NCBI GenBank assembly: GCA_963805925.1
Contig: CAWDWB010000009.1
Location: 517,746-581,745 of the forward strand
DNA: 64,000 bases
Direction of reading: 5' to 3'
From: an uncultured Acidobacteriota bacterium
GTDB taxonomy: Bacteria; Acidobacteriota; Terriglobia; Bryobacterales; UBA6623
The position numbers were made by a program, and so were the translations under genes. Below, one piece after another: positions 1-64,000 of this stretch (the stretch's first letter is position 1; the number at the start of each line of letters is the position of its first letter). The notes beneath the pieces were generated by a model, which was not told the origin of the DNA, did not search any database, and saw only the letters and a list, made by a program, of their open reading frames with translations.

Positions 1-1
1 C

Positions 2-163
2 CGCACCCCGAACAGCCGTAGCGAGGGAACCGGCAACCCGAACAGTTCCCTCGACGAGCGCACCAAAGACGAACTCTACAATCGCGCTAGGCAGCTCGAT
101 ATAGCCGGCAGAAGCAAGATGAACAAGAAGCAGCTCGTCGCCGCGATTCGGCGCAGCTCCTAG
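2..163 (+). CDS. 3' end of a CDS entering from the left edge; C-terminal Rho_N-like motif
   Basis: Frame 2 is open from the window edge to TAG at 161-163. The translation ends ...TKDELYNRARQLDIAGRSKMNKKQLVAAIRRSS, a pattern typical of Rho-termination-factor N-terminal-like domains. Confidence 0.45.
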   Translation, partial: RTPNSRSEGTGNPNSSLDERTKDELYNRARQLDIAGRSKMNKKQLVAAIRRSS

Positions 164-309
164 GGTATGCGGCACGGGATACCGGACAGGATCGCCTTCC
201 CAAGGGCTCCAGAAACGGCTATTGCGGCCGAGAACGCCAACGACTTCCCACTGCGAATGAAACAGAACGGCGCCGAATACTGTCCTTCAATAGAGGTCTT
301 GAGCGAATT

Positions 310-669
310 ATGGCTAGCACCGAGTATCACGAACCAATCGAGTTATTGTCAGCGGAGACGATTGACATGCATCGTGCGTTGGTTTCGGCCATAGAGGAGC
401 TCGAAGCAATCGATTGGTACCAACAACGCGCCGATGCGTGCGTCGACGACGATCTCACCAAGATCTTGCTCCACAACAAGAGGGAAGAAATCGAGCACTT
501 CTTAATGGCTTTGGAATGGATTCGACGCAGAAACCCGACGTTTTCCGAGTACATGAAGAAGTACCTCTTCAGTGAGGGCGCGATTACCGAATTAGAGAGC
601 CAATCGAAGTCCTCGTCGTCAATGGGCCCGAAGGACGGCTCGCTTGGCATCGGACGCCTCAAGGAGTGA
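310..669 (+). CDS. Encapsulated ferritin-like cargo protein (EncFtn) with C-terminal encapsulin targeting peptide
   Basis: 119-aa ORF with ferritin-like acidic/ExxH motifs (AIEELEAIDWYQQR, KREEIEHF). The C-terminus ...DGSLGIGRLKE matches the SLGIGxLK cargo-loading peptide consensus. It lies directly upstream of the shell gene. Confidence 0.85.
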   Translation: MASTEYHEPIELLSAETIDMHRALVSAIEELEAIDWYQQRADACVDDDLTKILLHNKREEIEHFLMALEWIRRRNPTFSEYMKKYLFSEGAITELESQSKSSSSMGPKDGSLGIGRLKE

Positions 670-670
670 C

Positions 671-1474
671 ATGAATCTGCTAAAGCGCGAAATCGCCCCC
701 ATTACGCCGGAAGCCTGGGTCGCCATTGATCAAGAGGCCGTTCGCCTGTTGACGGTCAAACTCGCCGCCCGGCAACTTGTAGATATCGACGGTCCTCACG
801 GCTGGAAGCTGGGTGCGGTCAATACCGGCAAATTGGACTTGCTCAAGAACGAGCCGGCGCCCGGCGTCGGGGTCGGCGTCCGTCAACTGCAGCCGCTGCT
901 CGAATTACGAGTGCCGTTCAAACTCAATCTCATGGAAATGGACTCGATTAGCAGAGGCTTGGACTCGCCGAATCTCGATCCGCTGCGAGAGGCGGTCGAG
1001 CGCATTGCCGAGGCAGAAGATCGAACAGTATTTCTCGGTTTCGGCGACGCACACATCAAAGGCATCCTCGAATGCAGCAGCCATCATCCGATTTCGTTTG
1101 GAGATACGCCCGAGGACCGCTACGCAGCGATCGTGCAAGCCTGGCAAGTGCTGCAGCACGCCGGCATTGGCGGTCCCTACGGACTCGCAGTCGGCAAGGA
1201 CATGCATCTGGCGATCTTGGAAGCGGCCGACGACGGGTACCCGATCGTCAAGCGCATTCAAGACCTGCTCCAAGGCCCCATCGTTCGCGCCGACGTGCTT
1301 GAGGGCGGAGTGCTGGTATCTCTGCGGGGCGGTGATTTCAAGCTGACGATCGGACAAGACCTTTCAATCGGCTACGCCGCGTCGGACCGAGATCAGGTCG
1401 AGTTATATCTCACCGGCTCGCATACGTTCCAGACTCTCGAACGCGATGCGTCCGTCGAACTGTCAATCAACTGA
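671..1474 (+). CDS. Family 1 encapsulin shell protein (linocin M18-like)
   Basis: ATG at 671 follows AAGGAG. The N-terminus MNLLKREIAPITPEAWVAIDQEAV and the roughly 267-aa length are typical of family 1 encapsulins. The ORF-track start at 644 overlaps the cargo gene and was not used. Confidence 0.9.
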   Translation: MNLLKREIAPITPEAWVAIDQEAVRLLTVKLAARQLVDIDGPHGWKLGAVNTGKLDLLKNEPAPGVGVGVRQLQPLLELRVPFKLNLMEMDSISRGLDSPNLDPLREAVERIAEAEDRTVFLGFGDAHIKGILECSSHHPISFGDTPEDRYAAIVQAWQVLQHAGIGGPYGLAVGKDMHLAILEAADDGYPIVKRIQDLLQGPIVRADVLEGGVLVSLRGGDFKLTIGQDLSIGYAASDRDQVELYLTGSHTFQTLERDASVELSIN

Positions 1475-1758
1475 TCAAGTGCGCCGTGATCGCGTCCAAA
1501 CGAGCCTCAACTGCGGCTCGATGTCGCAAACTGTCGCCTTGCCAAATAACCTAAGTTGTTGATTAGGATAGGCATGACTAGTTTCGGCGCTAAAACAGCG
1601 CGACATGTGCAGACCTCGCCGCCGGTCTGCCTATCGACAAAGCCATCATCGCCTTCAGCAAATACATCTTCGCCGGCGGCAGCTACTCCAAGCATCCTTC
1701 CGAGCGCCGCATCGGCCTGCCTTCCCCAACGCAATACTGCAACTCGACGGCTACGTCG

Positions 1759-2769
1759 CTACTTGCCCACCACAAGCACCGCAAAGCTGCCGGGCTTGAT
1801 GATCCGGCGGGGCCGGCCATCAGGAGTGGCCGCTGGCTCCGTGCCGTATTCGACCGACGGAAGGAAGATCTTCTTCGTCTTGGGATCAAACGCCATGGTC
1901 TTGGCGCTCCGCTGCGTCTGCACGGCGCCGGCGTCTTCGTATTCGTCGGCAGACTTCTGGCGGAAGATATTCAACACGCCTTCAGCGGTAGAAACGAAGA
2001 TCAACTTGGCGTCGGCGTCGAAGTAGGCCCAATCAGCGCCCGCTCCGGTCGGAAGGCTCGTGATCTCTTTGCCCGACGATGCATCCATCACAACCAACAT
2101 CGGCTCATTCCGGCAGGCGATGAAAAGCCGTTTGTTGGCGGCGTCGTAAGCCAGACCAGTCGGCGTTTTGGACTTCGTGATGGGCAGCCGCCTGAGGACT
2201 TCGAGCGTGTTCGGGTCGAACACAATCACTTCACCCGCTTCTTCGCTGTTGACGTAGATCAGACCATCAGCCATGATCGGCTGCTCGCCGTCTCCCTCCG
2301 CCTTGACCGTGCCCACGACTTCGCCCTTGGCGGCGTCGATCGCGGTGATGTCGTGCGTCCCGTGGTTGTTCGTGAAGACCCGCTTGCTGTTGGGTTCGTA
2401 ATAGATTCCGTCCGGTCCCTCGCCGACGTCGATGCGCTTGATTTCTTTCAGCGTCTTTGTGTCGAACATCAGAACCTTGTTCTCGCGGCCGTTGCTGGTG
2501 AAGCCGCGATTAAAGGGCGTTGCGAGCGCTACGCCGTGCACGCCCGGCGTATTCGCCAGGGTGCCGGCAACCTTGCCGCTATCAGCATCGATTACGTCAA
2601 CCTTCGTTCCGTGAGCCACGTAGAGCCGGCGCGCGGCCGCGTCTAACGTGACATAGTCGAACCCGTCGTCTCCGGCGACGGGGTAACGAGCTACTACTTT
2701 GTAGCCAGTCTGTGCCTGCAACGACAGCGCAATAAGCGCCAGTCCCATCAACGTGAGCGTCTTTCGCAT
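1759..2769 (-). CDS. Secreted beta-propeller repeat protein (YncE/YVTN-like)
   Basis: ATG at 2769 gives the signal peptide MRKTLTLMGLALIALSLQAQ. The sequence has repeated Dxxxxxx(Y/F)V...D propeller-blade-like units. The upstream part of the 382-aa ORF lacks coding character. Confidence 0.7.
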   Translation of the reverse strand: MRKTLTLMGLALIALSLQAQTGYKVVARYPVAGDDGFDYVTLDAAARRLYVAHGTKVDVIDADSGKVAGTLANTPGVHGVALATPFNRGFTSNGRENKVLMFDTKTLKEIKRIDVGEGPDGIYYEPNSKRVFTNNHGTHDITAIDAAKGEVVGTVKAEGDGEQPIMADGLIYVNSEEAGEVIVFDPNTLEVLRRLPITKSKTPTGLAYDAANKRLFIACRNEPMLVVMDASSGKEITSLPTGAGADWAYFDADAKLIFVSTAEGVLNIFRQKSADEYEDAGAVQTQRSAKTMAFDPKTKKIFLPSVEYGTEPAATPDGRPRRIIKPGSFAVLVVGK

Positions 2770-3081
2770 GGTTTTCTCTTGGTCCTTTGGGCAGTCCGAT
2801 GCCGTTGCTGACAATAGCGCTTCCGCCGTCAGTCCGCGGGAGTCCCATGTACCGGATCTTACAGCCCAACCGGCCGAAAAGGAGACGGAGCCCAAGAATC
2901 TCCCCAACGACGGCGGAAGCTCCTTGCTTTGGCTCCGTCATTGCCCCATTTACGCCCTCTTCTGAAATTAACAAATCGTCCCGGGTCCGTCGCCGGAGCG
3001 CCTCCGAACGGTCTCTGTGGCGCTTCTAGACTCTCCTTATTGCCTACAGCACGAAGAGAAACAAAGGAAGTTCGAGAGCTT

Positions 3082-3405
3082 ATGAGACACATAGTCCAAC
3101 CAATTCGCAAGATCTGTACCCTGGCGCTCGCCGCCCTCACGCTCGCTGCGGTTGTGAGCACTCCGCCGCAAGCCATCGCTGCCGGGCGGGACGACGATCA
3201 AGGCCGTGAGGACCACGCCGATCGCAACTCTTACGCGATCGGACTTTGGGGCGGCTTGCCTTACTCCCCCGAACAGGCGGCCGCTCTGCAGAACATGATC
3301 GCCGACATGAATTCGCAGGATCTCGCCTCCTCCGCACACGACGGCGATTTGAAGAGCGGTTCCGCATGCCCAAAAATTTGGAGGCCCATGCTACAACGGA
3401 TGTAG
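3082..3405 (+). pseudogene. N-terminal fragment of a secreted metallophosphoesterase-like protein (truncated)
   Basis: Signal peptide MRHIVQPIRKICTLALAALTLAAV, then AIGLWGGLPYS...AHDGDLK resembling calcineurin-like phosphoesterase N-terminal motifs. The ORF stops after about 108 aa, far short of the family's usual length. Confidence 0.3.
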
Positions 3406-3572
3406 AAGATTCCTGGCTAGGCGAGATACGGCCAGGGGCGCCGCTGCAGCGGTCGCAGGGTCTCGGGCGCGCGGTCAAAGCCAGAAGAGCCGCAGCGTAA
3501 GAGCGAAACAGAAACTAGGGTCGACCCAAAGACATCTCCGGTTCCCCGCTTGGAAGGGAATCCAACCTTCGT

Positions 3573-3604
3573 CCAAAGGGCTCCTCATCTGAGGGGCCCT
3601 TTGG
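3573..3604 (+). terminator. Strong stem-loop (14-bp stem), terminator-like
   Basis: CCAAAGGGCTCCTC-atct-GAGGGGCCCTTTGG followed by GCGTTT. There is one G.U pair in the stem. Confidence 0.4.
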
Positions 3605-3866
3605 GCGTTTGGCCTTCAATTCATCAACTTCGCCAATCCGGCGCCCAACCTCCATCTCAGGGCGCAACCTCGCCCCAACCTCAATCCACACTGCCTAGCG
3701 CAACAGAGCCGCGATCGTGAGGGGCGAACCGGCTACCCCTCTTCACCAGACGGAACCCAAGGTAATGCGAAAAACGGGGGCACGAATCCCTCTATGAACC
3801 CGTCGCCTGCGTTTGGGGTTCGGATGCGTTTTTGCTACCTTGAGAGCCGCCCAACAGGAAGCGAAA

Positions 3867-5723
3867 ATGAAACTTGTAGATCTCAAACCCTTCGCGATCG
3901 CCTTATTAACGGCAGTTTCGGTGCTGGCTCAACAGCCCGCGACCATCGCCGCAAACGACAACCGGACGCCGGCGGGCGAGTTGCGCGACGGCGTCCTGCA
4001 CTTGGAGTTCAACATCGACAAGGGCTCGTGGTATCCCGAGTCGGATAACGGCGAGTCGATCCCCGTGTATGCCTTTGGCGAGACCGGCAAGCCGTTGCAG
4101 ACTCCGGGACCGACGATTCGCGTTCCGCAGGGCACGACCATCGACATTTCGCTGCACAATTCGCTCACCGTGCCGGCGACGCTGCACGGCTTCCATCAGC
4201 GACCGGGCAAAGATAGCGATACGGTGACGGTCGATCCCGGCCAAACGCAGCATGTACGCTTCAACGCAGGGGCCGCGGGAATCTACCCCTACTACGGACG
4301 CACCCCGGACGGCGGAATGGGCGCCAACGGCAGGAACCGCGTCCTCGACGCTTTGCTCGGCGGAGCGCTGGTGGTGGATCCGCCGGGCACAGACCCCACT
4401 GCGGACCGCATCTTCGTGCTGGAGCGCTGGAAAGGCGCGCTCAGGACGGCGATCAACGGCAAGTCCTGGCCGTTCACGGAACGCTTATCCGCCGAGGTGG
4501 GCAAGGCGGTTCATTGGAAAGTCCTCAACGTGTCGGACCTCAGCCATCCGATGCACTTGCACGGTTTCCACTTCTGGCTGGACGCGGAGGGCGACGGAGA
4601 GTCCTACAAGGTACTCGACAAGAGCGAGAGGCACGAAGAGTTCACGCATTCGGCCGATGTCATGGAGACTTTCGAGATCACCTGGATGCCAAAGGAGCCG
4701 GGCCGTTGGCTTTATCACTGCCACCGGATGGCGCACATGCGGCTGCCTCTGCCGCTCCAACCAGGGGATGGCGTGGTCCCGGAGCATGTTGCCGAACACG
4801 AACACATGGAGGACTACGACTCAGGCTATGCCGGTTTGGGCGGCATGATTCTGGGCATTACCGTGACGGGGCATTCTGAGTTCGACACGGTGACCAACTG
4901 GCAAGCCGAACGACGAGTGAAGTTGGATGTGACCAACCGCAACGGAGATCCTTCTCTCTACGAGATCGCGCTTACGGACCTAAATTCCGATGCGCCGCCG
5001 GAGAAGAGTACAGGATTGACCGGGCCGCTGCTCGTCGTCACTGAGGGTCAGAAGACGGAGATTACCGTTGCTAACAACGCTTCGTCGGCGACGAGCATTC
5101 ACTGGCACGGGCAAGAGATCGAGAGCTATTACGACGGCGTGCCGTGGTGGAGCGGGATCGGAGAGAAGCGCGCGCCTCTGGTGGAGCCCGGACACGAGTT
5201 CAAAGCGAAGCTGATCCCCCAACGAGCAGGGTCGTTCATCTATCACGCCCATTGGCATGACGGCGGTCAGTTGATGGGCGGCATACAGGGACCAATGATC
5301 GTGCTGCCGCCAGGAGAGACATACGATCCGGAAAAGGATAAGTACTTCATCATGAGTTCGGCCCCTCCGGGATGGTACGGCGGCGCTATGCTGCTGATGA
5401 ATGGACTGCCTCAGCCGACGAGGGGCATGCGCTTGCGAGTAGGCGAAACGTACCGCTTCCGGTTCATGAACATCACTCCAGTGGGAGACGCGTTGCATGT
5501 GGGGCTCATGGGGCCGTCGGGCCCTGTCGAGTGGCGGCCATTGGCAAAGGACGCGGCCGAGACGGCGAACCACGAACTGCGCGCGGCGGATCAGCATGTG
5601 GCAGTAGGCGAGACGTTCGACTTCGAGTACCGCGCGACGAAGGCCGAAGAGCTTCAGCTAGAGGCCTGGTTCCCCGGCGGCAATCCGCTCATCGTGGAAA
5701 CAGTGGTCTTCGAGGATCGCTAG
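3867..5723 (+). CDS. Multicopper oxidase
   Basis: ATG at 3867 gives the signal peptide MKLVDLKPFAIALLTAVSVLAQQ. Copper-ligand motifs present: HPMHLHGFHF, YHCHRMAHM, IHWHG, YHAHWHD. Confidence 0.85.
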   Translation: MKLVDLKPFAIALLTAVSVLAQQPATIAANDNRTPAGELRDGVLHLEFNIDKGSWYPESDNGESIPVYAFGETGKPLQTPGPTIRVPQGTTIDISLHNSLTVPATLHGFHQRPGKDSDTVTVDPGQTQHVRFNAGAAGIYPYYGRTPDGGMGANGRNRVLDALLGGALVVDPPGTDPTADRIFVLERWKGALRTAINGKSWPFTERLSAEVGKAVHWKVLNVSDLSHPMHLHGFHFWLDAEGDGESYKVLDKSERHEEFTHSADVMETFEITWMPKEPGRWLYHCHRMAHMRLPLPLQPGDGVVPEHVAEHEHMEDYDSGYAGLGGMILGITVTGHSEFDTVTNWQAERRVKLDVTNRNGDPSLYEIALTDLNSDAPPEKSTGLTGPLLVVTEGQKTEITVANNASSATSIHWHGQEIESYYDGVPWWSGIGEKRAPLVEPGHEFKAKLIPQRAGSFIYHAHWHDGGQLMGGIQGPMIVLPPGETYDPEKDKYFIMSSAPPGWYGGAMLLMNGLPQPTRGMRLRVGETYRFRFMNITPVGDALHVGLMGPSGPVEWRPLAKDAAETANHELRAADQHVAVGETFDFEYRATKAEELQLEAWFPGGNPLIVETVVFEDR

Positions 5724-6006
5724 GCTACCAGGGAATCAAGAAATTTGGAGGCGTGGAGCGGACTTGAACCGGTCTTCTTGCAGCTGCTGCGGCTCCGCCT
5801 CCAAACCACTGCTCTGTCGTAGCGATCTGCCGCCTCTTTTGACAAACATTTGCCGACGACAAACTCAAGTTCCATCGGCACGTCGGCGCGGATGGAGACG
5901 CCAACGCGGGAGTAAAGGGGGAGGATCGGCCCATGGGGTTCTCAGGGCGTCCGACCAGGCTATTGGCGCCGCCCCGCTGGGCTACGGATCAGACGAGGAT
6001 CATCGC

Positions 6007-6618
6007 TCAGAACAGGTACGACACCGTCATCGAGGTCTCGAGACTATGCAGCATCCCATCGGTGTTTTTGAAGAAGGGTTTGCCGGTCACCTGGTCGCGC
6101 ACGTCGAAACGAACGCCGTAGTTATCCGAGACCAAAAACTTCACGCCCGCGCCGTAGTTATAGCCGAGCTTCGTTTGGCCCTGCGACTGGAAAGACGAGT
6201 AGCCGGGAGGAATAAATGCGGTCCCTCCGACGCCTCCCGTGACGAACGGGCGCACGCGGGAGCCGCGCGGCGTGGCATGCACGACGAAATTGTAGTAGTA
6301 GTTGTGAATCTGCGACCTAGTCTCTCTCACGTTGAGAATCAGATAGACTTGATCGTCTGTCGTCTCTTTGAACTTCGCGGACTGAAACGCGTACGACACT
6401 TCGTGCGCGAAGTAGCGGTGGAAGTCGAACGACATACGGGCGCCAATACGGATCCCGCTGGTGTACTCATAGGTCGACGAGACCCCGCCGCCGCTTGAGG
6501 AAGCAATGTAGCCGTCCCGGAAGGAACTGTACCCTGCCGTAATGCCGATTTCGGCGTCCTGTGCCGAGGCCGGAATGCAAAGGGCTAGGCCGATGACGGC
6601 AGGGGTAAATAATCGCAT
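6007..6618 (-). CDS. Outer-membrane beta-barrel protein (OmpA-like barrel / porin family)
   Basis: Signal peptide MRLFTPAVIGLALCIPASAQD, alternating aromatic/Gly beta-strand pattern, and a C-terminal ...TVSYLF ending in Phe. The ORF-track start at 6633 is TTG, so the ATG at 6618 is preferred. Confidence 0.75.
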   Translation of the reverse strand: MRLFTPAVIGLALCIPASAQDAEIGITAGYSSFRDGYIASSSGGGVSSTYEYTSGIRIGARMSFDFHRYFAHEVSYAFQSAKFKETTDDQVYLILNVRETRSQIHNYYYNFVVHATPRGSRVRPFVTGGVGGTAFIPPGYSSFQSQGQTKLGYNYGAGVKFLVSDNYGVRFDVRDQVTGKPFFKNTDGMLHSLETSMTVSYLF

Positions 6619-6709
6619 GCGTTCTGGACGCAAGGAGCGCCGATACGGTTTCTGCGAGATTGCGAAATAGGAACGGCCCGCTCCGAGGAGCAGGCCGTTC
6701 TGTTCAGGT

Positions 6710-7712
6710 CTACCAGGGGTCGGTGCGCTTGGTGTAGGCGCGTCCCTTGTCGGCGCCGGGACCGTCGCCGCCGGTGCAAATCATCACTCCGTCATCCAGC
6801 TGCTGGATGACGTTGTTCTCGTTGCAGGAGTTAAGGAACTTGATGCCGGCAGCCTTGGTCGCCGCCAGCACGCGGGAGCGGACCTGCTGCATGGCGGGGT
6901 TTGTATCCCCGCGTCCGCCCTCGCCGGGGGCGCCCACCACGTAGAAGCCGTGGTCTCCGGGACCCCATTCGGCGAAGGCGATGCCGGGCACTCGCACGCT
7001 GGACTCGACATTGGCGTCGGCGCGGGGGTTTTCGATCTTCAAGCCGAAGATCAATTCGCCATCCGGGTTCATCGGCCAGGGCTCTGCGATGTGCAGATAC
7101 TCCGCCGGCGTGACGCCCCAGATTTTTGCGGCGTAGGCCTGGCTGCCGTTGCCGCGAGTACCTTGGGCCAGGCCCTCGACGCGCGGCGCGAAGGGATAGC
7201 GCGAGTACTGGATCATCAGTTGCGCCGCTTCGGGACTTTCGGCTTGGCACAGCAAGATTCCGTGTATGCCGGCTGCCAGCGCCTGCTGAATCATCCAACC
7301 GTTGGCGCGCAGAGCGTCGGCGGTGCCTGGGATGGGCAGCGTCACCAACACGGGAGGCGTCTTGTGGCCGGTGCGGGTCGGGCCGGCATCGACCAGGCCG
7401 CGCATGAATTCGCGCAACTCTTTGAAGTCGAGCGTGCCATGTTCCATTTCGTAGAGTGATGTAGTCGGCCTTGGTCGCCGCCCGCATCTTGCCTTCCTCA
7501 TAGCCGCCGCCGCTTACCTGCGTGTAGTAAACCGGCTGGCCCTTGAGCCACAAGTCGATCACGCGATTGACGTGTGGGCCTTTGCGTGTGGTCTGTTTGC
7601 CCATTTCCGGGATGGCAGCATTGGGCGGCGGCGCCGCTTGCTGCGCATATGCCGGCGCAATGGCCAAGACGGCAGCGGCTATGCTTGCCATCAGAATGCT
7701 TTTTGATTTCAC
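6710..7712 (-). pseudogene. HpcH/HpaI aldolase-family protein with signal peptide, interrupted by a 1-nt frameshift
   Basis: N-terminal part (GTG at 7712 after AAGGAGG; ...NRVIDLWLKGQPVYYTQVSGGGYEEGKMRAATKADYI) lies in one frame. The remainder (YEMEHGTLDFKELREFMRGL...) lies in the 6710..7501 frame. Deleting one base near 7458 restores ADYI-LYEMEHG. Confidence 0.7.
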
Positions 7713-7862
7713 GTTTAATCCTCCTTGGGGATGCGCGCGACGAGTATAGCGGATGATTGGGACCGGAAAGGGCAACAACGGGAGGCAACGTGTGATTCCA
7801 GACGCATGGGTCTGAGACGGTCGCTACTTTGGCGCAGTGGCCCGGTTTGGCATAATTTTCAA

Positions 7863-8831
7863 ATGCAGTATCGACCTCTAGGACAATCCGGCATTTCAGC
7901 TTCGGTAATCGCTCAAGGAACGTGGGCGCTGGGCGGCATGATGTGGGGCGGCACGGACGAGAAGCGTTCGATTGAGTCGCTTCACTCTTCAATCGACGCC
8001 GGCGTCAACCTGATCGACACGGCCCCGGCGTACGGCTTCGGTATATCCGAGGAATTCATCGGCAAGGCCATCGCTGGGCGCCGCGACAAGGTGGTGCTGG
8101 CTACCAAGGTCGGCTTGCGCTGGGACGACACCAAGGGGATGAAGTTCAAGGAGCGCGACGGCGTCACGCTTTACCGCTACCTGGGGCCGGAATCGATCCG
8201 CGAAGAGATTGAGCGTAGCTTGAAGCGTTTGCGGGTCGACTATATCGACCTGTACCAGACGCACTGGCAAGACCCGACGACGCCAATCGCGGAGACAATG
8301 CAGACGCTGCTCGATCTGAAGAAGGAAGGTAAGATTCGGGCAATCGGGATTTCCAATTGCACCGTCGCTCAGGTGAAAGAGTATCAGGCAGTCGGCCCCG
8401 TCGATTGCGTTCAAGAACGCTACAGCATGTTGGACCGCCAAATGGAGCAGGAGTACCTGCCTTACTGCCTGGCAAACAACATCGCGGTGTTGGCCTACTC
8501 GCCGCTGGCGATGGGATTGTTGACCGGCAAGATGGGGCCGGAGCGCGTTTTCCCGGCTGACGATATACGGCACGACCTTCCGCGCTTCAGCGTGGAGTCG
8601 CGCGCAAAGGTCCAAGGGGCGCTTAAACAATTTGCACCCATCGCGGAGCAGTATGGACTGACGATCGGCGGACTGGTGATTGCGTGGACCCTCGCTCAGC
8701 CCGGCTTGACACATGTGCTGGCGGGGGCTCGCGATGGGGACCAGGCTAAAGAGAACTCGCGCGCGGCGGTGGCGTTGGCTGCGGAGGACGTGGCGCAGAT
8801 TACGGCGTTGCTAAATGCGGGGACGTTATAG
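7863..8831 (+). CDS. Aldo/keto reductase
   Basis: MQYRPLGQSGISASVIAQGTWALGG...IDTAPAYG...LYQTHW are classic AKR motifs. ATG at 7863. Confidence 0.85.
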   Translation: MQYRPLGQSGISASVIAQGTWALGGMMWGGTDEKRSIESLHSSIDAGVNLIDTAPAYGFGISEEFIGKAIAGRRDKVVLATKVGLRWDDTKGMKFKERDGVTLYRYLGPESIREEIERSLKRLRVDYIDLYQTHWQDPTTPIAETMQTLLDLKKEGKIRAIGISNCTVAQVKEYQAVGPVDCVQERYSMLDRQMEQEYLPYCLANNIAVLAYSPLAMGLLTGKMGPERVFPADDIRHDLPRFSVESRAKVQGALKQFAPIAEQYGLTIGGLVIAWTLAQPGLTHVLAGARDGDQAKENSRAAVALAAEDVAQITALLNAGTL

Positions 8832-8964
8832 GGGCGCCTGGATTCCCAGACCGAATCCCTTACGGTCGCGGCTCTGACGTGAGGGTCGAAACGTCAACTG
8901 GAGAGGTTGGGTAAACTACCCCCATCGTCGGCGGGAGCTCGGGAAGTCTTCGCCCTTCTTCTTA

Positions 8965-10623
8965 GTGGGAGTTTCGCTCGTGAAACATCTTATTCTTTTC
9001 CTCTTTCTGGTTTCGCCCGTCTTCGCTCAGGAGAAGGTCGATCTTGAGGCCGTCCATCGCATCCGTCAAGAGGCCTTCAAGCATTCGAAGGTCATGGACC
9101 ACCTCTTCTATCTGGTTGAAGTGAATGGTCCGCGCATCACCGGCTCGCCGGGATTCCAAGGCGCGGCGGATTGGGCGGTCACGAGGCTGGAGGAGTACGG
9201 CCTCAAGAACGCCCACGAAGAGAAGTGGGGCCCCTTCGGCGTGGGCTGGTCGCGCAGCTATTATTCGGCGCATCTGATGACGCCGCAATACGAGGCGCTC
9301 ATTGGCGTGCCGATTGGCTGGACACCCTCGACCAAAGGCGTCGTCACGGGTACACCGGTCCTCGCGCCGCTCACCCGACACAGAGAATACCCGCGCGATG
9401 AAGCCTCGATCGACACCTTCATCACGAAGCACAAAGGCAAGCTTGCGGGCCGCATCGTCTTGCTGGCCGACACGAAGAAAGTCGAGATGCACGAACTGGC
9501 GGAGATGCACCGCTACACGAACGAGGAACTCGCCGAGCGTGCATCGGCGCCGGACGGCGTCATCCCGGCAGAGATTGATTACAACGATCCGAAGCTCGAA
9601 ATCCCCGAAGACCCGGACAAGCGTCGCGACTTCCTCTCCCAAGCGCCCGCGTGGTTCGGCGAATTGCGGCGCAAGGACCGCATGCGCATCCAAGGCAAGC
9701 TTAATACGTTCTTGACGGACGAGGGCGTGGCGCTGGTCATGCTGCCTGCAGCGAGAGGCGACGGCGGCACGGTGTTTCCGCCGCGTATGGGCGACCGCGA
9801 CCCGGACTTCCCCACCCCGCCGCCGGCGATCGCCGTGACGCCGGAACAATACAACCGCATCGTCCGACTGATTGAGCACGGCATCGAGCCGGAGCTCGAA
9901 GTGGAGACGCGCACCACGCTGTATCGCGACACGCTGGACTCAATCAACGTGATAGCTGAAATCCCAGGCGGTGACAAAGCTGACGAAATCGTGATGCTTG
10001 GCGGACATCTCGACTCGACGGCAGCCTCCTTAGGCGCGACCGACAACGCGTCCGGCTGCGCGGTGATGATGGAGGCCGTACGCATCTTGAAAGATCTCAA
10101 GCTGCCGATGCGGCGCACTGTGCGCATCGCCTTGTGGGGCGGCGAGGAACAGGGATTGCTCGGCTCCAAGGCCTACGTCACCGAACACTTCGGCAACCGC
10201 GAGACGATGCAGTTAACCGCCGAACACGACGACTTCAGCGCTTACTTCAACGTAGACAACGGCAGCGGCAAGATCCGCGGCGTCTACTTGCAAGAGAACG
10301 ATTTGGTCCGGCCGATTTTCGAGTCGTGGTTGAGGCCCTTCGCCGACCTCGATGCCCGTACGTTATCGATCCGCAACACAGGCGGCACCGATCACCAGTC
10401 GTTCGACGCGGTCGGCCTGCCTGGATTCCAGTTTATTCAAGACCCGCTGGAATATGGCACGCGCACGCACCACTCGAACATGGACGCCTACGATCGCGCC
10501 CAGCCCGCCGACCTGATGCAGGCTGCGGCGATTGTTGCGTCGTTCGTCTATCACGCCGCCAACCGCGACGAGAAATTGCCGCGCAAGGAATTGCCGGAAC
10601 CCGAGCCATTGACGAAGCCGTAA
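8965..10623 (+). CDS. M28-family metallopeptidase (aminopeptidase), secreted
   Basis: Signal-like N-terminus LILFLFLVSPVFAQE. M28 motifs present: GGHLDS, DNASGCAVMMEAVRIL, WGGEEQGLLGS. The start is GTG at 8965 (alternative GTG at 8980). Confidence 0.85.
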   Translation: MGVSLVKHLILFLFLVSPVFAQEKVDLEAVHRIRQEAFKHSKVMDHLFYLVEVNGPRITGSPGFQGAADWAVTRLEEYGLKNAHEEKWGPFGVGWSRSYYSAHLMTPQYEALIGVPIGWTPSTKGVVTGTPVLAPLTRHREYPRDEASIDTFITKHKGKLAGRIVLLADTKKVEMHELAEMHRYTNEELAERASAPDGVIPAEIDYNDPKLEIPEDPDKRRDFLSQAPAWFGELRRKDRMRIQGKLNTFLTDEGVALVMLPAARGDGGTVFPPRMGDRDPDFPTPPPAIAVTPEQYNRIVRLIEHGIEPELEVETRTTLYRDTLDSINVIAEIPGGDKADEIVMLGGHLDSTAASLGATDNASGCAVMMEAVRILKDLKLPMRRTVRIALWGGEEQGLLGSKAYVTEHFGNRETMQLTAEHDDFSAYFNVDNGSGKIRGVYLQENDLVRPIFESWLRPFADLDARTLSIRNTGGTDHQSFDAVGLPGFQFIQDPLEYGTRTHHSNMDAYDRAQPADLMQAAAIVASFVYHAANRDEKLPRKELPEPEPLTKP

Positions 10624-10640
10624 CCGTTTACAATCGACGC

Positions 10641-11162
10641 TTGATACGCCGCGTCGCCGTTCTACTGTTGCTGCTCGCCGCTGCAGGGCTCAGCCTGGGG
10701 TGCCCACGCAACACGCCGGAGGTGCCCGCGGAGACGGCGCCAGCGTTGCTGTCGCGTGTTGAGGCCGCTGACCCACAGGCTGCGGCGCAGTTGCTCGAAG
10801 GCTTCTACCCGCTAGAGCAAAGGCTGTGGTGTTGGACGTCCAGGAAGTTTGCCGTCTCGCTGGCGGCGCCGCCTCCGGTTCCCGATTTACCGGTGGAGTT
10901 GGCTCTGCAGTTCACTCTTCCTGCGGTGATTATCGAGAGGCTGGGCCCGATCACGCTCACGGCGCACATCGGCGGCGTCGAGGTCGGCTCGCGTCTCTAC
11001 GAGCAGCCCGGTGTGGGCTTGGACTTCAACGCCGAGATCCCCGACGCTCTGCTCGCCAACGACGAAACGGTGGTCGAGTTCGAGTTGGATAAGTCCTTGA
11101 TTGCCGACGAAGAGCCCAAGCGCGAACTCGGCATCGTCTTTCTATCGGCGGCGCTGCAGTGA
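10641..11162 (+). CDS. Hypothetical lipoprotein
   Basis: TTG at 10641 gives LIRRVAVLLLLLAAAGLSLGC, which contains a lipobox. The upstream part of the 10134 ORF overlaps the M28 gene. The stop overlaps the start of the next gene. Confidence 0.5.
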   Translation: MIRRVAVLLLLLAAAGLSLGCPRNTPEVPAETAPALLSRVEAADPQAAAQLLEGFYPLEQRLWCWTSRKFAVSLAAPPPVPDLPVELALQFTLPAVIIERLGPITLTAHIGGVEVGSRLYEQPGVGLDFNAEIPDALLANDETVVEFELDKSLIADEEPKRELGIVFLSAALQ

Positions 11163-12538
11163 AACGCGAAGTTCTCGCCTGGGCGCTGCCGCCTTGCGTT
11201 CTGCTGGCCGTCTACTGGCTAGGCCTGTGGACCTGGTTTCACCATGACGACTTCACCCTGCTGTGGCAGGCGCAGTTGTCGGCGCGCGAATTCTGGCCGC
11301 AGCTGCTCGAACCGCGCGCGCAGGGTACATATCGCACCTTCAGCGAACGTCTCTACTTCTATTTCTTCTACCAGTGGTTCGGCTTTAACGCCTTTCCTTT
11401 TCGGGCGCTGGTCTTCGGCACGCAAACGATCAATTTATGGCTGTTCATGGCCGTCGCCCGGCGTGTGAGCGGGTCGCTCGCTGTGGGCGTGTTAGGCGCG
11501 TGTCTGTGGGCTGTGCATCACGGATTGGCCTCCACGATGAGCTGGTCGTCGGCTTATAACCAGGCGCTCTGCTCGTTTTTCTTGCTGATTAGCATTTGGC
11601 TTTTCTTGCGCTTTGCCGAGAGCGGGCGGGTTGGCTTCTACGTCGCGCAGTGGCTGACATTTCTGATCGGTTTCGGCGCGCTCGAAAGCATCGTGCTGTA
11701 CCCGGCTCTGGTGATCGCCTGGTGCGTACTGTTTCAGCGCGAGCGGCTGCGCTGGGCCTTGCCGATGCTGGCCGGCTCGCTGATGTTGACTTGGATCCAA
11801 TTGAGCGGGCCCTCCGGCGGACGCAGCGATGTCTACGCTCTGGTCTTCGCCCCTCCCGCATTGGCGGAGACGCTGCTCTACTACCTGCGCAACGCCCTTG
11901 CCGCCGACGGTCCGGTTTGGCTAGCGTGGGTGATCGGCCTGCCGCTCGCCGGGCTGGCGTTAGGCAACGCCGTGAAGGGCCGTCTTGCCGCACTGTTCGG
12001 TTGGATCTGGTTCGTTGTGGCGTTGGCGCCCTTCTTGCCTCTGGCCCATCACCTGAGCGTCTACTATCTCTTCTTCCCGTCAGCAGGCCTGGCGTTCGCC
12101 GCTGCCACGGTTTCGATTCACGCTTGGGAGTACGGGTGGGCAGCCCGGGCCGCAATCGCCGTTGTGTTGTCGTTGTGGATTGGCGTCACGATACCGGCCG
12201 CCCGAAAGGAGGCGGCCTCCAACTATGCGCAAAGCATTCGCGCACGCGATCTGGTCAGCGCCCTCGCCGCAGCGAGGGCTCAACACCCGAATAAAACGTT
12301 ACTGCTGACCGGCATCGATGAGGAGTTCTTCAACGCCTCCATCGGCCAGCAGATGTTGCGCGTCGTCGGCCTCTTCAATGTATACCTGGCGGCGAGCGAC
12401 TTCAACGCAGAAGGCTTCACCCTGCCCGCCGACAAGACACGGCACGGACTTCTACGGGACTCGCTCATCGTCTACGATGCCTCCGCCTCGCCGGTGCGGG
12501 ACATCACCCGCGATTACCGGCAATCGCTCGCCCGATGA
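11159..12538 (+). CDS. Polytopic membrane protein, ArnT/PMT (GT-C, GT39-like) glycosyltransferase-like
   Basis: 459 aa with many hydrophobic segments and an N-terminal WFHHDDF-type acidic motif after TM1, resembling GT-C enzymes. Overlaps the upstream lipoprotein gene by 4 nt. Confidence 0.5.
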   Translation: MKREVLAWALPPCVLLAVYWLGLWTWFHHDDFTLLWQAQLSAREFWPQLLEPRAQGTYRTFSERLYFYFFYQWFGFNAFPFRALVFGTQTINLWLFMAVARRVSGSLAVGVLGACLWAVHHGLASTMSWSSAYNQALCSFFLLISIWLFLRFAESGRVGFYVAQWLTFLIGFGALESIVLYPALVIAWCVLFQRERLRWALPMLAGSLMLTWIQLSGPSGGRSDVYALVFAPPALAETLLYYLRNALAADGPVWLAWVIGLPLAGLALGNAVKGRLAALFGWIWFVVALAPFLPLAHHLSVYYLFFPSAGLAFAAATVSIHAWEYGWAARAAIAVVLSLWIGVTIPAARKEAASNYAQSIRARDLVSALAAARAQHPNKTLLLTGIDEEFFNASIGQQMLRVVGLFNVYLAASDFNAEGFTLPADKTRHGLLRDSLIVYDASASPVRDITRDYRQSLAR

Positions 12539-13901
12539 AATAGACCGCGAAGCCCGCGATCATGCCGGGCAGCACTTCGTACATGGCGCCGCTGAGGTTC
12601 AGCGTGAAGCGCCATACAATCGCCGTTGTAACGCCAGCCAGCATCATCGCCGTCGCCAGCTGCGGGCTGGTTCTCCAGCCGAAGCAGCGCACTACCATCA
12701 ACGGGCCAAAGGCCGCCGCCAGTGCGCCCCAGGCCATGATGACCATGGCAAAGACGCTTTCGCCCGCGTTCAATGCGATCGCCAGCATGACCGCTGTCAC
12801 GAAGACGGTGCCGAGCTTGGCCTTGGCGTAGGAGTCGCGCCACGAAGGAAATAGGTCTTGGGTGATCGCTGACGAACAGACCAAGACTTGCGAGTCGGCC
12901 GTCGACATGGTCGAGGCGAACAGGCCAGCGATGAGCAGTCCGACTAAGACCGAAGGCAGCAGTTGAAGCCCAAGCATCGGCAAAGCAAGTTCCGGGTCGA
13001 AGGCTTGGTCTGTGGACAGCAATACGCGGCAACACAATGCCGCCGTGATGCTGAATGTCGAGAGCGCGGCATTGCCGAGGCAGTAGACGTGCCGCGAGAT
13101 GCGCAGGTCTTCGTGCTTTCGCACCGCCATCATGCGCACCATGATGTGCGGTTGGCCGATCATGCCCGAGCCGGCCCCGAACCAACCCAACAGGTAAAGA
13201 CCGAACCCGAAGGGCAAGTTGTCGGGCACGAGTTGGATCAGCTGCGGGTCGATGGCTTCCAACTGCTGCCACAGCGAAGAGAAACCGCCAGCCGCATTCA
13301 CGCCCGCCACAGCGAGTACAAAGATCGAACCCAACATGACGAAGGCTTGGGCCACGTCGGTCCAAATCGACGCGCGGATGCCGCCGGAGAAACAATAGAT
13401 CAGCACAATCACCGCGCCAATCACCGCGCCCACCGAGTAGTCCCAGCCAAAGAGCACTTGCAGAGCCTTGCTGCCCGCGCTCAGCTGCGCGGAAGCATAG
13501 GCGCCGAGAAATAGCAGCGTCGCGACCGCTGCCGTGCTGCGCGGCAACAAACCGTCGGTAACGCCTCCCAGAAAAGTCGGAATAGTCTTGGCATTCTGTG
13601 CGACGCTCTGTTCGCGCAACCGCTCGGGAATGATGAACCAAGTGAAGTAGGCGCCGAACGTCCAGCCGACCATGATCCAGGCGGCCGAGATGCCCGCAGT
13701 ATAGGTCGTGCCGATGAGCCCAACGAAGAAGAAGCCGCTGGCGTTGGTGGCCATCGCCGAAAGGCCGGTAAACCAAGGGCCCACGTTGCGGCCGGCCAGC
13801 AGATAGTCGTCAATGGTCGACTCGCGCTTGTGTTGCGCTGCGTACGTTCCGATGACGACGAACGCCAGCAAGAAGGCCAGAAAGGTGGCAATGACGATCA
13901 C
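12504..13901 (-). CDS. Sodium:solute symporter family (SSF, PutP-like) transporter
   Basis: 465 aa, polytopic, with SSF signature-like GGIRASIWTDVAQ. Paralogous to the upstream gene. Confidence 0.85.
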   Translation of the reverse strand: MIVIATFLAFLLAFVVIGTYAAQHKRESTIDDYLLAGRNVGPWFTGLSAMATNASGFFFVGLIGTTYTAGISAAWIMVGWTFGAYFTWFIIPERLREQSVAQNAKTIPTFLGGVTDGLLPRSTAAVATLLFLGAYASAQLSAGSKALQVLFGWDYSVGAVIGAVIVLIYCFSGGIRASIWTDVAQAFVMLGSIFVLAVAGVNAAGGFSSLWQQLEAIDPQLIQLVPDNLPFGFGLYLLGWFGAGSGMIGQPHIMVRMMAVRKHEDLRISRHVYCLGNAALSTFSITAALCCRVLLSTDQAFDPELALPMLGLQLLPSVLVGLLIAGLFASTMSTADSQVLVCSSAITQDLFPSWRDSYAKAKLGTVFVTAVMLAIALNAGESVFAMVIMAWGALAAAFGPLMVVRCFGWRTSPQLATAMMLAGVTTAIVWRFTLNLSGAMYEVLPGMIAGFAVYFIGRAIAGNRG

Positions 13902-15310
13902 GCCGCTTCACTCTTCGCTCGCTGCAGCGCGCGGCCCGCAGCGTAAACCAAAAGGCCGGCGATCATCCCAGGCAGCACCTCGAAAATATCGTCGCCAAAA
14001 CCCAAGGTGAACCGCCAGACGAAGACTGCCGCCAAGCCTGTGAGGATCATCGTCGCCGCCAGTTGGGGCGAAGCCCGCCAGCCAAGCGCACGCACAATCA
14101 TCAGCGGTCCCAATGAGGCGCCCAGTGCCGACCAAGCCATGGTGACCATCGCGAAAACGCTCTCGCCTGCAGAGAGCGCCATCGCCAGGACGACTGCCGT
14201 AACAAGCGCCGTGCCCACCTTGGCCTTTACATAGGAATTGCGCCAGCCCGGGAAGAGGTCTTGCGTGATCGCCGAGGAGCACACCAGGACCTGCGAGTCA
14301 GCCGTCGACATGGTGGCCGCGAATAGGCCGGCAATAATAACTCCCACCAGAACCGGCGGCAGCAACTCTAGAGAGAGCGTCGGCAAAGCCAGTTCCGGAT
14401 CGAACCCGGTACTCGCCGGCAAGAGTACGCGGCAGCACAGCGCGGCAATCACGCAACCCACGGTCAACAAGAAGTTCCAAACCGTATAGATATGCCGCGA
14501 GAGACGAAGATCTTCGGGACTCCGCGAGGCCATCATGCGCACCATGATGTGCGGCTGGCCCACTACGCCAAAACCCGCGCCGAACCATCCCAGGATGAAC
14601 AAACCGAAACCGAACCGTGCATTTGCCGGCGAGATGCTGATCAGTTGCGGATCGATCGCCTCCAGCTTTTGCCACAGGGCCGCAAAGCCTCCGGCTTGGG
14701 TAACGCCGACCGCGGCCAGCAAAAAGATGGCGCCGACCATCACCAACGACTGCGCCACATCGGTCCAGATCGACGCGCGAATGCCGCCGGAGAAGCAGTA
14801 GATCAATACGATGACCGCGCCGATCACGGCGCCGGCCGCGTAATCCCAGCCAAAAAGCACTTGTAAGGCTTTACTGCCGGCGCTGAGTTGAGCCGAAGCG
14901 TAAGCGCCGAGAAAGATCAGCGTCACCGCGGCAGCCGCCGTCCGCGGAAGGGCGCCATTCACCGCGCCTCCCAAAAATGTCGGGATGGTTTTGGCATCTT
15001 GTTGCGCACTTCGCTTTCGCAGGGGTTCGTGAATAAAAAACCAGGTTAGATAGTCGCCGAAAACCCAACCAATCATCACCCATGAAGCGGAGATGCCGCC
15101 AGCATAGACGGCGCCGATAAAGCCGACGAACATGAACCCGCTATTGTTGCTGGCCATCGCCGAGAGGGCCGTAAACCAAGGACCAATACTGCGATTGGCC
15201 AACAGGTAGTCTTCCGTCGTGTTGCCCTGCTTGCTCTTCACCGCGTAGGCCCCAATGACGATGAAGCCGAGGAGCGAAAGAAGAAAGGTGAATATCACTA
15301 CGCCGGACAC
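13898..15310 (-). CDS. Sodium:solute symporter family (SSF, PutP-like) transporter
   Basis: 470 aa with a GTG start at 15310. Shares the motifs GGIRASIWTDVAQ and STADSQVLVCSSAITQDLFP with its neighbour. 4-nt overlap with the downstream paralog. Confidence 0.85.
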   Translation of the reverse strand: MSGVVIFTFLLSLLGFIVIGAYAVKSKQGNTTEDYLLANRSIGPWFTALSAMASNNSGFMFVGFIGAVYAGGISASWVMIGWVFGDYLTWFFIHEPLRKRSAQQDAKTIPTFLGGAVNGALPRTAAAAVTLIFLGAYASAQLSAGSKALQVLFGWDYAAGAVIGAVIVLIYCFSGGIRASIWTDVAQSLVMVGAIFLLAAVGVTQAGGFAALWQKLEAIDPQLISISPANARFGFGLFILGWFGAGFGVVGQPHIMVRMMASRSPEDLRLSRHIYTVWNFLLTVGCVIAALCCRVLLPASTGFDPELALPTLSLELLPPVLVGVIIAGLFAATMSTADSQVLVCSSAITQDLFPGWRNSYVKAKVGTALVTAVVLAMALSAGESVFAMVTMAWSALGASLGPLMIVRALGWRASPQLAATMILTGLAAVFVWRFTLGFGDDIFEVLPGMIAGLLVYAAGRALQRAKSEAA

Positions 15311-15579
15311 AGTAAATAGAACCCGCCAGCCGCTTGGGGCGTTCGCATTAGTGTGCCATGTTGGGGCTTGAAGGGTGGAGTAACGGCTTGGCTCCGCGCA
15401 GGTGGTGATACCGGTCGCCCGATGGGAATTTGGGAGTAGGAAACTTTGGAGAACAACGATGAGCTGGATTTCGTCGGGGGATTAACTTCTGAGGCAATCG
15501 AACAGCAAGTACGTGACGCCCTGGCGGTCGCACAGTAGCGTCGTTCTGTTCAGGTTGCGCCGGTTGCAAGCCCCCAATT

Positions 15580-16206
15580 GTGGACACTCGCCATTGTTCA
15601 ACCGATGATGAGAGTGTGATCCGCCTGCTCGTCGCCATCGCCATGGTCCTCGCCGGGTGCAGCGCTCCGCATGTCGAGCAACATGCACTGCCGCAGCCCA
15701 ATCCCACGAGCTACGACTTTGCGGCCTCCGTCAACGCCGTTCATCAGGCCATCGACGCACTGTACAAACGACAGTTCACCGAGCGCCCGCTCAACACCTT
15801 CGGCGTGGCCAAGCCCGGCGACGAAATCCTCACCGACGAGCAGCGCGCGCGCTTCGATGCTCCAGGCTGCGCGGAGGACCGCTACCTCTCATATATGCAC
15901 GAACCGATGAGCCTCTCGCCGGTCTACTTCGTTAGTGGCGAGCCGGCGCCCTACATCGCCGATTTCTATCTCAAGATTGAGGCGCTCGATGACCAGCTTA
16001 CGCGGGTCACCGTGGACGCCCTCGACCCCCAGGTTATCGCAGGCAAAACATTGTTCCCCCGGCACGAACTCACCCGCGCCAATATCTACTTGCCGGTCTC
16101 CCCCACCACCGTCGAGGAGTATCAACTCCTACTGCGCATCGGCGAGCTCTTGGGCCAATCGGGCATGCCGGCACTGCGAGTTCCCAAAGCCCCTCGCCAG
16201 GAGTAA
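15580..16206 (+). CDS. Hypothetical lipoprotein
   Basis: IRLLVAIAMVLAGCSAP contains a lipobox. An in-frame GTG at 15616 is a likely alternative start. No recognisable domain. Confidence 0.5.
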   Translation: MDTRHCSTDDESVIRLLVAIAMVLAGCSAPHVEQHALPQPNPTSYDFAASVNAVHQAIDALYKRQFTERPLNTFGVAKPGDEILTDEQRARFDAPGCAEDRYLSYMHEPMSLSPVYFVSGEPAPYIADFYLKIEALDDQLTRVTVDALDPQVIAGKTLFPRHELTRANIYLPVSPTTVEEYQLLLRIGELLGQSGMPALRVPKAPRQE

Positions 16207-16408
16207 ACTTGAGCGATTACTGACGGTCCACAAAGTCTGTTAGACCTTTCCGGCATTTCGATTCGAAGCGCGCCCCGTCGTCCCCGTCGTGGACGGCGTC
16301 CGTGTCGAACTCGAAGCCATGGCCTGGCGCGACGAGTTAGACGGCAAGCAGCGGCGCCTGCTGCAAGCCCTGGGTTCAGAACGCAAGTCCTGGAGCCCGA
16401 TTCGGCAA

Positions 16409-16437
16409 TTGACAGGGGAGTGAAGCTCTCGTAGGAT
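16409..16437 (+). promoter_or_regulatory. Sigma70-like promoter upstream of the Fur-family gene
   Basis: TTGACA (16409-16414), a 17-nt spacer, then TAGGAT (16432-16437). This would give a near-leaderless transcript if the GTG at 16447 is used. Confidence 0.3.
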
Positions 16438-16482
16438 GGCATCCCAGTGAGACGGTCGGTTCAGAAAGGGCTGAACGCGCGG

Positions 16483-19171
<2,689 letters not shown>

Positions 19172-19384
19172 TCAAACAAGATCGTTAGGGATCGATTCGT
19201 CCCTGTGCGGGACCGCCCGGGCGCCGGTCGCGACGCTCCTCGGTGTGTCAGTCTATCTCTGGCTCCGCGCAACCGCGTTGATTGTACAACTTGGAATCAC
19301 GAACGTGCCAGGAAGCGCGTCGCTTTGGGCTGACCGTTGGAGGTGGGATTAGGGCGCCGGCGCCGCAAAGCGCCGCGCGATCGT

Positions 19385-22012
19385 TCAGCCGACCAGTTCG
19401 TAGGCCTTCTCTAGCGCCAACGCCAGCTTGACCGCGTCTTTGCCGCCGGCTTCGGCCAGGTCGGGGCGTCCGCCGCCGCGCCCGCCCAACTCTTGGGCAA
19501 TAGCGCCGATGAGTTTGCCGGCGTGGACTCTGGAACCCGCCAAGTCTTTGGTGACGCCGCAGATCAACGCGACGTCGCCGTCGTTGGCCGAACCCAACAC
19601 CACGACGCCCGAACCCAGTTTGCCGCGCAGCGAATCGACCAGCGAGCGCAGTTGGCTGCGGTCGAGGCCGTCGACCTGGGCGGCGATCACCTTGATGCCG
19701 TTGACCTCGCGGGCTTGCTCGGCCAGATCCCCGGACCCTGCCTGGGCGATCTTCGACTTGAGACGATCGATCTCGCGTTCCTTATCGCGGTTGTCGGCAA
19801 TTAGCCGTTCGACGCTTTCGACCAGATCGGGCTCGGACGACTTGAGCATGGCGGCCAGCGAGTGCACGCGGTCTTGCGATTCCTTGAGCTGTTCGTAGGC
19901 GCCAAATCCCGTGACGGCTTCCAGACGCCGAACGCCTGCCGAGACGCTGCCCTCGCTGGTGATCTTGAAGACGCCAATGTCGCCGGTGCGGCGAACGTGC
20001 GTGCCGCCGCAAAGTTCCTTGCTGAAGTCGCCGACTTGCACGACGCGCACCTTGTCGCCGTACTTCTCGCCGAACAGCGCCATCGCACCGGTCTGGACGG
20101 CATTGTTGATGTCCATCACGTCGGTGATGACTTGCGTATTGACCAGAATCTCGCGGTTGACAATGCGCTCGATCTCTTCGATTTCGCTCTGATCCATCTG
20201 CGCGTAGTGCGTGACGTCGAAGCGCAAACGCTCCGGCGAGACGATGCTGCCGGCCTGCTTGACGTGTTTGCCCAGCACCTGGCGCAACGCGGCGTGGAGC
20301 AAGTGAGTTGCCGTGTGGTTGCGGCGGGTCGAGTCGCGGGTATTGTCATTGACGCGCGCCTCAACCTCGTCCCCCACCTTGATGTCTCTGATGATCTCGG
20401 CCTTGTGGACGTTCAGGCCTTTGACTGGCGCCTGCGTATCGAGGACGCGTGCGACCGGCTCGCCGCCGACCAGCAGCACGCCCTGATCGCCGACCTGGCC
20501 GCCGGACTCAGCATAAAACGGCGTGCGGTCCAGAATGATCTCGGCCTTCGCGCCCGCAGCCACGCTGTCGACCGGTGCGTTGTCTACGACGATGGCGGCG
20601 ACGTGAACGTGCGGCACATCAGTCAGCTCGTAGCCCAAAAACGACGTCGGGCATTGCTTGAATAGTTCCTGGTAAACCTCTGCTGTCTTAGAGGTTTCCC
20701 CGCCTTTCCAACTCGCCCGGGCACGCGTGCGCTGCCCTTCCATCTCGGCCTGGAAGCCCTCAAGATCGATGGACAAATTGCGCTCGTCGGCCAGTTCGTT
20801 CTGCTCGTCGAGCGACAAGCCGAACGTGTCGTAGAGCTTAAAGGCCACCGGCCCAGGGATCTTGCCGTCGACGGCCTGCGACACCGCAGCCTCGAACTCG
20901 CGCTCGGCCATCACGAAGTTGCGGTGGTAGCGCAGCTCCTCTTCTTTGACGATGCGCTGCACTCGTTCGATCGACTCTTGCAGCTCCGGGTAGCCGGGCT
21001 TCATCAAATCGGCGACGAATTTGGTGAGCTGGTAGAGAAACGGCTCTTCCCTGCCCGCAAGGCGCGCATGGCGCAGAGCGCGGCGCATGATCTTGCGCAG
21101 CACATAGCCGCGGCCTTCGTTCGAAGGCATGATGCCGTCGTGGATCAAGAACTCGGCGGCCCGGGCATGGTCCGCAACCACGCGCAGGGTGACGTCGGTT
21201 TCGTGATCCTGACCGTACTTCACGCCGATGATCTCGGCGGCGCGGTCGATGATCGGACGGATCAAGTCGGTCTCAAAGTTCGACAGCTTGCCTTGCAGCA
21301 CCGCAGCGGTCCGCTCCAGCCCCATACCTGTGTCAATCGACGGCTTAGGCAACGGCGTCAGTTTGCCGTCTGAGTCGCGGTCAAACTGCATGAAGACGAG
21401 ATTCCAGATCTCGACGTAGCGGCTGACTTCGGACGGGAACGCTTCGTCTTCTTCACCCGGCTCCAGCCCTTCGGGGCCGAAGTCGTAAAAGATCTCCGAG
21501 CAGGGACCGCAGGGGCCTGTGTCGCCCATCTGCCAGAAGTTATCCTTCGCCCCACATCGGTGAATGCGCTTCGGGTCGATGTCGGTGTGCTTGGTCCAAA
21601 GCTCTTCGGCTTCGTCGTCGTCTTCGAAGATCGTGACGTAGAGGCGGTCCTTGGGCAGCCCGTAGACTACCGTGACGAGTTCCCAGGCAAACTCAATCGC
21701 CTCGGCCTTGAAGTAGTCGCCGAACGAGAAGTTGCCCAGCATCTCGAAGAACGTGTGATGGCGGCGAGTGCGGCCGACGTTCTCCAGGTCGTTGTGTTTG
21801 CCGCCGGCGCGAACGCATTTCTGAGACGTTGTGGCGCGGGTATAATCGCGTTTCTCGACGCCAAGGAAGGTGTCCTTGAACTGGTTCATGCCCGCGTTGG
21901 CGAATAACAACGTGGGGTCGTTGGCGGGTACGAGCGAAGAGCTCGACACGATGCGGTGTCCCTTGGACTCAAAAAAGCGCAGGAACTTTTCGCGGATCTC
22001 GTTGCCAGTCAC
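19385..22012 (-). CDS. alaS: Alanine--tRNA ligase
   Basis: 875 aa. Starts MTGNEIREKFLRFFESKGHRIV, contains the editing-domain HTATHLLH motif, and has a C-terminal DHHA1-like region. Confidence 0.95.
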   Translation of the reverse strand: MTGNEIREKFLRFFESKGHRIVSSSSLVPANDPTLLFANAGMNQFKDTFLGVEKRDYTRATTSQKCVRAGGKHNDLENVGRTRRHHTFFEMLGNFSFGDYFKAEAIEFAWELVTVVYGLPKDRLYVTIFEDDDEAEELWTKHTDIDPKRIHRCGAKDNFWQMGDTGPCGPCSEIFYDFGPEGLEPGEEDEAFPSEVSRYVEIWNLVFMQFDRDSDGKLTPLPKPSIDTGMGLERTAAVLQGKLSNFETDLIRPIIDRAAEIIGVKYGQDHETDVTLRVVADHARAAEFLIHDGIMPSNEGRGYVLRKIMRRALRHARLAGREEPFLYQLTKFVADLMKPGYPELQESIERVQRIVKEEELRYHRNFVMAEREFEAAVSQAVDGKIPGPVAFKLYDTFGLSLDEQNELADERNLSIDLEGFQAEMEGQRTRARASWKGGETSKTAEVYQELFKQCPTSFLGYELTDVPHVHVAAIVVDNAPVDSVAAGAKAEIILDRTPFYAESGGQVGDQGVLLVGGEPVARVLDTQAPVKGLNVHKAEIIRDIKVGDEVEARVNDNTRDSTRRNHTATHLLHAALRQVLGKHVKQAGSIVSPERLRFDVTHYAQMDQSEIEEIERIVNREILVNTQVITDVMDINNAVQTGAMALFGEKYGDKVRVVQVGDFSKELCGGTHVRRTGDIGVFKITSEGSVSAGVRRLEAVTGFGAYEQLKESQDRVHSLAAMLKSSEPDLVESVERLIADNRDKEREIDRLKSKIAQAGSGDLAEQAREVNGIKVIAAQVDGLDRSQLRSLVDSLRGKLGSGVVVLGSANDGDVALICGVTKDLAGSRVHAGKLIGAIAQELGGRGGGRPDLAEAGGKDAVKLALALEKAYELVG

Positions 22013-22053
22013 AAAAACAACCCCAATGTACAGCTAGAGGAGGGCGGGCGTAG

Positions 22054-22626
22054 CTACTCGGAAGATTCAGCCGCCGCTTCCGCCGCTTCGGCTAGACGGT
22101 CTTCGAGACCGTCTAGCCATTCGGGTTCGGCAACGACTTTGCCCAATGCTTCGATGATTTTACCAGAGGTGAAGCCCGCTCCCTGCAAGTTGCGGACAAC
22201 CTTGGCGAACTGCTTTTGGTCCTTGAGTTGGGCGTCCGGGTCGCAACTGAGCTTGCGCCGCAGGTGCTCGCGGATGAGGTCCATCTCGTCGATCTCGCTG
22301 TAGGCCTGCTCGACTGTCTGCTTGGCGGTGTCAAAGTCGACCCCGCGGCGTTGCAACTCGGTCATGACGCGGCGCTTGCCGAAGCGTTGGAACTCGCGGC
22401 GGGCGTATGCGTGCGACTCGGCGGTGCGCTGGTCGTTAAGGTAGCCGATGCCCTTGAGCCGTTCGATGGTTTCCCCGACGGATGCCTTGGCAGCAGCACG
22501 GTTCTGCAGTTTGGTGCGCAGTTCCTTCTCGGTGTGGGCGCGCCGTTCGAGGGCCTTCACAGCATAGGCAAACAGCGCTTCCGGGGCGAGCTTTTTGCTG
22601 GAGGAGGCGAAGGGCACTGCGCCCAA
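22054..22626 (-). CDS. recX: Recombination regulator RecX
   Basis: 190 aa of helical-repeat protein (ALRLL-type repeats, e.g. YAVKALERRAHTEKELRTKL). Position immediately upstream of alaS is typical. Confidence 0.8.
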   Translation of the reverse strand: MGAVPFASSSKKLAPEALFAYAVKALERRAHTEKELRTKLQNRAAAKASVGETIERLKGIGYLNDQRTAESHAYARREFQRFGKRRVMTELQRRGVDFDTAKQTVEQAYSEIDEMDLIREHLRRKLSCDPDAQLKDQKQFAKVVRNLQGAGFTSGKIIEALGKVVAEPEWLDGLEDRLAEAAEAAAESSE

Positions 22627-22643
22627 TTCTAGCGAACGAGAGA

Positions 22644-23168
22644 CTACTTCGCTGCCATGATCACGCCGCAGGCGATGCGATCGCCGGCAGCGCCCGACGG
22701 CTGGGACTTGTAGTCGTCAGCGCCGGAATGCACGACAACGGCGGTACCGGTCGCGCTCGTTAGCGAGTTCGGCTTGCCGGATTCGAGGGTGACGTCTGAG
22801 TTCATGATCTCGATGTGAACCTTGCCCGAGGAATCGGCTTGAAAGTTCGGCATGTCGCCGGCGTGGCTGTCTTTCCCTTGCAGATAGCCGTGGGAAGCCT
22901 TCTCGGGATTAAAGTGTCCGCCTGCGGACTTAAAGTCGGGGCCGTCGCATTTGCCGGTTTCGTGAATGTGTATTGCGTGCATCCCGGCGGGGATGCCCGT
23001 GAGGTCAGCTTGCAGCAGGACGCCTTCCGGGGTCTGCGTCAATTCCACTTTGCCCATATCGTTGCCTTTCGCGCCGTGCATGTTCGCTACAGCGCTCTTT
23101 GAGTCGCCGGCGGCCAAGGCTACGGTTAAAACAAGAGATAGGCAAGTCAGCAGTGCGTAACGTTTCAT
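22644..23168 (-). CDS. sodC: Cu/Zn superoxide dismutase (periplasmic)
   Basis: ATG at 23168 gives the signal peptide MKRYALLTCLSLVLTVALA. Motifs present: HAIHIHETGKC, GGHFNP, HAGDMPN, GDRIACGVI. Confidence 0.9.
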   Translation of the reverse strand: MKRYALLTCLSLVLTVALAAGDSKSAVANMHGAKGNDMGKVELTQTPEGVLLQADLTGIPAGMHAIHIHETGKCDGPDFKSAGGHFNPEKASHGYLQGKDSHAGDMPNFQADSSGKVHIEIMNSDVTLESGKPNSLTSATGTAVVVHSGADDYKSQPSGAAGDRIACGVIMAAK

Positions 23169-23402
23169 GGTTTCGACCCTCTGACCTGGAGAGTCATGCC
23201 GCATGCAAACTGTTACCGGATGGCCTAGACGCTTTCCCGGCCGCCGGACTGCAACTCGCACTGATTGCAGACGGCAAGAACAAGATGCGCGCTTCCAAGC
23301 CGCCGAGGGCCTTGCGGGGGGAAGCGGCGAAGGACGCTGCGCCGGATTCCGGTAAATCCTCTTGCCTTAGCCGACAGAGGGGCCTGTGCCATACTGGCCG
23401 CA

Positions 23403-24791
23403 ATGAGGGGTTACCTGCTTGCGCTAGCGGCGGTGATCATACTGGGCGCTGGGCTCCGGCTCCACTATCTTTCAACCGAATCCATAGACGGGGACGAGGT
23501 ATTTACCCACAACATCGTCATTGCGCCGACGGCAGAATCTCTCGAGGAGATTCGGCAAGATCTGGTTCACCCGCCGCTCTACTACCTGTTACTCCAGGGT
23601 TTCACCACGATGTTCGGATCGGGCTTGGCGGCGATTCGCGCACCGTCAATGATTGCTAGCCTGACGGGAATCGCGGTGTTGGGCTGGCTCTACCGCAAGC
23701 AGGAATGGCGCATGCCGGCTACCCTCGCCGCCCTGCTCTTGGCCCTAAATGGAGAGCACGTCTTTCAAGGGGAACGGGCCCGCAGCTACGCCCTCTATGC
23801 GCTGCTGGTAACGCTGCTGGTGCTGTGGAGCTTCGAGATGCAGGATCGCGGCGGAAGTCGGCTCTACTGGATTACCGGCGGCGCAATCATGACGCTGACC
23901 GTTTACACGCACTACGTGGGCGCTCTCTATGTTGCCGCGGTGGTCGCCGCGGTGATGCTCTCCGATGCGCCGGCGACGCTCAAATACCGCACAGTCGCGG
24001 CGGCCGCCGCGGCGGCTACCCTATTCTTGCCCTGGCTGTATTGGCTCGCGCCGGCATATGCCGCGCACGACGGCGTCGCGAACAACTTGGGATGGGTGCC
24101 TGCGCCGGAGCCATCTAACCTGGCGTACGTCGTCACCAGGTTCCTCGGCGCGCCCGCGCTGCGGCACGTTACGAGCTCCAACTTACTGTTGACGGGTTCG
24201 CTTGCTGCGGTCGCCCTGCTGCGCGGCCGACGTTCGATCGAGACGCTTTCGCTGGCGTTGACAGCGTTGGGACCGCCCGTGGCGCTATATGCGGCTTCCT
24301 TGATGGGTGCAGTCAGTTTCTTCCATATCCGCCATCTGTTGCCCTCGTTCGCCCCCTGGCTGCTATTGGTATGCTTCGGCGCGGCAGCCTTAGCCCGCCG
24401 GTTTAACCGTCCCGGTTTGGCCTTCGCGCTATTGGCCGCCCTGATACTCGCCTATCCAGTGGGTGCGCTGCCCACTGGTCCTATCCGACGCCCGTTGGCG
24501 GCGGTGGCAAAGATGCTGAGCGAGCCGCCGCTGGAGGCATTGCCAGCCTACTCGGTCAGCCAATACGAAGTCGCCGATCCGATCAACTTCCACGCCGGAA
24601 GGGAGCGAGTACGGCTGGCGCCGCCCTCGGGTCTGGAGAACGTGGAAACTACCGTATTGCTGTACCGAGCCGATTCGCCGGAGCGTGAGGTCGCCCGAGC
24701 CCTGGAAGATCCGTGCACAACTCTCAGCCAGCGCCTCGTCGGCAGGGATGTGACGCTAGCCGTACTCCGCTGCGCGGGAGGGGAGCGCTAG
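23403..24791 (+). CDS. Polytopic membrane protein, ArnT/PMT_2 (GT-C) glycosyltransferase-like
   Basis: ATG at 23403. MRGYLLALAAVIILGAGLRLHYLSTESIDGDEVFT is typical of the first loop of GT39/83-like enzymes. Multiple TM segments. Confidence 0.6.
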   Translation: MRGYLLALAAVIILGAGLRLHYLSTESIDGDEVFTHNIVIAPTAESLEEIRQDLVHPPLYYLLLQGFTTMFGSGLAAIRAPSMIASLTGIAVLGWLYRKQEWRMPATLAALLLALNGEHVFQGERARSYALYALLVTLLVLWSFEMQDRGGSRLYWITGGAIMTLTVYTHYVGALYVAAVVAAVMLSDAPATLKYRTVAAAAAAATLFLPWLYWLAPAYAAHDGVANNLGWVPAPEPSNLAYVVTRFLGAPALRHVTSSNLLLTGSLAAVALLRGRRSIETLSLALTALGPPVALYAASLMGAVSFFHIRHLLPSFAPWLLLVCFGAAALARRFNRPGLAFALLAALILAYPVGALPTGPIRRPLAAVAKMLSEPPLEALPAYSVSQYEVADPINFHAGRERVRLAPPSGLENVETTVLLYRADSPEREVARALEDPCTTLSQRLVGRDVTLAVLRCAGGER

Positions 24792-24795
24792 TGCG

Positions 24796-25797
24796 CTAGA
24801 CCGCTTCCCAGCCGCCGGACTTCTCGGAGCGGAAAACCGCGTCGATGATCTTCATCTGCGCCAAGGCGTTCTCCAGCGGGAACTCCAAGGGCTCGCCGTT
24901 GCGGATATGGCGCGAGAAGCCGTCGCCCTGCAATTCGTACTGATTACAGATCGGCAGGAACTCGATGCGCGCTTCGAGGCCGCCAAGGACTTTGCCGTCG
25001 TCGATGAAGATGCGGCAAGGCTTGTCGTCCGGCGCATTGAAGGGGATTTCGACTTCGATGCGCCCCTTGGTCCCGCAAATCTGCATGCGCTGGTAGGGAA
25101 CCATCTGCGTCGAGTACATGAAGCTGGCCTGACCGCCTGGAAAGTCGTAGATCACGCTGCCCAGTCGGTCAGTCTTAAAGTTGGGGTCGCGATCCATCAG
25201 GCTCACGACGCGGGTCGGCTCAGCGTCGAACAGATAGCGGGAGATGACCGTCGGGTAAACGCCGATGTCCATCATGCCGCCGCCGCCGATGTCGGCGAGA
25301 TTGCGGACGTTGTTGGGGTCCACGTTGTAATAGCTGAACAGACCCTGGATGCCGCGCAGTTCGCCGATCTCGCCTGAGCGCACGATCTCGCGCACGCGCA
25401 TCCACTGCGGATGCCAGCGAACCATGAACGCTTCTTGGATCAGCACGCCGGTACGGTCGCGCGCGGCAATCAGTTCTTCGGCCTCGGCGGCGTTCATCGA
25501 CAAAGGCTTCTCGCACAGCACATGCTTGCCCGCCTCAGCGGCCTGAATCGACACAGGCACATGCAAGTGGTTCGGCAGCGGGTTGTAGACCGCCTCGATT
25601 TCGGGATCGGCCAACAGTTCTTCGTACGAGCCGTAGGCCTTGGGGATGCCCAATTTCTCGGCCGCCTGCTTGGCCTTCGCCAGATCGCGCGAGGCGATGG
25701 CCTGAATGTCACAAAGCTCTCCCTGCTGCATGGGACCGATGACGCGGTCCAAACCAATCTTGGCGGTGCTGATGATTCCCCACTTCACTTTCTGCAT
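24796..25797 (-). CDS. Gfo/Idh/MocA-family oxidoreductase
   Basis: MQKVKWGIISTAKIG Rossmann N-terminus, EKPL motif, and family-typical length (333 aa). Confidence 0.85.
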   Translation of the reverse strand: MQKVKWGIISTAKIGLDRVIGPMQQGELCDIQAIASRDLAKAKQAAEKLGIPKAYGSYEELLADPEIEAVYNPLPNHLHVPVSIQAAEAGKHVLCEKPLSMNAAEAEELIAARDRTGVLIQEAFMVRWHPQWMRVREIVRSGEIGELRGIQGLFSYYNVDPNNVRNLADIGGGGMMDIGVYPTVISRYLFDAEPTRVVSLMDRDPNFKTDRLGSVIYDFPGGQASFMYSTQMVPYQRMQICGTKGRIEVEIPFNAPDDKPCRIFIDDGKVLGGLEARIEFLPICNQYELQGDGFSRHIRNGEPLEFPLENALAQMKIIDAVFRSEKSGGWEAV

Positions 25798-25978
25798 GAC
25801 GAAATAGATTAGCAGCGCTGGCGCGCGCTTGTCCGGCCTTCGCCGGGCGCGGCCCTCCGGGGGAGCGGCGACAATCGAGGGTTCCAGGACGTCCTCGACT
25901 CAAGGGCGGCCGCGTGAGCGGCGGGGCCTGGCGGCCAACCCGTTCACGTCAAAACGGTGTGTTGTCCACTCCTGTGCG

Positions 25979-26552
25979 TCAGGGCGTCGGGGTTCCCTGA
26001 CGGTCATCAATCACGTTGATCGTCACGTTTGAAACGCTCGTCATCACCAGACGGAAGCGTGTAAAAGGCATTGGATGACCATAGCCCTCGAATCCCGTCA
26101 CCTTACCGGTGTTCGGATCTCCCACCACCCCTACCGCTGGAGCAATGTCTAGCCGCCCGGTCAACTCCGCTACGACTTGGTATTTAGGACATTGCAGGCA
26201 GACCTCGTTGGGCTTGGAAGGCTGCTGCTCCTTTGAGATAACGTTCAAACTCTTGGAACACGTCGTCCCGTTTCAGATGTAGTTGATCACGGCCCAAGGT
26301 AGGATCATCGCCGTAAATCAAGACCACACGTTCATCCGCACATTGCTCGGGTCGCACAAACATATCGTGCCCGCCCGGAAAAACAATGCCACGAAGCTTT
26401 ACCATCGTGCCGTTCTGGGTTGTCTCGACTAGGCATTTCTCGCTTTGCGCGAGAACTGGAACTGTCGATAAAACGAAGCCCCAAAAGCAGCCTATCGCGA
26501 CCTTGTTCAACATCGTCAATCCCCCTATCCCAGGAAACCGTGTCGGTCTCAA
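25979..26552 (-). pseudogene. Hypothetical secreted protein split over two frames (possible frameshift)
   Basis: The 26184..26552 ORF carries a signal peptide (...VLSTVPVLAQSE). It overlaps the 25979..26248 ORF, and both frames look coding-like. A frame change near 26215-26235 would join ...FQEFERYLK to EQQPSKPNEVCLQCPKYQ... Confidence 0.35.
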
Positions 26553-26670
26553 TTATGAGGCAGCGCCGGAATGCCATGTCGTTCCCGCCCGCCTCGCGAT
26601 CAGCCGCGGCTATTGTGGCGATGTCCTTGGACAAGATCGGACATGCCCGCCACAGCTAAACTGACAGTCT

Positions 26671-27369
26671 ATGGACTATCGCACTCTTCGTTCGGCGCCG
26701 CTGGGCAGTCTCAGGAGCATTGAGGCCGACTCACTCGAATCGGTCTTGTTGGATGAGGAGGAAGCTAGGGTGTTGGGTTGCCTCTTAGAGAAAGAGATGA
26801 CCACGCCGGACTACTATCCGCTGACGCTCAATAGCTTGGTGGCCGCCTGCAATCAGAAGTCGAGCCGTGACCCCGTCGTCGAGTACGACGACGCGTTGGT
26901 GCAGTCGGCGTTGGAGCGGTTGCAAGAGAAAGGATTGACGCGACGGATCACCGGCGCCGATTCGCGCGTGCCGCGGTATCGTCATGTGGCCAACGATGCG
27001 CTGCGGCTGAACAAGGAACGTGCGGCGGTGATCTGCGTGTTGTTGTTGCGCGGTCCGCAAACGCCAGGCGAGATTCGCCAACGCACGAACCGCATGTATG
27101 AGTTCGTGTCGTTGGCCGAAGTCGAAGAGACGATTGAAGAGTTGCGCACGCGCGATACGCTGGCGTTGGTTACGCAACTCCAACGGCAGCCGGGCACGAA
27201 AGAGGCGCGCTACGCCCACCTGTTGATGGGGCCCATCGACGAAGAGGAGATCGCTAGCGCTGGGGCGGCGCCGGTCAGACGTAGCGGAGTCGAACAGCGC
27301 GTTACCGAGTTGGAAGAAAAGCTCGCCCAGCTTGAGGCGCAATTCGAACAATTCAAGTCGCAGTTTTAG
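26671..27369 (+). CDS. YceH-like DUF480 family protein
   Basis: LDEEEARVLGCLLEKEMTTPDYYPLTLNSLVAACNQKSSRDPVV is the hallmark N-terminus of the YceH/UPF0502 family. Has a C-terminal coiled coil. Confidence 0.75.
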   Translation: MDYRTLRSAPLGSLRSIEADSLESVLLDEEEARVLGCLLEKEMTTPDYYPLTLNSLVAACNQKSSRDPVVEYDDALVQSALERLQEKGLTRRITGADSRVPRYRHVANDALRLNKERAAVICVLLLRGPQTPGEIRQRTNRMYEFVSLAEVEETIEELRTRDTLALVTQLQRQPGTKEARYAHLLMGPIDEEEIASAGAAPVRRSGVEQRVTELEEKLAQLEAQFEQFKSQF

Positions 27370-27476
27370 CTAGCCAGGAAAAGCCCTGTACACCCGCGCC
27401 GCATCGCCTTCCCTGGCGGGCGGCGCGTTGTTGTATGCGCTCGACGATCTGCTGCTGAAATGCGGGATCGAGCCAT

Positions 27477-28259
27477 TCATCGAAACCCTTCACGGCGCAG
27501 AGGCGGTGGGCGGCGTCTCCGCGTGGTCGCGCCGCGGCTCTTGGTTTGGCGAACGTGCAGCGGGTCGACGATGAGCGCTTCGTTCGAAGCTTCGAGAGCC
27601 TGATCGGCAAGTTCCTCGGGGTCGCAAGGCAACAGCGGCGCCAGCGTGGCGTGAATGCGCAGTCCGGCGCGGGTGAGTTGTTTCATTGCTGCGAGCCGTT
27701 CGGCGATCGGTTCGCAGTGCGGCTCGAAGATGCGGCGGATGTCTTCGCGATTGGTGGTGACGGAGAAGCTGATGCGCAGCAGAGTTCGCTCGGCGAGTTC
27801 AAGCAACAAATCAAGGTCGCGCAGGATAAGCGGACCGCGGGTTTGGATGACGAAGACTTCCGGAGGCGCGGCGATGAGTTCGCGCAGCACGTCGGGCATG
27901 AGCCGAGCTTCGCGTTCGGCAGGCTGGTAGGGATCGGTGAGCGGCGAGCAGTAGATGCGCTGATGTGGGCGCAGCTGTTTACGTAGCAGCGAGGGGAGGT
28001 TCTCTTTGACCGTGGTGAACTGGCCCCAGTGCTGCCAGTCTTCTTTGCGCAGGCCGCCGTGGATGCGCAGCGTCGGCACGTAGCAGTAGAGGCAACCGTA
28101 AGTGCAGTTGCGCGCGGGCGTGAGCGAGTGAGTGAAACCTGCGTCGGCGATGAAGCCGGAGGTCTTGCTCAGAGCAAGGGTTGCCCGGGCGAACCGAAGT
28201 TCGCCCGGGCTTGGGGTTAGGGTTGGGGTATGGGTAGAGGCCATGAAGGTCGGGGACAA
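27477..28259 (-). CDS. Radical SAM protein (SPL/DNA-repair-photolyase-like group)
   Basis: CTYGCLYC is a CxxxCxxC cluster motif about 45 aa from the N-terminus. The C-terminal roughly 25 aa look non-native; see noticed_but_rejected. Confidence 0.7.
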   Translation of the reverse strand: MSPTFMASTHTPTLTPSPGELRFARATLALSKTSGFIADAGFTHSLTPARNCTYGCLYCYVPTLRIHGGLRKEDWQHWGQFTTVKENLPSLLRKQLRPHQRIYCSPLTDPYQPAEREARLMPDVLRELIAAPPEVFVIQTRGPLILRDLDLLLELAERTLLRISFSVTTNREDIRRIFEPHCEPIAERLAAMKQLTRAGLRIHATLAPLLPCDPEELADQALEASNEALIVDPLHVRQTKSRGATTRRRRPPPLRREGFR

Positions 28260-28271
28260 CCGACCGTCATG

Positions 28272-29198
28272 TTAGTGGACGCCGTTTGCTGCGGCCACCA
28301 AACTGTGTAAAGCGTTTCTCGCTGGGGCTGTTTCGCCCGAGGCAAGCAGCGCGTCAACCTGCAGCAAACCGGCTACGGGGAACTGATCCGCGGCGTTGCC
28401 GAGCAACTCTGCGGCGTGGGCAAGATTGACGCCCTGACGCAGCAGGATGGAACCCAGCAGATAACTAGCAACGGCGGAGCGCGGCTCAAGAAAGAGAGCC
28501 TGCTTGGCTGCCGTCTCCGCGGCCGGCACGTCGCCCATTGCATCTAGCGTTACTCCTAGATTGGCCCAGGCCATTGCGCTGGACGGATCTAGTTGGAGCA
28601 CCGTCTCGAATTCCTTCACTGCGCGGTCGTACTGGCGCATCCGCCCCAGGCGAACGGCCAGATTGTGACGCGCCTCGATGTAGTCGGGATGCTCTTCGAT
28701 GGCCTTCTCCAGCAAAGCGATGGACTCCTTCAGGTCGGTGAGGGTCATTGCCTTTTCGAAGAGCTTGGAGGCCTTCTCAGGAGGCGCATGCAGCAGACGC
28801 GCAACGGAGACGGTTTCGTTGGACGAAGGCTGCACTTTCGGTACGGGCAAGGTGACAGTGATGTCGCCGACCGGCGCCGGCGACCAGACGTTCTCCTGGT
28901 GAATCAGGCGCTGGCCGTCGCGCACTTCGAGGCTGTAGCCGCGACTGCCGGAAGCGGCGCCGTGCAATCGAAATGCGCCGTCAGAGCCAACCGGCGTCTG
29001 GTCAAACAGGCGTCCGCTGGAGCTGTCACGCAGCACAACCAAGGCGGAACTGCCCGCGCTGAGATTCTCTATCCTCCCCCGGACTTCTTCTGCAGCGTGG
29101 AATGCGCCTGGTTGGGCCTCCATCTGGGCTTCAAATGTGAAAAGCGGCAGCATCAGTAAAGATCCAACAAGTAAGCCTCTTCTATACGAAACGGACAT
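28272..29198 (-). CDS. Secreted TPR-repeat protein with N-terminal CarboxypepD_reg-like domain
   Basis: Signal peptide. The C-terminal half has TPR-like repeats (EARHNLAVRLGRMRQYDRAVKEFETVLQLDPSSAMAWANLG). Confidence 0.65.
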   Translation of the reverse strand: MSVSYRRGLLVGSLLMLPLFTFEAQMEAQPGAFHAAEEVRGRIENLSAGSSALVVLRDSSSGRLFDQTPVGSDGAFRLHGAASGSRGYSLEVRDGQRLIHQENVWSPAPVGDITVTLPVPKVQPSSNETVSVARLLHAPPEKASKLFEKAMTLTDLKESIALLEKAIEEHPDYIEARHNLAVRLGRMRQYDRAVKEFETVLQLDPSSAMAWANLGVTLDAMGDVPAAETAAKQALFLEPRSAVASYLLGSILLRQGVNLAHAAELLGNAADQFPVAGLLQVDALLASGETAPARNALHSLVAAANGVH

Positions 29199-29652
29199 AG
29201 CAGCCTCCCGGTGGAATTCAACTTAGCGGGAGGATCACCCTTCACGTCGGGCGACGTCCTGCATTGTTAGAATTCCAAACGAAATAGAGCACCGGCATTA
29301 CGGATGACAAGAAGTCATTCGGACCGGTCCCTTCGCGGTACGTCCTAACTGGAGGACGATGTAGAACCGCGAAGCGGTGACTCACAGGCGCAGTCTTCTC
29401 GGAGCGCGTTCGAGTTACTTGGCGAAACGGTCGGCCCGGCCGGGGCCCCCGCATCTCGCGCTTGGACGACGGGTCTCTCTCTGGTGAGAGTGTCTTGCGC
29501 CGTCCACACTTTCACCTTATGCGGATCGCTCGCGGGCGTCCAATCGAAAAGAATTATCCAGCCGATAGGGCTTGCAGCCGCACGGCTGGGATTCTCGATG
29601 GCGGTGCTAGACTGGGTGTTTTCCGCTGGGCTATCTTCTCACCTGTTCTCCG

Positions 29653-31359
29653 ATGTCTAACTCACTCAACACGCTGCAACTTCCGTCTGGCCGCGAAGCC
29701 GACGCCGCTCTGATCGAGAAGTGGCGAAGCGGCGACTTGGTACGCCGTTTGTGGGACGGCGATGCGTCGGTCTGGACGGACAGCGACGAATCGAAGTGGG
29801 TCGCTTGGCTACACATTGCCGAGCAGCAACTGGCGCGTCCGGACAACTTGACGGAGTTGAAACAAGACGTCGGTCAAGCCGGTTTCACCGACGTCCTTTT
29901 GTTGGGAATGGGCGGATCCAGTTTGTGTCCGGACGTGTTGTCGCGGACCTTTGGACAACAAGAAGGTTTCCCGAAGCTGCACGTGCTCGACTCGACCGAT
30001 CCGGCGCAAGTGTTGGCGACGGAGCGGAAGATCGACCTGGCGAAGACGCTGTTCTTCGTATCGAGCAAGTCGGGCACGACGCTGGAACCGGACATCATGC
30101 GGCGGCACTTCTTCGAACGCGCCGGACAAGTTCTGGGCGGAGCACCGGGCGCACATTTCATCGCCGTGACCGACCCCGGGTCGGATTTGGAAGCGGTCGC
30201 CAATCGCGATGGCTATCGCGACATCTTTTACGGGCTGAAAGAGATTGGCGGGCGCTACTCGGCCCTGTCGAACTTCGGAATGGCGCCGGCTGCGGCAGCC
30301 GGCTTGGACGTCGTGGACTTTCTGAAGCGCGCGCAGCAAATGGCGGACGCTTGCAAGGCGGAGGACCCGGCGGAAAATCCGGGTGCGAGCTTGGGCTTGC
30401 TGCTGGGCGCTTACGCGAACGCGGGAAGGAACAAGCTAACGTTCGTCGTTTCAAAAGAGCTGGAATCGCTTGGCGCCTGGCTGGAACAACTCGTGGCAGA
30501 GTCGACGGGCAAACTGGGCAAGGCCATCATCCCGGTCGATATGGAATCAGTGGGCACGCCCGAAGTTTACGGCGCCGATCGCGTTTTTGTGCAGATCGGA
30601 TTGGGTTCCGACCGGCCGGCGGACGAGCGCCTCAGCGCGCTGGAAAAGGCTGGGCATCCGGTGGTGCGGATTGAGTGCACGGACACCGCGCATTTAGGGC
30701 AAGAGTTCTTCCGCTGGGAGTTTGCCACCGCCGTCGCCGGCGCGGTGATGGAGATCAACCCGTTCAATCAGCCGGATGTGGAGGCGAGCAAGGTCGCCAG
30801 CCGCAAGCTGACCGAAGAGTTCGAGAAGACCAAGTCCCTGCCTGGCGAAGAGCCGTTCTTTGAGAACGACGGCGTGAAGTTATTTGCCGATGCGAGCTAC
30901 TCGGCGAAGCTGGCGCAAGGGGCGGATACTCCAACGCTAGTGGGTTATCTCAGAGCGCACCTGGATCAGATCGGCGCCGGCGACTACGTCGCTCTGTTGG
31001 CCTACATTGAGATGAACGAGCCCCACGAGCAAGCCCTGCAGTCTGTGCGCATGGCCATTCGCGACCGGAAGAAGGCGGCGACCTGCTTGGGCTTTGGACC
31101 GCGCTTCTTGCACTCGACGGGACAGGCCTACAAGGGCGGACCAAACGAAGGAGTCGTCGTGCAGATCACTTGCGACGATGCAACCGATGTTGCCGTGCCG
31201 GGGCGTGAGTATAGCTTCAGCATTGTGAAGGCGGCGCAGGCGCGCGGCGATTTCACGGTGCTGGAGGAGCGCAAGCGCCGTGCGTTACGCGTTCACCTGG
31301 CGGATGTCGAGGGCGGATTGAGCCGCTTGGCGGCAGCGGTCAGCCAGGCTCTCGCGTAG
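29653..31359 (+). CDS. pgi: Glucose-6-phosphate isomerase (PGI family)
   Basis: [14 protein letters not shown] and [16 protein letters not shown]-domain motifs. Located directly upstream of zwf. Confidence 0.8.
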
Positions 31360-31393
31360 GTTGCCCAGTCAGCGGATCAGGAGAATAGGATTG

Positions 31394-32905
31394 ATGCCTA
31401 ACGTAGGACAGATCGCCGCCGCCAATGTCATGGCGATCTTCGGCGCTTCCGGGGATTTAACGAAACGCAAACTGGTTCCCGCTCTTTATAACCTTCGCAA
31501 GGACGGGTTATTGCCGGAAGACTTCGCCATCATCGGCATCTCTCGCCGCGAGATGAGTGACGAAGAGTTTCGCGAGAAGCTGCGCGAAGACATGGCGAAA
31601 TTTGCGACTTCCTATACGGATCCTGCGGTATGGGAGTGGCTGTCGGAGAGAGTGCATTACTTGGCTGGAGATGCGGAGGACGCAGAGACCTATGTGCGTC
31701 TACGCGAGCGGCTGGAAAGCTTCGGCCAGGAGCCGGGCATCAAGAACTACTTCTTCTACATGGCCACGGCTCCGCGCTTTTTCGGGCCGGTCTGCGAGCA
31801 ACTGCGCGAAGCGGGGCTAACGCAGGAAGAAGAAGGCGGCGGATGGCGGAGGGTGGTCTTTGAGAAGCCTTTCGGCCACGACCTAAAGTCGGCGCGCGAA
31901 CTCAACCAACAACTCGCGCGAACGTTGAACGAGGATCAGATCTACCGCATCGATCACTATCTAGGCAAAGAGACCGTCCAAAACATCTTGGTGTTTCGAT
32001 TCGCGAACGGCATCTTCGAGCCGTTGTGGAATCATCGCTACATCGACCACGTACAGATCACGGTGGCCGAGAACATCGGCGTCGGCGACCGCGGAGGCTA
32101 CTACGATAAGTCCGGCGCCTTGCGGGACATGGTGCCGAACCACATCTTCCAACTCATCTCTCTGACTTGCATGGAGCCGCCGATATCGTTTGAGGCGGAC
32201 GCGGTGCGCGATGAGCAGGCAAAAGTGTTGCGGTCGTTGGCGCCGCTGTCTCCCGAGGAGGCGTTGCATGTATCGGTGCGCGGCCAGTACGGCCCGGGAA
32301 CGACGGAAGGCGGAAAGCTGCTGGGATATCGCGAAGAGCCTGGAGTGCCGAAGGACTCCACGACGGAGACCTTCGTTGCGATGAAGCTGACGCTCGATAA
32401 TTGGCGCTGGGCAGGCGTGCCGATTTATCTGCGAACCGGCAAGCACTTGCCGCTGCGCGCAACCGAAATTTCGATCCAGTTCAACCGCGCGCCGTTTACG
32501 TTGTTTCGCAAGACGGAGGTGTCTCAGTTGCCGGCCAGCCGGCTAGTCATCCGCTTGCAGCCGGATGAAGGAATCTCGTTGAGCTTCGGCGCGAAAGTGC
32601 CGGGACCGGTTCTGAAGCTAGGCCAGGTCGACATGAACTTCCTTTACGAGGACTATTTCGGAGCGACGCCGAGCACAGGCTACGAACGTTTGCTCTACGA
32701 CTGCATGTGCGGCGACCAGACTTTGTTCCAGCGCGCGGACATGACCGAAGCGAGTTGGAAGATCGTGACGCCGATTCTGGATCTGTGGGAAGCGTTGACG
32801 CCGCGTGCGTTCCCGAACTACGCCGCCGGAAGTTGGGGGCCGAAAGAGGCTCACGACCTGCTGGGCCGAGACGGCCGCGAATGGGCCCGCTGCGGCGAGT
32901 GCTAA
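31394..32905 (+). CDS. zwf: Glucose-6-phosphate 1-dehydrogenase
   Basis: ATG at 31394. Motifs present: [22 protein letters not shown], and the active-site region EKPFG. Confidence 0.95.
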
Positions 32906-33912
32906 CGATTCAACCGTGCGGTCGAACGCCGCACGACTAGGGTCGGCGGCATGACGACGGCCTCGTGGCTCAAGTCCTCCCCGTCCATCAAACGCACGAG
33001 CATGTGTCCGGCCTTCTCACCCATCACGCGGCGATCCCAACGCAGGGTGGTCATGAAGGGATCGGGCAGGTAGTCGTATTCGACTGCGCCGGCGCCGATG
33101 ATGGAGATGTCTTCCGGGACCCGCAGTCCGGCCTGACGGGCCGCCTGCACAGCGCCCATCGACGCCGGATCGCTGGGTCCAAAGACCGCAGTCGGCCTGG
33201 GGTCGAGCTTGAGCAACGCATTCATCCCCACGACTCCGGCCTCGACGTCGAATCCTCCGCCCTCGACGATGTACGGCGGCGACACTTCGATGCCGGCGGC
33301 CTTGAGGGTGTCCAAGAACCCTTGACGCCGTTGCTCCCCGGTCGAGACCGGCACGCCCTTAATGTGGGCCATGCACCTATGTCCCAAGCTGATGAGGTGC
33401 TCGGCGGCAAGACAGCCGACCTGGTAATCGTCGGTCGTCGCCGATGAGGCCTCGAATCCTTGGAAAGTGCGGTCGATCAAGACAATCGGGATGCCCTCAT
33501 CCTGCAGCCCGCGAAAAAACGATGGGTCGTCGTGGCGGATTACGGAGGCGACCACCAGGCCTTCGGCGCGACTGCCGACCAGCATGTCAATTTCGCGCCT
33601 TTCTCGGTCCGGGTCTTCGGACGAATTGGAGAGGATCAGCGAATATCCTTGCTCTTCGAGCACGGTTTGCAGACCGCCGATAATCTCGCCAAAGAAAGAG
33701 TAGGTGATCTTGGGGATCACTGCGCCGACGATGCGCGAGCGTTGCGTGACGAGGCTGCGCGCCCAACGATTGGGGCGGTAATTGAGTTCGCTGGCGCGTG
33801 TGATGACGCGGCGGCGGGTCTCTTCCTTGACGTCGGGGTGGCCGTTCAGCGCCCGCGACACGGTCATCGCGGAGAGGCCGAGATCACCGGCCACATCCTG
33901 AATCGTGGTCAT
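32902..33912 (-). CDS. LacI-family transcriptional regulator
   Basis: ATG at 33912. [27 protein letters not shown] motif plus a periplasmic-binding-protein-like core. Confidence 0.85.
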
Positions 33913-34058
33913 CCGGCGGGCTGATCGTCTTCTTGGCGGCATCTCGAAATCGGGGCGGCTTTCTGCGCCGCTGAGTGTATGCATGTTACCGCAACATAGG
34001 CCGCTGAGCAGCCTTGCGGAGCGCATTTTGAGAGGCCAAAACTTGGTGAAACGACGCC

Positions 34059-34892
34059 TTAACTTTGCCTCAGAAGCCAGCGCACGGCGTTCTGCTGTAA
34101 CTTCACGTACTCAGGATTCCAGAGCACGGTCAATAGATGACCTGGCGAAAGGTAGCAGACTCGGCCTTTGCCTTGTTCGTAAGCCCAACCGCCTGGAGCC
34201 GTAGCGCCTTGCTTCCCGTATTCGAGGCCTTGCTCGTTGACCGTCTCGAGCAGCAGGTACTTTGGGTCCTTGTCGTAATCCATGTAGTGCTGTTCATCGG
34301 TCACCACAAAGTCTCTAACGCCCTTGGTGATCGGGTGATTGGGATTGGTCACTTTCACCTTGAAGGTGCGAATGGGCGGGTGTCCCGTGTAGGCGCCGCC
34401 TAGGACGTAGCGGAAGTCGGGGTCCGTGAGGCCCACATGAGTCGTGTTGTGGAGGAACAACGCAGAACCGCCCTGGTCGACGAACGCGCGAACCGCCTTG
34501 CCCTGCTCCGGCTTCATCCAAAACTGCGGTTTCGGTTGGCCTAGATCCACGGGCGGGTCAGAGACTAGCTCCGGCTTCCCAGTATTCACCCAGGCGGCGT
34601 TGGTGGTTTCGTCAGGATAACCGTCTGGCCAAATCATGCCGTCCCGCAGGATGATGAGCAGTTTGTAGCCTTCAAGCGTCTCCGCGGTCAGCATCGTGGT
34701 GTCGTCGGTGAAGTCGACAGACACTCCGAGGCCCTCGGTGATGTTACGAGCCAAGCCGACTCGAGCATAGTCGGAATTGTGATAGCGGTCTCCGATGAGC
34801 GCGAACGCCGTGGCCTTTTCTCTTGCGAAAGCCAAGTGCGACGCCGAGAGCGCCAGAGTCCAGCAGGCCGATCGCCGGGTGATTGTCTTCAC
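34059..34892 (-). CDS. ThuA-domain protein (secreted)
   Basis: Signal MKTITRRSACWTLALSASHLAFA. ThuA-like layout (YKLLIILRDG..., GGSALFLHNTTH). Confidence 0.6.
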   Translation of the reverse strand: MKTITRRSACWTLALSASHLAFAREKATAFALIGDRYHNSDYARVGLARNITEGLGVSVDFTDDTTMLTAETLEGYKLLIILRDGMIWPDGYPDETTNAAWVNTGKPELVSDPPVDLGQPKPQFWMKPEQGKAVRAFVDQGGSALFLHNTTHVGLTDPDFRYVLGGAYTGHPPIRTFKVKVTNPNHPITKGVRDFVVTDEQHYMDYDKDPKYLLLETVNEQGLEYGKQGATAPGGWAYEQGKGRVCYLSPGHLLTVLWNPEYVKLQQNAVRWLLRQS

Positions 34893-34902
34893 GGCATCCT
34901 CC

Positions 34903-36243
34903 TCAATAACTGTCGAATAACGTGACCGTGTAGTCCTTGCTGGCCAGCATGTTTTCCAAGACCGGCCAGAGTCCCTGATGGGTGTCCGTGGCGACCCATG
35001 CTTGGCGCTGCGCTTCGCTGCGGAAGCTCAGTACGAAGCGATAGTTCATGCGGGCAGGCGGCTTGCCCATCAAGGCCGAGTCCAGTTTGAGCAACTTGAG
35101 GTCGATGTATCCCGGCTGCTTCGCGGCCGCCGGCCGGAACTCGGTTTCGAAACTGCGAACGAAGGCCGCTTCCTTCGCCGGGTCGACGTTCAAATCGACG
35201 TGCAACTCGATCCCGCGCGGAGCTGGTCCGTAGAGCGGGCGCATGCCGGGCACCGATAGCTTGATGCGGTAAAGGCTGGTTTCGGCCGTCATGTAGAGCG
35301 ACTTGCCGTCATCGCCCCAGGCGGCGTTGGCAGGACTCTCGGGCGGTTGGATTGTGCCCAGGTGCTTGCCGCTGGCGTCAAAAACCCAAACTCCGCCGGG
35401 ACCCGAACCGTAGACGTTGCCGGCTTCATCGACCTTCATGCCGTCCGGCAACCCGGCAGCTGGCTCGTTGGTCACATCGGCAAAAACTCGCCCGTTGGAC
35501 ACGGTGCCGTCGGCGTTCACGTCGTAGGCCATCCAGAACCTGTGGTTCTCATCGGAATTCGAAACATAGAGAGTCTGGTAGTCGGGCGAAAAGGCGATCC
35601 CATTGGGACGCGTCAGATCCTTCACCAAGACTTGTAACTCGCCGTTGGACAAGCGATAGACGCCGTTGAAGTCAAGTTCTTTTGCCGGGTCGTCATCTTG
35701 CGCCGGCAAGCCATAGGGCGGATCGGTGAAGTAGAGCGAACCGTCGCGATGGAAAACGAGATCGTTCGGGCTGTTGAGCTTCTTGCCCTCGAAGCTGTCG
35801 ACGAGCGTCGTCACCGTGCCGTCTTTGGCGATGCGGGCGATGCGTCGGTTGCCGTGTTGGCACAGCAGTACCGAGCCGTCCTTGTCATAGGTCATCCCGT
35901 TGGGGCCGATGAAGCCCCCCGCCGGCAGACTGTCTCCGTCATATCCGCCGGGACGCAGCACCTCGGTGACGGTTCCGTCGGGAGCGTACTGGCGCACCAC
36001 GTTGCCGACGACGTCGCTGAACCATAGCGAACCGTCCTCGCGCCAAAGCGGACCCTCGATAAAGCTGAAGCCGCCGGCAAGCTTCTCGATCTCGGCGCCT
36101 GGCGGGACGATGGCGTCCAAGGCGGGGTCGAGCCGCTGGACGCTCCCTGTTGAGGGTGCTTCGGGTTCGGGAGCTGGAGGCGGCGCCGTGCAGCCGAAAG
36201 CGACGAGAACAAACAGAGTGAATAGAGAGTGTTTTTTGAGCAT
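34903..36243 (-). CDS. SMP-30/gluconolactonase/LRE-family lipoprotein with a C-terminal ABM-like domain
   Basis: ATG at 36243. MLKKHSLFTLFVLVAFGC contains a lipobox. FIEGPLWREDGSLWFSDV and six-blade propeller-like repeats. The last roughly 100 aa resemble an antibiotic-biosynthesis-monooxygenase fold. Confidence 0.7.
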   Translation of the reverse strand: MLKKHSLFTLFVLVAFGCTAPPPAPEPEAPSTGSVQRLDPALDAIVPPGAEIEKLAGGFSFIEGPLWREDGSLWFSDVVGNVVRQYAPDGTVTEVLRPGGYDGDSLPAGGFIGPNGMTYDKDGSVLLCQHGNRRIARIAKDGTVTTLVDSFEGKKLNSPNDLVFHRDGSLYFTDPPYGLPAQDDDPAKELDFNGVYRLSNGELQVLVKDLTRPNGIAFSPDYQTLYVSNSDENHRFWMAYDVNADGTVSNGRVFADVTNEPAAGLPDGMKVDEAGNVYGSGPGGVWVFDASGKHLGTIQPPESPANAAWGDDGKSLYMTAETSLYRIKLSVPGMRPLYGPAPRGIELHVDLNVDPAKEAAFVRSFETEFRPAAAKQPGYIDLKLLKLDSALMGKPPARMNYRFVLSFRSEAQRQAWVATDTHQGLWPVLENMLASKDYTVTLFDSY

Positions 36244-36439
36244 GAGCAGCGACCAGTTTTGAGAACGCCGCAATTGTAGCTCTTCCGGGCTGCTTGGCGG
36301 AGGGGTGAATCAGTTGACGCAGCGCCGTTGCTGTCCGACAATCGGGCCGGAACGATCAATGCCGAGGAGAACGAAACGGATCGAATGGACTGCGCGTTGG
36401 GCGGGCTTTCTGTTGATCTTGGCGGCCGGCGCCGTTCTC

Positions 36440-36487
36440 GGGGGAAACCGGGGGGAAACCGGGGGGAAACGGGGGGAAACCGGGACA
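36440..36487. repeat. Tandem 11-bp repeat GGGGAAACCGG x4 (one unit lacks a C), ending in the R-element TIR half-site AAACCGGGACA
   Basis: Read directly: gGGGGAAACCGGGGGGAAACCGGGGGGAAACGGGGGGAAACCGGGACA. Confidence 0.85.
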
Positions 36488-37255
36488 TCCATGATAGGTA
36501 TTTGTCAAGGATGGACGCAAGTAGATCCTGAGGCCGGTGGAGAGACCAGCGTTAGTATGGCTCAGCGAAGAGAGAAGCGGACAGAGCCTTACGGGGTCAA
36601 CGGCCAGCGTGACTGACATCCATGAGGCTGCAGCGGGCCTGAGGGCCGTAGCAGAAGTTTCAGCTTAGGGTTAGAGCCGCGTCGGCCTCGAAACAGTCGA
36701 GAACGGTCGCAGGCGGGCCTTACGGCCTTGGCGCAGTGCCCGGATCGGCGCAGGACCGAGCGGGCGGCTTGTCTCCGGCTTCGCCCGAGAATCTTGTGCT
36801 CCTCCTCAGGCCGCTCGCGTACGCGGCCGAAGGGCTCGCTGGAGCGGTCCACGGCGAGAAGGTAAGCGACCAGCTTGCGCGCCACCGCCAGGTCGCGCGG
36901 TTGCGCGAGCGGTGCAATAACTCCCGCTCATGAACGGCCTGGAGTTCGGGGTTGAAGCGAGGCGTCGAGTGTTCGCGGCCTCGTAAGCAGGTGCATGCAG
37001 GTGCTTGTTGCGCTGCTTGCGACAACGGCGCGCGCTGCGTCTTGCCCGACCGACTCGCGTTGCGCCGCGCAGCAGTCAACGCAGTAGCTCACCGCCCGAC
37101 GCACCGAGCTGAATCGCTAGGGTTCAGCGACCTCCAAGGCCCACGTGGAGGGCTCGAAGACCTTGTACCCACGCCGTCGAATGGATTGCCGAAGCGGGCG
37201 ACAGCGTTCTCTCAACAGCCGATGTTGGGCGAGCCCTTGCAGCGAGACGCCGTTC
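36488..37255 (-). mobile_element. Degraded, 5'-deleted copy of the IS110/IS1111-family element (3' arm plus 3' part of the transposase gene)
   Basis: Collinear with 39724..40467 of the intact copy. It starts with the same TCCATGATAGGTATTTGTCAAGGATGGACGC and has many substitutions and indels that break the transposase frame (ORF fragments 36589..36885, 36720..37079). Homology ends at ...GACGCCGTTC. Confidence 0.75.
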
Positions 37256-37271
37256 GGGGAAACCGGGGGAG

Positions 37272-37448
37272 AAACCGGGACAGCCTCAATTAGCATTGGC
37301 CCCATCTCTAAGTCATTGATTCAACTAGATCTACGACGAGAATCGGAGCGGCGCGATATCGCGTCTTTAGGCTGCAACTGATTGAATAATAAAAGCTTCT
37401 GCTCTCAGAACAGATTCTGCTTGATTACAATTGAGGCTGTCCCGGTTT
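37272..37448. mobile_element. R1: 177-bp MITE-like element with perfect 20-bp terminal inverted repeats
   Basis: Left TIR AAACCGGGACAGCCTCAATT (37272-37291), right TIR AATTGAGGCTGTCCCGGTTT (37429-37448). The interior is AT-richer and 100% identical to R2 and R3. Confidence 0.85.
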
Positions 37449-37935
37449 GCCCCACTCGATCTAGCTCCTCGATTAGTTGCAACACCGAAACACGCTCGTC
37501 CTCATGGAGTTCAAACCAACGCCCACCGGTCAAAGTATCGACTGTGGCCTCGGCGATGTATGCGTTCTCGGCATCTGAACTGAACCATACGGAAAGATCT
37601 CCTCTATCGATACAAAGACGATAGTCGAATCGCGAGCCTCCTCCTTCCGTCGAATCCCGTTCTACCGAAACTGTCTCTTCAAGGACGCGCAAGAGTTTTT
37701 GCTTCAGCGATGCAGAAATCCTCTGACTCGAAACCAGATATCTCTCATCCTTCAATGCCGCTGCTGCCACAGCAGTGCGTGTCAGAACTTGCGGCGACAG
37801 GAAGTAGACTCTCATGACGTCATCGGCCGAGACTGCCGTACAGCCCGCGAAGGCCCCAACCCAAGCTGCGGCAACGACAATCGACAACACCAACAATGCC
37901 AACAACCGTCGTGGACTAATGGGCGTAGAAGTCAT
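37405..37935 (-). CDS. Hypothetical lipoprotein, immunity-like orphan; the last 14 codons are read from R1
   Basis: MTSTPISPRRLLALLVLSIVVAAAWVGAFAGC contains a lipobox. AAGGTGA RBS. The ATG overlaps a preceding TGA (ATGA). The ORF leaves native sequence at 37448/37449 and terminates inside R1. Confidence 0.45.
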   Translation of the reverse strand: MTSTPISPRRLLALLVLSIVVAAAWVGAFAGCTAVSADDVMRVYFLSPQVLTRTAVAAAALKDERYLVSSQRISASLKQKLLRVLEETVSVERDSTEGGGSRFDYRLCIDRGDLSVWFSSDAENAYIAEATVDTLTGGRWFELHEDERVSVLQLIEELDRVGQTGTASIVIKQNLF

Positions 37936-38001
37936 ACTTCACCTTTTGTTGGCCGCGCGCCGCTTCTTCGAGCTTGAGCATGGACGCCGCGCTTGTTGGG
38001 G

Positions 38002-38178
38002 AAACCGGGACAGCCTCAATTAGCATTGGCCCCATCTCTAAGTCATTGATTCAACTAGATCTACGACGAGAATCGGAGCGGCGCGATATCGCGTCTTTAG
38101 GCTGCAACTGATTGAATAATAAAAGCTTCTGCTCTCAGAACAGATTCTGCTTGATTACAATTGAGGCTGTCCCGGTTT
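38002..38178. mobile_element. R2: second identical copy of the 177-bp MITE-like element, same orientation as R1
   Basis: Base-for-base identical to 37272..37448. Confidence 0.85.
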
Positions 38179-38204
38179 GCCCCCGGTTTGCCCCCGGTTT
38201 GCCC
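38171..38204. repeat. Tandem 11-bp repeat CCCGGTTTGCC x3, beginning inside the R2 right TIR
   Basis: Read directly: CCCGGTTTGCCCCCGGTTTGCCCCCGGTTTGCCC. Confidence 0.85.
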
Positions 38205-38456
38205 CGCAAGCGAGGCTTCGTGGCGGCTCAGCCGACCGAAGCCGGGGTCGCTCCCGCCCTTCCCCTGACCCCCAAAACGGGGTCCTGCCGCCACCGCTCC
38301 GCTGTACTTCGCTCACTCTTCGGCTCTTACCGGCCCAAACGGTGAACGCCTCCCATCGAAACTACGGTGAACGCCCCTTTTTTCCTGAGTTCACCCGCCT
38401 CCCGCCACGCCACGGGGGTAAAAAGGGCGGTCGTAGGATGTGGCGGGCACGTAGGT

Positions 38457-38903
38457 TTACAGAGTTAACCATCCATTGCCTACAATGCCTAGAATCGTCT
38501 CGAAGTCTCGCCGATCCAATACTTCACTAGTCTCTACTTGGTCATCGGTCCACATTTCGGGGGTGGAGAGCAGTCTAGTCAAGACGATCTGCGAACCTCG
38601 CGGACAACGCATGAGATAGTATTCCCGCACTATGCGGTCGCTGCTCCAATCCTTGTATTCAGAAGCTCGCGCCCAGTGGTGGGTCGAAACCAAATGCTCA
38701 AGCTCTTGATCTCTTCCGGTGCCGTCACCGACAAAAACTGACGCCAGTTTCACTAGCGCATGACCGTCAAGACTGCCCCCACATACCGAACATGGGCTAA
38801 ACCGATCACGGACAACAGCAAGAGTACGGTCGGCAGAGGACATGCGCTTCGGGCGCCAAGCAAATAGCTTTAACAGTCTATCCGACACACTAAGCATCAT
38901 CAT
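38457..38903 (-). CDS. Hypothetical protein, candidate immunity protein for the upstream glycine-zipper toxin tip
   Basis: 148-aa ORF starting 9 nt after the toxin stop, with GGACGAGGAAA-ATG. No recognisable domain. Its position is typical of Rhs/CDI immunity genes. Confidence 0.5.
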   Translation of the reverse strand: MMMLSVSDRLLKLFAWRPKRMSSADRTLAVVRDRFSPCSVCGGSLDGHALVKLASVFVGDGTGRDQELEHLVSTHHWARASEYKDWSSDRIVREYYLMRCPRGSQIVLTRLLSTPEMWTDDQVETSEVLDRRDFETILGIVGNGWLTL

Positions 38904-38912
38904 TTCCTCGTC

Positions 38913-39711
38913 CTAGTTCAGCCAATCGTAAATCTTGGTTGCCACTTTTTCGCCACCGATTCCGCCGGCGATGCCTCCACCTAGGGCACCTATAACTCCG
39001 CCAATCGCCGCTCCGGGAACGGCTCCCGCCCCACCAAACCATACGCCAACCGCTGCACCGACTTGCGCCCCAGCGGCACCGCCAATACTCCCAAGTGCAA
39101 CCGCTCCTGCCCACGTACCACCTTCCTGGGCTAGTGCACGCGATTTATTGTCTGCGGTTGCTACGTTATACGCTGATACGCCTGCACCGACAACCATGAG
39201 CGCTGGCCCGGCTTTACCCGCAACCCCCATCGCTGCGTCAACAGCAGCATTAGATTTCGATGCGGTACCGCCAACTCTCGCGGCTTCATTGGCGATAGGG
39301 CGCATAGTTTCGGCGATCGCCGCCCCCGTTGGGGAACTGGCGGCACGGGCCTCGATCTTGAGAGCGGTCCTTGCCGCCGATGCAACAGGATCTCCTTGCG
39401 GTGCTCCCTGCAACGTTTGCAGGCCCTGGTTGTAATTGGCTCGGGCGGCAGCATCCTGTGTTGCCTGGGTGCCCACACTCACGGCGGCACCTTGAACTGC
39501 CCGGCCCGCCGTCTCTTCATCCGTACAACGTTGTGTCCCATCCGGGCAACTGTCAGCTAGTCCATTCGGGTCAACTAGGCGAAGAGGATTATTAAGAACG
39601 TAAGCGTACGCGTTCCACGATTGAGGCTGAGACGCTCGAGCTGCCGCATTTCCCGGATCAACGCTCGTAAATCGCCCGAGGCTCGCCGACATGTACCGCG
39701 CCCCGAAGTGG
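38913..39711 (-). CDS. Orphan Rhs C-terminal tip: end of the RHS core (FGARYM...GRFTSVDP...NNPLRLVDPNGL) plus a glycine-zipper-rich C-terminal toxin domain; 5'-truncated
   Basis: RHS repeat-associated core signature, then a variable C-terminal domain ending in long G/A-rich zipper helices (GAAVGVWFGGAGAVPGAAIGGVIGALGGGIAGGIGG). Upstream homology ends at the R3/IS boundary. The ORF-track N-terminus MDVPVS is translated from TIR/IS sequence. Confidence 0.7.
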
Positions 39712-39723
39712 GAAACCGGGACA

Positions 39724-41159
39724 TCCATGATAGGTATTTGTCAAGGATGGACGCAGTCATCCTGAGGCCGGTGGAGAGACCAGCGTTAGTAGGTCAGCGA
39801 AGAGCGAAGCGGACCGAGCCTTACGGGGTCAACGGGCCAAGCGTGACCAGACATCCATGAGCTGCAGCGGGCCTGAGGGCCGTAGCAGAAGTTTCAGTTA
39901 GGGTTAGAGCCCGTCGGCCTCGAAACAGTCAGAACGGTCGCAGCGGGCCTTACGGCCTTGGCGCAGTCCCGGATCGGCGAGGACCGACGGGCGGCTTGTC
40001 TCCGGCTTCGCCCGGAATCTTGTTCTCCTCCTCAGGCCGCTCGCGTACGCGGCGCGAAGGGCTCGCCGGAGCGGTCCACGGCGAGCAGGTAAGCGACCAG
40101 CTTGCGCGCCACCGCCAGCGTCGCGCGGTTGCGCGAGCCGTGCAATAACTCCCGCTCATGAACGGCCTGGAGTTCGGGGTTGAAGCGCGGCGCTAGTTTC
40201 GCCGCTTCGATCAGCACGGTCTGTAGGTGCTTGTTGCGCTGCTTGGACAAGGGCGCGCGTTGCGTCTTGCCCGCCGACTCGCGTTGCGCCGCGCACAGCC
40301 CGCAGTAGCTCACCGCCCGACGCACCGAGCTGAATCGCTCGGGTTCAGCGACCTCCAAGGCCCAGGTCAGCGCCGTCACTTGGCCGACGCCGCGAATCGA
40401 TTGCAAGCGGGCGACGCGTTCTCTCAACAGCCGATGTTGGGCGAGCCCTTTCAGCAGACGCCGTTCAAGATCTTCAAACGTCTCCAGCATTCCGCGGCTG
40501 AGAGCCAGCAGCTCGATCGCCGACTCCGGCGTGTGTTCGAGCGAATCGAGCAACTGGTAGAAGTAGCGTTTGCCGTGCAGCCGGTCCTTGACGTACTCCT
40601 CTCCGCACTCCATCAACAGGCCGGATATCTTGTTCTTCAGCCGCACCGCTTCGCGCACCAACAGGTTGCGGTAACGCAACACCCGCCGCAACTCGCGAAT
40701 CTCCCCCGGCGCCATGTAGCAGCCCGGCAACAGATCGCAGCGCGCCAGATCGCAGATCTTCTCCGCATCGAGGCGGTCGTTCTTCTTCTTGGCGCAGGCG
40801 ATCGCCTTCAGCATCGCCGGATGCGCCACTTGCAGCTCGGCCGCGTAGGGTTCCAAATGATCGTAAATCCAACCGGTGAACAGCGTCGCCTCCAACGCTC
40901 CGACCCACGGCCCGGCAACGCCTCGGCCCACTCGCTCAACGCCGCCCGCGTGGCCGCCACGCTGCCGGACGCGACCTTCTCTCCGGCAGTCGTCTTCACT
41001 GCATAGCTCACCGTTTTCTTGTGGACATCGAGCCCTACGTAGTAGAAACTCTCCATGGAATCCTCCTGGGTATGACTCGAGGCGCGCCGCTTCGCGGCTC
41101 GTCCTCGCTTTCTTTGTCCTCCAGGAGGATTCTTCTTGGCGCTCACCTATACATCAAAA
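39724..41159 (-). mobile_element. IS110/IS1111-family insertion sequence (about 1.44 kb) inserted in the left TIR of R3
   Basis: Flanks reconstitute the R TIR: AAACCGGGACA|IS|GCCTCAATT, with ACA/CA shared at both junctions. No terminal IRs, but subterminal IRs are present: ATGATAGGT (39727-39735) versus CACCTATACATC (41144-41155). Short 5' arm (about 100 bp) and long 3' arm (about 310 bp), as in the IS1111 subgroup. Confidence 0.85.
40032..41056 (-). pseudogene. IS110-family (DEDD/RuvC-like) transposase, interrupted by a 1-nt frameshift
   Basis: The N-terminus MESFYYVGLDVHKKTVSYAV is the IS110 DEDD_Tnp hallmark. The C-terminal part (40032..40931 frame) carries the Transposase_20-like region (SIRGVGQVTALTWALEV). 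The frames join as ...AEALPG|PWVGALEATLF if one C is added in GGGCC(C)G near 40912-40916. Confidence 0.85.
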
Positions 41160-41327
41160 CAGCCTCAATTAGCATTGGCCCCATCTCTAAGTCATTGATT
41201 CAACTAGATCTACGACGAGAATCGGAGCGGCGCGATATCGCGTCTTTAGGCTGCAACTGATTGAATAATAAAAGCTTCTGCTCTCAGAACAGATTCTGCT
41301 TGATTACAATTGAGGCTGTCCCGGTTT
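41160..41327. mobile_element. R3: third copy of the 177-bp MITE-like element; its first 11 bp lie at 39713..39723 on the other side of the IS
   Basis: 41160..41327 is identical to positions 10-177 of R1/R2. 39713..39723 = AAACCGGGACA. Confidence 0.85.
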
Positions 41328-41519
41328 GCCGAACCGGTTCCAACTCTGCGGATCGCCTACCCGTCCGGACGCCAAAAGTGGATCAGCGCTTGTGAACCGC
41401 CCCAGGGCCGACGACATATACCTGGCCAGGAAGTAATCCAACCCGGACTCTTGATCGCGTTCTTTGGCGGTGGACCGTTCCGCATCGTACGCGCACCAGC
41501 GCAACAGACCATGGGTCAA
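41328..41519 (-). pseudogene. Orphan Rhs core fragment (…AKERDQESGLDYFLARYMSSALGRFTSADP…PQSWNRF) truncated at the R3 boundary
   Basis: RHS core signature without YD repeats upstream or a toxin domain downstream. The reading frame runs into the R3 TIR and stops there. Confidence 0.6.
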
Positions 41520-42124
41520 AACCTGAAAAGTACCACTTTCTGCTTTGAACTTGATTGGTCAGGCTGCAAAACGCGACTCGCAAGGTTGCCGTCATGCACC
41601 GCGACAATAGTCGTTTCCCGGCCAGGCAGTAGATCGATCAAGACTTTGCCGTCCAATCCCGTTTGATACCACTTCTGACTTTCAGCATTTGCATCCCGGA
41701 CAAGAATCTCAGCGGATGCAACTGGAATCCCATCTCTATTTCGCACTTCCACTTGGCAATGCTTTACACGTCCGATGGTGAAGGCGTTGCCTGTCGTAGG
41801 CAAAACCTCCAGTGCTAACTTCAGGTCGACCGGATCGGTGTTGACCAAGAACTCTCGAACGGTCGTTCGACATAATCCATACGGACAAGTCGCAATAATC
41901 TGATAAAGCCCCATCGCAAGGTCTTGCGTCGGAACGGCGCCATTCCGATTCGTCAAGGCCCTTAAGCTTTCTCCCCTTCCTTCAAGAGATCTAACGATTA
42001 CAAGAACATCCGGGAAACCTAAACCTGATTTGTCCACGGTCACGACATGCACCTGGGCCGCTTGGGTGCAAACAGAGATACCCAGGAACAAGAATGAGAG
42101 ACGAACTTGCTTCCACTGGATCAT
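41516..42124 (-). CDS. Secreted CarboxypepD_reg-like protein; candidate immunity protein for the upstream HExxH toxin tip
   Basis: ATG at 42124 overlaps the toxin stop (ATGA). Signal peptide MIQWKQVRLSFLFLGISVCTQAAQ followed by two Ig-like beta-sandwich-type segments. Confidence 0.5.
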   Translation of the reverse strand: MIQWKQVRLSFLFLGISVCTQAAQVHVVTVDKSGLGFPDVLVIVRSLEGRGESLRALTNRNGAVPTQDLAMGLYQIIATCPYGLCRTTVREFLVNTDPVDLKLALEVLPTTGNAFTIGRVKHCQVEVRNRDGIPVASAEILVRDANAESQKWYQTGLDGKVLIDLLPGRETTIVAVHDGNLASRVLQPDQSSSKQKVVLFRF

Positions 42125-43350
42125 GGACAGGGCCCTCCCGGCGTATTTGCCACGCACGCAACCTTTTGAGCCTGCTGCGCTGCCTGAGCTGCTCCTTGTT
42201 GAATGATGGTTGCCGCCGCCGCGTCATACTGGACATTCGGTTGGAACTTTTGGCCAGCGGCTCCGAGCGCTTTCACCGTTTGTTGAGCGCGCTTCTCTGC
42301 CGTTCCTCCAGTTGTGTTTTGGGCACCCGGCCTAGATGACGCGTCTCCGGCGGCGCCCGCCGCCGCCGCTCCCTGGAAACTGGTTGCGGAAAGCATGTCC
42401 GTGACATGTTGATCTTCATGCGCAAACGCCGTCAACCCCACTGTGAAGTTGCTCTTCCCTGTCGCTTTGGCCACCGTTGAGATGTTCGAATTGTCTAGAG
42501 TGACGTTGATCCCTGCTACCGCTCCAGGAGAACCAGGAACTACGACCGCTGCACCAGCTGTAACGTTCTGAACCCCATTTCCGGTACTCACGGGTAAGCG
42601 GCCCTGGTCGAACGTGACCGGAAGATTGCTCGCGGCAATCGCGTTGACCGTTGCAGCGCCCTGTGGCGTTCTGAGCATCGTAGAGATGTACTCCTGGACC
42701 TGCCCCTGCATCCCAGGGGCAACGACAAAGTATTCACCAGTCGGATCGACGTATTTTAGCGGGTTGTTCCGCGTGTAGGTGTATCGGTTCCATGTTTGGG
42801 GCTCGCCCTCTGAGTACGGACCCGGGTCAGGGCTCGTAAACCGACCTTGGGCGCTCGCCATGTACCGCGCCCCGAAGTAGTCGAGGCCGCTCTCCGCGTC
42901 GCGTTCTTTGGCGGTAAAGAGCTGATCAAAGCCTGCCGGGTCGCCGTAGCCCGTCACGCTCGCGCGCGCCCCGTACGTATCCGGGATCTCTTCGCCGAAG
43001 GGGAAGAAGTCGTAGCGCGAGACGACGGCCGGCGTCGTGCTGTCGTCCGTCACCAAGCGCGTCGAGCCCAAGTGATCGGTCGTGCGGAAGTAGCTGCCCG
43101 CGGGCGTCGTCGACGCGGCGGTCGAGTACTCCGCCGCTAGCCGTCCCGTGGCGTCGTAAACGTAGGTCGTCTCTGCGCCCGTGTTGTAGTCGATCTTGCG
43201 GACGCGGTTGCCTTCGCCGTCATAGACGTACTCGGCGTCGGCGTTCGCGCTGTTGCACGTCCCCAGCGTGTTCTGGCGGGCTCCGTCCCCTTTGGCCTTT
43301 GGCTGGTCCCCTTTGGCTGCCTTTGGCTGAGAATGTGCTGTGACCGTCAC
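42121..43350 (-). CDS. Orphan Rhs tip: last YD repeats plus RHS core (…AKERDAESGLDYFGARYM…NNPLKYVDPTGEYF) plus C-terminal domain with an HExxH motif
   Basis: YD-repeat consensus (YVYDGEGNRV, YVYDATGRL). Core signature, then a roughly 220-aa variable domain containing AFAHEDQHVTD. Only a GTG start immediately after an in-frame TGA. The N-terminal roughly 24 codons are not Rhs-like. Confidence 0.7.
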   Translation of the reverse strand: MTVTAHSQPKAAKGDQPKAKGDGARQNTLGTCNSANADAEYVYDGEGNRVRKIDYNTGAETTYVYDATGRLAAEYSTAASTTPAGSYFRTTDHLGSTRLVTDDSTTPAVVSRYDFFPFGEEIPDTYGARASVTGYGDPAGFDQLFTAKERDAESGLDYFGARYMASAQGRFTSPDPGPYSEGEPQTWNRYTYTRNNPLKYVDPTGEYFVVAPGMQGQVQEYISTMLRTPQGAATVNAIAASNLPVTFDQGRLPVSTGNGVQNVTAGAAVVVPGSPGAVAGINVTLDNSNISTVAKATGKSNFTVGLTAFAHEDQHVTDMLSATSFQGAAAAGAAGDASSRPGAQNTTGGTAEKRAQQTVKALGAAGQKFQPNVQYDAAAATIIQQGAAQAAQQAQKVACVANTPGGPCP

Positions 43351-43392
43351 CGATCACCCGAACCCAGCGGACCAGTCCTTCAACTTCAAAGA

Positions 43393-43860
43393 CTACTGCA
43401 TCGAATCCTCGCCTTTGCCTTGCAATATCGATATGCCCTCTTCCACCTTGGCAGCCGGTATGAGCACCTGTCCATCGTCCAGATAAACCAAAGGCACTAA
43501 TTCTTGTCCGACCCATAGCCGGTGGTTTCGAGATCGAACTGGATCGATCGAGATAGTGCGCGCATCCTCTTGGACTCTTTCGTAATACGGGACAAACTCG
43601 CCTTTGTAGACCAGATCGCCATTCACGCCCGTCAGCCGGCATCCGTAGGTCGCTTGTGACGGATGCCAACACTCCATCCATTGTCCGCGCCTTGAGCGGG
43701 GCAATCCGACGTAAGGGGCCCATAAGAACACAGCCCCAGAGGACACACTATCAGGCCGACTGGGCGGTGTGTTCGCCCACCAATACGCGCCGACGACTAG
43801 GACGATCAAGAGTGCACCGAGGGTCGCCAGGGTGGCAATGACTTTACTTCCTGGAGTCAT
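43393..43860 (-). CDS. Hypothetical membrane-anchored protein
   Basis: MTPGSKVIATLATLGALLIVLVVGAYWW signal-anchor plus a roughly 120-aa extracytoplasmic domain. No recognisable family. The ORF-track start at 43878 is TTG. Confidence 0.45.
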   Translation of the reverse strand: MTPGSKVIATLATLGALLIVLVVGAYWWANTPPSRPDSVSSGAVFLWAPYVGLPRSRRGQWMECWHPSQATYGCRLTGVNGDLVYKGEFVPYYERVQEDARTISIDPVRSRNHRLWVGQELVPLVYLDDGQVLIPAAKVEEGISILQGKGEDSMQ

Positions 43861-44072
43861 ATAGCGCCGGGCCTCCAATATGATCCCGCGACACTAAGTC
43901 TATTCACGAGATTTTACCCCCGCTGCCTTGTCGTAGCAGATGCCTGAGTCGATTGACTCTCTCGGTGTTTTTTCCTCCGGCAAAAGGCAAAAGGGGACGG
44001 AGCACTAAACGAGTTCTTTATCCGGTCCAGGCGGTCCTCTTGCACCACGCTGCTACCCTGGAATCAACAAAG

Positions 44073-44095
44073 GTCCGCTCTGGAAGAGCGGGCCC
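44073..44095 (-). terminator. Rho-independent-like terminator about 215 nt downstream of pntB
   Basis: On the minus strand: GGCCCGCTC-ttcca-GAGCGGACC followed by TTTGTTGATT. Confidence 0.4.
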
Positions 44096-44191
44096 TGGTC
44101 GTTAGTAGTGTGAGTCGCATCAAATGTCCGCACTTTCAAGACCAGAAATAGCTCAAGTAATTGTTGCTACGAGACTTAGTCGACTTTTGAG

Positions 44192-44290
44192 GCGGACAAT
44201 CGCGGACATCAGCGGACATTCGAGGACCTTCGGCGGACAAATCGGGCCTTCAGGCGGGCATCTGGCGGTCACTCGCGGTCGCCGGCGGGC
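44192..44290. repeat. Degenerate tandem decamer array (GCGGACAnnn / GCGGnCnnnn, about 10 units)
   Basis: GCGG recurs at 44192, 44202, 44212, (GAGG at 44222), 44233, 44254, 44265, 44275 and 44285. An inverted TGTCCGC lies at about 44125. Confidence 0.6.
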
Positions 44291-44311
44291 GCGATCCGGT
44301 CGCTGAGGTAC

Positions 44312-45715
44312 TTACTCCGCGCGCAGATTGGCGAGCAAGGCGTCGACAGAAGCCTTCGCGTCGCCGAAGAGCATGCGCGAGTTGTCGCGGTAGAAGAGCG
44401 GGTTGTCGATGCCGGAGTAGCCGCTGGCCATCGAGCGCTTGAAGATGACGACGCTCTTGGCTTTCCAGACCTCAAGCACCGGCATGCCGTAGATCGGGCT
44501 GGAAACGTCGTCGAGTGCGGCAGGGTTGACGATATCGTTGGCGCCGATGACCAGCACCACATCGGTCGACGGGAAGTCCGCGTTGATCTCGTCCATCTCG
44601 AGCACGACGTCGTAAGGGATACGAGCTTCGGCCAGCAGGACGTTCATGTGACCGGGGAGGCGACCGGCGACAGGATGGATGGCGAAGCGCATCCGCGTGC
44701 CGTTGGCCTGCAACTTCTTCATCAGATCGGCCACCGCGTATTGCGCCTGGGCAACGGCCATGCCGTAGCCGGGCACAACGACCACCTCTTTCGCTGCGCT
44801 CAGCCAGGCGGCGACCTCCTCAGCCGAGGTCGACGTGACTTCGCCCTGCGGCTCGCCGTTGGCAGCGGGCGCGGACTTGCCGGCCCCTTGTCCGAAGCCG
44901 CCGAGGATGACGCTGACGAACTTGCGATTCATCGCCCGGCACATGATGTAGCTAAGGATCGCGCCGGAGCTGCCGACCAATGCGCCGGTGATGATGAGCA
45001 GGTCGTTGCCGAGCATGAAGCCGGCGGCGGAGGCGGCCCAGCCCGAGTAGCTGTTGAGCATCGAGACGACGACGGGCATGTCGGCCGAACCGATGGCCGC
45101 GACCAGGTGCACGCCCAGCAGCAACGCGATGCCGGTGATGATAAGCAGCGGCGTGAGGCCGGCAGGATCAGGCGCGCGCATAAACCAGACCGTGAGCGGC
45201 GCACCGGACAACACGCCGACGAGATTCAGCACGTGGCGGCCCGGCAATAGCAGCGGCTTGCTTCCCCAGATGCCCTGCAACTTAGCGAAGGCAACAACCG
45301 ATCCGCTAAAGGTGATCGCACCGATGAAGACGCCGGCGCAGATTTCGAAGTCATGGACGATGCGTTCAAATCCGGCGGTCTGGACGGCAGGCGCTAGGTA
45401 GTTGCTGATGCCGACCAGCACTGCCGCGGCGCCGACGAAGCTGTGCAGCATGGCGACCAGCTGCGGCATGGCGGTCATTTCGACGCGGGCGGCGAGTCTC
45501 GCCCCGACGACGGCGCCGACGGCCAGCGCCGGAACCAGCAGCGTCCAATTGCCGATGTGGCCTCCGCCTAGGGTGAAGACCACAGCCAGCAGCATGCCGA
45601 GGATTCCGAACCAATTGCCGCGACGGGCGGTTTCCTGAGTTGAAAGTCCGCCGAGGCTCTGGATAAAGAGCACGGCGGCGACGAGGTAGGCGGCTGTGAT
45701 GACTCCCGGCGGCAT
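44312..45715 (-). CDS. pntB: NAD(P) transhydrogenase subunit beta
   Basis: 467 aa with a polytopic N-terminal half plus the dIII NADP(H)-binding domain ([22 protein letters not shown]). Confidence 0.9.
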
Positions 45716-45719
45716 GGCG

Positions 45720-46061
45720 TCAATCCCTGCGGAACATCTCCAGCATGCGCTTGGTGACGAGGAATCCGCCGGCGACGTTAATCATCGCCAGCAACACGGC
45801 GAGGGCGCCAAGCAAGGCGGCCGGGCTGAAACCGGGCTGGGCGAGTTGCAGCATGCCGCCCAGGATGATGATGCCGCTGATCGCGTTGGTGACGCTCATG
45901 AGAGGCGTATGCAGCGCGGGCGTAACGTCCCAAACCAGCTTCCAGCCGAGGATGATGGCGAGCACGAAAATGGTCAGCTGTTCCAGGATGGATTGCGGCG
46001 CGACCGCTCCCAAGACGAGCACCGCCGCGCCGGCCAATCCGAGGGCGATAGACGAAGCCAA
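45720..46061 (-). CDS. pntAB: NAD(P) transhydrogenase subunit alpha, part 2 (membrane)
   Basis: 113 aa with three to four TM helices and the motif [18 protein letters not shown]. Confidence 0.85.
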
Positions 46062-46110
46062 GCCGGATTTCTTCTTGGGCGTCGGCGGTTCGGGCGCGGG
46101 CGTAGGCGCA

Positions 46111-47256
46111 TCAATATGGGCGGGTCGGGGCGCGGGCTTCGGCGGCTGTCGGCGGTTCGAGCCGTTGGCCCTCGTGCATCAGCATCGCGCCGCGAATAAT
46201 TTCGTTTTCGAGATCGATCGTGAAGTTCTCGCCGCCGCCCATCTCCTCCAGCAGGTGAACGAGGTTACGACCGTAAAGCACGCTGGCCTGGTTGGGCAGC
46301 CGGCCGGGCATGTTCGTCCAGCCGATGATCTTGACACCGTTATGCACGACAAGTTCGTCGGGGCGCGTCAGCTCGCAGTTGCCGCCGCCGGCCGCCGCCA
46401 GGTCGACGATCACCGAGCCGGGTTTCATTTGGTCGACGATGTCGCGGGTCAGCAGAATCGGGGCTTTCTTGCCGGGAATGCTTGCGGTGGTGATGATGAT
46501 ATCGACGTCGGCGGCCTGCTCTCTGAACAGAGCCATCTCGGCTTCGATGAACTCCTTGCTCATCTGCTTGGCGTAACCGCCGCCGCCCTCGCCCGCCTCC
46601 TCGGCGGCAACCTCGAGAAACTCGGCGCCCATCGACTGCACTTCATCACGTGCGGCGGCGCGCACGTCGAAAGCGCGTACGATAGCGCCGAGTCCGCGCG
46701 CCGCACCGATCGCGGCCAGTCCGGCCACGCCCGCGCCGATGATCAATACTTTGGCCGGCGGCACCTTGCCCGCAGCCGTAATCTGTCCCGTGAAGAACCG
46801 CCCGAAGTGATTGGCCGCCTCGACCACCGCGCGATAACCGGCGATGTTGGCCATCGAACTGAGGGCGTCCATTTTCTGCGCTCGGGTGATGCGCGGAATC
46901 GACTCCATGGCCATGACGTTGGCCTTGCGTGAGGCGAGGGCATCGAGCAGCCACGGATTTTGACCGGGGAAGATGTAGGAGGTGAGGCCGGCGCCTTCGC
47001 GTAACTGCGCGGCTTCCTTCTCGTTGGGCGGGTTGAGTTTGAGCACCCAGTCGGCCGCCCAGATTTCGGCGGGGTCGGCGGCGATTCGCGCGCCGGCCGT
47101 GATGAATGCGGCGTCTGAAAAGTCGGCGGCGGCGCCCGCCCCGGACTCGACCACGACATCGAACCCGCCGCGAACAAGCCGAGCGATATTGGCGGGCGTC
47201 AGCGCAACGCGCTGCTCGCCGGGAAGCGTTTCTTTCGGGACTCCAAGAACTGGCAA
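46111..47256 (-). CDS. pntAA: NAD(P) transhydrogenase subunit alpha, part 1 (dI)
   Basis: LGVPKETLPGEQRVALTP and the alanine-dehydrogenase/PNT fold (VLIIGAGVAGLAAIGAA). Confidence 0.9.
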   Translation of the reverse strand: MPVLGVPKETLPGEQRVALTPANIARLVRGGFDVVVESGAGAAADFSDAAFITAGARIAADPAEIWAADWVLKLNPPNEKEAAQLREGAGLTSYIFPGQNPWLLDALASRKANVMAMESIPRITRAQKMDALSSMANIAGYRAVVEAANHFGRFFTGQITAAGKVPPAKVLIIGAGVAGLAAIGAARGLGAIVRAFDVRAAARDEVQSMGAEFLEVAAEEAGEGGGGYAKQMSKEFIEAEMALFREQAADVDIIITTASIPGKKAPILLTRDIVDQMKPGSVIVDLAAAGGGNCELTRPDELVVHNGVKIIGWTNMPGRLPNQASVLYGRNLVHLLEEMGGGENFTIDLENEIIRGAMLMHEGQRLEPPTAAEARAPTRPY

Positions 47257-47461
47257 CTGACGATGACCGTGCGTGAAAACACGAGCCGGGTCTCAACCCG
47301 TCTTTAATTAGAGCAAGTTACGCGGATTGAGGTACGTCTGTTTGGATAATTAGGGTGCGGAAAGCTGCGAGAGGCGTTGTTTTTCTCACCAACGAGGATG
47401 ATGCGACCAGGGCCCTGACGCGCTCCATGTTCTCGCGGTACGATATCGGGAGCGTAAGCGC

Positions 47462-47546
47462 GCGAACGTGGCGGAATTGGCAGACGCGCCAGATTTAGGT
47501 TCTGGTGGGGCAACCCGTGAGAGTTCGATTCTCTCCGTTCGCACCA
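47462..47546 (+). tRNA. tRNA-Leu (anticodon UAG)
   Basis: GCGAACG...CGTTCGC acceptor stem plus ACCA. Anticodon arm CCAGA-TTTAGGT-TCTGG. Long variable arm. T-arm GAGAG-TTCGATT-CTCTC. Confidence 0.9.
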
Positions 47547-47571
47547 AATTTCTCTTTTAGAAGTCGTCCGA

Positions 47572-48348
47572 ATGTCCGTACACCCATCGGCGATCATTCA
47601 TCCCAGCGCAACAATCGATTCGACGGCTGAGATCGGACCGTTCTGTTCGATCGGGGAAGAAGTATCCATCGGCGCTCGCTCGAAGCTGATGGCTCACGTT
47701 TACGTCGAAGGTCCGACGACGATCGGCGAAGACAACGTCTTCTTCCCCTATTCGACGGTGGGCGTCGCCCCGCAGGACCTCAAGTACCACGGCGAGCGGG
47801 CTGAAACGCGTATCGGCGATCGCAACTCGATTCGCGAGTTCGTGACGATCCATCGCGGCACCGAAGGCGGCGGCGCGGTCACCTCGATCGGCGACGACAA
47901 CTTGATTCAGGCCTACGGTCACGTGGCGCATGATTGCGTTGTCGAATCTCACTGCATCCTGGCGCACGGGGCTACCTTGGGTGGTCACGTTACCGTGGAA
48001 GACTATGCCGTAGTCGGCGCGCAGAGCGGAGTTCACCAGTACTGCCGCATCGGCGGGCACTGCTACATCGGGGGCTACAGCGTCATTACCCAAGACGTGA
48101 TGCCCTTCTCGGTGGTGGTATCGGAACGCAACGCGAAGGCGTTTAGCGTGAACAAGGTTGGCCTGGAGCGCAGAGGCTTCACTCCCGAACAGATCCAGAA
48201 CTTGCACCGCGCGGTGCGGCTCTTAACGAAAGCGGGACTCAACACCGATCAAGCGTTGGCGAAGATTCATGAAGAATTGGAGATGGACGAGCACATGGAG
48301 CGCCTTATCGCCTTCATCCAAGGCTCGCAGCGCGGCGTGGTCAAGTAG
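47572..48348 (+). CDS. lpxA: Acyl-ACP--UDP-N-acetylglucosamine O-acyltransferase
   Basis: MSVHPSAIIHPSATIDSTAEIGPFCSIG hexapeptide repeats, 258 aa, with the LpxA C-terminal helical domain. Confidence 0.9.
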   Translation: MSVHPSAIIHPSATIDSTAEIGPFCSIGEEVSIGARSKLMAHVYVEGPTTIGEDNVFFPYSTVGVAPQDLKYHGERAETRIGDRNSIREFVTIHRGTEGGGAVTSIGDDNLIQAYGHVAHDCVVESHCILAHGATLGGHVTVEDYAVVGAQSGVHQYCRIGGHCYIGGYSVITQDVMPFSVVVSERNAKAFSVNKVGLERRGFTPEQIQNLHRAVRLLTKAGLNTDQALAKIHEELEMDEHMERLIAFIQGSQRGVVK

Positions 48349-49237
48349 TAGGCTGCTTGCCGCGGGTTGTTTTCTCCTCGTCGGCTGCGCGCGGCAAGAC
48401 ATCGCCCGTCCGCCGAGCGATGCTCCCCTGCCAACCGCGCAGGCGCAAGCGCGCGCGCAGAGTCTCGGACTAGCACCCACTGACAACTTTCATAGAACCT
48501 CCGCGAGCGTCGATACGCTTTGCTTTGCAGCTCGCAGGCTGGAGTTGCCGGAAGAGTACGGCCAACTGCGGTTCCGGCGGGCTCCGAACGGGGTTTGCGG
48601 CTTCAATGAAGCGAAGTGGGACGTGTTTCGCTATCAACCGGAAGCGGTTGCGGGCGAGAAGGTCGGCGTGACCCCAGAGTTAGCGGCAGCCAGCGCAGAG
48701 CGAGCAGCCTTCGTGGTCGCGCATGAGGATTTTCACGACCAGCCCTCGATGCGCAAGCTGCCGCCGGGATTGCACGAGCCAGCCGCGACGCTGGGGGCGC
48801 TGCTGATGTCGCCGGGAGCGTTCGATGAGCTTCACCCGGCGCTGCTGTACAGGCGAAAAGCGCAGCTCATCAATCGCTACCGGTATCGGGCGGCGGCGCT
48901 CTACAGCCGCTACCGCAGGCGAGAAATCAGCGAAGCCGAAGCGCTTCAACTGAAGGAAACGCTATTCAGCGAACTCGGCGCGGAGTGCTCCGCTCTGCCG
49001 CCGGCGCTGGCCTATAACCCTTGTCCGGCGGTGCTGAATAACGCGGGGCTGGCGTTTGACGCCACCTACACCAGACTGTACCCGCTGATGTTCGAATTGT
49101 TGCCGGCCGTCGGCTGGGACCGCCAAGCGGCGGTACGCGTCTTACTGGAGGACATGCCTGCCGCCCCCGGCCTGCTGCGGACGCCGCGAAAGGCGATTCG
49201 GCAGCTCGTCAGACGTCTGACGCAAGCGGCGCCCTAG
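48269..49237 (+). CDS. Putative lipoprotein with an HExxH motif (possible zinc peptidase); start uncertain
   Basis: [12 protein letters not shown] lipobox and AHEDFHDQ. The only ATG (48269) overlaps lpxA by 80 nt. Confidence 0.45.
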
Positions 49238-49989
49238 GCTCCCCTAGCGGGGGACTGCCAAGGCTGTTTCAACTTCAGCGGTTGAAGACGGTACTTGATG
49301 ATGCACCAGAGCGCACGGAAGCCGTCGCGCATGCCGATCTTCTTGCCTTCCTCGTAGGTGCGTCCGTGGTAGGCGATGCCGACTTCGTAAATGCGTGCGT
49401 GAGCCTTGGCGAGTTTGCTGGTGACTTCCGGCTCGAAGCCGAAGCGGTCTTCCTCAAGCACCAGGGCTTGGATCAGATCACGGCGAAAAACCTTGTAGCA
49501 GGTCTCCATATCGCTGAGGTTCAAGTCGGTGGCCATATTGGAGAGCAGGGTCAGCAACTGATTGCCGACCGAATGCCAGAAATAGAGCACGCGATGCTCT
49601 TGATTGGAGATGAAACGGGACCCGAAGACGACGTCCGCGTTGCCTTTGTCGAGCGGCTGCAGAAGCTTGTGATAGTCCTCGGGGTCGTACTCAAGGTCGG
49701 CGTCTTGGACGATGACGTAGTCGCCCTCAGCCTTGTCGAATCCAGTCCTAAGAGCGCAACCCTTGCCTCGATTCTTGTCTTGCAAGAAGACGCGAACGTT
49801 CGGATGGCGCTGCTCAATTTGCGCCAATACTTCGCGGGTCCCGTCGGTGGAGTAGTCGTCCACGATGATGATCTCTTTGTCGACCTGTACTGCCTGAACG
49901 CGGTCCACGATCCTGTTGACCGTATCGCGCTCGTTGTAAACCGGGATGACGACGGAGAGTTTCATTGCGAACCGTGGATAAGTCGGCAC
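49234..49989 (-). CDS. Family 2 glycosyltransferase (polyprenyl-phosphate sugar transferase-like)
   Basis: [21 protein letters not shown] and QDADLEYDP motifs. Confidence 0.85.
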
Positions 49990-50098
49990 GAGGCCGTACA
50001 GAACAGAAGTACCAGCTTACGTTCCAGTTCGTCAAAGGCGCGAATTACCCAGGATCGAGGAAAGAAGATTTCAAACAAGCCTAGGAGGAGGGATTAAA

Positions 50099-50174
50099 TG
50101 GTAGCGCTAACGGGATTTGAACCCGTGTCTGAGCCTTGAGAGGGCCCTGTCCTAGACCCCTGGACGATAGCGCC
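50099..50174 (-). tRNA. tRNA-Glu (anticodon CUC)
   Basis: Minus-strand cloverleaf GGCGCTA-TC-GTCC..GGAC-A-GGGCC-CTCTCAA-GGCTC-AGAC-ACGGG-TTCAAAT-CCCGT-TAGCGCT-ACCA. Has a G1.U72 wobble. Confidence 0.8.
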
Positions 50175-50322
50175 ACAAGCATTAAGTATAGCCAAGCCCG
50201 CCCAGGATTTGCGAATCAAACTCTGTGTCGCGAATGAACAGCGAGGGTCGATAAGAAGTCGCTAGGGGTCCTGCCTCATGCCGACGCGCCCCTCTTTGGG
50301 ACTTCTGGAGACCAGCTAAAAC

Positions 50323-50988
50323 GTGAGCGACAAACCGAACGACGACCGCGACGCCTTTGGGGCGATCGCCGCAGTAGCTCATGAACTACGGACTCCGTTA
50401 ACAGCGATACAGGGAGCGGTCGAGATCCTACGAGACGGAACCGCGGGCGCCTTGAGCCCAGCCCAGCGAGAGTTCGCCAACCTGGCGCACCGCAATCTGG
50501 AGCGGCTGAAGGACCGCATCGAGGACACCCTGGACATCGTCAGCCTGAACAGCGGATCCGGATCGGAATCGGCAACGGTTCGGCTGGAGGGGCTTGCCGC
50601 GTGCGTGGCAAAGCGGGCGGCGATTGAATGGGGACCCAAACTCCTCGTCAGTTTTGAGGGCTTTAGCGGCAAGCAAAGCCTTACGTTTCTGGAGCGCTCG
50701 CTCTGCCGTACTTTGGCGAGCATTGTCGGGACCGTCGGCAGACATTTTGGTGAGGGAGGAGTGATCGTTCGAGCGAGCGCAGATAACAGCCAGATTCGGT
50801 TTGAGGTCAGCGCCGACGGCCCGGCAGGAGAAGGGCGCTTGGACACGGCGATTCACGACGCCAGCTTGGCGCTGGCTTGCGAAATGGTCGAGCTCCACGG
50901 CGGGTCGATATCCAGATTGGAGACTGGTTCCCGCGGCGTCTATGTTCTTCTGCCGTTACGGCCGATATGTGCTCGAGAGGAACGCTGA
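50323..50988 (+). CDS. Soluble histidine kinase-like protein (HisKA plus divergent HATPase), no sensor or TM region
   Basis: The H-box AVAHELRTPLTAIQGAVEIL lies within the first 40 aa. The C-terminal region LACEMVELHGGSI is G-box-like. GTG start. Confidence 0.65.
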   Translation: MSDKPNDDRDAFGAIAAVAHELRTPLTAIQGAVEILRDGTAGALSPAQREFANLAHRNLERLKDRIEDTLDIVSLNSGSGSESATVRLEGLAACVAKRAAIEWGPKLLVSFEGFSGKQSLTFLERSLCRTLASIVGTVGRHFGEGGVIVRASADNSQIRFEVSADGPAGEGRLDTAIHDASLALACEMVELHGGSISRLETGSRGVYVLLPLRPICAREER

Positions 50989-51557
50989 TGACGGAGACGA
51001 AGAGAATTCTGCTCGTTGATGACGAGGACGACGTGTTGAGCGCGTTTGAGTTCCGCTTGGGCGCGATGGGTTATGACCTGGTAGTGGCGCGAAACGGCGC
51101 CGAAGCGCTGGAACATCTCAACAACTCGAAGACCGATCTCGTGTTGGCGGACTTCATGATGCCCGAGATAAACGGTATCGAGTTGACGCGGATTATCAAG
51201 TCGCACCCGCTCTGGTTCGACACCCAGGTGGTCCTGTTCTCGGCCAACAGCGAACCGGAGTTCCGCCGCAAGGCGATGGATCTCGGCGCCGCAGACTACA
51301 TGCCCAAGACGGCAGGAGCCAAAGCCATCATTGAACGTATCTGCAAGTTGGCGCCGCTGGAAAGAGGAACGCCGGCCAGCGCGTCCGTGGCGGGTGCGGC
51401 CACCCTCGCCAGGGGCCTCGCGGACATGCTCAAGCTGGCCGCGGACGACGAGACTCTATCGCGATCGACGAAGCTCGCTATTACTTCCTCCCAGCGCATT
51501 ACCGAGGACCTCTTGAAGCTGCTGTCCGAATCCTCAGGTTCCGCTACGCAACATTGA
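50988..51557 (+). CDS. Response regulator (receiver domain plus roughly 70-aa uncharacterised C-terminus)
   Basis: MTETKRILLVDDEDDV...LVLADFMMPEINGIEL. The ATG overlaps the kinase stop. Confidence 0.8.
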   Translation: MTETKRILLVDDEDDVLSAFEFRLGAMGYDLVVARNGAEALEHLNNSKTDLVLADFMMPEINGIELTRIIKSHPLWFDTQVVLFSANSEPEFRRKAMDLGAADYMPKTAGAKAIIERICKLAPLERGTPASASVAGAATLARGLADMLKLAADDETLSRSTKLAITSSQRITEDLLKLLSESSGSATQH

Positions 51558-51563
51558 CGACAG

Positions 51564-51944
51564 ATGAAATCGAACTCCAGTCCAGGGTCTGTCCTAATCG
51601 TCGACGACGAGCAGGATATTGTGCGTCCGCTCGCGTTTCGTTTGGAAGTGGAGGGCTTCCACGTCGCCTTAGAGCCAAACGGCCAATTGGGTTACGACCG
51701 GGCTGTGGCGGAGACGCCGGACATCATCCTGCTGGACGTGATGATGCCGGTTATCGACGGCGTCACCCTATGTCGGATGCTGAAAGAAGACGGGTCAACG
51801 CGACATATTCCCATCATCATGGTGACGGCCAAGAGTCGGATGGGAGACGTGGAAGCGGCATTCAACGCGCAAGCCGACGACTACGTGTCCAAGCCCTATG
51901 AATGGGCTGAGTTGCATCTAAAAATACGCAAGTTGCTCGGTTAA
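51564..51944 (+). CDS. Single-domain response regulator (CheY-like)
   Basis: SVLIVDDEQDIV...IILLDVMMPVIDGVTL...IIMVTAK...KPYEW. Confidence 0.85.
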   Translation: MKSNSSPGSVLIVDDEQDIVRPLAFRLEVEGFHVALEPNGQLGYDRAVAETPDIILLDVMMPVIDGVTLCRMLKEDGSTRHIPIIMVTAKSRMGDVEAAFNAQADDYVSKPYEWAELHLKIRKLLG

Positions 51945-53005
51945 GCCGATTGGGCGGAGGGCCTTGGCGGCCGCTGCGGCGCAGGGCAACAGTCGACCGG
52001 GCAGTAGTCGTGGCTTGGTCCGAGACCGCCGAGGGCGCGGCGAGGCGTTGACGTCGGCGAAGTACGTTCCAGAATCAATTCGCGAATCATAGCGATGAAG
52101 TCCGGATGGGTCCCCACCGTTCCGGCGCGCACGAGGTTGAGCCCAACCTCCGAGGCGACCTGCTGAGCCTCGGTGTCGAGATCGAAAAGCACTTCCATGT
52201 GGTCGGAGATGAAGCCGATCGGCGCCACGACCGCGTCCAGGACGCCTTGTTCGCGGCGTTGCCTGAGGTAGTCGCAGATGTCCGGTTCCAGCCAGGGCTG
52301 AGTCGGCGGACCGCTGCGGCTCTGCCAGACCAGCCGGTAGTCGGACCGGCCGACGGATTCGCCGACCAGCCGACATGCCTCGTCGAGTTGATCGACGTAC
52401 TTCGAGGTGCTGGCCATCGACAGCGGCACGCTGTGCGCCGTGAAGATTAGTTCGGCCGCCTCACGGCGTTCGGCGGGAATCTTGGCGAAGGCTTCTTCGA
52501 CGCGCTCAGCCATAGGCCCGATGAAGCCGGGGTGATTGAAGAAGGCGCGAATCTTGTCGACGACGGGAGCGCCAGCGCCCACGGCCGTCTGGGCTTCGAC
52601 AATATTCCCGCGATATTGCCGACAGCCCGAATACGAGCTGTAGGCGGAAGTCACAAACGCCAGCGCACGCTTGACTCCGTCGTCGCGCATTTGGCGTAAG
52701 GCGTCCGCCAAGAATGGATCCCAGTTTCGATTGCCCCAATAGATGGGCAAATTGGGCCCATCGGCGGCGAGCCGGGCTTGCAATGCGGCGATCAACTGGC
52801 GGTTCTGCTCGTTGATGGGACTCACGCCATCGAAGTGGTAGTAGTGTTCCGCCACCTCCAACATGCGCTCGCGCGGAACATTGCGCCCGCGAAGAACATT
52901 CTCAAGAAAGGGGATGACATCGTCGCGGCCCTCGGGACCTCCGAAGGAAACCAGCAGGACTGCGTCATAGGATAGTTCGGCCATGGGTTGAGGTCTTACT
53001 GTCAT
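51941..53005 (-). CDS. hemH: Ferrochelatase
   Basis: VLLVSFGGPEG, FTAHSVP and the C-terminal region are typical. The ATG at 53005 has a GGAG RBS (alternative ATG at 52984). Confidence 0.9.
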   Translation of the reverse strand: MTVRPQPMAELSYDAVLLVSFGGPEGRDDVIPFLENVLRGRNVPRERMLEVAEHYYHFDGVSPINEQNRQLIAALQARLAADGPNLPIYWGNRNWDPFLADALRQMRDDGVKRALAFVTSAYSSYSGCRQYRGNIVEAQTAVGAGAPVVDKIRAFFNHPGFIGPMAERVEEAFAKIPAERREAAELIFTAHSVPLSMASTSKYVDQLDEACRLVGESVGRSDYRLVWQSRSGPPTQPWLEPDICDYLRQRREQGVLDAVVAPIGFISDHMEVLFDLDTEAQQVASEVGLNLVRAGTVGTHPDFIAMIRELILERTSPTSTPRRALGGLGPSHDYCPVDCCPAPQRPPRPSAQSA

Positions 53006-53091
53006 TGTCTCCGAAACAGATCGGCGATCCTTCGAAACTGAACAAGCGGTCGGACGACCGTCTCGCTACAATCTGAGCGGAGTTATACATC

Positions 53092-53994
53092 GTGGGATTC
53101 CAGAGCATCTTGACCTACCTGCCCGAGCACGACGAATCCCAAGAGGTTATCGAGTGTTCCGCGCGCTTGGCGCGGGAGTGCGAAGCGAAGTTGGCGCTTG
53201 CCGAAGTACTGACGCCGCTGCCGGTCTACCTCAGGCAGCCGGCATACGGGTATCCGGCTCTGTCGGAGACGCTGGAGCACGAAGCTAAGGAAGAATTGCA
53301 GAGTGTGGCTGCTCCGCTGCGCGAGAGCGGACTCGACGTCAGCACGGCGGCGCTGACCGGCAAGCCCCACGAGGAACTTGTTCGTGAAGCGTTGCGTGCC
53401 GGACACGACCTCGTAATCGCCCCTGGGCATTCGGAAGGCGGCAGCGCCCGCGCCACGTCGACGGCAGTTCGGCTATGTCGGCTTTGTCCTGTCCCGGTCT
53501 TGGCGATCAGCGCAGGCCACGCCAAGCCCTTCCGCCGCATCTTGGCGACAGTAGATCCGCTGTCCCGGGACGACGAGGGGAAGGAACTGAACGAACGCGT
53601 CATTGAGACGGCTCTGGAATTCGCCCGATTGGAAGGCGGCGAAGTTGCGGTGCTGTACGTTTGGGGCGAAGACCTGCCGCCGGGTAGCCTGGAGTCTCAC
53701 GGGAAACAGATTGAGCAGCTTGCGGAGTCCGCTTTGGAGGACTTGCTCAAACCCTACAAGGACGAGATCGACGCCGAAGATGTTCTGCTGGTATTCGGCG
53801 AACCGTCAACCACGATCTGCCGGGTCGCCACTGAACAAGAAATGGACCTAGTCGTGCTAGGGACCATCGCGCGCAGCGGCGTGCAGGCGCTTTGGATCGG
53901 CAACACGGCGGAGAAGACGCTGGCCGAACTTGAGCTATCGGTCCTGGCGGTCAAACCTTCGGCCTTCGTCTCACCGCTGGATACCGAATCTTAG
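53092..53994 (+). CDS. Universal stress protein, tandem UspA domains
   Basis: Two USP modules, each ending in the G-x2-G-x9-G(S/T)-like motif (VLGTIARSGVQALWIGNTAEK). GTG start. Confidence 0.8.
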   Translation: MGFQSILTYLPEHDESQEVIECSARLARECEAKLALAEVLTPLPVYLRQPAYGYPALSETLEHEAKEELQSVAAPLRESGLDVSTAALTGKPHEELVREALRAGHDLVIAPGHSEGGSARATSTAVRLCRLCPVPVLAISAGHAKPFRRILATVDPLSRDDEGKELNERVIETALEFARLEGGEVAVLYVWGEDLPPGSLESHGKQIEQLAESALEDLLKPYKDEIDAEDVLLVFGEPSTTICRVATEQEMDLVVLGTIARSGVQALWIGNTAEKTLAELELSVLAVKPSAFVSPLDTES

Positions 53995-56738
53995 TGCCCC
54001 TTCCGATTTCGACAGGAGATCGCCCCGCCTGGCATCGGCTTACCGAGCAAGAGGCGGCGGCGCGGCTCGATGTCGACGTCACGGTCGGGCTGGCCTCCGA
54101 CGAGGCAGACAGGCGGCTTAAGCAAGCCGGGCCCAACGTCCTAATCGAACAAGGACGCCGCAGCATCGCGCGCATTCTCGGGGATCAGCTCCGCGGGGCG
54201 CTAATTCTACTGCTCGTTGTCGCGGCGGTTGTATCCGCTTTCGTCGGAGACATCGAGGATGCGGTCGCCATCCTGGCCATCGTCATTTTGAACGCCGCCC
54301 TTGGCGTCCGTCAGGAGTATAAGGCGGAGGAGGCGATGGCGGCGCTGAAGCGGCTATCGGAACCAGTCGTGAAGTTGCGGCGCGACGGCAAACTGACCGA
54401 AGCTCCAACGCACGACCTTGTACCGGGCGACATCGTCTTATTGGAAGCCGGCGGCGTGATGTCCGCCGATGTTCGCCTGTTGGAAACGGCGGCGTTGCGG
54501 TCGGACGAAGCCGCCCTGACGGGAGAGTCGGAGGCGGTTGAGAAGGACTCTGGCATGGTTTGCGACGAGGCGGCCGCGCTGGGCGATCGCCGCAACATGG
54601 CCTACCGGGGCACGACGATCGTCTACGGACGAGGCGTGGGCCTGGTGGTCGAGACCGGCATGCGCACGGAGTTGGGCAAGATCGCCGACTTGATCCAGAC
54701 GGTCAAGTCCGAGCCGACGCCCTTGCAGCGCCGCCTGGATAAGCTCGGCAGAACCTTGGTCTTCGCCGCGCTGGGGGTCGTCGCCATCGTATTCGCGACA
54801 GGCCTGATACAGGGTCAACCGCTGGAACTGATGTTCCTGACGGCGGTGAGTCTGGCGGTTGCCGCCGCGCCCGAGGGACTGCCTGCCGTAGCGACCATCG
54901 CGTTAGCCTTGGGCGCGCGCCGGATGCTGGCGCGGAACGCACTCATCCGCAGACTGCCGGCCGTCGAAACGCTCGGATCGGTGACCTGCATCTGCTCGGA
55001 TAAGACCGGCACGCTGACGCAAAACCGCATGCACGTCTCAGCGATTGTCGCGGCGGGAGACGATGTGCCGCGGAGCGCCGATACCCCTGAGGCGCGCTTG
55101 ATCCTCTGTGCCGGAGCACTGTGCAACGACGCCGAGTGGAGTGAGGCTGAGCAAGAGGCGGTCGGAGAGCCTACCGAGACGGCCCTGGTCGTCGCGGCGA
55201 ACGAGGCGGGTCTCAACAAGGCAACCTTGGAAAGCGACTTGCCGCGAATCGCCGAGGCGCCGTTCGACTCCGAGCGCAAGCGGATGTCGACCTTGCACCG
55301 GGTGAAGTCAGACGAGGCCAAAATACTGGAGTCCCTGCAAGCGGCGTCGGCCGGAAAGATTAGTTTCGTCGTCTTTGCGAAAGGAGCGCTCGATACGATT
55401 CTCGAGGTCTGCGATACGGCCTTCGAGGCGGGCCGACTCCAGGAGTTGGGACCAAAGGAGCGGGAAGACATCGGCCGGATCCACGACCAAATTGCCGGCA
55501 AGGGAATGCGCGTGCTGGCCATGGCCGCCAAGGGTCTATCGGAAGCCCCTGGCGAGGCGACGGCGGAAAGCCTCGAACAGAGCCTCATCTTTCTGGGTCT
55601 CACCGCAATGATGGACCCGCCTCGGGAGGAAGCCAAGGCCTCAGTCGCCGCTTGCCGGCGCGCCGGAATCCGCACGGTGATGATCACCGGTGACCACCCG
55701 GCCACGGCGCGGCACATCGCGGACGAACTCGGTATCGGCGAAGGCGGCGAGCTGTTGCGGGGCGCCGACTTGGACCAGCTGGACGATGCTCAACTCAAAG
55801 AGAAAGTCGAGCACATCGGCATCTATGCCAGGGTTTCGCCGCAACACAAGTTGCGCATCGTCGAAGCGCTGCAAAGCCGCGGCCAGGTTGTGGCGATGAC
55901 CGGCGATGGAGTCAACGACGCCCCCGCGCTCAAGCGATCCGATATCGGAGTCGCCATGGGCCTGACCGGATCCGACGTTTCCCGAGAAGCGGCGGACATG
56001 GTCTTGCGGGACGACAATTTCGCCACGATCGTCTCGGCCGTCGAGGAAGGCCGGGTCATATTCGACAACATACGCAAGTTCGTCAAGTTCCTGCTATCGG
56101 CGAACTCGGGAGAACTCTGGGTCATGCTCTGCGGTCCGTTGTTCGGCTTGCCATTGCCGCTGCTTCCGCTGCAAATCTTGTGGATGAATCTGATCACGGA
56201 CGGCTTGCCTGCATTGGCGCTCGGAGTGGAACCGGCCGAGAAGGACGTGATGGACAGGCCGCCCTATGGGGCTGAGGAAAGCGTCTTCAGCCGAGGCGCC
56301 GGCAGGGACATTCTATGGATCGGGTTGCTGATGGGCGCCGTTTCTTTGGCTGTGGGCTGGTTCTATTGGCAGGCGGGAGAAACGAACTGGCAGACGATGC
56401 TGTTCACGACTTTGACCCTTTCGCAGCTGGGTCTGGCCTTAGCTGTTCGCTCTGAACACAAATCGCTGTTCGCCATCGGGGTGTTCTCGAATCCCTACCT
56501 CGCCGCGGCGATCGGCGTGTCGGCGTTACTGCAGTTGGCCGTCGTCTATGCGCCGCCGTTACAGGAGATTTTCGAGACCGTCTCACTGACGGCCGCCGAT
56601 TTAGCGATCTGCCTGGCTGCCAGCAGCGCGACGTTTTGGGCTCTAGAGGCCGAGAAGATTCTGCTGCGCCTGTTCCGCAAACGGAAAGCCCCGCCTAACG
56701 GCGGAGCTTCATCAAGATTAGACGGCGAATCGGTTTAG
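53994..56738 (+). CDS. Cation-transporting P-type ATPase (P2-type, Ca2+/Mg2+-like)
   Basis: TGES, ICSDKTGTLT, MITGDH and GDGVNDAPAL motifs, with 10-TM architecture. The GTG start overlaps the USP stop. Confidence 0.9.
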   Translation: MPLPISTGDRPAWHRLTEQEAAARLDVDVTVGLASDEADRRLKQAGPNVLIEQGRRSIARILGDQLRGALILLLVVAAVVSAFVGDIEDAVAILAIVILNAALGVRQEYKAEEAMAALKRLSEPVVKLRRDGKLTEAPTHDLVPGDIVLLEAGGVMSADVRLLETAALRSDEAALTGESEAVEKDSGMVCDEAAALGDRRNMAYRGTTIVYGRGVGLVVETGMRTELGKIADLIQTVKSEPTPLQRRLDKLGRTLVFAALGVVAIVFATGLIQGQPLELMFLTAVSLAVAAAPEGLPAVATIALALGARRMLARNALIRRLPAVETLGSVTCICSDKTGTLTQNRMHVSAIVAAGDDVPRSADTPEARLILCAGALCNDAEWSEAEQEAVGEPTETALVVAANEAGLNKATLESDLPRIAEAPFDSERKRMSTLHRVKSDEAKILESLQAASAGKISFVVFAKGALDTILEVCDTAFEAGRLQELGPKEREDIGRIHDQIAGKGMRVLAMAAKGLSEAPGEATAESLEQSLIFLGLTAMMDPPREEAKASVAACRRAGIRTVMITGDHPATARHIADELGIGEGGELLRGADLDQLDDAQLKEKVEHIGIYARVSPQHKLRIVEALQSRGQVVAMTGDGVNDAPALKRSDIGVAMGLTGSDVSREAADMVLRDDNFATIVSAVEEGRVIFDNIRKFVKFLLSANSGELWVMLCGPLFGLPLPLLPLQILWMNLITDGLPALALGVEPAEKDVMDRPPYGAEESVFSRGAGRDILWIGLLMGAVSLAVGWFYWQAGETNWQTMLFTTLTLSQLGLALAVRSEHKSLFAIGVFSNPYLAAAIGVSALLQLAVVYAPPLQEIFETVSLTAADLAICLAASSATFWALEAEKILLRLFRKRKAPPNGGASSRLDGESV

Positions 56739-57745
56739 CGGCGCTTGAGCGTCGGCCGTTCGTCTTCGTCCGGTTGATCAGAGGGCTCACCGTCTACGGG
56801 GATCGTCTCGTCGGACGGATTGCGCCGCAGGGTGGGCTTGCCTTCCTCGTCCTTATCGTCCTGCGACTTCGTCCGTCGGGTGAGAGCGGCCAGACGAGCT
56901 TGCACGTCGAGGAATTCGGAACTCGTGACGACATACTGCGGTCTTGCGGGGAGCAGCTCTTCGATACGCTCCTGCGTCTTCGCGATGCGGTCGCCGGTCG
57001 GCGGGTGACTCGAAAACAAAGTCGAGAGCGTGCCCGGCTTGCGTTTCTGGTCAGCAAGCAGCTTCTCGAAGAAGTCAACGAAGGAGGTCGGATCGTAGCC
57101 GGTCTTGTACATGTACTCCAGACCGAGCAAATCGGCTTCCGACTCCGCGCCGCGGGAGAACTGCAAGAAGCCCATCGGGATGGCGAACGACGCAGCTTGG
57201 CGGATGCCGTAACCGGTCCAGCCGCCCAAGAAGATCAGCGGAATCGAAGCGTAATTGATCAGTTGTCCGCGCGTCGCCTGCTTGGTGCCGTGGCGCGCCG
57301 CAACGTGGGCGATTTCGTGGGCCATGACGCCGGCGAGCTCGGCTTCGTTGTCGGCTCGCAGGAACAGGCCGGTGTTCACGAAGAAGAAGCCGCCGGGAAG
57401 GGCGAAGGCGTTGACCTCATCGTCGTCGACCAACTTAATGGTGAAGGGAACCTTCGCGTCCGAGTTACGGACGAGGTTCTGGCCGACGCGATTAATGTAC
57501 TCAGAGATGATCGGATCGTCGATGATGCGAGAGTTACGCTCGACCTGCTGAGCCATGCTCTTGCCCAAGGCGATTTCTTTCTCAAGCGAGTAGAAGTTGA
57601 GGCCGCCGTCGACATCGCGCTCGCCGATTGCGTCGGGGTCTTTCTTGCCGCCCTTGTTCTTGTTATCTTTGTCGGCGGCGTACACAGGCAGGGCGAGGGC
57701 CAAGCTCAGAACCGTCACGACAAGACGCTCCGTCATCACTCTCAT
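56735..57745 (-). CDS. M48-family zinc metallopeptidase, secreted
   Basis: HEIAHVAARH (HExxH). The ATG at 57745 is preceded by GGAGGA. Signal peptide MRVMTERLVVTVLSLALALPVYA. Confidence 0.8.
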   Translation of the reverse strand: MRVMTERLVVTVLSLALALPVYAADKDNKNKGGKKDPDAIGERDVDGGLNFYSLEKEIALGKSMAQQVERNSRIIDDPIISEYINRVGQNLVRNSDAKVPFTIKLVDDDEVNAFALPGGFFFVNTGLFLRADNEAELAGVMAHEIAHVAARHGTKQATRGQLINYASIPLIFLGGWTGYGIRQAASFAIPMGFLQFSRGAESEADLLGLEYMYKTGYDPTSFVDFFEKLLADQKRKPGTLSTLFSSHPPTGDRIAKTQERIEELLPARPQYVVTSSEFLDVQARLAALTRRTKSQDDKDEEGKPTLRRNPSDETIPVDGEPSDQPDEDERPTLKRR

Positions 57746-57837
57746 TGCTCGGATCCTCCGCCTGCGCAATTCGCTCTCAGTATAAGCCCCGCAACAAGTC
57801 CGGTAAACTCGAAGTCCGGCCCGCGCCGCTCTGCCGA

Positions 57838-58962
57838 ATGAACCTACCCGCCTATTTGGACGAATTCCCGGTGCGGGATCGTTTCATCTATTTGAATCAT
57901 GCCGCAACCGGCCCGCTGCCGCGACGGTCGGCCGAAGCCATGCAACGCATGGCGACGGACCAGATGGAAGCGGGCGGCTGCAACTGGACGGGTTGGTTGG
58001 AGGCCGTCGCGGGACTGCGAAAGGCTGCCGCGCGGCTGATCGGCGCAGATGCCGCGGAGATTGCCGTCACGAAGAATACATCCGAGGGGTTGAGCTTCGT
58101 GGCCAACGGCCTAGACTGGCGGCCCGGCGACGTCGTGGTCGCCGTCAAAGGCGAGTTTCCGGCTAACTACTTCCCTTGGGCCCGGTTAGAGCGGCACGGC
58201 GTAAAGCTGCGATGGCTTGAGCTGCGCGGCGGCTGTATCGATTTGGACGAGCTGGACCAGGCCTGCGAGGGCGCCCGGCTGCTAGCGGTGAGTTTCGTGC
58301 AGTACCTGAGCGGTTTCCGTTTGGACCTCGACGCGGCGGGCGAGATATGCAGACGGCGCGGCTGTTTGTTCGTGGTGGACGCGGTGCAAGGGCTTGGACC
58401 GTTTCCAGTCGACGTCAAACGCAGCGGCATTCACGCGCTCTCCGCCTCGGGCCACAAGTGGCTGTTGGGTCCGGAAGGCTGCGCAATCTTTTACATCGAT
58501 CACGAACTGATGCCGCAAGTCGAGCCGGTGGAATTCGGTTGGACCAACGTGCGCGGCTTCCCCCAGCACAGCACCGAAGAAGACCTGCGGCCGGACGCCG
58601 GACGCTACGAATGCGGCACGTTGAACACGATCGGTTGCTTCGGCCTGCGGGCTTCGATTGAGTTGTTTCTGGAAGCGGGCGTGGAAGCGATGTCGGAAAG
58701 CGTCCTCGACCTGACCGATCGCATAGTGGACCACGTCACCAATCGCGGCTTCGAGTTGGCCGCGCCTCGCAGCCGGTCGACCGGCTCGGGGATCGTCAGT
58801 TTCCGCAAAGACGGGATGGACACGGAAGTGACGAGGCAGCGGCTAGCCGCAAATCGAATTTCCGTATCGGCGCGAAAAGGCTACATCCGCGCGGCGCCAC
58901 ACTTCTACAACACCGAGTCCGAGGTCGAACGATTCCTGGCGCTGCTGGAAGATCAGGGCTGA
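57838..58962 (+). CDS. Class V aminotransferase (cysteine desulfurase-like)
   Basis: ATG at 57838. LNHAATGP and SASGHKWLLGPEG (PLP-lysine region). Confidence 0.8.
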   Translation: MNLPAYLDEFPVRDRFIYLNHAATGPLPRRSAEAMQRMATDQMEAGGCNWTGWLEAVAGLRKAAARLIGADAAEIAVTKNTSEGLSFVANGLDWRPGDVVVAVKGEFPANYFPWARLERHGVKLRWLELRGGCIDLDELDQACEGARLLAVSFVQYLSGFRLDLDAAGEICRRRGCLFVVDAVQGLGPFPVDVKRSGIHALSASGHKWLLGPEGCAIFYIDHELMPQVEPVEFGWTNVRGFPQHSTEEDLRPDAGRYECGTLNTIGCFGLRASIELFLEAGVEAMSESVLDLTDRIVDHVTNRGFELAAPRSRSTGSGIVSFRKDGMDTEVTRQRLAANRISVSARKGYIRAAPHFYNTESEVERFLALLEDQG

Positions 58963-59747
58963 GTGGGCGGCACAGCACCCGCTTCTGCCGTCACGCCGGG
59001 TCGCGGAGGCAACTCGGTCAGGGAGAGCTTCTCCTCGTCGGTAAGCCGCTCGAACGACTCATCCAAGGACTTATCGGAAATCGCGCCGCGCTCGCCGCGG
59101 GCTCCTAAGAGCATGGTGTCCAGGGCGTGTCCGAACTCCCTTCCCTGCGTGAATTCCGGAGGCTCGGCAAACATCAGCGCCTTGAGCGTATCGGTAAGCC
59201 GCTCCGCCCAGATCCTGGCGACCGCCTTAGGATCTTCGATTCCGGCCAGGATTAAGTCATCGGCGTTGGGCTGAACGATGTTGCGGACGCCCGTGCCGTC
59301 GGGCGCCATCTGAATGATCGTCGGGTAGTCTCCGCTCTCATCGAGCGTGATTTCCCGGCCCGGAGCGTCGACCAGATCCTGGATCGCGCCCTCCAAGTTC
59401 TCAACGATCTCGCGTGCACGGTCGGCGCTGCCGCCGGCGGCGAGCGGATCGCTGATTTGGAAGACGGCGACTTGGTTGATCTTGATGGCGATGGGGACGC
59501 CTTCGGTCAAGCCAATGTTGGGCAACAGCACATAGCTCACCTTTGGCGCAGGAAGATTGGTGGAGATCGCCCGTTGCTGGAGCCAGATGACGAGACCGAC
59601 GATAGCGACTCCCAGGACGATACTGATGATCGTCGAGGGCTTCTTCATGACGTCGCCGAAAGTCCGCTTAGTCCCGGCGTCGTGAAATTCGAAATCTCCC
59701 TCGCCCCGCTGACTCGAAGGATTCGATGTTGGAGTGCTGTTGCTCAT
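58953..59747 (-). CDS. Hypothetical single-pass membrane protein
   Basis: 264-aa ORF with one TM segment (IISIVLGVAIVGLVIWL). No recognisable domain. Confidence 0.4.
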   Translation of the reverse strand: MSNSTPTSNPSSQRGEGDFEFHDAGTKRTFGDVMKKPSTIISIVLGVAIVGLVIWLQQRAISTNLPAPKVSYVLLPNIGLTEGVPIAIKINQVAVFQISDPLAAGGSADRAREIVENLEGAIQDLVDAPGREITLDESGDYPTIIQMAPDGTGVRNIVQPNADDLILAGIEDPKAVARIWAERLTDTLKALMFAEPPEFTQGREFGHALDTMLLGARGERGAISDKSLDESFERLTDEEKLSLTELPPRPGVTAEAGAVPPTQP

Positions 59748-60042
59748 CTATCTAAGGAATAGAACCTAGATTCTAGCAGTCGATGCCGCCTTGAATTACA
59801 GATTCCTCCGAGGTGCGTACGGTTTCGGCGATCTTCCAACCTTTGTGCCACTTGGCCGCCTGCGCTCTTCCCGGATCCGGCGGGGCCGTAAGCTTTCTCC
59901 GGAGGGGGAATTAGGATAAGACGCTTATTGGCCGCCCGAGAACGCGCCGTGACACTCGGAACAGGCTGACAGCTAGGACGCGCGCCCGTCACGCGACGGC
60001 GACGCGAGATCGCCTGGGAGGTCTGACAGCCGGAGGATCACT

Positions 60043-62295
60043 TTGCCGAACGAGACCGACACGACAGTCCGCCACCCTGCCATGGGAGAGACGCAGGAAT
60101 TACCCGCGTTCCCGGCCCGCCCGAGCGAGAGCAACGGCCCGGAAGGGGATTCGCTGATCTCCTCCCAGTACAAGGCGTTGCAGGAGGCCCAGTTCCTGCA
60201 CGAGGAGACGTTGCGCCAACTGCGGGGAGAGATCCAAGCCCAGAAGCAGCAGATCTCCAACCTCGCCAACGAGCAACAAGGATCGGCGCAGCCTCCAGCC
60301 CGCCTTGACGCGATTCATTTGCGGCTCTCGGAGTTGGAAAGGAAGATAGGCGAAGACGCCAGTGATCCGTTGATCAACGAGATCGCCCATCGTCTTGCCG
60401 CCTTGGAGAGCTCTGGAGGCCGCGGTCCCGACAGCCGCGTAGAACGCCTGTCGGAGCAGATCGAGGAGCTTCGGCGCAGGACGTCTGTCCCGCACACGGA
60501 TCCGCGCACCGACGAGATGGCTTTGCGCATCGCTTCGGTCGAAGGTTCGCTGCGACGGGCGCAACAAGCGTTCGACAGCGAAACGCTGACGGGACAGATC
60601 CAAGAGTTGCAGGCCGCGGCCCGCGACGCCTCCGAGAAAGTGGCGGCGGAACTCGCTGACCTGCGCCAACAGCTGACCGACGCGCAAGCACAAACTCAGC
60701 CTGATTGGTCGGGCAAGTTCGACCAGTTGGAGAGCCGTCTCGCGGAGGTCTCCGACAAGAGCGAGATCGAAGAACTCACGGCCCGCTTGTCGCAACTGGA
60801 ACAGTCAGAACCGGACGATCAGAGCGCAGCCCGGCTTGAAGCGCTGGCTGCGAAAGTCGAGGAACTGGCCGCCAAGCTGGAAGGCACGGCGGCCTCCAGC
60901 ACTCTCACGGAACTGCGCCAGAAGGTGGCCGATCTGGAGAGTCAGATTTCGGATTCTGCGCCGAGTCAGCTGAACGACCTGTTGTCGGCTCGCGTCGACC
61001 AACTGCAGGAGGCCATTGAGGCGCAGTCGGCGTCCGACGCCGTGCAGTCTCTACAACAGCGTCTGGCCGCGCTGGAGGCACAGAACGAACAGTCCCCTGA
61101 CGCGGGCGAAGCGGTGGCCGAACTGCGCCAACGCTGCGACGCACTCTCGGAGCGCTTCTCGACGATTCCGGACGGCACCGTCTACGACAGTCGCATTGCC
61201 GCGATCGAATCCAAGCTGGACGAGCTGCCGGCCGGCGAGTCGGGCGTTGAGGAGTTGAGGGTTAAGCTGGCGGCCATCGAGACATCCGGCGCCGCCGAGA
61301 ACGACGGCAGACTGGCAGAGTTGACGGCTCGCTTGAGGGCTCTGGAGCTACAAGCCGAACAGCCGAGTTCGTCCGCGGATGATGGACGACTCGATCGCCT
61401 GTCGAGCAGGCTGGACCAGCTGGAACTCACCGGCGGATCGAGCGGCCTGACGAATCAAATCAACGAACTGCGCGAGCGCGTCGCTGGGCTGACCAGCCAG
61501 TTGCGTGAGGGATCGGCAGAGCCGGCCTCCGAGGCGATTACTAAAATCGACGAACGGCTGGCACTGTTGGAGTCTTCGGCTCCGGCAGCCTTCGAACGGA
61601 TCGCAAAGCTCGAAACGCTCGAGCCGGCTTCGGGCAGCGACCAAGCAGACGCCATCGCGGAACTCCGCCAACGGGTCGACCAGTTGGTCAACTCCGGCGC
61701 ATCCGGCGCCGGCGACAGCGCGACCGCCGATATCCTCCATGAAATCGGCATGCGTGTGCAGGCCTTGGAACGTAACGGCGACAGCGGACAGGGCGGATCG
61801 GCGACGGCGCTGAGCGAGGAACTGAACGAGCGCATTGAGCGGCTGGAGGCGAAGGTCGCCGAGAACGGCGGAATGCCGCGCTCCGAGTTGCAGAGTATTG
61901 TCGAAAGGCTGAGCTACTTGGAACAGTCGGGCGCTTCTTCCGGAGAAGCCGACGGACCGTCTTCGCACATCACCGAACAACTCATTGCACGCTACGAAGA
62001 GATCGATGGACGCTTGGCGCAGATCGAAGAAGGCGGAGCGAGCGCCGCAGGCGGCGGCCAGAGTTCGGAAGCGGCGATGGCTGAGATTGCTGAACTCCGT
62101 AAGCAGCTAACCGAGCTTCAACAGAACGGCTCCGGTCCGGGAGTCTCGGAGAATTTCTTAGGCAAACTCGCCGAGAAGATCTCTTCAGGAATCGCTGGTT
62201 CCGAAGTAAAGGCGATCCAGATGCAGATGTACGTGGTGTACTTCTTCTTGGCGCTGATCGGCGCGCTGGCGCTCAGTTCGTTCTTCATGCAGTAG
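60043..62295 (+). CDS. Large tail-anchored protein built from about 25 short amphipathic/coiled-coil modules
   Basis: TTG start 5 nt after GGAGGA. Recurrent ...(A/I)xELRQRxxxLxxx / RLxxLE helices are separated by G/S/P/D-rich linkers. Single C-terminal TM MYVVYFFLALIGALALSSFF. Confidence 0.6.
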   Translation: MPNETDTTVRHPAMGETQELPAFPARPSESNGPEGDSLISSQYKALQEAQFLHEETLRQLRGEIQAQKQQISNLANEQQGSAQPPARLDAIHLRLSELERKIGEDASDPLINEIAHRLAALESSGGRGPDSRVERLSEQIEELRRRTSVPHTDPRTDEMALRIASVEGSLRRAQQAFDSETLTGQIQELQAAARDASEKVAAELADLRQQLTDAQAQTQPDWSGKFDQLESRLAEVSDKSEIEELTARLSQLEQSEPDDQSAARLEALAAKVEELAAKLEGTAASSTLTELRQKVADLESQISDSAPSQLNDLLSARVDQLQEAIEAQSASDAVQSLQQRLAALEAQNEQSPDAGEAVAELRQRCDALSERFSTIPDGTVYDSRIAAIESKLDELPAGESGVEELRVKLAAIETSGAAENDGRLAELTARLRALELQAEQPSSSADDGRLDRLSSRLDQLELTGGSSGLTNQINELRERVAGLTSQLREGSAEPASEAITKIDERLALLESSAPAAFERIAKLETLEPASGSDQADAIAELRQRVDQLVNSGASGAGDSATADILHEIGMRVQALERNGDSGQGGSATALSEELNERIERLEAKVAENGGMPRSELQSIVERLSYLEQSGASSGEADGPSSHITEQLIARYEEIDGRLAQIEEGGASAAGGGQSSEAAMAEIAELRKQLTELQQNGSGPGVSENFLGKLAEKISSGIAGSEVKAIQMQMYVVYFFLALIGALALSSFFMQ

Positions 62296-62317
62296 GAGCA
62301 CAGCTCTCGAAACAAGC

Positions 62318-62354
62318 AAAGGCCGACTCTCTTGAGTCGGCCTTTCGCGTTTTC
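62318..62354. terminator. Bidirectional rho-independent terminator
   Basis: AAAGGCCGACTC-tctt-GAGTCGGCCTTT followed by CGCGTTTTC, between convergent genes. Confidence 0.7.
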
Positions 62355-62362
62355 AGCAGCCC

Positions 62363-63118
62363 TTATTGCGGAGGCGGCGGCGGTGGATCCGGGGCCTTGT
62401 CGTCGGTCGGCAATGGAGGCGTAGTTCCGCCGCCCGCGCCTGACGCGCCGCCTCCGCCGCCGGGAGAACCCTGTCCGATGCGCCGCCACAGCGATGCTGC
62501 GACTCTCACGACATCTTCCGCCGCCTTGGCGACTCCGGCGCCGTCGACTCCGGCCTTAGCCAAGGGAACGAGCGGATCGACGACCAGACTTTGGCCTGCT
62601 TCCAGAACGGTTTCCCGGGAACTGGGCAGCAACTGGTGGCGAACCCCAACTGATCCTTCCACAACGAATACCGTCGTCACTTCGGATTCGTCGACCGAGA
62701 CTTCAAACGTGGTGCCGCGCACCGAGATCACCGCCGTCGGCGTGTAGACACGCGTCGGATTGGGCTCGCCGCCTAATCGATTGATATGGATCTTGACGCG
62801 CCCCAGAAACAAATCGATCAGGTCGCGAAGACTTCCGGGATTTTTGCGGAAAACGACCTTGGAGTCCGGGTAGACGAGGAATGAACTCCCGTCCGAAACT
62901 TCCAACGTGGCGAAGCCATCGGGTCCGGTGATGATCGTTTGCCCAAGCTGGACGAGATTGCCGGGGAAAAGCGCCCATTCCTGGTTGTCACGCAAAACGG
63001 AAACCGAGCCTTGGGCCTCCACGACTTGGGCGGCAGTCCCCGTTTGGGCGTACGCCAGCCCGGCCATGCACCACGTGCACAGCAACAGGGCGACTAGCGC
63101 TCGCCTAAATTGCAGCAT
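62363..63118 (-). CDS. FecR-domain protein with a Pro/Gly-rich C-terminus, secreted
   Basis: ATG at 63118. Signal MLQFRRALVALLLCTWCMAGLAYAQ. The FecR-like beta region reads GSVSVLRDNQEWALFPGNLVQLGQTIITGPDGFATLEVSDGS. Confidence 0.7.
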   Translation of the reverse strand: MLQFRRALVALLLCTWCMAGLAYAQTGTAAQVVEAQGSVSVLRDNQEWALFPGNLVQLGQTIITGPDGFATLEVSDGSSFLVYPDSKVVFRKNPGSLRDLIDLFLGRVKIHINRLGGEPNPTRVYTPTAVISVRGTTFEVSVDESEVTTVFVVEGSVGVRHQLLPSSRETVLEAGQSLVVDPLVPLAKAGVDGAGVAKAAEDVVRVAASLWRRIGQGSPGGGGGASGAGGGTTPPLPTDDKAPDPPPPPPQ

Positions 63119-63332
63119 TCTCAACCGCGGTCGGCCCGGAACAGCCAACCCCATTATGCGGTCAGGCACCCCTCTAGCAAGAATATAGCCAAACGCAATC
63201 GCGCCCTCTGACGCTTCATTTGCAGAATTTACAGCGGCGGACGACCGCATTTGGGACACTTCGAGTGTGTCGAGGCGACACGCCTCGCCGACGTATTGAC
63301 AGCGCCTCCACGTAAAGGGACGATGGGGGAGC

Positions 63333-63824
63333 ATGCCCGAAGGTACCGGATCTCTCAAGTACGAGATACACCAGAACAAGCCGTTTCATTCGATTCGACA
63401 TGAAGCGGTAGTGGGTCTCCTGAAGACCACCGACTTGGTTCGGCGCTTGATTTCCAGCGTCGTGGAACCGGCGGGAATCACCATGCAGCAGTACAACGTG
63501 CTGCGAATCCTGCGCGGCGCAGGCAAAACGCCCCTCCCCACGCTGGAGATCCGCAAGCGGATGATCGAACAGACTCCGGGCATCACACGGCTGCTGGATA
63601 AGCTCGAACGGCGCGGCTGGGTCCACCGTGAGCGTTGTGCCGGTGATCGTAGACAGGTACTGTGCCGCATCACTCCCGAGGGCAAGTCGCTCATCGATGC
63701 CCTCGACGGCGCCATGGAAGCGATCTATGGCCGCTTGCTCGGCTCTATACCTGACGCCGAGGTGACCGAGATGGTCCGGACGATGGACAAGCTGCGCGCT
63801 TCTCAAACGACCACGTCAGCCTAA
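63333..63824 (+). CDS. MarR-family transcriptional regulator
   Basis: ITMQQYNVLRILRGAG...TLEIRKRMIEQTPGITRLLDKLERRGWVHRERCAGDRRQV is a winged-helix MarR signature. Confidence 0.85.
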   Translation: MPEGTGSLKYEIHQNKPFHSIRHEAVVGLLKTTDLVRRLISSVVEPAGITMQQYNVLRILRGAGKTPLPTLEIRKRMIEQTPGITRLLDKLERRGWVHRERCAGDRRQVLCRITPEGKSLIDALDGAMEAIYGRLLGSIPDAEVTEMVRTMDKLRASQTTTSA

Positions 63825-63882
63825 ATCCCCCGTCCTCGCGGGCGCGAAAGCGACGCGGCAGCCGCTATACTTGGGGTGCCGT

Positions 63883-64000
63883 ATGGCTGTCGACTTCCGC
63901 ACCAACATCCGCCGGAAACGCCTGCACGTCCACCGCAAATTGCGGGAGACGCGCATGCTATGGCGGGGACTGACCAACACGGACAAACCCACGTTGGCGC
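63883..64000 (+). CDS. 5' end of a CDS running off the right edge (function not assignable)
   Basis: ATG at 63883, open to the window end: MAVDFRTNIRRKRLHVHRKLRETRMLWRGLTNTDKPTLA. Confidence 0.3.
   Translation, partial: MAVDFRTNIRRKRLHVHRKLRETRMLWRGLTNTDKPTLA

Follow-up and report, generated by a model that had tools for sequence, protein, structure and literature searches.

Between pntB and an SMP-30-like gene, the window (the whole 64-kb stretch of DNA that was analysed) carries an accessory insert of approximately 8 kb, which contains orphan Rhs toxin ends (rhs-CT), immunity genes and mobile repeats. The large ORFs of the window are all housekeeping genes, and the placement of an accessory island between metabolic genes in the initial annotation is borne out. 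On the minus strand, the genes follow the order orf161, tip i with imm-i, core ii, tip iii with orf148, and lipo176. The features of the island are listed below in that direction, with the evidence in brackets.

43280..44003, no strand: orf161-containing segment between 27-nt inverted repeats at 43280-43306 and 43977-44003 (repeats)
43393..43860, minus: orf161 ('imm0'), orphan gene of the immunity type, with a membrane anchor at the N-terminus (homologues)
42121..43350, minus: Rhs tip i, intact 409-aa ORF (TIGR03696, YD repeats, family profile)
43275-42733, minus: end of the YD-repeat shell (~130 aa) and core of tip i (HMM, tblastn)
42733-42762, minus: demarcation motif PLKYVDPTGE of tip i (sequence)
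42124-42732, minus: C-terminal domain of tip i, 204 aa (sequence, family alignment)
42406-42420, minus: HEDQH (HExxH) motif of tip i (sequence)
41516..42124, minus: imm-i, secreted two-domain beta-sandwich protein (Pfam, synteny)
41331..41519, minus: core ii, 5′ stub of a second orphan module (TIGR03696)
41147..41332, no strand: body and right terminal repeat of MITE-3 (repeat comparison)
39723..41158, minus: full IS110-family (IS1111-type) element, ~1.44 kb (NF033542, Pfam, junctions)
38913..39728, minus: tip iii, Rhs tip cut at its 5′ end (TIGR03696, tblastn)
39716-39558, minus: 3′ end of the tip iii core, closing with PLRLVDPNGL at 39558-39587 (sequence)
38457-38903, minus: orf148, small cytoplasmic protein containing Cys and His (synteny)
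37998..38204, no strand: MITE-2 (37998-38183) and two extra GGGCAAACCGG units (repeat comparison)
37936-37997, minus: possible 3′ remnant (~63 nt) of a lost upstream ORF (in-frame TGA)
37405..37935, minus: lipo176, ORFan lipoprotein-like ORF (ORF, lipobox-like AFAGC)
37268..37453, no strand: MITE-1 (repeat comparison)
36474..37255, minus: second IS110-family copy, 5′-truncated and decayed (~92% identical to the 3′ part of the full copy)
36441..36485, no strand: GGGGAAACCGG four times in tandem, forming the outer part of a MITE-type terminal repeat (repeats)

A full-length Rhs protein consists of a YD-repeat shell of 1500–2000 aa around a variable C-terminal toxin. The aspartyl-protease core releases this toxin past a PxxxxDPxG(L) motif, and a small immunity gene lies 3′ of the toxin gene. 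HMM and tblastn searches of the 64 kb, the latter with eight Rhs proteins of relatives as queries (five of 1500–1950 aa and three shorter), located three Rhs segments on the minus strand (43275-42730, 41486-41331, and 39716-39519) and no further Rhs-like sequence. All three align with the final ~10% of the relatives' 1500–1950 aa Rhs proteins, for example with residues 1366–1607 of a 1754-aa protein (tblastn). Only the last ~130–180 shell residues are left, and the Rhs ORFs of the island are fragments, not full members of the Rhs family. Neither a YD-repeat shell of more than 1000 aa with an N-terminal delivery or export region, nor PAAR, VgrG, T6SS or any other known secretion gene was found in the 64-kb window. 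The initial annotation had described at least four minus-strand Rhs modules lacking a shell and delivery genes. That absence holds, and TIGR03696 (Rhs_assc_core) supports all three Rhs segments, in line with its reading of module i as a core with an HExxH domain and a coupled secreted ORF, of module ii as core only, and of module iii as a core end with a glycine zipper followed by a small ORF; the tie of module iv to Rhs, in contrast, is not supported. The lack of a parent rhs gene, also part of that annotation, holds for these 64 kb; the best match in the searched genome collection stood at 79%. The lack of PAAR, VgrG and T6SS genes says little here: four full-length Rhs proteins of relatives begin with Sec-type signal peptides, a Pfam scan of two of these detected no PAAR domain, and the scanned genes upstream of three full-length relatives are not T6SS genes. 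Parentless Rhs tips are common in the Bryobacterales relatives, as 12 of 22 related loci, covered for 10 kb on each side, likewise have no more than 450 shell residues nearby.

Tip i is the only Rhs segment of the island with YD repeats, which reach 18.6 bits against YD_repeat_2x (TIGR01643; cut-off 15.8) and 21.4 bits against Pfam RHS_repeat (PF05593; E = 3.4e-4), slightly below the cut-off of 22. The protein matches TIGR03696 with E = 7.9e-17 and 61.5 bits (cut-off 32.5), and its family profile matches the C-terminal ends of the solved Rhs, TccC and teneurin shells with E-values of 7e-30 to 1e-10. The ORF starts with GTG, 42 nt past orf161; a stop codon lies directly 5′ of the tip, and homology to the relative L002 starts at 43275. 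The cut points in the YD region differ widely among homologues. In the C-terminal domain, the H, E and H of the HExxH motif are kept in at least 90% of 40 sequences, and an AF2 model (pLDDT 91.5) places the motif in a predicted helix (residues 101–120). Foldseek found no significant fold match to this model in the PDB; its top matches, all non-significant, are zinc hydrolases (best YbeY, E = 0.78; TM 0.30–0.40). The conserved motif on a helix, the alpha/beta layout and the C-terminal toxin position resemble those of M91 (NleD-like) and other zincin toxin domains. Unlike M91, the domain matches Pfam Peptidase_M91 weakly and below threshold (E = 0.021, 15.6 bits; cut-off 25), has no significant PDB fold, and is partnered by a secreted CarboxypepD_reg-like protein. 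On the basis of the conserved HExxH, the sub-threshold M91 match and the non-significant zinc-hydrolase folds, tip i is likely a zincin-like metallohydrolase and a putative toxin, which would act in the periplasm of the target, since imm-i is secreted.

The ATG of imm-i (42124) overlaps the stop TGA of tip i (42121-42123) as ATGA. The encoded protein carries a Sec-type signal sequence, MIQWKQVRLSFLFLGISVCTQA/AQ, and comprises a CarboxypepD_reg domain (E = 1.3e-7) and an Ig_DR_A0283-like domain (E = 3.6e-4). Homologues with 56–62% identity lie directly 3′ of the same C-terminal domain in three other loci (L045, L079 and L080), and imm-i would be the cognate immunity protein of tip i. Core ii begins straight after the imm-i stop, as does the second module in L045, and reads …KERDQESGLDYFLARYMSSALGRFTSADP…SWNRF, with 87% identity to the L002 core. 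It ends in MITE-3 at 41332, ahead of the DPxG motif, which is absent. Its match to TIGR03696 (E = 2.4e-7, 31.2 bits) falls slightly below the cut-off of 32.5 because MITE-3 truncates the core. Core ii and tip iii cover overlapping homologous positions at only 72% identity, and they therefore come from two different source modules. One MITE lies between them, and its terminal repeat carries the IS1111-type element.

Tip iii retains the core 3′ end (TIGR03696 E = 3.1e-11, 43.6 bits; cut-off 32.5), while the MITE terminal repeat and the IS end, rather than rhs, supply its ATG and first six codons. The C-terminal domain of 214 aa contains a glycine zipper (38952-39119) with 13 overlapping GxxxG motifs at residues 204–259 of tip iii, and elsewhere the domain forms the C-terminus of proteins of 1092–3853 aa. 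Tip iii is a putative glycine-zipper toxin that likely inserts into membranes. The adjoining orf148 starts 9 nt past tip iii, and in L045 a homologue (33% identical) lies 3′ of a glycine-zipper Rhs tip, an order shared with the island, which makes orf148 the putative immunity partner. Immunity proteins against membrane toxins usually have a membrane segment, and orf148 has none. A single comparison of orf148 over 107 codons with L078, a noisy contig (47 indels in 6.4 kb), yielded a dS of 0.35, a dN of 0.055 and a dN/dS of ~0.16; the dS of the adjoining toxin is 0.043. These values are consistent with purifying selection on orf148, and the immunity genes of the island, which are mostly intact, look maintained.

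The upstream end of the island is occupied by orf161, whose partner toxin is missing here. KD19 hydropathy rises to 2.6 at residues 7–25 of the protein. Among its ten homologues (48–55% identity), those in L083 and L084 lie 33 nt past a 347-aa Rhs tip consisting of a core and a C-terminal domain, and the same pairing occurs at 22 further similar places. Furthermore, a homologue closes a long Rhs tip/immunity array in L081, and another lies upstream of an Rhs fragment in L054. The three toxin/immunity pairings (tip i with imm-i, tip iii with orf148, and an Rhs tip with orf161) are thus backed by synteny at unrelated loci. The arms of the 27-nt inverted repeats around orf161 are 89% complementary, the inner arm adjoins the start of the rhs homology at 43275, and CCCCTTTTGYY repeats are also present upstream of the orf161 homologue in L081 and L082. 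Both orf161 and the identity of the IS element were absent from the initial annotation.

At the opposite end, lipo176 is flanked by MITE-2 and MITE-1 in direct orientation, and its final ~15 codons lie inside MITE-1. Its sole homologue among 5.8 billion proteins comes from the same island in another sample, and lipo176 may therefore lie outside the Rhs system. The preceding sequence reads …NKRGVHAQARRSGARPTKGEV followed by a TGA that overlaps the lipo176 ATG (ATGA), and nothing ties 37936-37997 to a toxin by homology. Of the proposed module iv, a toxin remnant joined to a lipoprotein ORF, the ORF with its AFAGC motif is present, but the remnant comes down to the in-frame TGA overlap, which suggests a lost upstream toxin.

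The mobile repeats noted earlier resolve into three 186-nt MITEs and one full and one decayed copy of an IS110-family element. The MITEs are 95–100% alike, share a direct orientation and were found only inside the island. The left terminal repeat of MITE-3 is split by the full IS, leaving a remnant at 39709-39722. The IS is inserted at GGGAC^AGCC, with AC on either side, and its tnp gene, with an ATG near 41056, is followed by a 310-nt non-coding region 3′ of the stop. The transposase matches NF033542 transpos_IS110 (E = 6.3e-49, 167 bits; cut-off 140) and contains the Pfam domains DEDD_Tnp_IS110 and Transposase_20 (PF01548 and PF02371); a single frameshift at 40914 splits the gene and is not present in L078. 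The decayed copy is inserted in a MITE-type terminal repeat bearing GGGGAAACCGG units, and its junction, between CATGGATGT and CCCGGTTTCCC, is identical to that of the full copy. Thus, both copies share one AC-flanked insertion point within the MITE terminal repeat. A long non-coding region past tnp and site-specific insertion without long terminal repeats are criteria for IS110/IS1111 elements (PMC11187229). As in the IS1111 elements of that report, the transposase is of the DEDD type, the non-coding region past tnp is long, and insertion is specific to one position in the terminal inverted repeat of another element, with the same dinucleotide on either side. Unlike those elements, the target here is a 186-nt MITE repeat with GGGGAAACCGG sub-repeats rather than Tn21, the sub-terminal repeats are short, and no guide RNA was identified, with no Rfam match at E ≤ 1.

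The arrangement of the island is real, because independent samples reproduce it. In another ENA sample, the 6.4-kb contig L078 has the same part order at ~97% identity and runs through tip i, imm-i, core ii, MITE, IS, tip iii, orf148, MITE, lipo176, MITE and the IS remnant. A separate sequencing run (Logan ERR11594398) contains L001, which agrees with 39746-38485 at 100%. A chimeric join at the MITE or IS repeats was considered, since the source is apparently a 716-kb contig of a metagenome-assembled genome, repeats of 186 nt and ~780 nt could cause misassembly, and 1-nt indels suggest long-read errors; given these two matches, however, such an artefact is extremely improbable. With the same part order in L078, the earlier description of the island as actively rearranged is not supported.

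New toxin/immunity tips arrive by recombination in the conserved core, and older tips that are shifted downstream become orphans without a start codon, export signal or shell. We consider it probable that the island is a decaying array of such displaced cassettes, the eroded tail of an Rhs locus in a chromosome of a soil acidobacterium, probably a member of the Bryobacterales, and that its remaining value is probably immunity. The material between core ii and tip iii was probably lost through recombination between MITE copies. No tip would be deliverable from this locus, because shell and signal peptide are both missing, and the toxins would consequently be silent, or harmless if made. We infer this silence rather than observe it, because tip i forms a complete reading frame that opens with GTG and tip iii has gained an ATG.

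Those two start codons also bear on the possibility that tips i and/or iii are stand-alone intracellular modules, acting like toxin–antitoxin pairs without export in regulation, addiction or abortive defence. The ATG of tip iii was gained from the IS end, orf148 is cytoplasmic, and a Salmonella orphan Rhs was reported to resemble a type II TA system (PMC7043789). However, imm-i is secreted and therefore could not counteract a toxin in the cytoplasm, the minus strand yielded no sigma-70-like promoter, and PADLOC gave no match. The variable cut points of the homologues would be expected of debris and not of a selected short form, and we regard this role as quite improbable. The modules might instead have been imported or moved as MITE-bounded composites, such as MITE-2/lipo176/MITE-1, and not by Rhs displacement. 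Three direct MITEs bracket lipo176 and the block of the IS, tip iii and orf148; lipo176 is an ORFan; and the same MITE terminal repeat occurs on elements with differing inner sequences in 13 metagenome contigs. Against this, L045, which is free of MITEs, likewise has an i-like module ahead of a glycine-zipper module, and the array therefore predates the MITEs. With no target-site duplications identified and no MITE transposase gene in the 64-kb window, transport by MITEs appears improbable.

A live reservoir of cassettes, related to the silent reservoir of the initial annotation, would require a Sec-exported full-length rhs gene elsewhere in the genome that swaps its toxin with tip i via the YD/core region. 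This mechanism has been demonstrated experimentally in evolved Salmonella (PMC3967940), and tip i retains ~540 nt of Rhs-coding homology with an intact core, C-terminal domain and immunity gene. Relatives possess full-length rhs genes, some of them followed by orphans, as in L032. Yet the closest protein over the Rhs part reaches 78% identity in a set of 5.8 billion that includes the proteins of the contig itself, the island cores are only 72–78% identical to each other, and a parent rhs would be distant, so that a single crossover would rearrange the chromosome. The reservoir role is further weakened because a MITE cuts two of the three Rhs stubs; the part that looks maintained is instead the immunity genes. 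We therefore judge an active reservoir unlikely, and favour the displaced, decaying array.

The locus type itself is already known as orphan rhs-CT/rhsI modules, described for the Dickeya dadantii rhsC locus and the rhs-orphan of Salmonella Typhimurium LT2 (Poole et al. 2011, PMC3150448; Koskiniemi et al. 2014, PMC3967940), and is found here in a little-studied acidobacterial lineage. As in the enterobacterial orphans, the fragments retain only the 3′ end of the core, the PxxxxDPxG(L) boundary, a variable C-terminal toxin and a tightly linked small immunity ORF, while their own start and export signals are absent and full-length carriers in other organisms end in the same C-terminal domains. 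In contrast to those orphans, the island has no main rhs gene upstream within the window, its host belongs to the Acidobacteriota, and the full-length relatives examined have Sec signal peptides rather than links to PAAR or VgrG. Moreover, its modules are interrupted by a MITE and an IS1111-type element, and one of them is reduced to an immunity gene alone.

The island also resembles orphan immunity arrays and acquired interbacterial defence islands, namely the immunity arrays of the Vibrio cholerae T6SS (PMC5361080) and the orphan Rhs immunity genes of Serratia (PMC10539506), in that immunity genes are retained after toxin loss or decay, with remnants adjoining, although neither a T6SS cluster nor a tyrosine recombinase lies nearby. 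By analogy, protection from the toxins of neighbours would be the likely benefit. There is a smaller chance that tip i could be re-armed by recombination with a full-length rhs gene elsewhere; most likely, the locus would be kept because it protects the cell when neighbours deploy the same toxins.

Orphan rhs-CT/immunity modules in a decayed array make up the island between pntB and the SMP-30-like gene. Loci of this kind were defined in Enterobacteria (PMC3150448, PMC3967940); the present one is found in an acidobacterium and is eroded by a MITE paired with an IS1111-type element. The parts of the island are arranged as follows.

Parts of the island, in order from pntB (window coordinates)
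44312 to 36273, read on the minus strand: island limits, from the pntB stop to the start of the SMP-30/gluconolactonase-like gene
First ~430 nt after pntB: non-coding stretch
43860-43393, minus strand: orf161, a putative immunity-type gene
43350-42121, minus strand: Rhs tip i
42124-41516, minus strand: secreted ORF (imm-i)
41519-41331, minus strand: Rhs core stub (core ii)
41332-41147: MITE-3, left terminal repeat split by the IS
41158-39723, minus strand: IS110-family element, 1.44 kb
39722-39709: remainder of the MITE-3 left terminal repeat
39728-38913, minus strand: Rhs tip iii
38903-38457, minus strand: orf148, putative immunity partner of tip iii
38183-37998: MITE-2
~63 nt: stretch between MITE-2 and lipo176
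37935-37405, minus strand: lipo176, a lipoprotein-like ORF with its 3' end within MITE-1
37453-37268: MITE-1
37255-36474, minus strand: second IS copy, 5'-truncated and decayed
36485-36441: four GGGGAAACCGG units

Profile and sequence searches support three of the minus-strand Rhs modules proposed in the initial annotation. The NCBIfam model of the RHS repeat-associated core (TIGR03696) matches tip i, core ii, and tip iii with E values of 7.9e-17, 2.4e-7, and 3.1e-11, respectively. Tip i also passes the YD-repeat model and carries one Pfam RHS repeat, and with a profile made from it and 39 homologues, the solved Rhs, TccC, and teneurin shells are hit at their C-terminal ends (E between 7e-30 and 1e-10). 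A tblastn search of the 64 kb with eight Rhs proteins of relatives (five of 1500–1950 aa and three shorter) returned exactly three Rhs segments, at 43275-42730, 41486-41331, and 39716-39519, which correspond to the final tenth of full-length Rhs proteins; a motif scan of the window found no further Rhs core. The remaining large ORFs of the window are housekeeping genes, including those for multicopper oxidase, KatG, AlaRS, PGI, G6PD, pntAB, LpxA, ferrochelatase, and a P-type ATPase. Since these ORFs are all housekeeping and the Rhs matches are limited to three segments, the window contains no shell, PAAR, VgrG, T6SS, two-partner secretion, or integrase gene, and the absence of shell and delivery genes claimed earlier is borne out for the window.

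Tip i is an intact 409-aa ORF with a stop codon directly upstream, and its homology to the closest relative (L002, 79%) begins at 43275. Both the core and PLKYVDPTGE are retained; the 204-aa domain after them contains HEDQH, a motif whose H, E, and H are at least 90% conserved across the family. The AlphaFold model of this domain is confident (pLDDT 91.5, pTM 0.88). A Foldseek search of the PDB gave no significant match, the top hits being zinc hydrolases such as YbeY (E 0.78), and the Pfam match to Peptidase_M91 is sub-threshold (E 0.021). The start of imm-i overlaps the tip i stop (ATGA), and its product carries a Sec signal sequence and CarboxypepD_reg/Ig-like domains. The pairing of the tip i domain with this beta-sandwich protein recurs in three unrelated contexts (L079, L080, and L045), which provides good evidence that tip i and imm-i form a putative cognate toxin/immunity pair. 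Because imm-i is secreted, the toxin is predicted to act in the periplasm.

Core ii starts directly 3' of the imm-i stop, as does the second module in L045, and ends with …SWNRF at the start of MITE-3. The Rhs part of tip iii opens with …FGARYM directly past the other end of this MITE. Where their homologous positions overlap, core ii and tip iii share only 72% identity, and they are therefore the remains of two different modules. The sequence between them would have been lost, with recombination between MITE copies as the simplest route. In L045, an i-like module is followed directly by a glycine-zipper tip and then by an orf148 homologue, indicating that the i-then-iii order is older than the MITEs. 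The 214-aa domain of tip iii has 13 overlapping GxxxG motifs and belongs to a large family, C-terminal in proteins of up to 3853 aa. The 271-aa tip iii ORF owes its ATG and first six codons (39709-39728) to the IS end (…ATGGATGT) together with the MITE repeat (CCCGGTTTCCC), and a 60-aa ORF at the decayed IS copy (36492-36310) opens in the same chimeric way. In comparison with L078 (a contig of 6.4 kb, from a second ENA sample), orf148 (38457-38903; 3943-4383 in L078) is ~10% different (dS 0.35, dN 0.055) and the adjoining toxin ~1.5% different (dS 0.043), the differences being concentrated in orf148. This pattern suggests an imported recombination tract together with purifying selection on a putative immunity gene. 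A GC-rich hairpin, CCCGCCAC…GTGGCGGG, lies in the spacer after orf148 (38184-38456), along with two direct repeats of GGCGTTCACCGT.

The mobile repeats noted in the initial annotation resolve into three MITEs and two copies of the IS110-family element. The MITEs, each of 186 nt (37268-37453, 37998-38183, and 41147-41332), share 95–100% identity and one orientation, and within the window they occur in the island only. Their 24-nt terminal repeat reads GGGG(A/C)AAACCGGGACAGCCTCAATT, also given as GGGGAAACCGGGACAGCCTCAATT, and they carry a variable number of 11-nt sub-repeats, GGGG(A/C)AAACCGG. No autonomous parent was found, and scanning metagenomes for a 25-mer of the MITE gave no match; the same 20-nt terminal repeat is present in 13 JGI metagenome contigs (L086–L098), where it surrounds different inner sequences and is accompanied by the same sub-repeats. 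The IS matches NF033542 (IS110-family RNA-guided transposase) above cut-off, and its 310-nt non-coding region lies downstream of tnp, as in the IS1111-type layout (PMC11187229). This region, for which Rfam gave no match, contains CATGGATGTC, a repeat of the IS end, as a guide RNA would. The insertion site is GGGAC^AGCC in the MITE terminal inverted repeat, with AC on both sides, and the junction of the decayed copy is identical to that of the full copy. In L094, one of the metagenome contigs, a 75%-identical IS adjoins AC|AGGCTTCAAAG. Judging from these junctions, the IS looks to home to the MITE terminal repeat. It would thereby resemble IS4321/IS5075, for which Tn21 terminal repeats are given as the target in ref. 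1 as cited in PMC11187229: the element inserts in the terminal repeat of another element, the MITE here and Tn21 there. The tnp frameshift at 40914 is a 1-nt deletion, a G missing from a G run and present in L078, and may be a sequencing error. L078 has 47 small indels of its own in 6.4 kb, and frameshifts in these assemblies can be read as decay only with read-level support.

The G+C content is 0.51–0.57 in parts of the island versus 0.60–0.65 in the flanks, and in L085, a relative contig of 87% identity, all homology ends exactly at the pntB stop. No empty site was found, L085 being the sole relative contig found and too short to show one. The homology break at pntB fits an inserted island, as do the G+C content, the ORFan gene, and the mobile elements. 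Integration linked to a tRNA was rejected, the nearest tRNA being 3 kb off, past pntA. Just after pntB (44124-44261), six (A/T)TG(T/C)CCGC 8-mers lie within 140 nt, five direct and one inverted, with no enrichment across the window as a whole; this cluster at the border may serve as an array of operators or as arm sites for a recombinase. A scan for promoters and terminators was uninformative, giving 1 promoter-like site versus 2.2 expected from shuffled sequence and 8 terminator-like sites versus 7.7 in shuffled sequence, and the sole repeated feature was a terminator-like hairpin in each MITE, on the minus strand. An Rfam search of the island at E ≤ 1 and a PADLOC search for defence systems yielded no match.

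The gene orf161, which the initial annotation had not listed, is putatively of the immunity type and has lost its toxin here. In L083/L084 a homologue follows a 347-aa Rhs tip after 33 nt, in L081 one closes a long array of Rhs tips and immunity genes, and in L054 one lies 5' of an Rhs fragment; a 1476-aa ORF in L054 was rejected as a parent rhs gene, being an Ig-repeat protein. In the L083 tip (6925-7968), the partner of the orf161 family, the C-terminal domain bears an NCATFC motif and matches PPPDE/Peptidase_C97 very weakly (E 0.24). This tip may be a candidate papain-like amidase or peptidase toxin, which, if so, would fit a membrane-anchored periplasmic immunity protein. A 27-nt inverted repeat (43280-43306 and 43977-44003, 89% complementary) flanks orf161, its inner arm adjoining the start of rhs homology, and may mark a cassette border or serve in regulation. 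Similar CCCCTTTTGYY repeats precede the orf161 homologue in L081/L082; CCTTTTGYY was rejected as a conserved cassette-boundary repeat across Rhs loci, since it occurs only upstream of orf161 homologues. For lipo176, assigned initially to a fourth Rhs module, an upstream toxin that was lost is hinted at only by a reading frame with a TGA overlapping the lipo176 ATG. No tie of the gene to Rhs can be made; its only homologue among 5.8 billion proteins is the same island in another sample.

The loci nearest to the island belong to Bryobacterales and other Acidobacteriota MAGs, with a best contig match of 79%. Nearly all tip i homologues are fragments of 250–670 aa, cut at differing points of the YD region, and several form pairs that share the upstream Rhs part and differ in the toxin domain (e.g., P0035/P0038). 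Relatives also hold full-length rhs genes of 1500–1950 aa. Four of their products (L036, L063, L071, and L073) bear N-terminal Sec-type signal peptides, and no PAAR domain was found in L071 and L073, the two scanned with Pfam. Full-length rhs is preceded by conserved secreted accessory genes in L073 (2930-6021) and L036 (3130-5375), with weaker matches in L010, L059, and L062. These genes are unannotated; their products are an Ig-repeat protein of ~495 aa, a CarboxypepD_reg-like protein of ~255 aa, and a third protein of ~263 aa. They are missing from the window and may be lineage-specific accessory or delivery factors. The lack of T6SS genes in the window is not informative. Among 22 loci of relatives that have 10 kb to either side, 7 have 900 or more shell residues close by and 12 have fewer than 450, and hence a missing nearby parent is common in this group.

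L078 shows the same order of parts at ~97% identity, and L001, which stems from a different run (Logan ERR11594398), is 100% identical over 1262 nt. This agreement argues against an assembly artefact and, on the time scale of these samples, against ongoing rearrangement, contrary to the proposal that the island is actively rearranged. The toxins presumably cannot be delivered from this locus, and the remaining value of the island is most likely immunity, with a smaller chance that tip i is re-armed by recombination. We regard as rather doubtful, taken as a whole, a joint reading in which parentless Rhs tip/immunity modules are usual in Bryobacterales and kept as immunity islands, are remodelled by a MITE family and an IS1111-type element homing to its repeat rather than by parent–orphan recombination, and include, in tip i and its beta-sandwich partner, a new periplasm-acting family whose fold has no solved counterpart.

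Searching the full text of the literature gave no paper on orphan Rhs modules in Acidobacteria. The island leaves the accepted view of how such loci work unchanged. Three putative toxin/immunity pairs without a Pfam family above cut-off are candidate families: the HExxH domain, with its confident predicted fold, and a CarboxypepD_reg-like protein; the glycine-zipper domain and a Cys/His protein; and an Rhs tip and the orf161 family. These families and the apparent homing of an IS110-family element to a MITE terminal repeat, a clean example, are modest side finds. The view of orphan Rhs toxin/immunity modules established in Enterobacteria is extended to Acidobacteriota, in which the full-length Rhs proteins examined appear, by prediction, to be Sec-exported.

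Follow-up and report, generated by a model that had tools for sequence, protein, structure and literature searches.

Repeat copies and neighbouring features of the island

The window analysed here is the whole stretch of 64,000 nucleotides (64 kb) from an uncultured Acidobacteriota bacterium, and the features of the locus are listed in Table 1. A repeat, R, is present in three copies which have the same orientation, lie inside 4 kb and are identical at 177 of 177 positions, R3 being interrupted by a 1438-bp IS1111-type insertion sequence. Among the neighbouring genes, no Pfam match was found for the 176-aa ORF, whose final 14 codons and stop are held by R1, the orphan Rhs C-terminal module starts directly beside the left end of R3, and the 71-aa Rhs fragment enters R3 and terminates there (KPGQPQL*). 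The 176-aa ORF and the 71-aa fragment are thus the two ORFs which end within R.

Table 1. Features of the locus, with positions counted from the first letter of the window
Feature	Position	Strand	Basis
Arm-stutter array (GGGGGAAACCG x4.2); ends in a lone outer arm (AAACCGGGACA) of an R-type terminus, which the IS remnant interrupts	36440..36487	+	TRF
IS1111-type remnant, decayed and partial: 3' non-coding region and C-terminal part of transposase gene	36488..37255	-	alignment
Two partial outer-arm copies (GGGGAAACCGG GGGAG), directly outside R1	37256..37271	+	sequence comparison
R1, 177-bp TIR doublet	37272..37448	-	sequence comparison
Terminator-like hairpin TCTGTTCTGAGAGCAGA + AGCTTTTATT in R1	37388..37414	-	consensus match only
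176-aa ORF, hydrophobic N-terminus	37405..37935	-	ORF call and Pfam
R2, no difference from R1	38002..38178	-	sequence comparison
Identical terminator-like hairpin in R2	38118-38144	-	consensus match only
Arm-stutter array (CCCGGTTTGCC x3.2), 11-bp unit, outside right end of R2	38171..38205	+	TRF
148-aa ORF, after orphan Rhs module	38457-38903		ORF analysis
Orphan Rhs C-terminal module (FGARYMSASLGRFTSVDP..., glycine-rich tail)	38913..39712	-	ORF analysis
R3, opening 11 nt (AAACCGGGACA)	39713..39723	-	sequence comparison
IS1111-type IS, 1438 bp, in R3 at GGGACA^GCC	39724..41161	-	Pfam; end and NCR analysis
R3, other 166 nt	41162..41327	-	sequence comparison
Identical terminator-like hairpin in R3	41267-41293	-	consensus match only
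71-aa Rhs core-end fragment (…DYFLARYMSSALGRFTSADP…PQSWNRFG)	41304..41519	-	ORF analysis

An earlier note on this DNA had reported three identical 177-bp copies with perfect 20-bp TIRs. Indeed, the 20-bp terminus AAACCGGGACAGCCTCAATT occurs five times in the window against 0.00 expected (100 shuffles) and is perfectly inverted on R, and the identity of the copies was confirmed, but the right part of R3 had been started at 41160, which is 2 nt too far left (41162). The same note had listed an AT-richer interior (GC of 0.46 in R versus 0.61 in the window), a 12-bp palindrome (CGCGATATCGCG, at 37352 in R1), three TTGAWT hexamers (37316, 37382 and 37421 in R1), TTCTG/CAGAA hairpins (a hairpin is present and scores on the minus strand as a terminator-like stem plus T-tract) and the lack of an ORF of its own (R is non-coding), all of which we could find again. 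Its statement that no transposase with matching TIRs is present in the window also stands: tblastn gave no Y1 gene in the 64 kb, and the sole transposase in the examined 30-50 kb stretch belongs to the IS110 family. Overlooked were the common unit, which runs 3 nt past each edge of R (GGG...GCC), and the 11-bp tandem arrays which flank it at 36440-36484 and 38171-38205 (TRF). The two ends are separated by a spacer of 137 bp. Because the copies cease to be alike no more than a few bases from the TIRs, R is not part of a segmental duplication, and our data support a discrete, non-coding, TIR-bearing unit without a transposase of its own.

Target-site duplications, which the earlier note had proposed to define, were absent by flank comparison at R1, R2 and R3 and at ten doublets in other genomes; in all of these, the flanks carry on the inverted symmetry without a direct repeat. 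As single-stranded DNA, R with its flanks is predicted to form a hairpin with the 20-bp stem at its base (-39.6 kcal/mol, z = -4.4).

The IS1111-type element in R3 and the IS remnant

The insertion in R3 is of the IS1111 type: it has a DEDD transposase in two overlapping ORFs (40808-41146 and 40032-40931, with Pfam DEDD_Tnp_IS110 and Transposase_20 matches), a longer non-coding region downstream (about 308 nt after the transposase stop versus about 100 nt upstream), subterminal inverted repeats (ATG(T)ATAGGT) and site-specific insertion. The 'CA' at 41160-41161 was assigned to the IS by the IS1111 end rule, the R3 junction being otherwise ambiguous by 2 nt. Insertion of the IS1111-type element was specific for GGGACA^G, and in seven IS1111-type junctions from five genomes or contigs the preceding bases were GGGAC (5), GAGAC (1) and GGAAC (1). 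With the REP-, attC- and TIR-targeting IS1111 members ISPa11, ISPpu9 and ISKpn4/ISPst6 (PMC11187229, 10.1101/2025.01.17.633520), the R3 element shares the DEDD transposase, a long non-coding stretch after the gene, short subterminal IRs (with about 7 nt outside one of them and 3 nt outside the other) and orientation-specific insertion into a repeat without target duplication. However, it targets the core of a TIRYT-type terminus, GGGACA^G (see below), and no guide segments could be convincingly assigned in its non-coding region.

The remnant corresponds to positions 1-743 of the intact IS, and its junction with the array at 36487/36488 is the same as the R3 junction. It had been described as decayed, in agreement with our alignment to the R3 element (96.3% identity, 27 substitutions, 37 indel runs). 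At this divergence, 177 bp without a difference would have a P of about 0.001 per pair.

R-type termini in other genomes and the bracketed Y1/HUH gene

Exact copies of the R 20-mer were found in 29 genomic stretches, 28 of which were Bryobacterales MAGs, among 596 Gb searched, in which about one match to a 20-mer is expected by chance. The elements with this 20-mer differ in their interiors, which are unconserved across the family except for a short motif, and many are 90-260-bp doublets. Related genomes have one to seven exact 20-mers each, a number which undercounts diverged copies. Within other genomes the family copies are 80-88% alike, and two species-level genomes have one copy in an orthologous position, with flanks of 94% identity. 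Therefore, the R family is old; three identical copies, as found here, are unusual.

At locus L016 in a related genome, two such ends (4084-4103 and 4849-4868) enclose a 237-aa ORF with matches to Pfam Y1_Tnp (2.7e-10) and NCBIfam 'REP-associated tyrosine transposase' (1.5e-18; 67 bits, under the equivalog cut-off of 80), and another locus, L012, has a truncated copy of the same gene (86% identical). The right end of R, GGGGCAAACCGGGACAGCCTCA, is the gene-upstream end of L016 and the left end, GAAACCGGGACAGCCTCAATTA, its gene-downstream end, and the left/right asymmetry of R (GGGGAAACC versus GGGGCAAACC) is also present in L016. The strand of R was set by this comparison, the GGGGCAAACC end (right in the window) being gene-upstream and the GGGGAAACC end (left in the window) gene-downstream.

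The association of the terminus with a Y1 gene comes from related genomes and metagenomes. Metagenomic relatives of the protein (58-74% identity) have exact GGGACAG[CG]CTCA, inverted, about 50 bp before the gene and 5-50 bp after it, with ends on both sides in L031, L032, L033 and L041 and on one side in L030, L034 and L035. Among the 69 metagenomic relatives with both flanks present, inverted repeats flank the gene in 52, and 37 of these 52 have the GGGACAG core, scored as GGGWSAS. A profile of 17 sequences, all of which match Y1_Tnp, had E. coli TnpA-REP (4ER8) as its sole PDB match (E = 2e-4). The HUH-motif residues H60 and H62 (HxH, in NHVH) are invariant in the 17 sequences, Y104 (the catalytic Tyr expected of Y1 transposases, in GHLWQNRFY) is kept in at least 90% of them, and the family has a conserved C-terminal extension (…GRPLG…F…LE…GRRLRP…GRP.K).

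Class of R, proposed mechanism and alternatives

TIRYTs and their TIRtrons have the TIR consensus GGGGWSAS and include an Acidobacteria-specific group, and their TIR families are found singly, as dimers and in clusters (Di Nocera, De Gregorio & Rocco 2013, PMC3733652); TIRYT corresponds to TnpA-Y1 subclass 2.1, with a C-terminal extension similar to Bac_DnaA_C, HTH_23 or HTH_28 (Quentin et al. 2018, PMC6006769). The best reading of R places it in this known, poorly characterised kind of bacterial repeat. Its ends are likewise long inverted repeats and not small REP hairpins, the core motif is shared (CGGGACAG in R agrees with GGGGWSAS at 7 of 8 positions and contains GGGACAG exactly), R-type ends lie about 30-50 bp from a RAYT-like Y1/HUH gene, on its two sides, and the family occurs as singles, dimers and clusters in moderate copy number. 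Unlike the TIRtron repeats described, R is a dimer with a long, unrelated spacer in three identical copies, its lineage is Bryobacterales, absent from the Acidobacteria species listed in the 2013 survey (PMC3733652), and, unlike subclass 2.1, no Pfam HTH family was detected at E<=1 in the C-terminal extension of the 17 members.

With a probability of roughly 0.7, we consider R a miniature, gene-less TIRtron derivative which arose and acted as follows. A TIRtron is a small unit with a RAYT-like, TIRYT-type Y1/HUH gene between two inverted ends with a (G)GGGACAG core, and R would retain both ends with polarity unchanged, the gene being replaced by 137 bp of unrelated, AT-richer sequence. R was probably moved in trans as single-stranded DNA. 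If IS200/IS605 TnpA and E. coli TnpA-REP are taken as models, the source genome, in which we assume a cognate enzyme, would have a TIRYT gene outside the window, and its product would act on ends of 20-24 nt paired as a long hairpin in single-stranded DNA. This enzyme would break one strand in or close to the GGGACAG core and rejoin it by way of a 5'-phosphotyrosine link, a reaction which may move or copy R without target duplication. Imprecise processing of the ends, abortive processing, or copy-choice at the foot of this hairpin may have left behind the partial outer-arm copies which lie in tandem just outside them. Multiple identical copies of R would then be a target for IS1111-type elements and a substrate for homologous recombination, which would account for the truncation of the Rhs module and of the IS beside them. 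To our knowledge, and in the literature searched, no TIRYT has yet been demonstrated to bind, cut or move anything. R may be a deletion derivative, or its two ends may have been captured around other DNA; its interior shows no relationship with the coding sequence of any TIRtron seen, which fits both origins.

The earlier note had classed R as MITE-like. A classical MITE would be an internally deleted DDE-type IS which depends for its cut-and-paste movement on a full-length IS of identical TIRs at another place in the genome, and R is small, ORF-less, AT-richer inside and bounded by perfect 20-bp TIRs, while DDE genes recur in terminus-bearing loci (IS1380-type DDE_Tnp_1_4; IS4-type DUF4372+DDE_Tnp_1). 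However, every DDE gene was outside the terminus or kilobases off, none (0) was between paired R-type ends, and no copy has a target-site duplication, so that a DDE-type MITE was rejected and we regard this class as very unlikely. The search for a full-length IS with the same TIRs, also suggested by the note, gave no DDE IS but the Y1/HUH gene of L016, the sole kind of gene found between such ends; the partner found with matching ends is RAYT/TIRYT-type and not DDE. Recent mobility and homogenisation, both offered by the note, are a fair pair of alternatives for the copies. Local gene conversion, or recombination within the island, could have kept old and immobile copies identical, and the class may then still be TIRYT-type; three copies in one orientation within 4 kb are a pattern which conversion also yields, the age of the family fits, and truncated genes and a truncated IS adjoin the copies as expected under active recombination between them. 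Against this, the identity stops a few bases from the TIRs at 6/6 boundaries, so that conversion tracts must end exactly there each time, and R3 is still identical on either side of the 1.4-kb insertion. We presume this course to be unlikely.

It is highly improbable that R acts chiefly as a functional RNA or a regulatory module (small RNA, terminator or promoter cassette) and is repeated through selection and not mobility. As RNA, R does fold far below shuffles (z = -5.4 and -5.6), each copy has a terminator-like hairpin with T-tract on the minus strand, which is the strand of the island genes, and two ORFs end within it, but in the centroid structures the 20-bp terminal stem carries most of the fold signal, Rfam had no match at E<=1, and the interior is unconserved past the short motif. 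Of the checks which the note had proposed, folding gave a signal and the search for a structured RNA family did not. A sequence scan for promoters found no sigma-70-like one, and any terminator function would be incidental and would leave the ends unexplained. The note's view that R is confined to the toxin island was correct within the 64-kb window but not elsewhere, where only one other of the 29 terminus loci is near Rhs. Small gene modules do lie between R copies of the same orientation, an IS1111-type IS sits in R as some IS1111 members do in attC (PMC11187229), and AAC...GTT is present in the ends, which would suit a site-specific recombination site (integron attC-like or similar) with toxin/immunity modules as exchangeable cassettes. 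This is hardly credible, since the ends read GGGAAAC and GTTTGCC versus the required RYYYAAC/GTTRRRY, the stem is perfect and has no extrahelical bases typical of attC, no integrase was seen beside any examined locus (none among the ORFs annotated at 34.9-43.9 kb) and the bracketed gene is a Y1 transposase; further, the family has no association with cassette arrays in other genomes, and REPs are also targeted by IS1111 members (PMC11187229).

R resembles REPIN-RAYT systems (Bertels & Rainey 2011, PMC3116915; Bertels et al. 2017, PMC5581495) in its inverted recognition sequences, which form a hairpin-capable, non-autonomous doublet, in the Y1 tyrosine transposase gene, usually single-copy, which such sequences flank, and in long persistence at orthologous sites. 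Unlike the REPs of RAYT groups 2-3 (20-40-nt imperfect palindromes), the 20-24-nt arm of R has neither an internal palindrome nor a 5' GT[AG]G tag, a typical REPIN has a shorter spacer, and REPs number tens to hundreds per genome, whereas the R family apparently reaches tens at most, judged from the exact 20-mers per related genome. IS200/IS605 and their gene-less derivatives (PATEs) share with the R system the Y1/HUH class and the lack of target duplication, and single-strand 'peel and paste' chemistry would be expected likewise for R; their ends, however, are two different subterminal hairpins and not mutual terminal inverted repeats, and their transposase is much shorter than the R-linked enzyme. 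The TIRtron papers (PMC3733652, PMC6006769) make no mention of outer-arm stutter arrays or of IS1111 targeting. Tandem stutter copies of the outer arm, outside such ends, were observed family-wide.

Identity and limits of the three R copies

The three copies of the 177-bp repeat R (R1, R2 and, once the inserted IS is spliced out, R3) were identical base for base, as the earlier note had claimed. Its coordinates for R3 stood for the left piece and had to be corrected for the right one, which it had started at 41160, with a 'CA' that is assigned to the inserted IS. The 20-bp terminus AAACCGGGACAGCCTCAATT occurred five times in the window and in none of 100 shuffles, and the AT-richness of R (GC 0.46 vs 0.61 for its surroundings), the palindrome CGCGATATCGCG, three TTGAWT hexamers and the TTCTG/CAGAA hairpin described before were all recovered. 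At 6/6 boundaries the duplication ended no more than about 3 bases from the terminal inverted repeats, and R is therefore a discrete unit rather than a piece of a larger duplication. R1, R2 and R3 share one orientation, no target-site duplication was present at any of them, and the two ends of R are slightly asymmetrical (left GGGG-AAACC, right GGGGCAAACC). Folded as single-stranded DNA with its ends paired in a 20-bp stem, R gave -39.6 kcal/mol (z = -4.4).

No Rfam match was obtained in a scan of 35-45 kb (E<=1), a promoter scan of R found no sigma-70 promoter, and the R-encoded peptides, used as a copy counter, had no candidate in the protein database. Each copy carries a terminator-like hairpin with a T-tract on the strand of the island genes, and the ends of two ORFs lie within R, so that transcripts of adjoining genes may be stopped or shortened by it.

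Features of the R region and IS-end junctions at R-type ends (window positions unless a locus is named)
Feature	Position	Strand
Gluconolactonase-like gene, island border	34903-36273	
11-bp tandem array GGGGGAAACCG x4.2, outside R-type end	36440-36484	
Second IS copy (remnant)	36488-37255	
Two partial arm copies	37256-37271	
R1	37272-37448	
176-aa ORF between R2 and R1, stop codon inside R1		minus
R2	38002-38178	
11-bp tandem array, complementary, CCCGGTTTGCC x3.2, outside R end	38171-38205	
Second orphan Rhs C-terminal module, beginning directly at other side of R3, then 148-aa ORF	38913-39712	minus
R3	39713-39723 + 41162-41327	
GCCTCA match in IS 3' non-coding region	39763-39768	minus
CCGGGAC match in IS 3' non-coding region	39966-39972	minus
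IS transposase in R3, two overlapping reading frames, split near 40.92 kb	40808-41146 and 40032-40931	minus
Terminator-like hairpin + T-tract, one per R copy	37388-37414, 38118-38144, 41267-41293	minus
71-aa Rhs core-end fragment, entering R3 and stopping there	41304-41519	minus
Putative immunity gene	41516-42157	minus
Rhs C-terminal module	42121-43350	minus
pntB, other island border	44312-45715	
IS junctions, window	39723/39724, 36487/36488	
IS junctions, other loci	L016 ~3969; L022 ~2239; L029 ~6331; L075 ~2380; L007 ~3201	

R-type ends in other genomes and the associated Y1 transposase gene

Scanning one genome per species for the exact 20-mer, we found it in 29 stretches. Bryobacterales (Acidobacteriota) MAGs account for 28 of these, and a single further stretch agrees with the chance expectation. 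The terminus was kept across loci and the sequence behind it varied from locus to locus, and at about a dozen loci doublets of 90-260 bp were present with a slightly different second end, AACTGAGGCTGTCCCGG. One doublet occupies an orthologous position in two Bryobacterales genomes that differ at species level (L011 5516-5607 and L020 115-276, flanks 94-96% identical), that of L011 being without about 70 bp of the interior found in L020, and related doublet copies within other genomes were 80-88% alike. The R family is therefore old and capable of stable inheritance, and it is unusual to see three identical copies.

At locus L016 of a related genome, two R-type ends bracket a 782-bp unit encoding a 237-aa protein, which matched Pfam Y1_Tnp (IS200-like) at 2.7e-10 and the NCBIfam 'REP-associated tyrosine transposase' at 1.5e-18, with 67 bits, below the equivalog cut-off of 80. 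The asymmetry of R is that of this unit, its left and right ends corresponding base for base over 21-22 nt to the gene-downstream and gene-upstream ends, respectively. A metagenome search with the protein gave 546 relatives, and 80 loci among them were retained. In those nearest to the L016 protein (58-74% identity), exact GGGACAG[CG]CTCA ends flank the gene in inverted orientation, at a distance of about 50 bp on the upstream side and 5-50 bp on the downstream side. Flanking inverted repeats were present at 52 of the 69 loci with both flanks available, 37/52 containing GGGWSAS, mostly as GGGACAG[TGC]C, and the outer arm sequence varied from clade to clade. In a 17-sequence profile the HxH was invariant and the tyrosine motif was GHLWQNRFY, with Tyr in at least 90% of sequences; searched against PDB, this profile had E. 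coli TnpA-REP (4ER8) as its sole match (E=2e-4), and the L016 protein as a single sequence had none.

In previous work by Di Nocera et al. (2013, PMC3733652), RAYT-like genes that have long terminal inverted repeats on their flanks, in place of GTAG REPs, were named TIRYTs and, together with their ends, TIRtrons. The TIR consensus given there is GGGGWSAS, the TIRs were noted to be able to make up families of moderate abundance (singles, dimers and clusters), and an Acidobacteria group was set apart among TIRYTs. Quentin et al. (2018, PMC6006769) treat TIRYT as equivalent to their TnpA-Y1 subclass 2.1 and report a C-terminal HTH similarity for it, but Pfam detected none in the 17 sequences of the profile (E<=1). 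Because R has the defining features of this class that were examined, namely the TIRtron's ends, the core motif, the dimer organisation and the HUH/Y enzyme, we conclude from sequence comparison that it is a genuine non-autonomous element, newly added to the known TIRYT/TIRtron-associated repeat class. The classical MITE implied in the earlier note did not hold, R having neither a target-site duplication nor a DDE partner; genes of the IS1380 and IS4 types were found repeatedly close to the terminus, but never between R-type ends, and were rejected as partners for that reason. A REP/REPIN unit was likewise rejected, the arm of R being neither palindromic in itself nor GTAG-tagged, as was an attC site, whose core sites the R ends do not fit.

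Acidobacteria, Planctomycetes and many uncultured lineages are rich in tyrosine transposases of the TIRYT type, and we know of no demonstration, in the searchable literature, of their activity or of DNA movement by them; the class is known but essentially uncharacterised. The mechanism we propose starts from four things shown at the level of sequence: the ends, their polarity, the tie to a Y1 gene and the lack of a target duplication. A TIRYT encoded elsewhere would act in trans on single-stranded DNA, in which the R ends would pair into the 20-bp stem, and it would carry out cleavage and rejoining close to the GGGACAG core, both steps by analogy with IS200/IS605 TnpA and TnpA-REP; the cognate Y1/TIRYT gene would be bracketed by GGGGCAAACCGGGACAGCCTCA… and …TGAGGCTGTCCCGGTTTCCCC. 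The locus provides a clean, short substrate in three base-identical copies, with ends that can be matched, polarity included, to a candidate enzyme, an IS insertion that serves as an internal age marker, and visible effects on neighbours (truncated Rhs modules, ORFs ending inside R). For annotation, when the genome of a GC-rich soil bacterium shows a 'MITE with no matching transposase', the element may be HUH and not DDE.

Several other forms were seen around R-type ends. In an alignment of R1, L009, L013, L015, L017, L020 and L028, the doublets carry CTCTAACTTRCTGATTCTAC about 20 nt behind the 'CAATTA' end, vs CTCTAAGTCATTGATTCAAC in R, and CTATCATATTGAAAAC is common to most of them; this common interior motif may be a remnant of the TIRtron regulatory region. 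A very short form of about 60 bp (L026 2976-3050) consists of the 20-bp terminus, 33 nt and TAGTCCCGGTTTCCCC, then a stutter copy, that is, a tandem partial copy of the arm, and adjoins an IS1380-type transposase gene. A non-coding repeat of about 1 kb starts from an R-type terminus at L006 5902-6935, L021 2442-3487 and L023 4587-5611 (all CBDFIS010000006.1), with 79-84% identity, ending near a conserved AAATACGAAACAAACCCAATT...CAATTGCAATCAA motif; neither a second terminus nor a convincing ORF was found in these three copies. A 277-279-bp segment, 100% identical, occurs in several places of one genome (CBDEGI01) near R-type ends (L014 1345-1623, 1760-2036 and 3335-3613, L022 2733-3009, L029 7222-7501), and the ORF covering it had no Pfam match. 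Eight 17-mer matches in viral contigs look like chance, with no AAACC-type arm, no outside stutter and no partner end, and plasmids gave no blastn match.

IS targeting and arm stutter

The IS in R3 is a 1438-bp element of the IS110 superfamily (Pfam DEDD_Tnp_IS110 and Transposase_20), to which we applied the IS1111 family rules of PMC11187229. Its layout is IS1111-like, with a non-coding stretch of about 308 nt after the transposase gene and short subterminal inverted repeats that stop about 7 nt short of one IS end and 3 nt short of the opposite one. The split reading frame suggests a frameshift, and this 'intact' copy is, judged by its sequence, probably inactive like the remnant; the IS110-family gene at L004 is too distant from the window IS transposase for a frameshift comparison. 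Seven IS-end junctions were found in five genomes or contigs, five after GGGAC, one after GAGAC and one after GGAAC, with an IS end of TCCATGATAGGTA... and a variant IS end in the GGAAC case. As all seven follow GGGAC or near-variants, this IS1111-type lineage has the core of R-type ends as its target (GGGACA^G), and relatives with like targeting include ISPa11 and ISPpu9, which target REPs, and others that target attC sites (PMC11187229). At L022 a new R-type terminus comes immediately after a 23-nt fragment of the IS end, and at L029 the IS target has its own stutter (GGGGCAGTTT x2). The bases flanking the insertion point in R3, CCGGGAC and GCCTCA, recur within the IS, in its 3' non-coding region, 200 nt apart and on the same target strand, which is compatible with chance, and they may be chance matches rather than seekRNA guides.

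The second IS copy has a left junction identical to that of the R3 IS and is 96.3% identical to 39724-40466, with 37 indel runs and 27 substitutions; the excess of indels reflects either an unusual indel-rich decay or a local assembly error. Its truncation point is the exact start of the flanking arm copies of R1.

Such arm copies are widespread. Among 212 GGGACAG[CGT]C ends from all the loci collected, with a 7-nt outer arm sought in the 70 nt outside each end and in an equal inside span as control, at least one extra copy was present outside at 104/212 and inside at 37/212, and at least two at 54/212 and 5/212, respectively. The repeated arm varies by clade (GGAAACC, TTAAATA, CACTTCG, AGAACGA and others), and the units break at varying points in GGG/AC/AG. 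Since arm and break points vary in this way, the stutter points to a process bound to the end itself and not to one particular sequence. Individual examples were also seen at L009, L012, L016, L031, L032, L041, L053, L062, L073, L101 and other loci. The searchable text of PMC3733652 and PMC6006769 makes no mention of arm stutter.

It is an unlikely reading, in our estimate, that the stutter is a footprint of the enzyme's chemistry, produced by repeated cleavage and rejoining or by copy-choice at GGG^AC^AG with any arm sequence. If true, the stutter would show where the enzyme cleaves and point to a way of processing ends that has not been described for RAYT or IS200-type enzymes, and the identical R copies would be evidence that the TIRYT class is currently active here, reshaping the Rhs toxin array. 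The R locus and the family-wide stutter together lead to concrete predictions on where and how the enzyme cuts, so that TIRYT mobility could become testable.

The toxin island and the identity of the R copies

On the minus strand the island runs from the Rhs module and immunity gene through the core-end fragment, R3 with its IS, the orphan module, the 148-aa ORF, R2, the 176-aa ORF and R1 to the truncated IS. The stretch 38457-43878 (minus) is an Rhs orphan array, with a 409-aa Rhs C-terminal module, a CarboxypepD_reg-like 213-aa neighbour, the 71-aa core-end fragment, the second orphan C-terminal module, whose tail is glycine-zipper-like, and the 148-aa ORF, and it contains no long YD-repeat body. 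The region downstream of pntB was not conserved in PntB relatives of 87-91% identity (loci L110-L113, 87%; the P0002 contig, 91%), which carry a Ser/Thr kinase and other genes where the window has the Rhs/R island; GGGACAGCC was absent from these loci, and no island was found there. The island is therefore lineage-specific. R itself is not a toxin-island-specific device.

The earlier note had left recent mobility and homogenisation side by side as causes of the identity. At the substitution divergence of the IS copies (3.7%), zero differences over 177 bp would have P of about 0.001 per pair, a value to be read with the caveat that the divergence of the two IS copies may have arisen at other places in the genome, before their insertion at this locus. 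The sharp boundaries of R favour transposition, and the clustering of the copies within 4 kb is compatible with gene conversion as well. Moreover, the junctions suggest that R copies took part in deletions: an Rhs core fragment is left without its toxin, an orphan module starts from R3, and the IS is cut exactly at R1's flanking arm copies. In one consistent scenario, the IS would first have received an insertion of R and would then have lost its remainder when this R recombined with the interrupted copy.

Follow-up and report, generated by a model that had tools for sequence, protein, structure and literature searches.

The window analysed here is a 64-kb stretch of DNA from a Bryobacterales-type acidobacterium. 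It contains an Rhs orphan island at about 36.3-44.3 kb, flanked by a gluconolactonase-like gene and pntB. The features of the island are listed in Table 1. Read on the minus strand, the island begins with an Rhs core and tip fragment, a 213-aa protein, an Rhs core fragment, the repeat copy R3 and an Rhs core end with toxin B, and it continues with immB, a spacer, two tip units, R2, the tail of toxin C, immC and R1. Beyond R1 lie one extra tip unit, a truncated IS110 copy (37255-36488) and an R-type tip with four units. No full-length rhs gene was found in the 64-kb window.

Table 1. Features of the Rhs island, with positions given in the coordinates of the window
Feature	Positions	Strand	Remarks
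R-type left tip	36438..36487	+	four tandem tip units; truncated IS110 copy had inserted into it
Truncated older IS110 copy	36488..37255	-	about 97% identical to the full copy; abuts R1
Extra tandem R-tip copy outside R1	37256..37267	+	GGGGAAACCGG; not at this junction in L038
R1	37268..37453	+	186-nt non-autonomous element with terminal inverted repeats (left 37268-37291, right 37429-37453)
Terminator-like hairpin and T-run within R	37398..37414	-	at the immC stop codon; also in R2 and R3; consensus match only
immC	37405..37935	-	176 aa; native part 37456-37935 = residues 1-160; residues 161-176 and stop from R1
Toxin C remnant	37916..37997	-	last 27 codons of an Rhs C-terminal toxin; overlaps immC start by about 20 nt
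R2	37998..38183	+	second 186-nt copy, orientation as R1
Two further tandem copies of R right tip	38184..38205	+	CGGTTTGCCCC
Spacer, R2 to upstream module	38206..38456	.	unique non-coding, 251 nt; without toxin-coding capacity
immB	38457..38903	-	putative immunity gene of upstream module; no known family matched
Rhs core end and toxin B	38913..39709	-	TIGR03696 Rhs_assc_core match; 5' side cut by R3 tip and IS110
R3 left tip, detached	39710..39723	+	GGGAAACCGGGACA
IS110-family IS	39724..41158	-	1435 bp, in left TIR of R3; ACA at both junctions; transposase ORF frameshifted
R3 (remainder)	41159..41330	+	orientation as R1; 100% identical to R1 over 172 nt
Rhs core fragment	41331..41519	-	ends ...DPQSWNRF at R3 junction, on natural GGAACCGG
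Rhs fragment, core and tip	43350-42121	-	409 aa

The 409-aa Rhs fragment is followed by the 213-aa protein, which has a signal peptide and a CarboxypepD_reg-like domain (together 41516-43350, minus strand), and these two are possibly another toxin-immunity pair. The C-terminus of toxin B is glycine-zipper-rich (...GGAAGAQVGAAVGVWFGGAGAVPGAAIGGVIGALGGGIAGGIGG...), and this suggests that the tip of toxin B is membrane-active. Exact-protein look-ups gave no record for immB and PntB, and for toxin B only a 1.2-kb contig of the same locus was obtained.

R1 and R2 are direct copies of each other. The repeat search and blastn placed their starts 730 nt apart with a single mismatch at 37270, and blastn aligned 37271-37453 with 38001-38183 over 183 nt without any difference. 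An exact repeat of 183 nt within 64 kb is far above the chance expectation. The two directly oriented repeats and the DNA between them form a block of 916 bp, in which only a toxin tail and one gene are enclosed. The first-pass annotation had described a cassette bracketed by identical direct copies at 37272-38178; this is the same object, 4-5 nt short at each end, and its description of the repeats holds.

Each R possesses 24-nt terminal inverted repeats (TIRs), namely GGGGAAACCGGGACAGCCTCAATT at the left and the near-complement AATTGAGGCTGTCCCGGTTTGCCCC at the right. In single-stranded R, the TIRs form a stem around the 137-nt interior (z = -4.5 and -4.3 against shuffled sequences). By inspection, the 24-nt TIR itself is without an internal self-complementary stem; that is, the left TIR and the right TIR together make the only strong predicted stem. 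The Rfam scan of 36000-42500 gave zero matches, and no promoter was found in the sigma-70 promoter scan. The R3 outer tip adjoins a natural GGAACCGG in the W-N-R codons of Rhs, which hints that AACCGG-like sequences are preferred targets. The interiors of R1-R3 are identical, while the two IS110 copies differ by about 3%, suggesting that of these two layers R is either the younger one or has been homogenised more strongly.

The gene between R1 and R2, immC, was analysed together with its relatives. Among 5.8 billion protein clusters, a word-indexed search gave the immC locus itself alone (P0001), and an exhaustive HMMER scan gave 12 distant homologues, with identities of 29-37% and E-values of 3e-14 to 8e-4. 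The alignment of these proteins shows the conserved motifs VYYLSPxVLTRT and YDFRLC and a C-terminal helix with ...LFxELD at its end. The homologues end 5-15 residues past ELD, and the native sequence of immC in the window extends to ...IEELDR. R1 therefore swaps the variable tail alone, and the conserved domain of immC is intact, so immC may still protect against the cognate toxin family. The replacement of the native C-terminus by R1 had been proposed before; the replacement itself stands, and the R1-derived part comes to 16 codons, not 14, a count that depends on where the boundary of R is placed.

A confident AlphaFold model of immC built on the homologue alignment (pLDDT 81) has an N-terminal helix and a small alpha/beta domain. 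The fold search with this model gave no significant match in the PDB, and the family had no sequence match in Pfam, NCBIfam or the PDB. The N-terminus of immC reads ...WVGAFAGC, with a predicted helix at residues 8-29. The earlier assignment of immC as a lipoprotein agrees with the Cys of FAGC in the window protein, but this Cys is not conserved among the 12 homologues. From its sequence, immC is a predicted exported protein of an uncharacterised conserved family.

The gene neighbourhoods of the homologues bear on the assignment of immC as an immunity gene. In 3 of the 7 contexts examined, the homologue stands directly behind an Rhs-CT toxin, and the other 4 stand alone. These three, P0011 (L039), P0013 (L059) and P0005 (L060), lie 13 nt after a toxin with an Rhs core or overlap it by 4-32 nt, and the C-terminal tips of the three toxins belong to one family with the motif GLGHE(L/F)DHA. 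The toxins, whose shared motif is metallopeptidase-like, are located at 8545-9987 of L039, 2-754 of L059 and 3-1317 of L060, always with the immC-family member behind them. Neither this toxin family nor the immC family matched Pfam or NCBIfam in the scans run.

A corresponding toxin end was found in front of immC. The 62 nt between the immC start and R2 are open in all three reading frames, and the minus-strand frame 37916-37996, TSAASMLKLEEAARGQQKVKYDFYAH*, aligns with the extreme C-termini of the Rhs-CT toxins that precede the homologues. Its identity to the L060 toxin is 59% over 17 residues, and it overlaps the immC start, as the toxins do in L059 and L060. The body of toxin C is absent from the whole 64-kb window; the cut lies 26 residues before the C-terminus of the toxin, and no core precedes it. 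The homology of immC and the position of its relatives behind Rhs-core toxins with similar C-termini support the reading as an immunity gene with the 3' end of its toxin. The earlier calls, an immunity-like gene and a bracketed segment made up of its ORF and a toxin 3' end, are both upheld.

Another homologue, P0004, lies in a different setting (L043, 1-2537), with a RAYT-like gene on one side and two copies of an approximately 230-nt repeat on the other. A TIR-like reiterated tip of this repeat begins at the stop codon of P0004, and a YD-repeat fragment is nearby.

The IS110 elements of the island were examined in relation to R. In the full copy the transposase is divided between the ORFs 40808..41146 and 40032..40931, which overlap at 40808-40931, and because of the frameshift between them this copy is either a pseudogene or affected by a sequencing error. 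The truncated copy is broken at R1 in mid-gene, at a point equivalent to about 40468 of the full copy. The element is inserted in the R-type TIR directly after GGGACA, and the junction AACCGGGACA/TCCATGATAGG ... /ACAGCCTC (slashes marking the insertion points) is repeated in 10 JGI metagenome contigs (L048-L057). The IS110 bodies in those contigs are only 65-74% identical, and the position in the TIR is identical. This indicates an IS110 lineage dedicated to this TIR. Some relatives of IS110, such as IS621 and ISPpu9/10, target REP sequences. About 300 nt of 3' non-coding DNA of the element could encode a bridge RNA.

The TIR was then found to define a family in relatives. In a scan of one genome per GTDB species, the 19-mer AACCGGGACAGCCTCAATT occurred at 37 loci, nearly all of them in Bryobacterales MAGs. 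The interior of R was present at none of these 37 loci, nor in the GTDB representative genomes or the JGI metagenomes scanned. That is, the TIR is the sole conserved part of the family, and it occurs as inverted pairs around unrelated interiors in elements of roughly 100-270 nt. The invariant core of the TIR begins at (AC)AGCC, near the insertion point of the IS110 lineage. The outer part of the TIR (...AACCGGG) recurs in tandem, each time with a few flank bases that are specific to the locus; the period is 7-16 nt, and there are up to 5 units. Such reiterated tips were seen at many loci, L010, L012, L014 and L051 among them, and in total at 38 of 87 family ends (about 45%), and many further ends have degenerate units. 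No target-site duplication was found at 16 complete elements of the family.

In some relatives the TIRs bound a transposase gene. At 4080-4876 of L020, a TIR, a 237-aa Y1_Tnp protein and an inverted TIR follow each other and are tightly bounded at both ends, and in L014, L019 and L051 related RAYT-like genes have a TIR abutting on one side. Three of the RAYT-like genes (L014, L019, L020) are within one MAG, CBDEGU. Pfam Y1_Tnp matched these RAYT-like proteins above its cut-off (2.7e-10 for L020, and 6e-12), and the motif HVH, which corresponds to the HUH motif, is visible in the L020 protein. The only NCBIfam match of the L020 protein was REP_Tyr_transpos (1.5e-18), which at 67 bits is below the curated cut-off of 80. 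The 64-kb window contains neither a RAYT-like gene nor any other matching transposase.

From these comparisons, R fits best as a non-autonomous, REPIN/MITE-like member of a repeat family associated with RAYT. Since the same TIRs closely bound RAYT-like Y1 genes in relatives, R would most likely be moved in trans by a RAYT-like Y1 (HUH, IS200-type) enzyme, which would act on single-stranded DNA without target duplication.

Several other assignments were considered and rejected. R was not taken as a MITE of the DDE type, since its TIRs are those which bound RAYT-like Y1 transposase genes in relatives. It was not taken as a derivative of the adjacent IS110 either, because that IS lies within the TIR of R3 and its ends (TCCATGATAGG... 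and ...CCTATACATCAAA) show no relation to R. The TIRs of R are also not the ends of the IS1595-family DDE element in L028, as this IS of 1040 bp has its own 26-nt TIRs and was inserted into a 193-bp MITE of the family. In L028 the IS lies within the family MITE at 2684-3921, and three copies of the IS are found inside 4 kb. A duplication of the 4 bp CCGG, with palindromic AACCGGTT as the target, would formally fit all elements; this reading was dropped because R1, R2 and R3 have more terminal sequence in common than that. A related pair of MITEs 3.8 kb apart (L017) was not useful as a precedent, since the copies are 93% alike and one is truncated.

We next considered how the copies of R are placed in the island. 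R3 lies between ...PQSWNRF of one Rhs core and HFGARYMS... of another, and the two are non-contiguous. R2 joins the non-coding spacer to the last 27 codons of toxin C, and at R1 the 3' end of immC is linked to the interior of an IS110 copy. Thus, each of the three copies is at a breakpoint, and none is a simple insertion. The same applies to the R1-R2 unit as a whole: its outer flanks are unrelated to each other, a truncated IS110 on one side and unique non-coding DNA on the other, and a simple insertion of the unit is therefore excluded. Neither the R1-R2 unit nor either R was found to be flanked by a direct repeat of at least 5 nt, which would be a target-site duplication.

One might ask whether the repeats or their order arose from mis-joined reads at a repeated element. 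The region is dense in repeats, and the second assembly, L038 (ENA ERZ25039549), contains many indels and a differently polished IS110 copy. However, L038 was assembled independently and is colinear with 42853-36430 of the window over 6.4 kb, through R3, R2, immC and R1, with the same junctions, and the junction of toxin B and the IS is confirmed by the Logan short-read contig L047. The same order in L038 indicates that the R1-immC-R2 arrangement is not an artefact of the window assembly, and we regard a mis-assembly as hardly credible. The truncated IS110 (36488-37255) in L038 is much closer to the full copy than it is in the window, and this is due either to strain differences with gene conversion or to polishing artefacts.

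Taken comprehensively, the block is probably a decayed Rhs toxin-immunity module which is bracketed by short non-autonomous REPIN/MITE-like copies and has been altered by deletions; it is not shown to be a transposon. On the simplest account of the breakpoints, insertions of R would have come first, and R-associated deletions in the island would have followed, either by recombination between direct R copies or by errors of end processing. These deletions would have taken the body of the toxin and spared the immunity gene. In its present state immC receives from R1 a new 16-residue tail, a stop codon and a terminator-like hairpin.

The first-pass annotation had proposed that the block is mobilised as a unit. 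R1, immC and R2 could move whole, through a Y1 enzyme acting in trans on the outer ends of the pair (left in R1, right in R2), or as a circle of R and immC that is excised by R-R recombination and re-integrated at another R in the manner of IS26 translocatable units. The architecture is formally that of a composite element, the direct copies are identical, and the outer TIRs can pair (36 nt at 86%). Along the island the order is R3-module B-R2-module C-R1, with all R copies in a single orientation; however, the probability of such a same-orientation trio by chance alone is 1/4. Within the R1-R2 pair, reiterated tips are at the outer ends only, and at the outer tip of R1 there are two units in the window against one in L038. 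This pattern would also fit active outer ends, but it is weak evidence, since about 45% of all family ends are reiterated. P0004, the second immC homologue, lies amid RAYT-like genes and repeat elements, and cargo flanked by MITE pairs is already known (PMC6382973). Against these points, the search of 15 billion proteins and of the DNA collections gave one locus only. R1-immC-R2 occurred nowhere in the JGI metagenomes, the GTDB representative genomes, the plasmids or the phages, and the only second instance, in L038, is the same locus. In addition, there is no target-site duplication, the outer flanks are mutually unrelated, and the cargo is truncated at either end. The proposed mobilisation was thus not supported. 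The arrangement that had been expected to argue for independent insertions, namely the ORF intact with its toxin and free of R at both ends, was found in part, that is, in the family members of L039, L059 and L060. With both routes taken together, we consider movement of the whole block unlikely. Its mobility as a unit is possible and unsupported, and the flank evidence makes the composite-transposon reading, which is unproven, appear less likely than repeat-associated decay. A wider version, in which the RAYT-associated TIR elements of Bryobacterales serve as movable borders by which the orphan immunity genes of Rhs islands are excised, shuffled or spread, with R-immC-R mobilisable by Y1 on the outer ends or by R-R recombination, seems to us quite improbable.

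Alternatively, the host may have kept R at the 3' ends of the modules because it terminates transcription of orphan immunity genes or stabilises their mRNA, in which case the bracket would be a by-product of the sites at which such elements are tolerated or selected. A terminator-like hairpin is located exactly at the immC stop, R1 comes after immC and R2 after immB, and the TIR-like element in L043 directly follows the stop codon of P0004. REP sequences at the 3' ends of genes are known (PMC3733652). The hairpin, however, is a weak one of 7 pairs, including 3 G-C pairs, and the terminator scan showed no enrichment, with 7 found against 5.1 expected in shuffled sequences. Moreover, R is not confined to extragenic positions, since R3 is located within a fragment of Rhs core and a toxin gene is cut by R2. 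We therefore think that such retention is also improbable as the origin of the block, and decay of the module next to R copies is the reading we prefer.

Taken as it stands, the locus presents an ordinary outcome, in which small repeats and insertion sequences erode an Rhs toxin island and an immunity gene survives. Were the block mobile, immunity genes could pass singly from one competitor to another and so alter the evolution of toxin-based competition, and a mobilisable cassette would be a route by which toxin resistance spreads without the toxin. Three by-products of the analysis may be mentioned: a conserved immunity family, uncharacterised so far, whose partner is an Rhs toxin tip of metallopeptidase-like type; a RAYT-associated repeat family of acidobacteria, with unusual reiterated tips and without target duplication; and an IS110 lineage dedicated to that repeat, which would provide a natural, sequence-defined target for a recombinase of the bridge-RNA type.

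The island can be compared with several known systems. Orphan toxin-immunity modules of Rhs and other polymorphic toxins have reportedly been described by Poole et al. in 2011 and by Koskiniemi et al. in 2014. Like them, our island has Rhs core fragments, toxin tips and, downstream of these, immunity genes arranged in arrays, with toxins truncated and immunity retained. It differs in that the module boundaries are R copies and IS110 insertions, not just core homology, and in that the window has no full-length rhs gene; the core before the toxin is present in module B (TIGR03696) and missing in module C.

With MITE-flanked composites the block shares two identical short, TIR-bearing, non-coding copies around a cargo. 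PMC6382973 describes identical 439-bp MITE copies that flank class 1 integrons in Acinetobacter, and a MITE-297 pair on pA297-3. The match to such composites that had been proposed for the block holds for the two short TIR copies around a cargo, but not beyond this: the block has no target-site duplication, is known from one genomic context without a second, and its cargo is truncated at both junctions. The known MITE-flanked composites are attributed to DDE-type IS transposases, whereas the TIRs of R are associated with a Y1 (HUH) transposase.

The IS26 pseudo-compound transposons and translocatable units, which Harmer and Hall are said to have described, also have direct repeats around a cargo without target-site duplication and form repeat-cargo-repeat arrays, and recombinational movement is conceivable here as well. 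The reaction of IS26, however, is catalysed by a DDE transposase that the element itself encodes, whereas R is non-coding, and no IS26-type reaction is known for Y1/RAYT enzymes.

The R family has much in common with the REPIN-RAYT systems (PMC3116915, PMC3337134, PMC5581495): non-coding inverted doublets, with about 24 nt per repeat, which form a hairpin, a repeat flanking a RAYT-like Y1 gene in inverted orientation (in the loci of relatives, not in the source genome), the absence of target-site duplication, and an IS110-family lineage that targets the repeat. On the other hand, the single repeat of R is not palindromic, its spacer of 137 nt is longer than in described REPINs and is unrelated between family members, the NCBIfam RAYT score is below the cut-off, and the tips are tandemly reiterated. 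In addition, RAYT is typically single-copy per genome (PMC5581495), whereas the RAYT-like genes of the R family occur in several copies per genome (L014, L019 and L020 in one MAG). Both components of the block, a REPIN/MITE-like repeat and an Rhs orphan module, are of known kinds.

What the first reader, a model, noticed from the sequence alone, without database searches (positions are those of the whole stretch)
39713..41327. IS110/IS1111-family element inserted exactly inside the 20-bp TIR of the MITE, twice at the same sequence
The intact IS splits the R3 left TIR as AAACCGGGACA | IS | GCCTCAATT. The degraded copy at 36488 begins after the identical AAACCGGGACA. The two insertions share the same orientation, the same junction nucleotide and a shared ACA/CA core, and neither has terminal IRs. 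This is the sequence-specific targeting behaviour known for IS1111-group elements, for example those that target the TIRs of other transposons or REP elements. Here the target is the TIR of a MITE associated with toxin cassettes.
Basis: partly seen in the sequence, partly recalled or inferred. Interest (0 to 1): 0.65.

Follow-up and report, generated by a model that had tools for sequence, protein, structure and literature searches.

The report
RNA-guided IS1111-type element inside a REP repeat
A small mobile element of the IS1111 group, which uses its own guide RNA to choose where it lands, sits at one fixed position in the end-repeat of a short REP-type repeat; this habit is already known for the family, so the case is real but ordinary.

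Summary
A 1,438-bp IS110/IS1111-family element (39724-41161, transposase on the minus strand) splits the left 20-bp end-repeat of R3 as AAACCGGGACA | IS | GCCTCAATT. R1 and R2 are exact empty sites. A truncated, decayed second copy (36488-37255) starts after the same 11 bases in the same orientation, but its inner junction is lost.

Three corrections apply.
- The "intact" copy has a 1-nt frameshift in a G run, near 40914.
- The element does have sub-terminal inverted repeats, with the 7/3-nt terminal extensions typical of IS1111.
- The "MITE TIR" is a REP-type repeat. In environmental contigs the same sequence flanks RAYT-like (IS200-type Y1) transposase genes in inverted orientation, so R resembles a REPIN.

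The mechanism is well supported. The 308-nt region after the transposase gene contains a conserved stem/internal-loop RNA element with strong covariation. Its 5' loop arm (GAUCCGGGAC) is complementary to the target G|TCCCGG, and its 3' arm lies where relatives copy their left flank. Across about 27 relatives the guides track each element's own flanks (permutation p<=1e-4). At least 13 divergent relatives occupy the same REP position.

This is a new member of a known kind (compare ISPa11 in REPs and IS4321/IS5075 in Tn21 ends). One oddity is that the 3' guide fits the REP poorly.

The parts
36440..36487 (+). REP remnant to the left of the degraded IS. It consists of four 11-bp tail units (GGGGAAACCGG) ending in the outer REP half AAACCGGGACA (36477-36487).
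36488..37255 (-). Degraded, 5'-truncated IS copy. It retains the right end, the non-coding region and the C-terminal part of the transposase gene, and carries 55 substitutions and 24 indel events against the full copy. It is followed directly by GGGGAAACCGGGGGAG and an intact R1.
37272..37448 (.). R1, an uninterrupted REPIN-like doublet with two inverted 20-bp REP ends. Both ends are empty target sites.
38002..38178 (.). R2, an uninterrupted doublet with two empty target sites. Three CCGGTTTGCCC tail units follow it at 38171-38203.
39713..39723 (+). Outer half of the R3 left REP (AAACCGGGACA). On the transposase strand this is the right flank of the target, TG|TCCCGGTTT.
39724..41161 (-). IS1111-type insertion sequence of 1,438 bp, counting one copy of the TG core.
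39724..39744 (-). Right end of the IS. It comprises the 3-nt extension GGA, the sub-terminal IR ACCTATCAT (39727-39735) and a conserved TTGACA (39739-39744). The TTGACA is a candidate -35 box of a circle-junction promoter; this is an inference.
39843..39859 (-). Internal copy of the right end plus core (CATGGATG|TCTGGTCAC), conserved in relatives. It may be part of a donor-binding portion of the RNA. In relatives it is the start point of 142-bp tandem duplications.
39910..39991 (-). Target-binding stem-loop of the presumed seek/bridge RNA. The outer stem is 39978-39991 paired with 39910-39922. The 5' guide GAUCCGGGAC is at 39966-39975, the inner hairpin at 39938-39965, and the 3' guide UUCUGAC-UG at 39926-39934.
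40032..41056 (-). Transposase gene encoding 341 aa once a 1-nt frameshift near 40914 is repaired. It has DEDD_Tnp_IS110 and Transposase_20 domains and an AGGAGG ribosome-binding site before the ATG at 41056.
41145..41161 (-). Left end of the IS, made of the 7-nt extension TGTTTTG (core TG included) and the sub-terminal IR ATGTATAGGT.
41162..41327 (+). Remainder of R3, from the inner half of the left REP (GCCTCAATT...) through the right REP. It is 100% identical to R1 and R2.

Best explanation
An IS1111-group insertion sequence has integrated by site-specific recombination at the dinucleotide TG of AATTGAGGC-TG-TCCCGGTTT, read on the transposase strand. The IS consists of a DEDD/serine transposase gene, a 308-nt 3' non-coding region, sub-terminal inverted repeats and 7/3-nt terminal extensions. 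The target sequence is the 20-bp terminal repeat of R. R is a 177-bp AT-rich doublet of two inverted REP-type repeats. It is probably a non-autonomous (REPIN/MITE-like) relative of elements that carry a RAYT-like Y1 transposase between the same repeats.

The site is chosen mainly by an RNA made from the 3' non-coding region. A conserved stem holds an internal loop. The 5' arm of the loop (GAUCCGGGAC) pairs with one DNA strand of the core G plus the right flank TCCCGG. The 3' arm (UUCUGAC-UG) is meant to pair with the other strand of the left flank plus core. In the window only the 5' arm fits the REP well, so both insertions look half-matched.

A second, older copy entered the same position of another REP copy, then lost its 5' half and decayed.

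Shown here: the family assignment, the exact junctions and empty sites, the RNA structure covariation, the covariation of guides with flanks among relatives, and the REP/RAYT association of the target sequence elsewhere. Inferred: that the RNA is made and bound, that transposition passes through a circular intermediate with a junction promoter, that the window copy is or recently was active, and that a RAYT gene exists in this genome.
For: Family. The protein matches Pfam PF01548 and PF02371 and NCBIfam 'IS110 family RNA-guided transposase' at 194 bits against a cutoff of 140. Its nearest solved structures are the ISCro4 and IS621 recombinases. It is 341 aa long, the long non-coding region lies 3' of the gene, and the element has sub-terminal IRs with 7/3-nt extensions. 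These are the IS1111 criteria given in PMC11187229.

Junctions. define both junctions and the empty sites.

Same site in relatives. L208 (89% aa, identical 5' guide) sits at ..ATTGAGGC|TG. L098, L100, L193 and L196 (54-72% aa) sit at ..G(G/C)C|TG..TG|TCCCGGTTT. Thirteen metagenome loci show AAACCGGGACA followed by an IS1111-type right end. L001 (81% nt) sits in GAGGC|TG|TCCCG.

RNA element. Of 16 consensus pairs, 14 show compensatory changes, 97% of cells are paired, 0 of 500 shuffles reach the observed values, and slid controls collapse.

Guides. The 5' guide is complementary to the right flank and the 3' guide matches the left flank, each better for an element's own flanks than for permuted ones (p<=1e-4, n=27 and 23). 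Transposases 89-96% identical to the window's carry different guides and sit in correspondingly different flanks. One example is the pair GAAAAGGGGAC with TCCCCTTTGA and GGCUC with GGGCTC; another is AGUGAC with TCACT.

Target identity. Y1_Tnp / REP_Tyr_transpos genes are flanked by inverted copies of the same sequence in L089, L111 and L133. Short doublets with other spacers occur in L121, L138, L143, L169 and L179. R folds into a long hairpin with z = -5.3. Related IS copies lie next to RAYT genes in L037, L041, L066 and L199.
Against: The 3' guide of the window IS matches the REP left flank at only 4 of 7 positions, while L208 has a perfect GAGGC. The pairing model therefore explains only half of this particular site.

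Two other CTGTCCCGG sites in the window, at 53489 and 53560, are unoccupied.

No other copy from the source genome could be retrieved: the genome and metagenome scans did not return it and a neighbouring protein is not on record.

No RAYT gene lies in the 64-kb window. The NCBIfam RAYT score of 74 bits is just under the 80-bit cutoff. The 20-bp repeat is not itself palindromic, as classical REPs are.

No Rfam family matches the RNA element. RNA expression is untested.

The loci used for the permutation test are partly related, so the p-values are optimistic.
Confidence: 0.82

Rival explanations
1. There was only one insertion event. An R copy that already carried the IS, or a larger segment holding it, was duplicated, and one copy then decayed. 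On this view the 'twice at the same sequence' is not independent evidence of targeting.
For: R copies are themselves repeated and 100% identical, so the locus clearly duplicates or homogenises sequence. Both IS copies share the same unusual 3' guide. Only the outer junction of the degraded copy survives.
Against: Sequence beyond the 14 shared bases differs: there are four tail units at 36440-36487 but one unit after unrelated RHS sequence at 39700-39712. The IS copies differ by 7% substitutions and 24 indels, whereas the adjacent R1 is identical to R3. Targeting is in any case shown independently by relatives at the same site.
Confidence: 0.2
2. The target is the TIR of a conventional DDE-transposon-derived MITE, and the RAYT association seen elsewhere is coincidental.
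For: R has perfect 20-23-bp TIRs, is short, AT-rich and multicopy. No RAYT gene is present in the window.
Against: No target-site duplication flanks any R copy. No DDE transposase with these ends was found in any locus. By contrast, at least three contigs carry Y1/RAYT-like genes bracketed by the same 18-20-nt sequence with its 11-bp tails.
Confidence: 0.1
3. The site is recognised by the transposase protein reading REP sequence or structure, without an RNA guide.
For: The window IS fits its site with only one of the two putative guides. Part of the site, C-TG-TCCC, is conserved across the whole clade and could be read by protein.
Against: Near-identical transposases (89-96% aa) sit in different flanks that follow their loop sequences. 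The loop is held in a covarying stem. seekRNA and bridge-RNA guidance has been shown experimentally for this family (PMC11187229, PMC11208160).
Confidence: 0.05
4. AAACCGGGACA is part of the IS, or was carried along by it, rather than being target sequence.
For: The same 11 (in fact 14) bases precede both copies.
Against: R1 and R2 hold the uninterrupted 20-mer with the exact join. Relatives end at ..CATGGA-TG followed by many different flanks.
Confidence: 0.02

Closest known systems
ISPa11 (IS1111 family; inserts into Pseudomonas aeruginosa REP sequences; seekRNA shown in PMC11187229)
   Same: It has a DEDD transposase of about 340 aa, sub-terminal IRs and a long 3' non-coding region that encodes a short RNA. 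That RNA has one segment complementary to the top strand placed 5' of one complementary to the bottom strand, and the two overlap at the crossover. It inserts at one position of a REP in one orientation.
   Different: The host phylum differs; the nearest relatives of the window IS are in Bryobacterales/Acidobacteriota MAGs. The REP family differs too, being non-palindromic and carrying 11-bp tail arrays, and the core is TG. RNA expression, circles and activity are untested here. The window copy's 3' guide is poorly matched to its site.
IS4321 / IS5075 (IS1111 family; target the 38-bp TIRs of Tn21-family transposons; Partridge & Hall 2003, cited in PMC11187229 and PMC11208160)
   Same: These are IS1111-type elements that land at one fixed position and orientation inside the terminal inverted repeat of another mobile element, which can disable that end.
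   Different: Their target is the end of a DDE (Tn3-family) transposon. Here it is the terminal repeat of a REP/RAYT-type element and its 177-bp non-autonomous doublet.
IS621, ISPpu9 and ISPpu10 (IS110 group; REP targets; bridge RNA; PMC11208160, PMC12288879)
   Same: They show RNA-guided recombination into REPs, with a target-binding internal loop whose two arms read the two strands around a 2-nt core.
   Different: In the IS110 group the RNA is encoded in the left end, upstream of the gene, and long sub-terminal IRs are absent. The window element has the IS1111 layout.
REPIN-RAYT systems (PMC3116915, PMC3337134)
   Same: R consists of two inverted copies of a short repeat separated by a spacer, is multicopy and identical, and folds as a hairpin. 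The same repeat brackets Y1/RAYT-like genes in other contigs.
   Different: The spacer is long (137 bp) and the repeat is not itself a palindrome. The RAYT-like genes seem to be multicopy in some contigs (L141, L199), which is more IS-like than a domesticated single-copy RAYT. No RAYT was seen in this window.

Membership tests
IS110 superfamily (DEDD transposase IS) | Transposase with an N-terminal DEDD/RuvC-like domain and a C-terminal Transposase_20 domain carrying the conserved serine | tested here: met
   PF01548 (E 1e-17) and PF02371 (E 1e-18). NF033542 at 194.5 bits against a cutoff of 140. The serine aligns with the S of the S-G motif of ISCro4, although the next residue is A rather than G.
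IS1111 group | Long non-coding region downstream of tnp and short region upstream | tested here: met
   308 nt lie 3' of the gene (39724-40031) and 105 nt lie 5' of it (41057-41161). The criterion is taken from PMC11187229.
IS1111 group | Sub-terminal inverted repeats (usually 11-13 bp, near-perfect) with asymmetric terminal extensions of 7 bp on the left and 3 bp on the right | tested here: met
   The left end reads TGTTTTG + ATGTATAGGT and the right end reads ACCTAT-CAT + GGA. This gives 9-10 matching bases with one 1-nt bulge and extensions of 7 and 3 nt. The repeat is slightly shorter and less perfect than typical.
IS1111 group | Transposase of 330-350 aa | tested here: met
   341 aa after repair of one frameshift. 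A 99%-identical uninterrupted 341-aa protein, P0001, exists.
IS1111 group | Insertion at one specific site in one orientation, without target-site duplication beyond the core | tested here: met
IS1111 group | seekRNA/bridge RNA from the non-coding region, with a top-strand match 5' of a bottom-strand match | tested here: inconclusive
   A structured element with covariation is present and its guides covary with flanks in relatives. However, the window's own 3' guide fits poorly, and RNA production and binding were not testable.
IS1111 group | Circular intermediate with a junction promoter | not testable with these tools
   Joining the ends gives TTGACA-N18-TTTGAT with TG upstream, which is suggestive only. 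Reads or PCR would be needed.
REP / REPIN-RAYT system (for the target R) | The repeat flanks a RAYT (Y1 HUH transposase) gene in inverted orientation | tested here: met
   This holds for L089, L111 and L133. Pfam Y1_Tnp scores above its cutoff. NCBIfam REP_Tyr_transpos scores 73-74 bits against a cutoff of 80. It was seen in other contigs, not in the window's genome.
REP / REPIN-RAYT system (for the target R) | REPIN: two inverted REPs separated by a spacer, multicopy, hairpin-forming | tested here: met
   Three 100%-identical copies. The 20-23-bp ends pair, with z = -5.3.
REP / REPIN-RAYT system (for the target R) | The REP unit is itself an imperfect palindrome | tested here: not met
   AAACCGGGACAGCCTCAATT has no internal hairpin. 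Only the tail units can pair (CCGG-GGAAA-CCGG), as seen by inspecting the sequence. Targets of related IS, such as L001 and L013, are palindromic.
REP / REPIN-RAYT system (for the target R) | A cognate RAYT gene in the same genome | not testable with these tools
   None lies in the 64-kb window, and the rest of the genome was not available.
Classical MITE (DDE-transposon derivative) | TIRs plus flanking target-site duplication and an autonomous DDE partner with the same TIRs | tested here: not met
   TIRs are present, but no direct repeat flanks R1-R3. The only coding partners found with these ends are Y1/RAYT-like.

The most novel reading that the evidence does not exclude
The window element may be a natural 'half-matched' insertion. 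Its 5' guide is programmed for this REP, while its 3' guide (CUGAC) is the one that close relatives use for ..CTGAC|TG sites. Taken with the mix-and-match guides among transposases 89-96% identical, this would mean two things. First, IS1111-type elements retarget in nature by exchanging single guide arms. Second, one matched arm is enough for integration in vivo. The same clade also amplifies its right-end module in tandem by recombining with an internal copy of its own end.
Probability: 0.3. Interest if true: 0.5.

Novelty: new member of a known kind. Interest (0 to 1): 0.3.

Why it matters
The finding documents the known IS1111 habit of landing in REPs or in the ends of other mobile elements, here in soil Acidobacteriota-type genomes and against a previously undescribed REP family with 11-bp tail arrays. 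The relatives also form a natural series in which nearly identical recombinases carry different guide arms and sit in matching sites. That series is useful raw material for people who engineer bridge or seek-RNA recombinases, for example to study mismatch tolerance, arm modularity and a TG core. For annotating this locus, it means two things: the repeat R should be treated as REP/REPIN-like, and the IS is a passenger of R, not part of the RHS toxin cassette system.

Tried and rejected
Rfam search of 36000-42000 at E<=1 found nothing.

An exact-pattern scan of metagenome contigs for the window IS right end gave 0 hits. A viral-contig scan for the junction pattern gave 8 chance matches, none R-like.

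I considered whether the 11-bp tail repeats are scars of IS insertion and excision. I rejected this because the same tails flank IS-free REPs, including those around RAYT genes.

I considered whether the many 1-nt indels between the two copies mean the 'full' copy is the damaged one. I rejected this because the full copy is co-linear with L001 and L002 and the degraded copy carries the extra bases.

I searched for a donor-binding loop complementary to the left end and found no convincing match. Only the internal copy of the right end (39843-39859) was identified.

The single-sequence fold of the whole non-coding region is not significant (z = -1.4). The structural claim rests on the alignment alone.
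Full report
**Observation.**
The 20-mer AAACCGGGACAGCCTCAATT is present five times in the window: at both ends of R1 (37272-37448) and R2 (38002-38178) and at the right end of R3 (41308-41327). None is expected by chance. The three R copies are identical over their whole length.

At R3 the left 20-mer is split. AAACCGGGACA (39713-39723) is followed by 1,438 bp of foreign DNA (39724-41161), then by GCCTCAATT... (41162 onward). Removing 39724-41161 restores an R copy exactly, so R1 and R2 serve as empty sites. The only ambiguity is the ACA present at both junctions, which is TGT on the other strand.

The 22-mer AAACCGGGACATCCATGATAGG occurs a second time at 36477-36498. It opens a 768-bp fragment (36488-37255) that aligns with the 3' part of the element in the same orientation.

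Four corrections are needed.
- The full copy's gene is broken by a 1-nt loss in a G run near 40914. An uninterrupted 341-aa protein 99% identical to my repaired translation exists in public data. The break could be a real mutation or a homopolymer sequencing error.
- The second copy is truncated at its 5' side and heavily decayed, with 55 substitutions and 24 indel events. It is followed by GGGGAAACCGGGGGAG and a complete R1, so only one of its two junctions can be compared.
- Comparison with relatives shows that the full copy, not the degraded one, is co-linear with the family.
- The element has no terminal IRs but does have sub-terminal ones.

**What the inserted element is.**
The repaired protein has the DEDD_Tnp_IS110 and Transposase_20 domains. 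It scores 194 bits on NCBIfam 'IS110 family RNA-guided transposase', whose cutoff is 140. Its nearest solved structures are the ISCro4 and IS621 recombinases.

The layout is that of the IS1111 group as defined in PMC11187229:
- a protein of 341 aa;
- a long non-coding region (308 nt) downstream of the gene and a short one (105 nt) upstream;
- sub-terminal inverted repeats, ATGTATAGGT and ACCTAT-CAT;
- terminal extensions of 7 nt (TGTTTTG) on the left and 3 nt (GGA) on the right.

**What the target is.**
A scan of metagenome contigs for the junction pattern showed that AAACCGGGACA|GCCTC(A/G)AT is a widespread terminal sequence. It is often preceded by the same 11-bp units (GGGGAAACCGG) that precede it in the window.

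In L089, L111 and L133, inverted copies of the sequence bracket a gene of about 240 aa. That gene matches Pfam Y1_Tnp (IS200-like). Its best NCBIfam match is REP-associated tyrosine transposase, at 73-74 bits, just under the 80-bit cutoff. Homologues lie beside the same sequence in L090, L125, L137 and L141.

In L121, L138, L143, L169 and L179 two inverted copies are 150-215 bp apart, with unrelated spacers. R itself folds as a long hairpin through its ends (z = -5.3), is AT-rich (46% against 61% GC) and has no flanking direct repeats.

R therefore fits the definition of a REPIN: two inverted REPs with a spacer, mobilised by a RAYT (PMC3337134, PMC3116915). This fits better than a DDE-type MITE. 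There are reservations. The 20-mer is not itself palindromic, the spacer is long, and no RAYT gene lies in this window.

The tail arrays are a property of this repeat family, not a scar of the IS, because they also flank IS-free copies.

**Is the site chosen specifically?**
A scan of one genome per species returned 80 loci with relatives, and the closest are in Bryobacterales MAGs.
- Forty-one distinct insertions of a 73%-identical element all have C|TG..IS..TG|TCCC(C). The right flank is clearly more constrained than the left.
- L001 (81% nt identity) sits in ATTGCGAGGC|TG|TCCCGCAAT, which shares AGGCTGTCCCG with the R repeat.
- Metagenome elements only 54-72% identical in protein (L098, L100, L193, L196) sit at ..G(G/C)C|TG..TG|TCCCGGTTT...
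- Thirteen loci show AAACCGGGACA followed by an IS1111-type right end.
- L208 (89% aa identity) sits at ..ATTGAGGC|TG, with another copy of the REP nearby.
- Several relatives lie directly beside RAYT genes: L037, L041, L066 and L199.

The clade as a whole is a REP specialist.

**How the site is chosen.**
The 3' non-coding regions share a conserved element. In the window it has an outer stem (39978-39991 paired with 39910-39922), an internal loop and an inner hairpin (39938-39965).

On 22 diverse sequences RNAalifold predicts 16 pairs, 14 of them with compensatory changes. In the explicit count 97% of cells pair, no shuffle out of 500 reaches any observed measure, and sliding the partners destroys the signal.

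The 5' arm of the loop ends in ..GGGAC and is complementary to the core G plus the right flank. Examples of guide and flank:
- window: GAUCCGGGAC with G|TCCCGG;
- L100: GGAACCGGGAC with G|TCCCGGTTTCC;
- L025: UGUUGGGGAC with G|TCCCCAACA;
- L069: AGUUUGGGGGC with CCCCCAAACT;
- L070: AAUUGGGGUC with G|ACCCCAATT.

The 3' arm lies just before UGUUUCGAGG and repeats the left flank plus core. Examples are GAGGC in L001 and L098, GAAGCC in L141, UCAAC in L079, UAUAC in L058 and UGACC in L069.

I restricted the comparison to the variable positions. Each arm then fits its own element's flank better than permuted flanks (p<=1e-4; n=27 and 23). The loci are partly related, so this value is optimistic.

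The most telling evidence comes from the closest relatives found through the protein database. Transposases 89-96% identical to the window's carry different arms and sit in correspondingly different flanks:
- P0002-type elements carry GAAAAGGGGAC and GGCUC, and sit at ..GGGCTC|TG..TG|TCCCCTTTGA.
- P0008-type elements carry AGUGAC, and sit next to TCACT/TCACC.
- P0003-type elements carry CUCUGAC, and sit at ..GGCTGAC|TG.

The order of the arms (top-strand match 5' of bottom-strand match) and their overlap at the core agree with the seekRNA described for IS1111 elements in PMC11187229. They also agree with the right-end location of predicted bridge RNAs in PMC11208160.

**The oddity.**
The window element's 5' arm is the REP-specific one and is identical to those of L208 and L212. 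Its 3' arm (UUCUGAC-UG) matches the REP left flank TTGAGGC only at positions -1, -3, -6 and -7. By contrast L208 has GAGGC, and CUGAC-type arms elsewhere go with CTGAC/TCGAC flanks. Both window copies share this arm.

Either one matched arm is enough, or specificity has further inputs. Two other CTGTCCCGG sites in the window are empty. I cannot decide between these options with sequence alone.

**History of the locus.**
This part is inference. An older copy entered a REP whose outer half and four tail units survive at 36440-36487. Its 5' half and the rest of that REP were later lost, and a young R1 now abuts it. A younger copy entered the left REP of R3.

The flanks outside the shared 14 bases differ, and the IS copies are far more diverged than the R copies. 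This favours two events, although duplication of an already occupied R cannot be excluded.

**Verdict.**
This is a real and correctly described feature whose behaviour is already known for the family. ISPa11, IS621, ISPpu9 and ISPpu10 insert in REPs, and IS4321/IS5075 insert in Tn21 ends.

The new elements are the host group, the REP family and a tidy natural example of guide-arm exchange. I rate it as a new member of a known kind, of modest interest.

Noticed in passing
L034:4282-5939; also L009, L018, L017, L033, L019, L026, L029, L014, L005, L040: Related IS copies in Bryobacterales MAGs carry tandem duplications of their right-end module: 12 units in L034 (eleven of 142 bp and one of 95 bp), 4 x 142 bp, 3 x 330 bp, and units of about 610 bp. 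Each unit starts at an internal ..TG|TC.. site and ends at the true right end. The 142-bp unit starts at an internal copy of the right end, CATGGATG|TCTGGTCAC. This looks like recombinase-made exchange with pseudo-sites, comparable to the modular circles of ISPpu9 (PMC12288879). The window IS has the same internal site (39843-39859) but no duplication.
   Followed up: partly
window 36440-36484, 37257-37279, 38171-38203; L089, L121, L125, L138, L141, L169: The REP carries variable-number tails of an 11-bp unit (GGGGAAACCGG / CCGGTTTGCCC; 1-6 copies). Analogous 8-16-bp tandem repeats follow the right end of related IS in L048, L020, L022, L033, L019, L004, L044, L014 and L207. What generates them is unknown.
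   Followed up: partly
window 38457-43350: R copies sit at the borders of orphan RHS C-terminal cassettes. R3 lies between a core fragment ending ..GDPQSWNRF (41304-41519, minus strand) and a cassette starting (Y)FGARYMSASLGRFTSVDP (38913-39709, minus strand). The conserved core-end DNA recurs at 39652, 41377 and 42821. No large RHS gene is present, only a 409-aa piece with a weak RHS_repeat hit.
   Followed up: partly
L095:621-788: There are four tandem units of about 45 bp, AAACCGGGACATCCATGATCCTTCCG. Each unit is the REP half joined to only the last 8 nt of an IS1111-type right end, with no IS body.
   Followed up: no
L197:1438-2670 and L207:1887-3233: A second, longer IS110-family transposase gene (410 and 448 aa) lies tail-to-tail immediately after the closest relatives of the window IS. 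This may be a nested or clustered insertion.
   Followed up: no
window 53489-53497 and 53560-53568: Two further CTGTCCCGG sites lie inside a coding region. They match the 5' guide as well as the REP does but carry no IS.
   Followed up: partly
window 40200-40260 (protein ..QRESAGK..): The conserved S-G of IS110/IS1111 transposases reads S-A in this protein. The serine is kept when aligned to ISCro4.
   Followed up: no
window 36488-37255: The decayed IS copy has about as many single-base indel events (24) as half its substitutions (55), an unusually indel-rich decay. It lies next to an R copy with no changes at all.
   Followed up: partly
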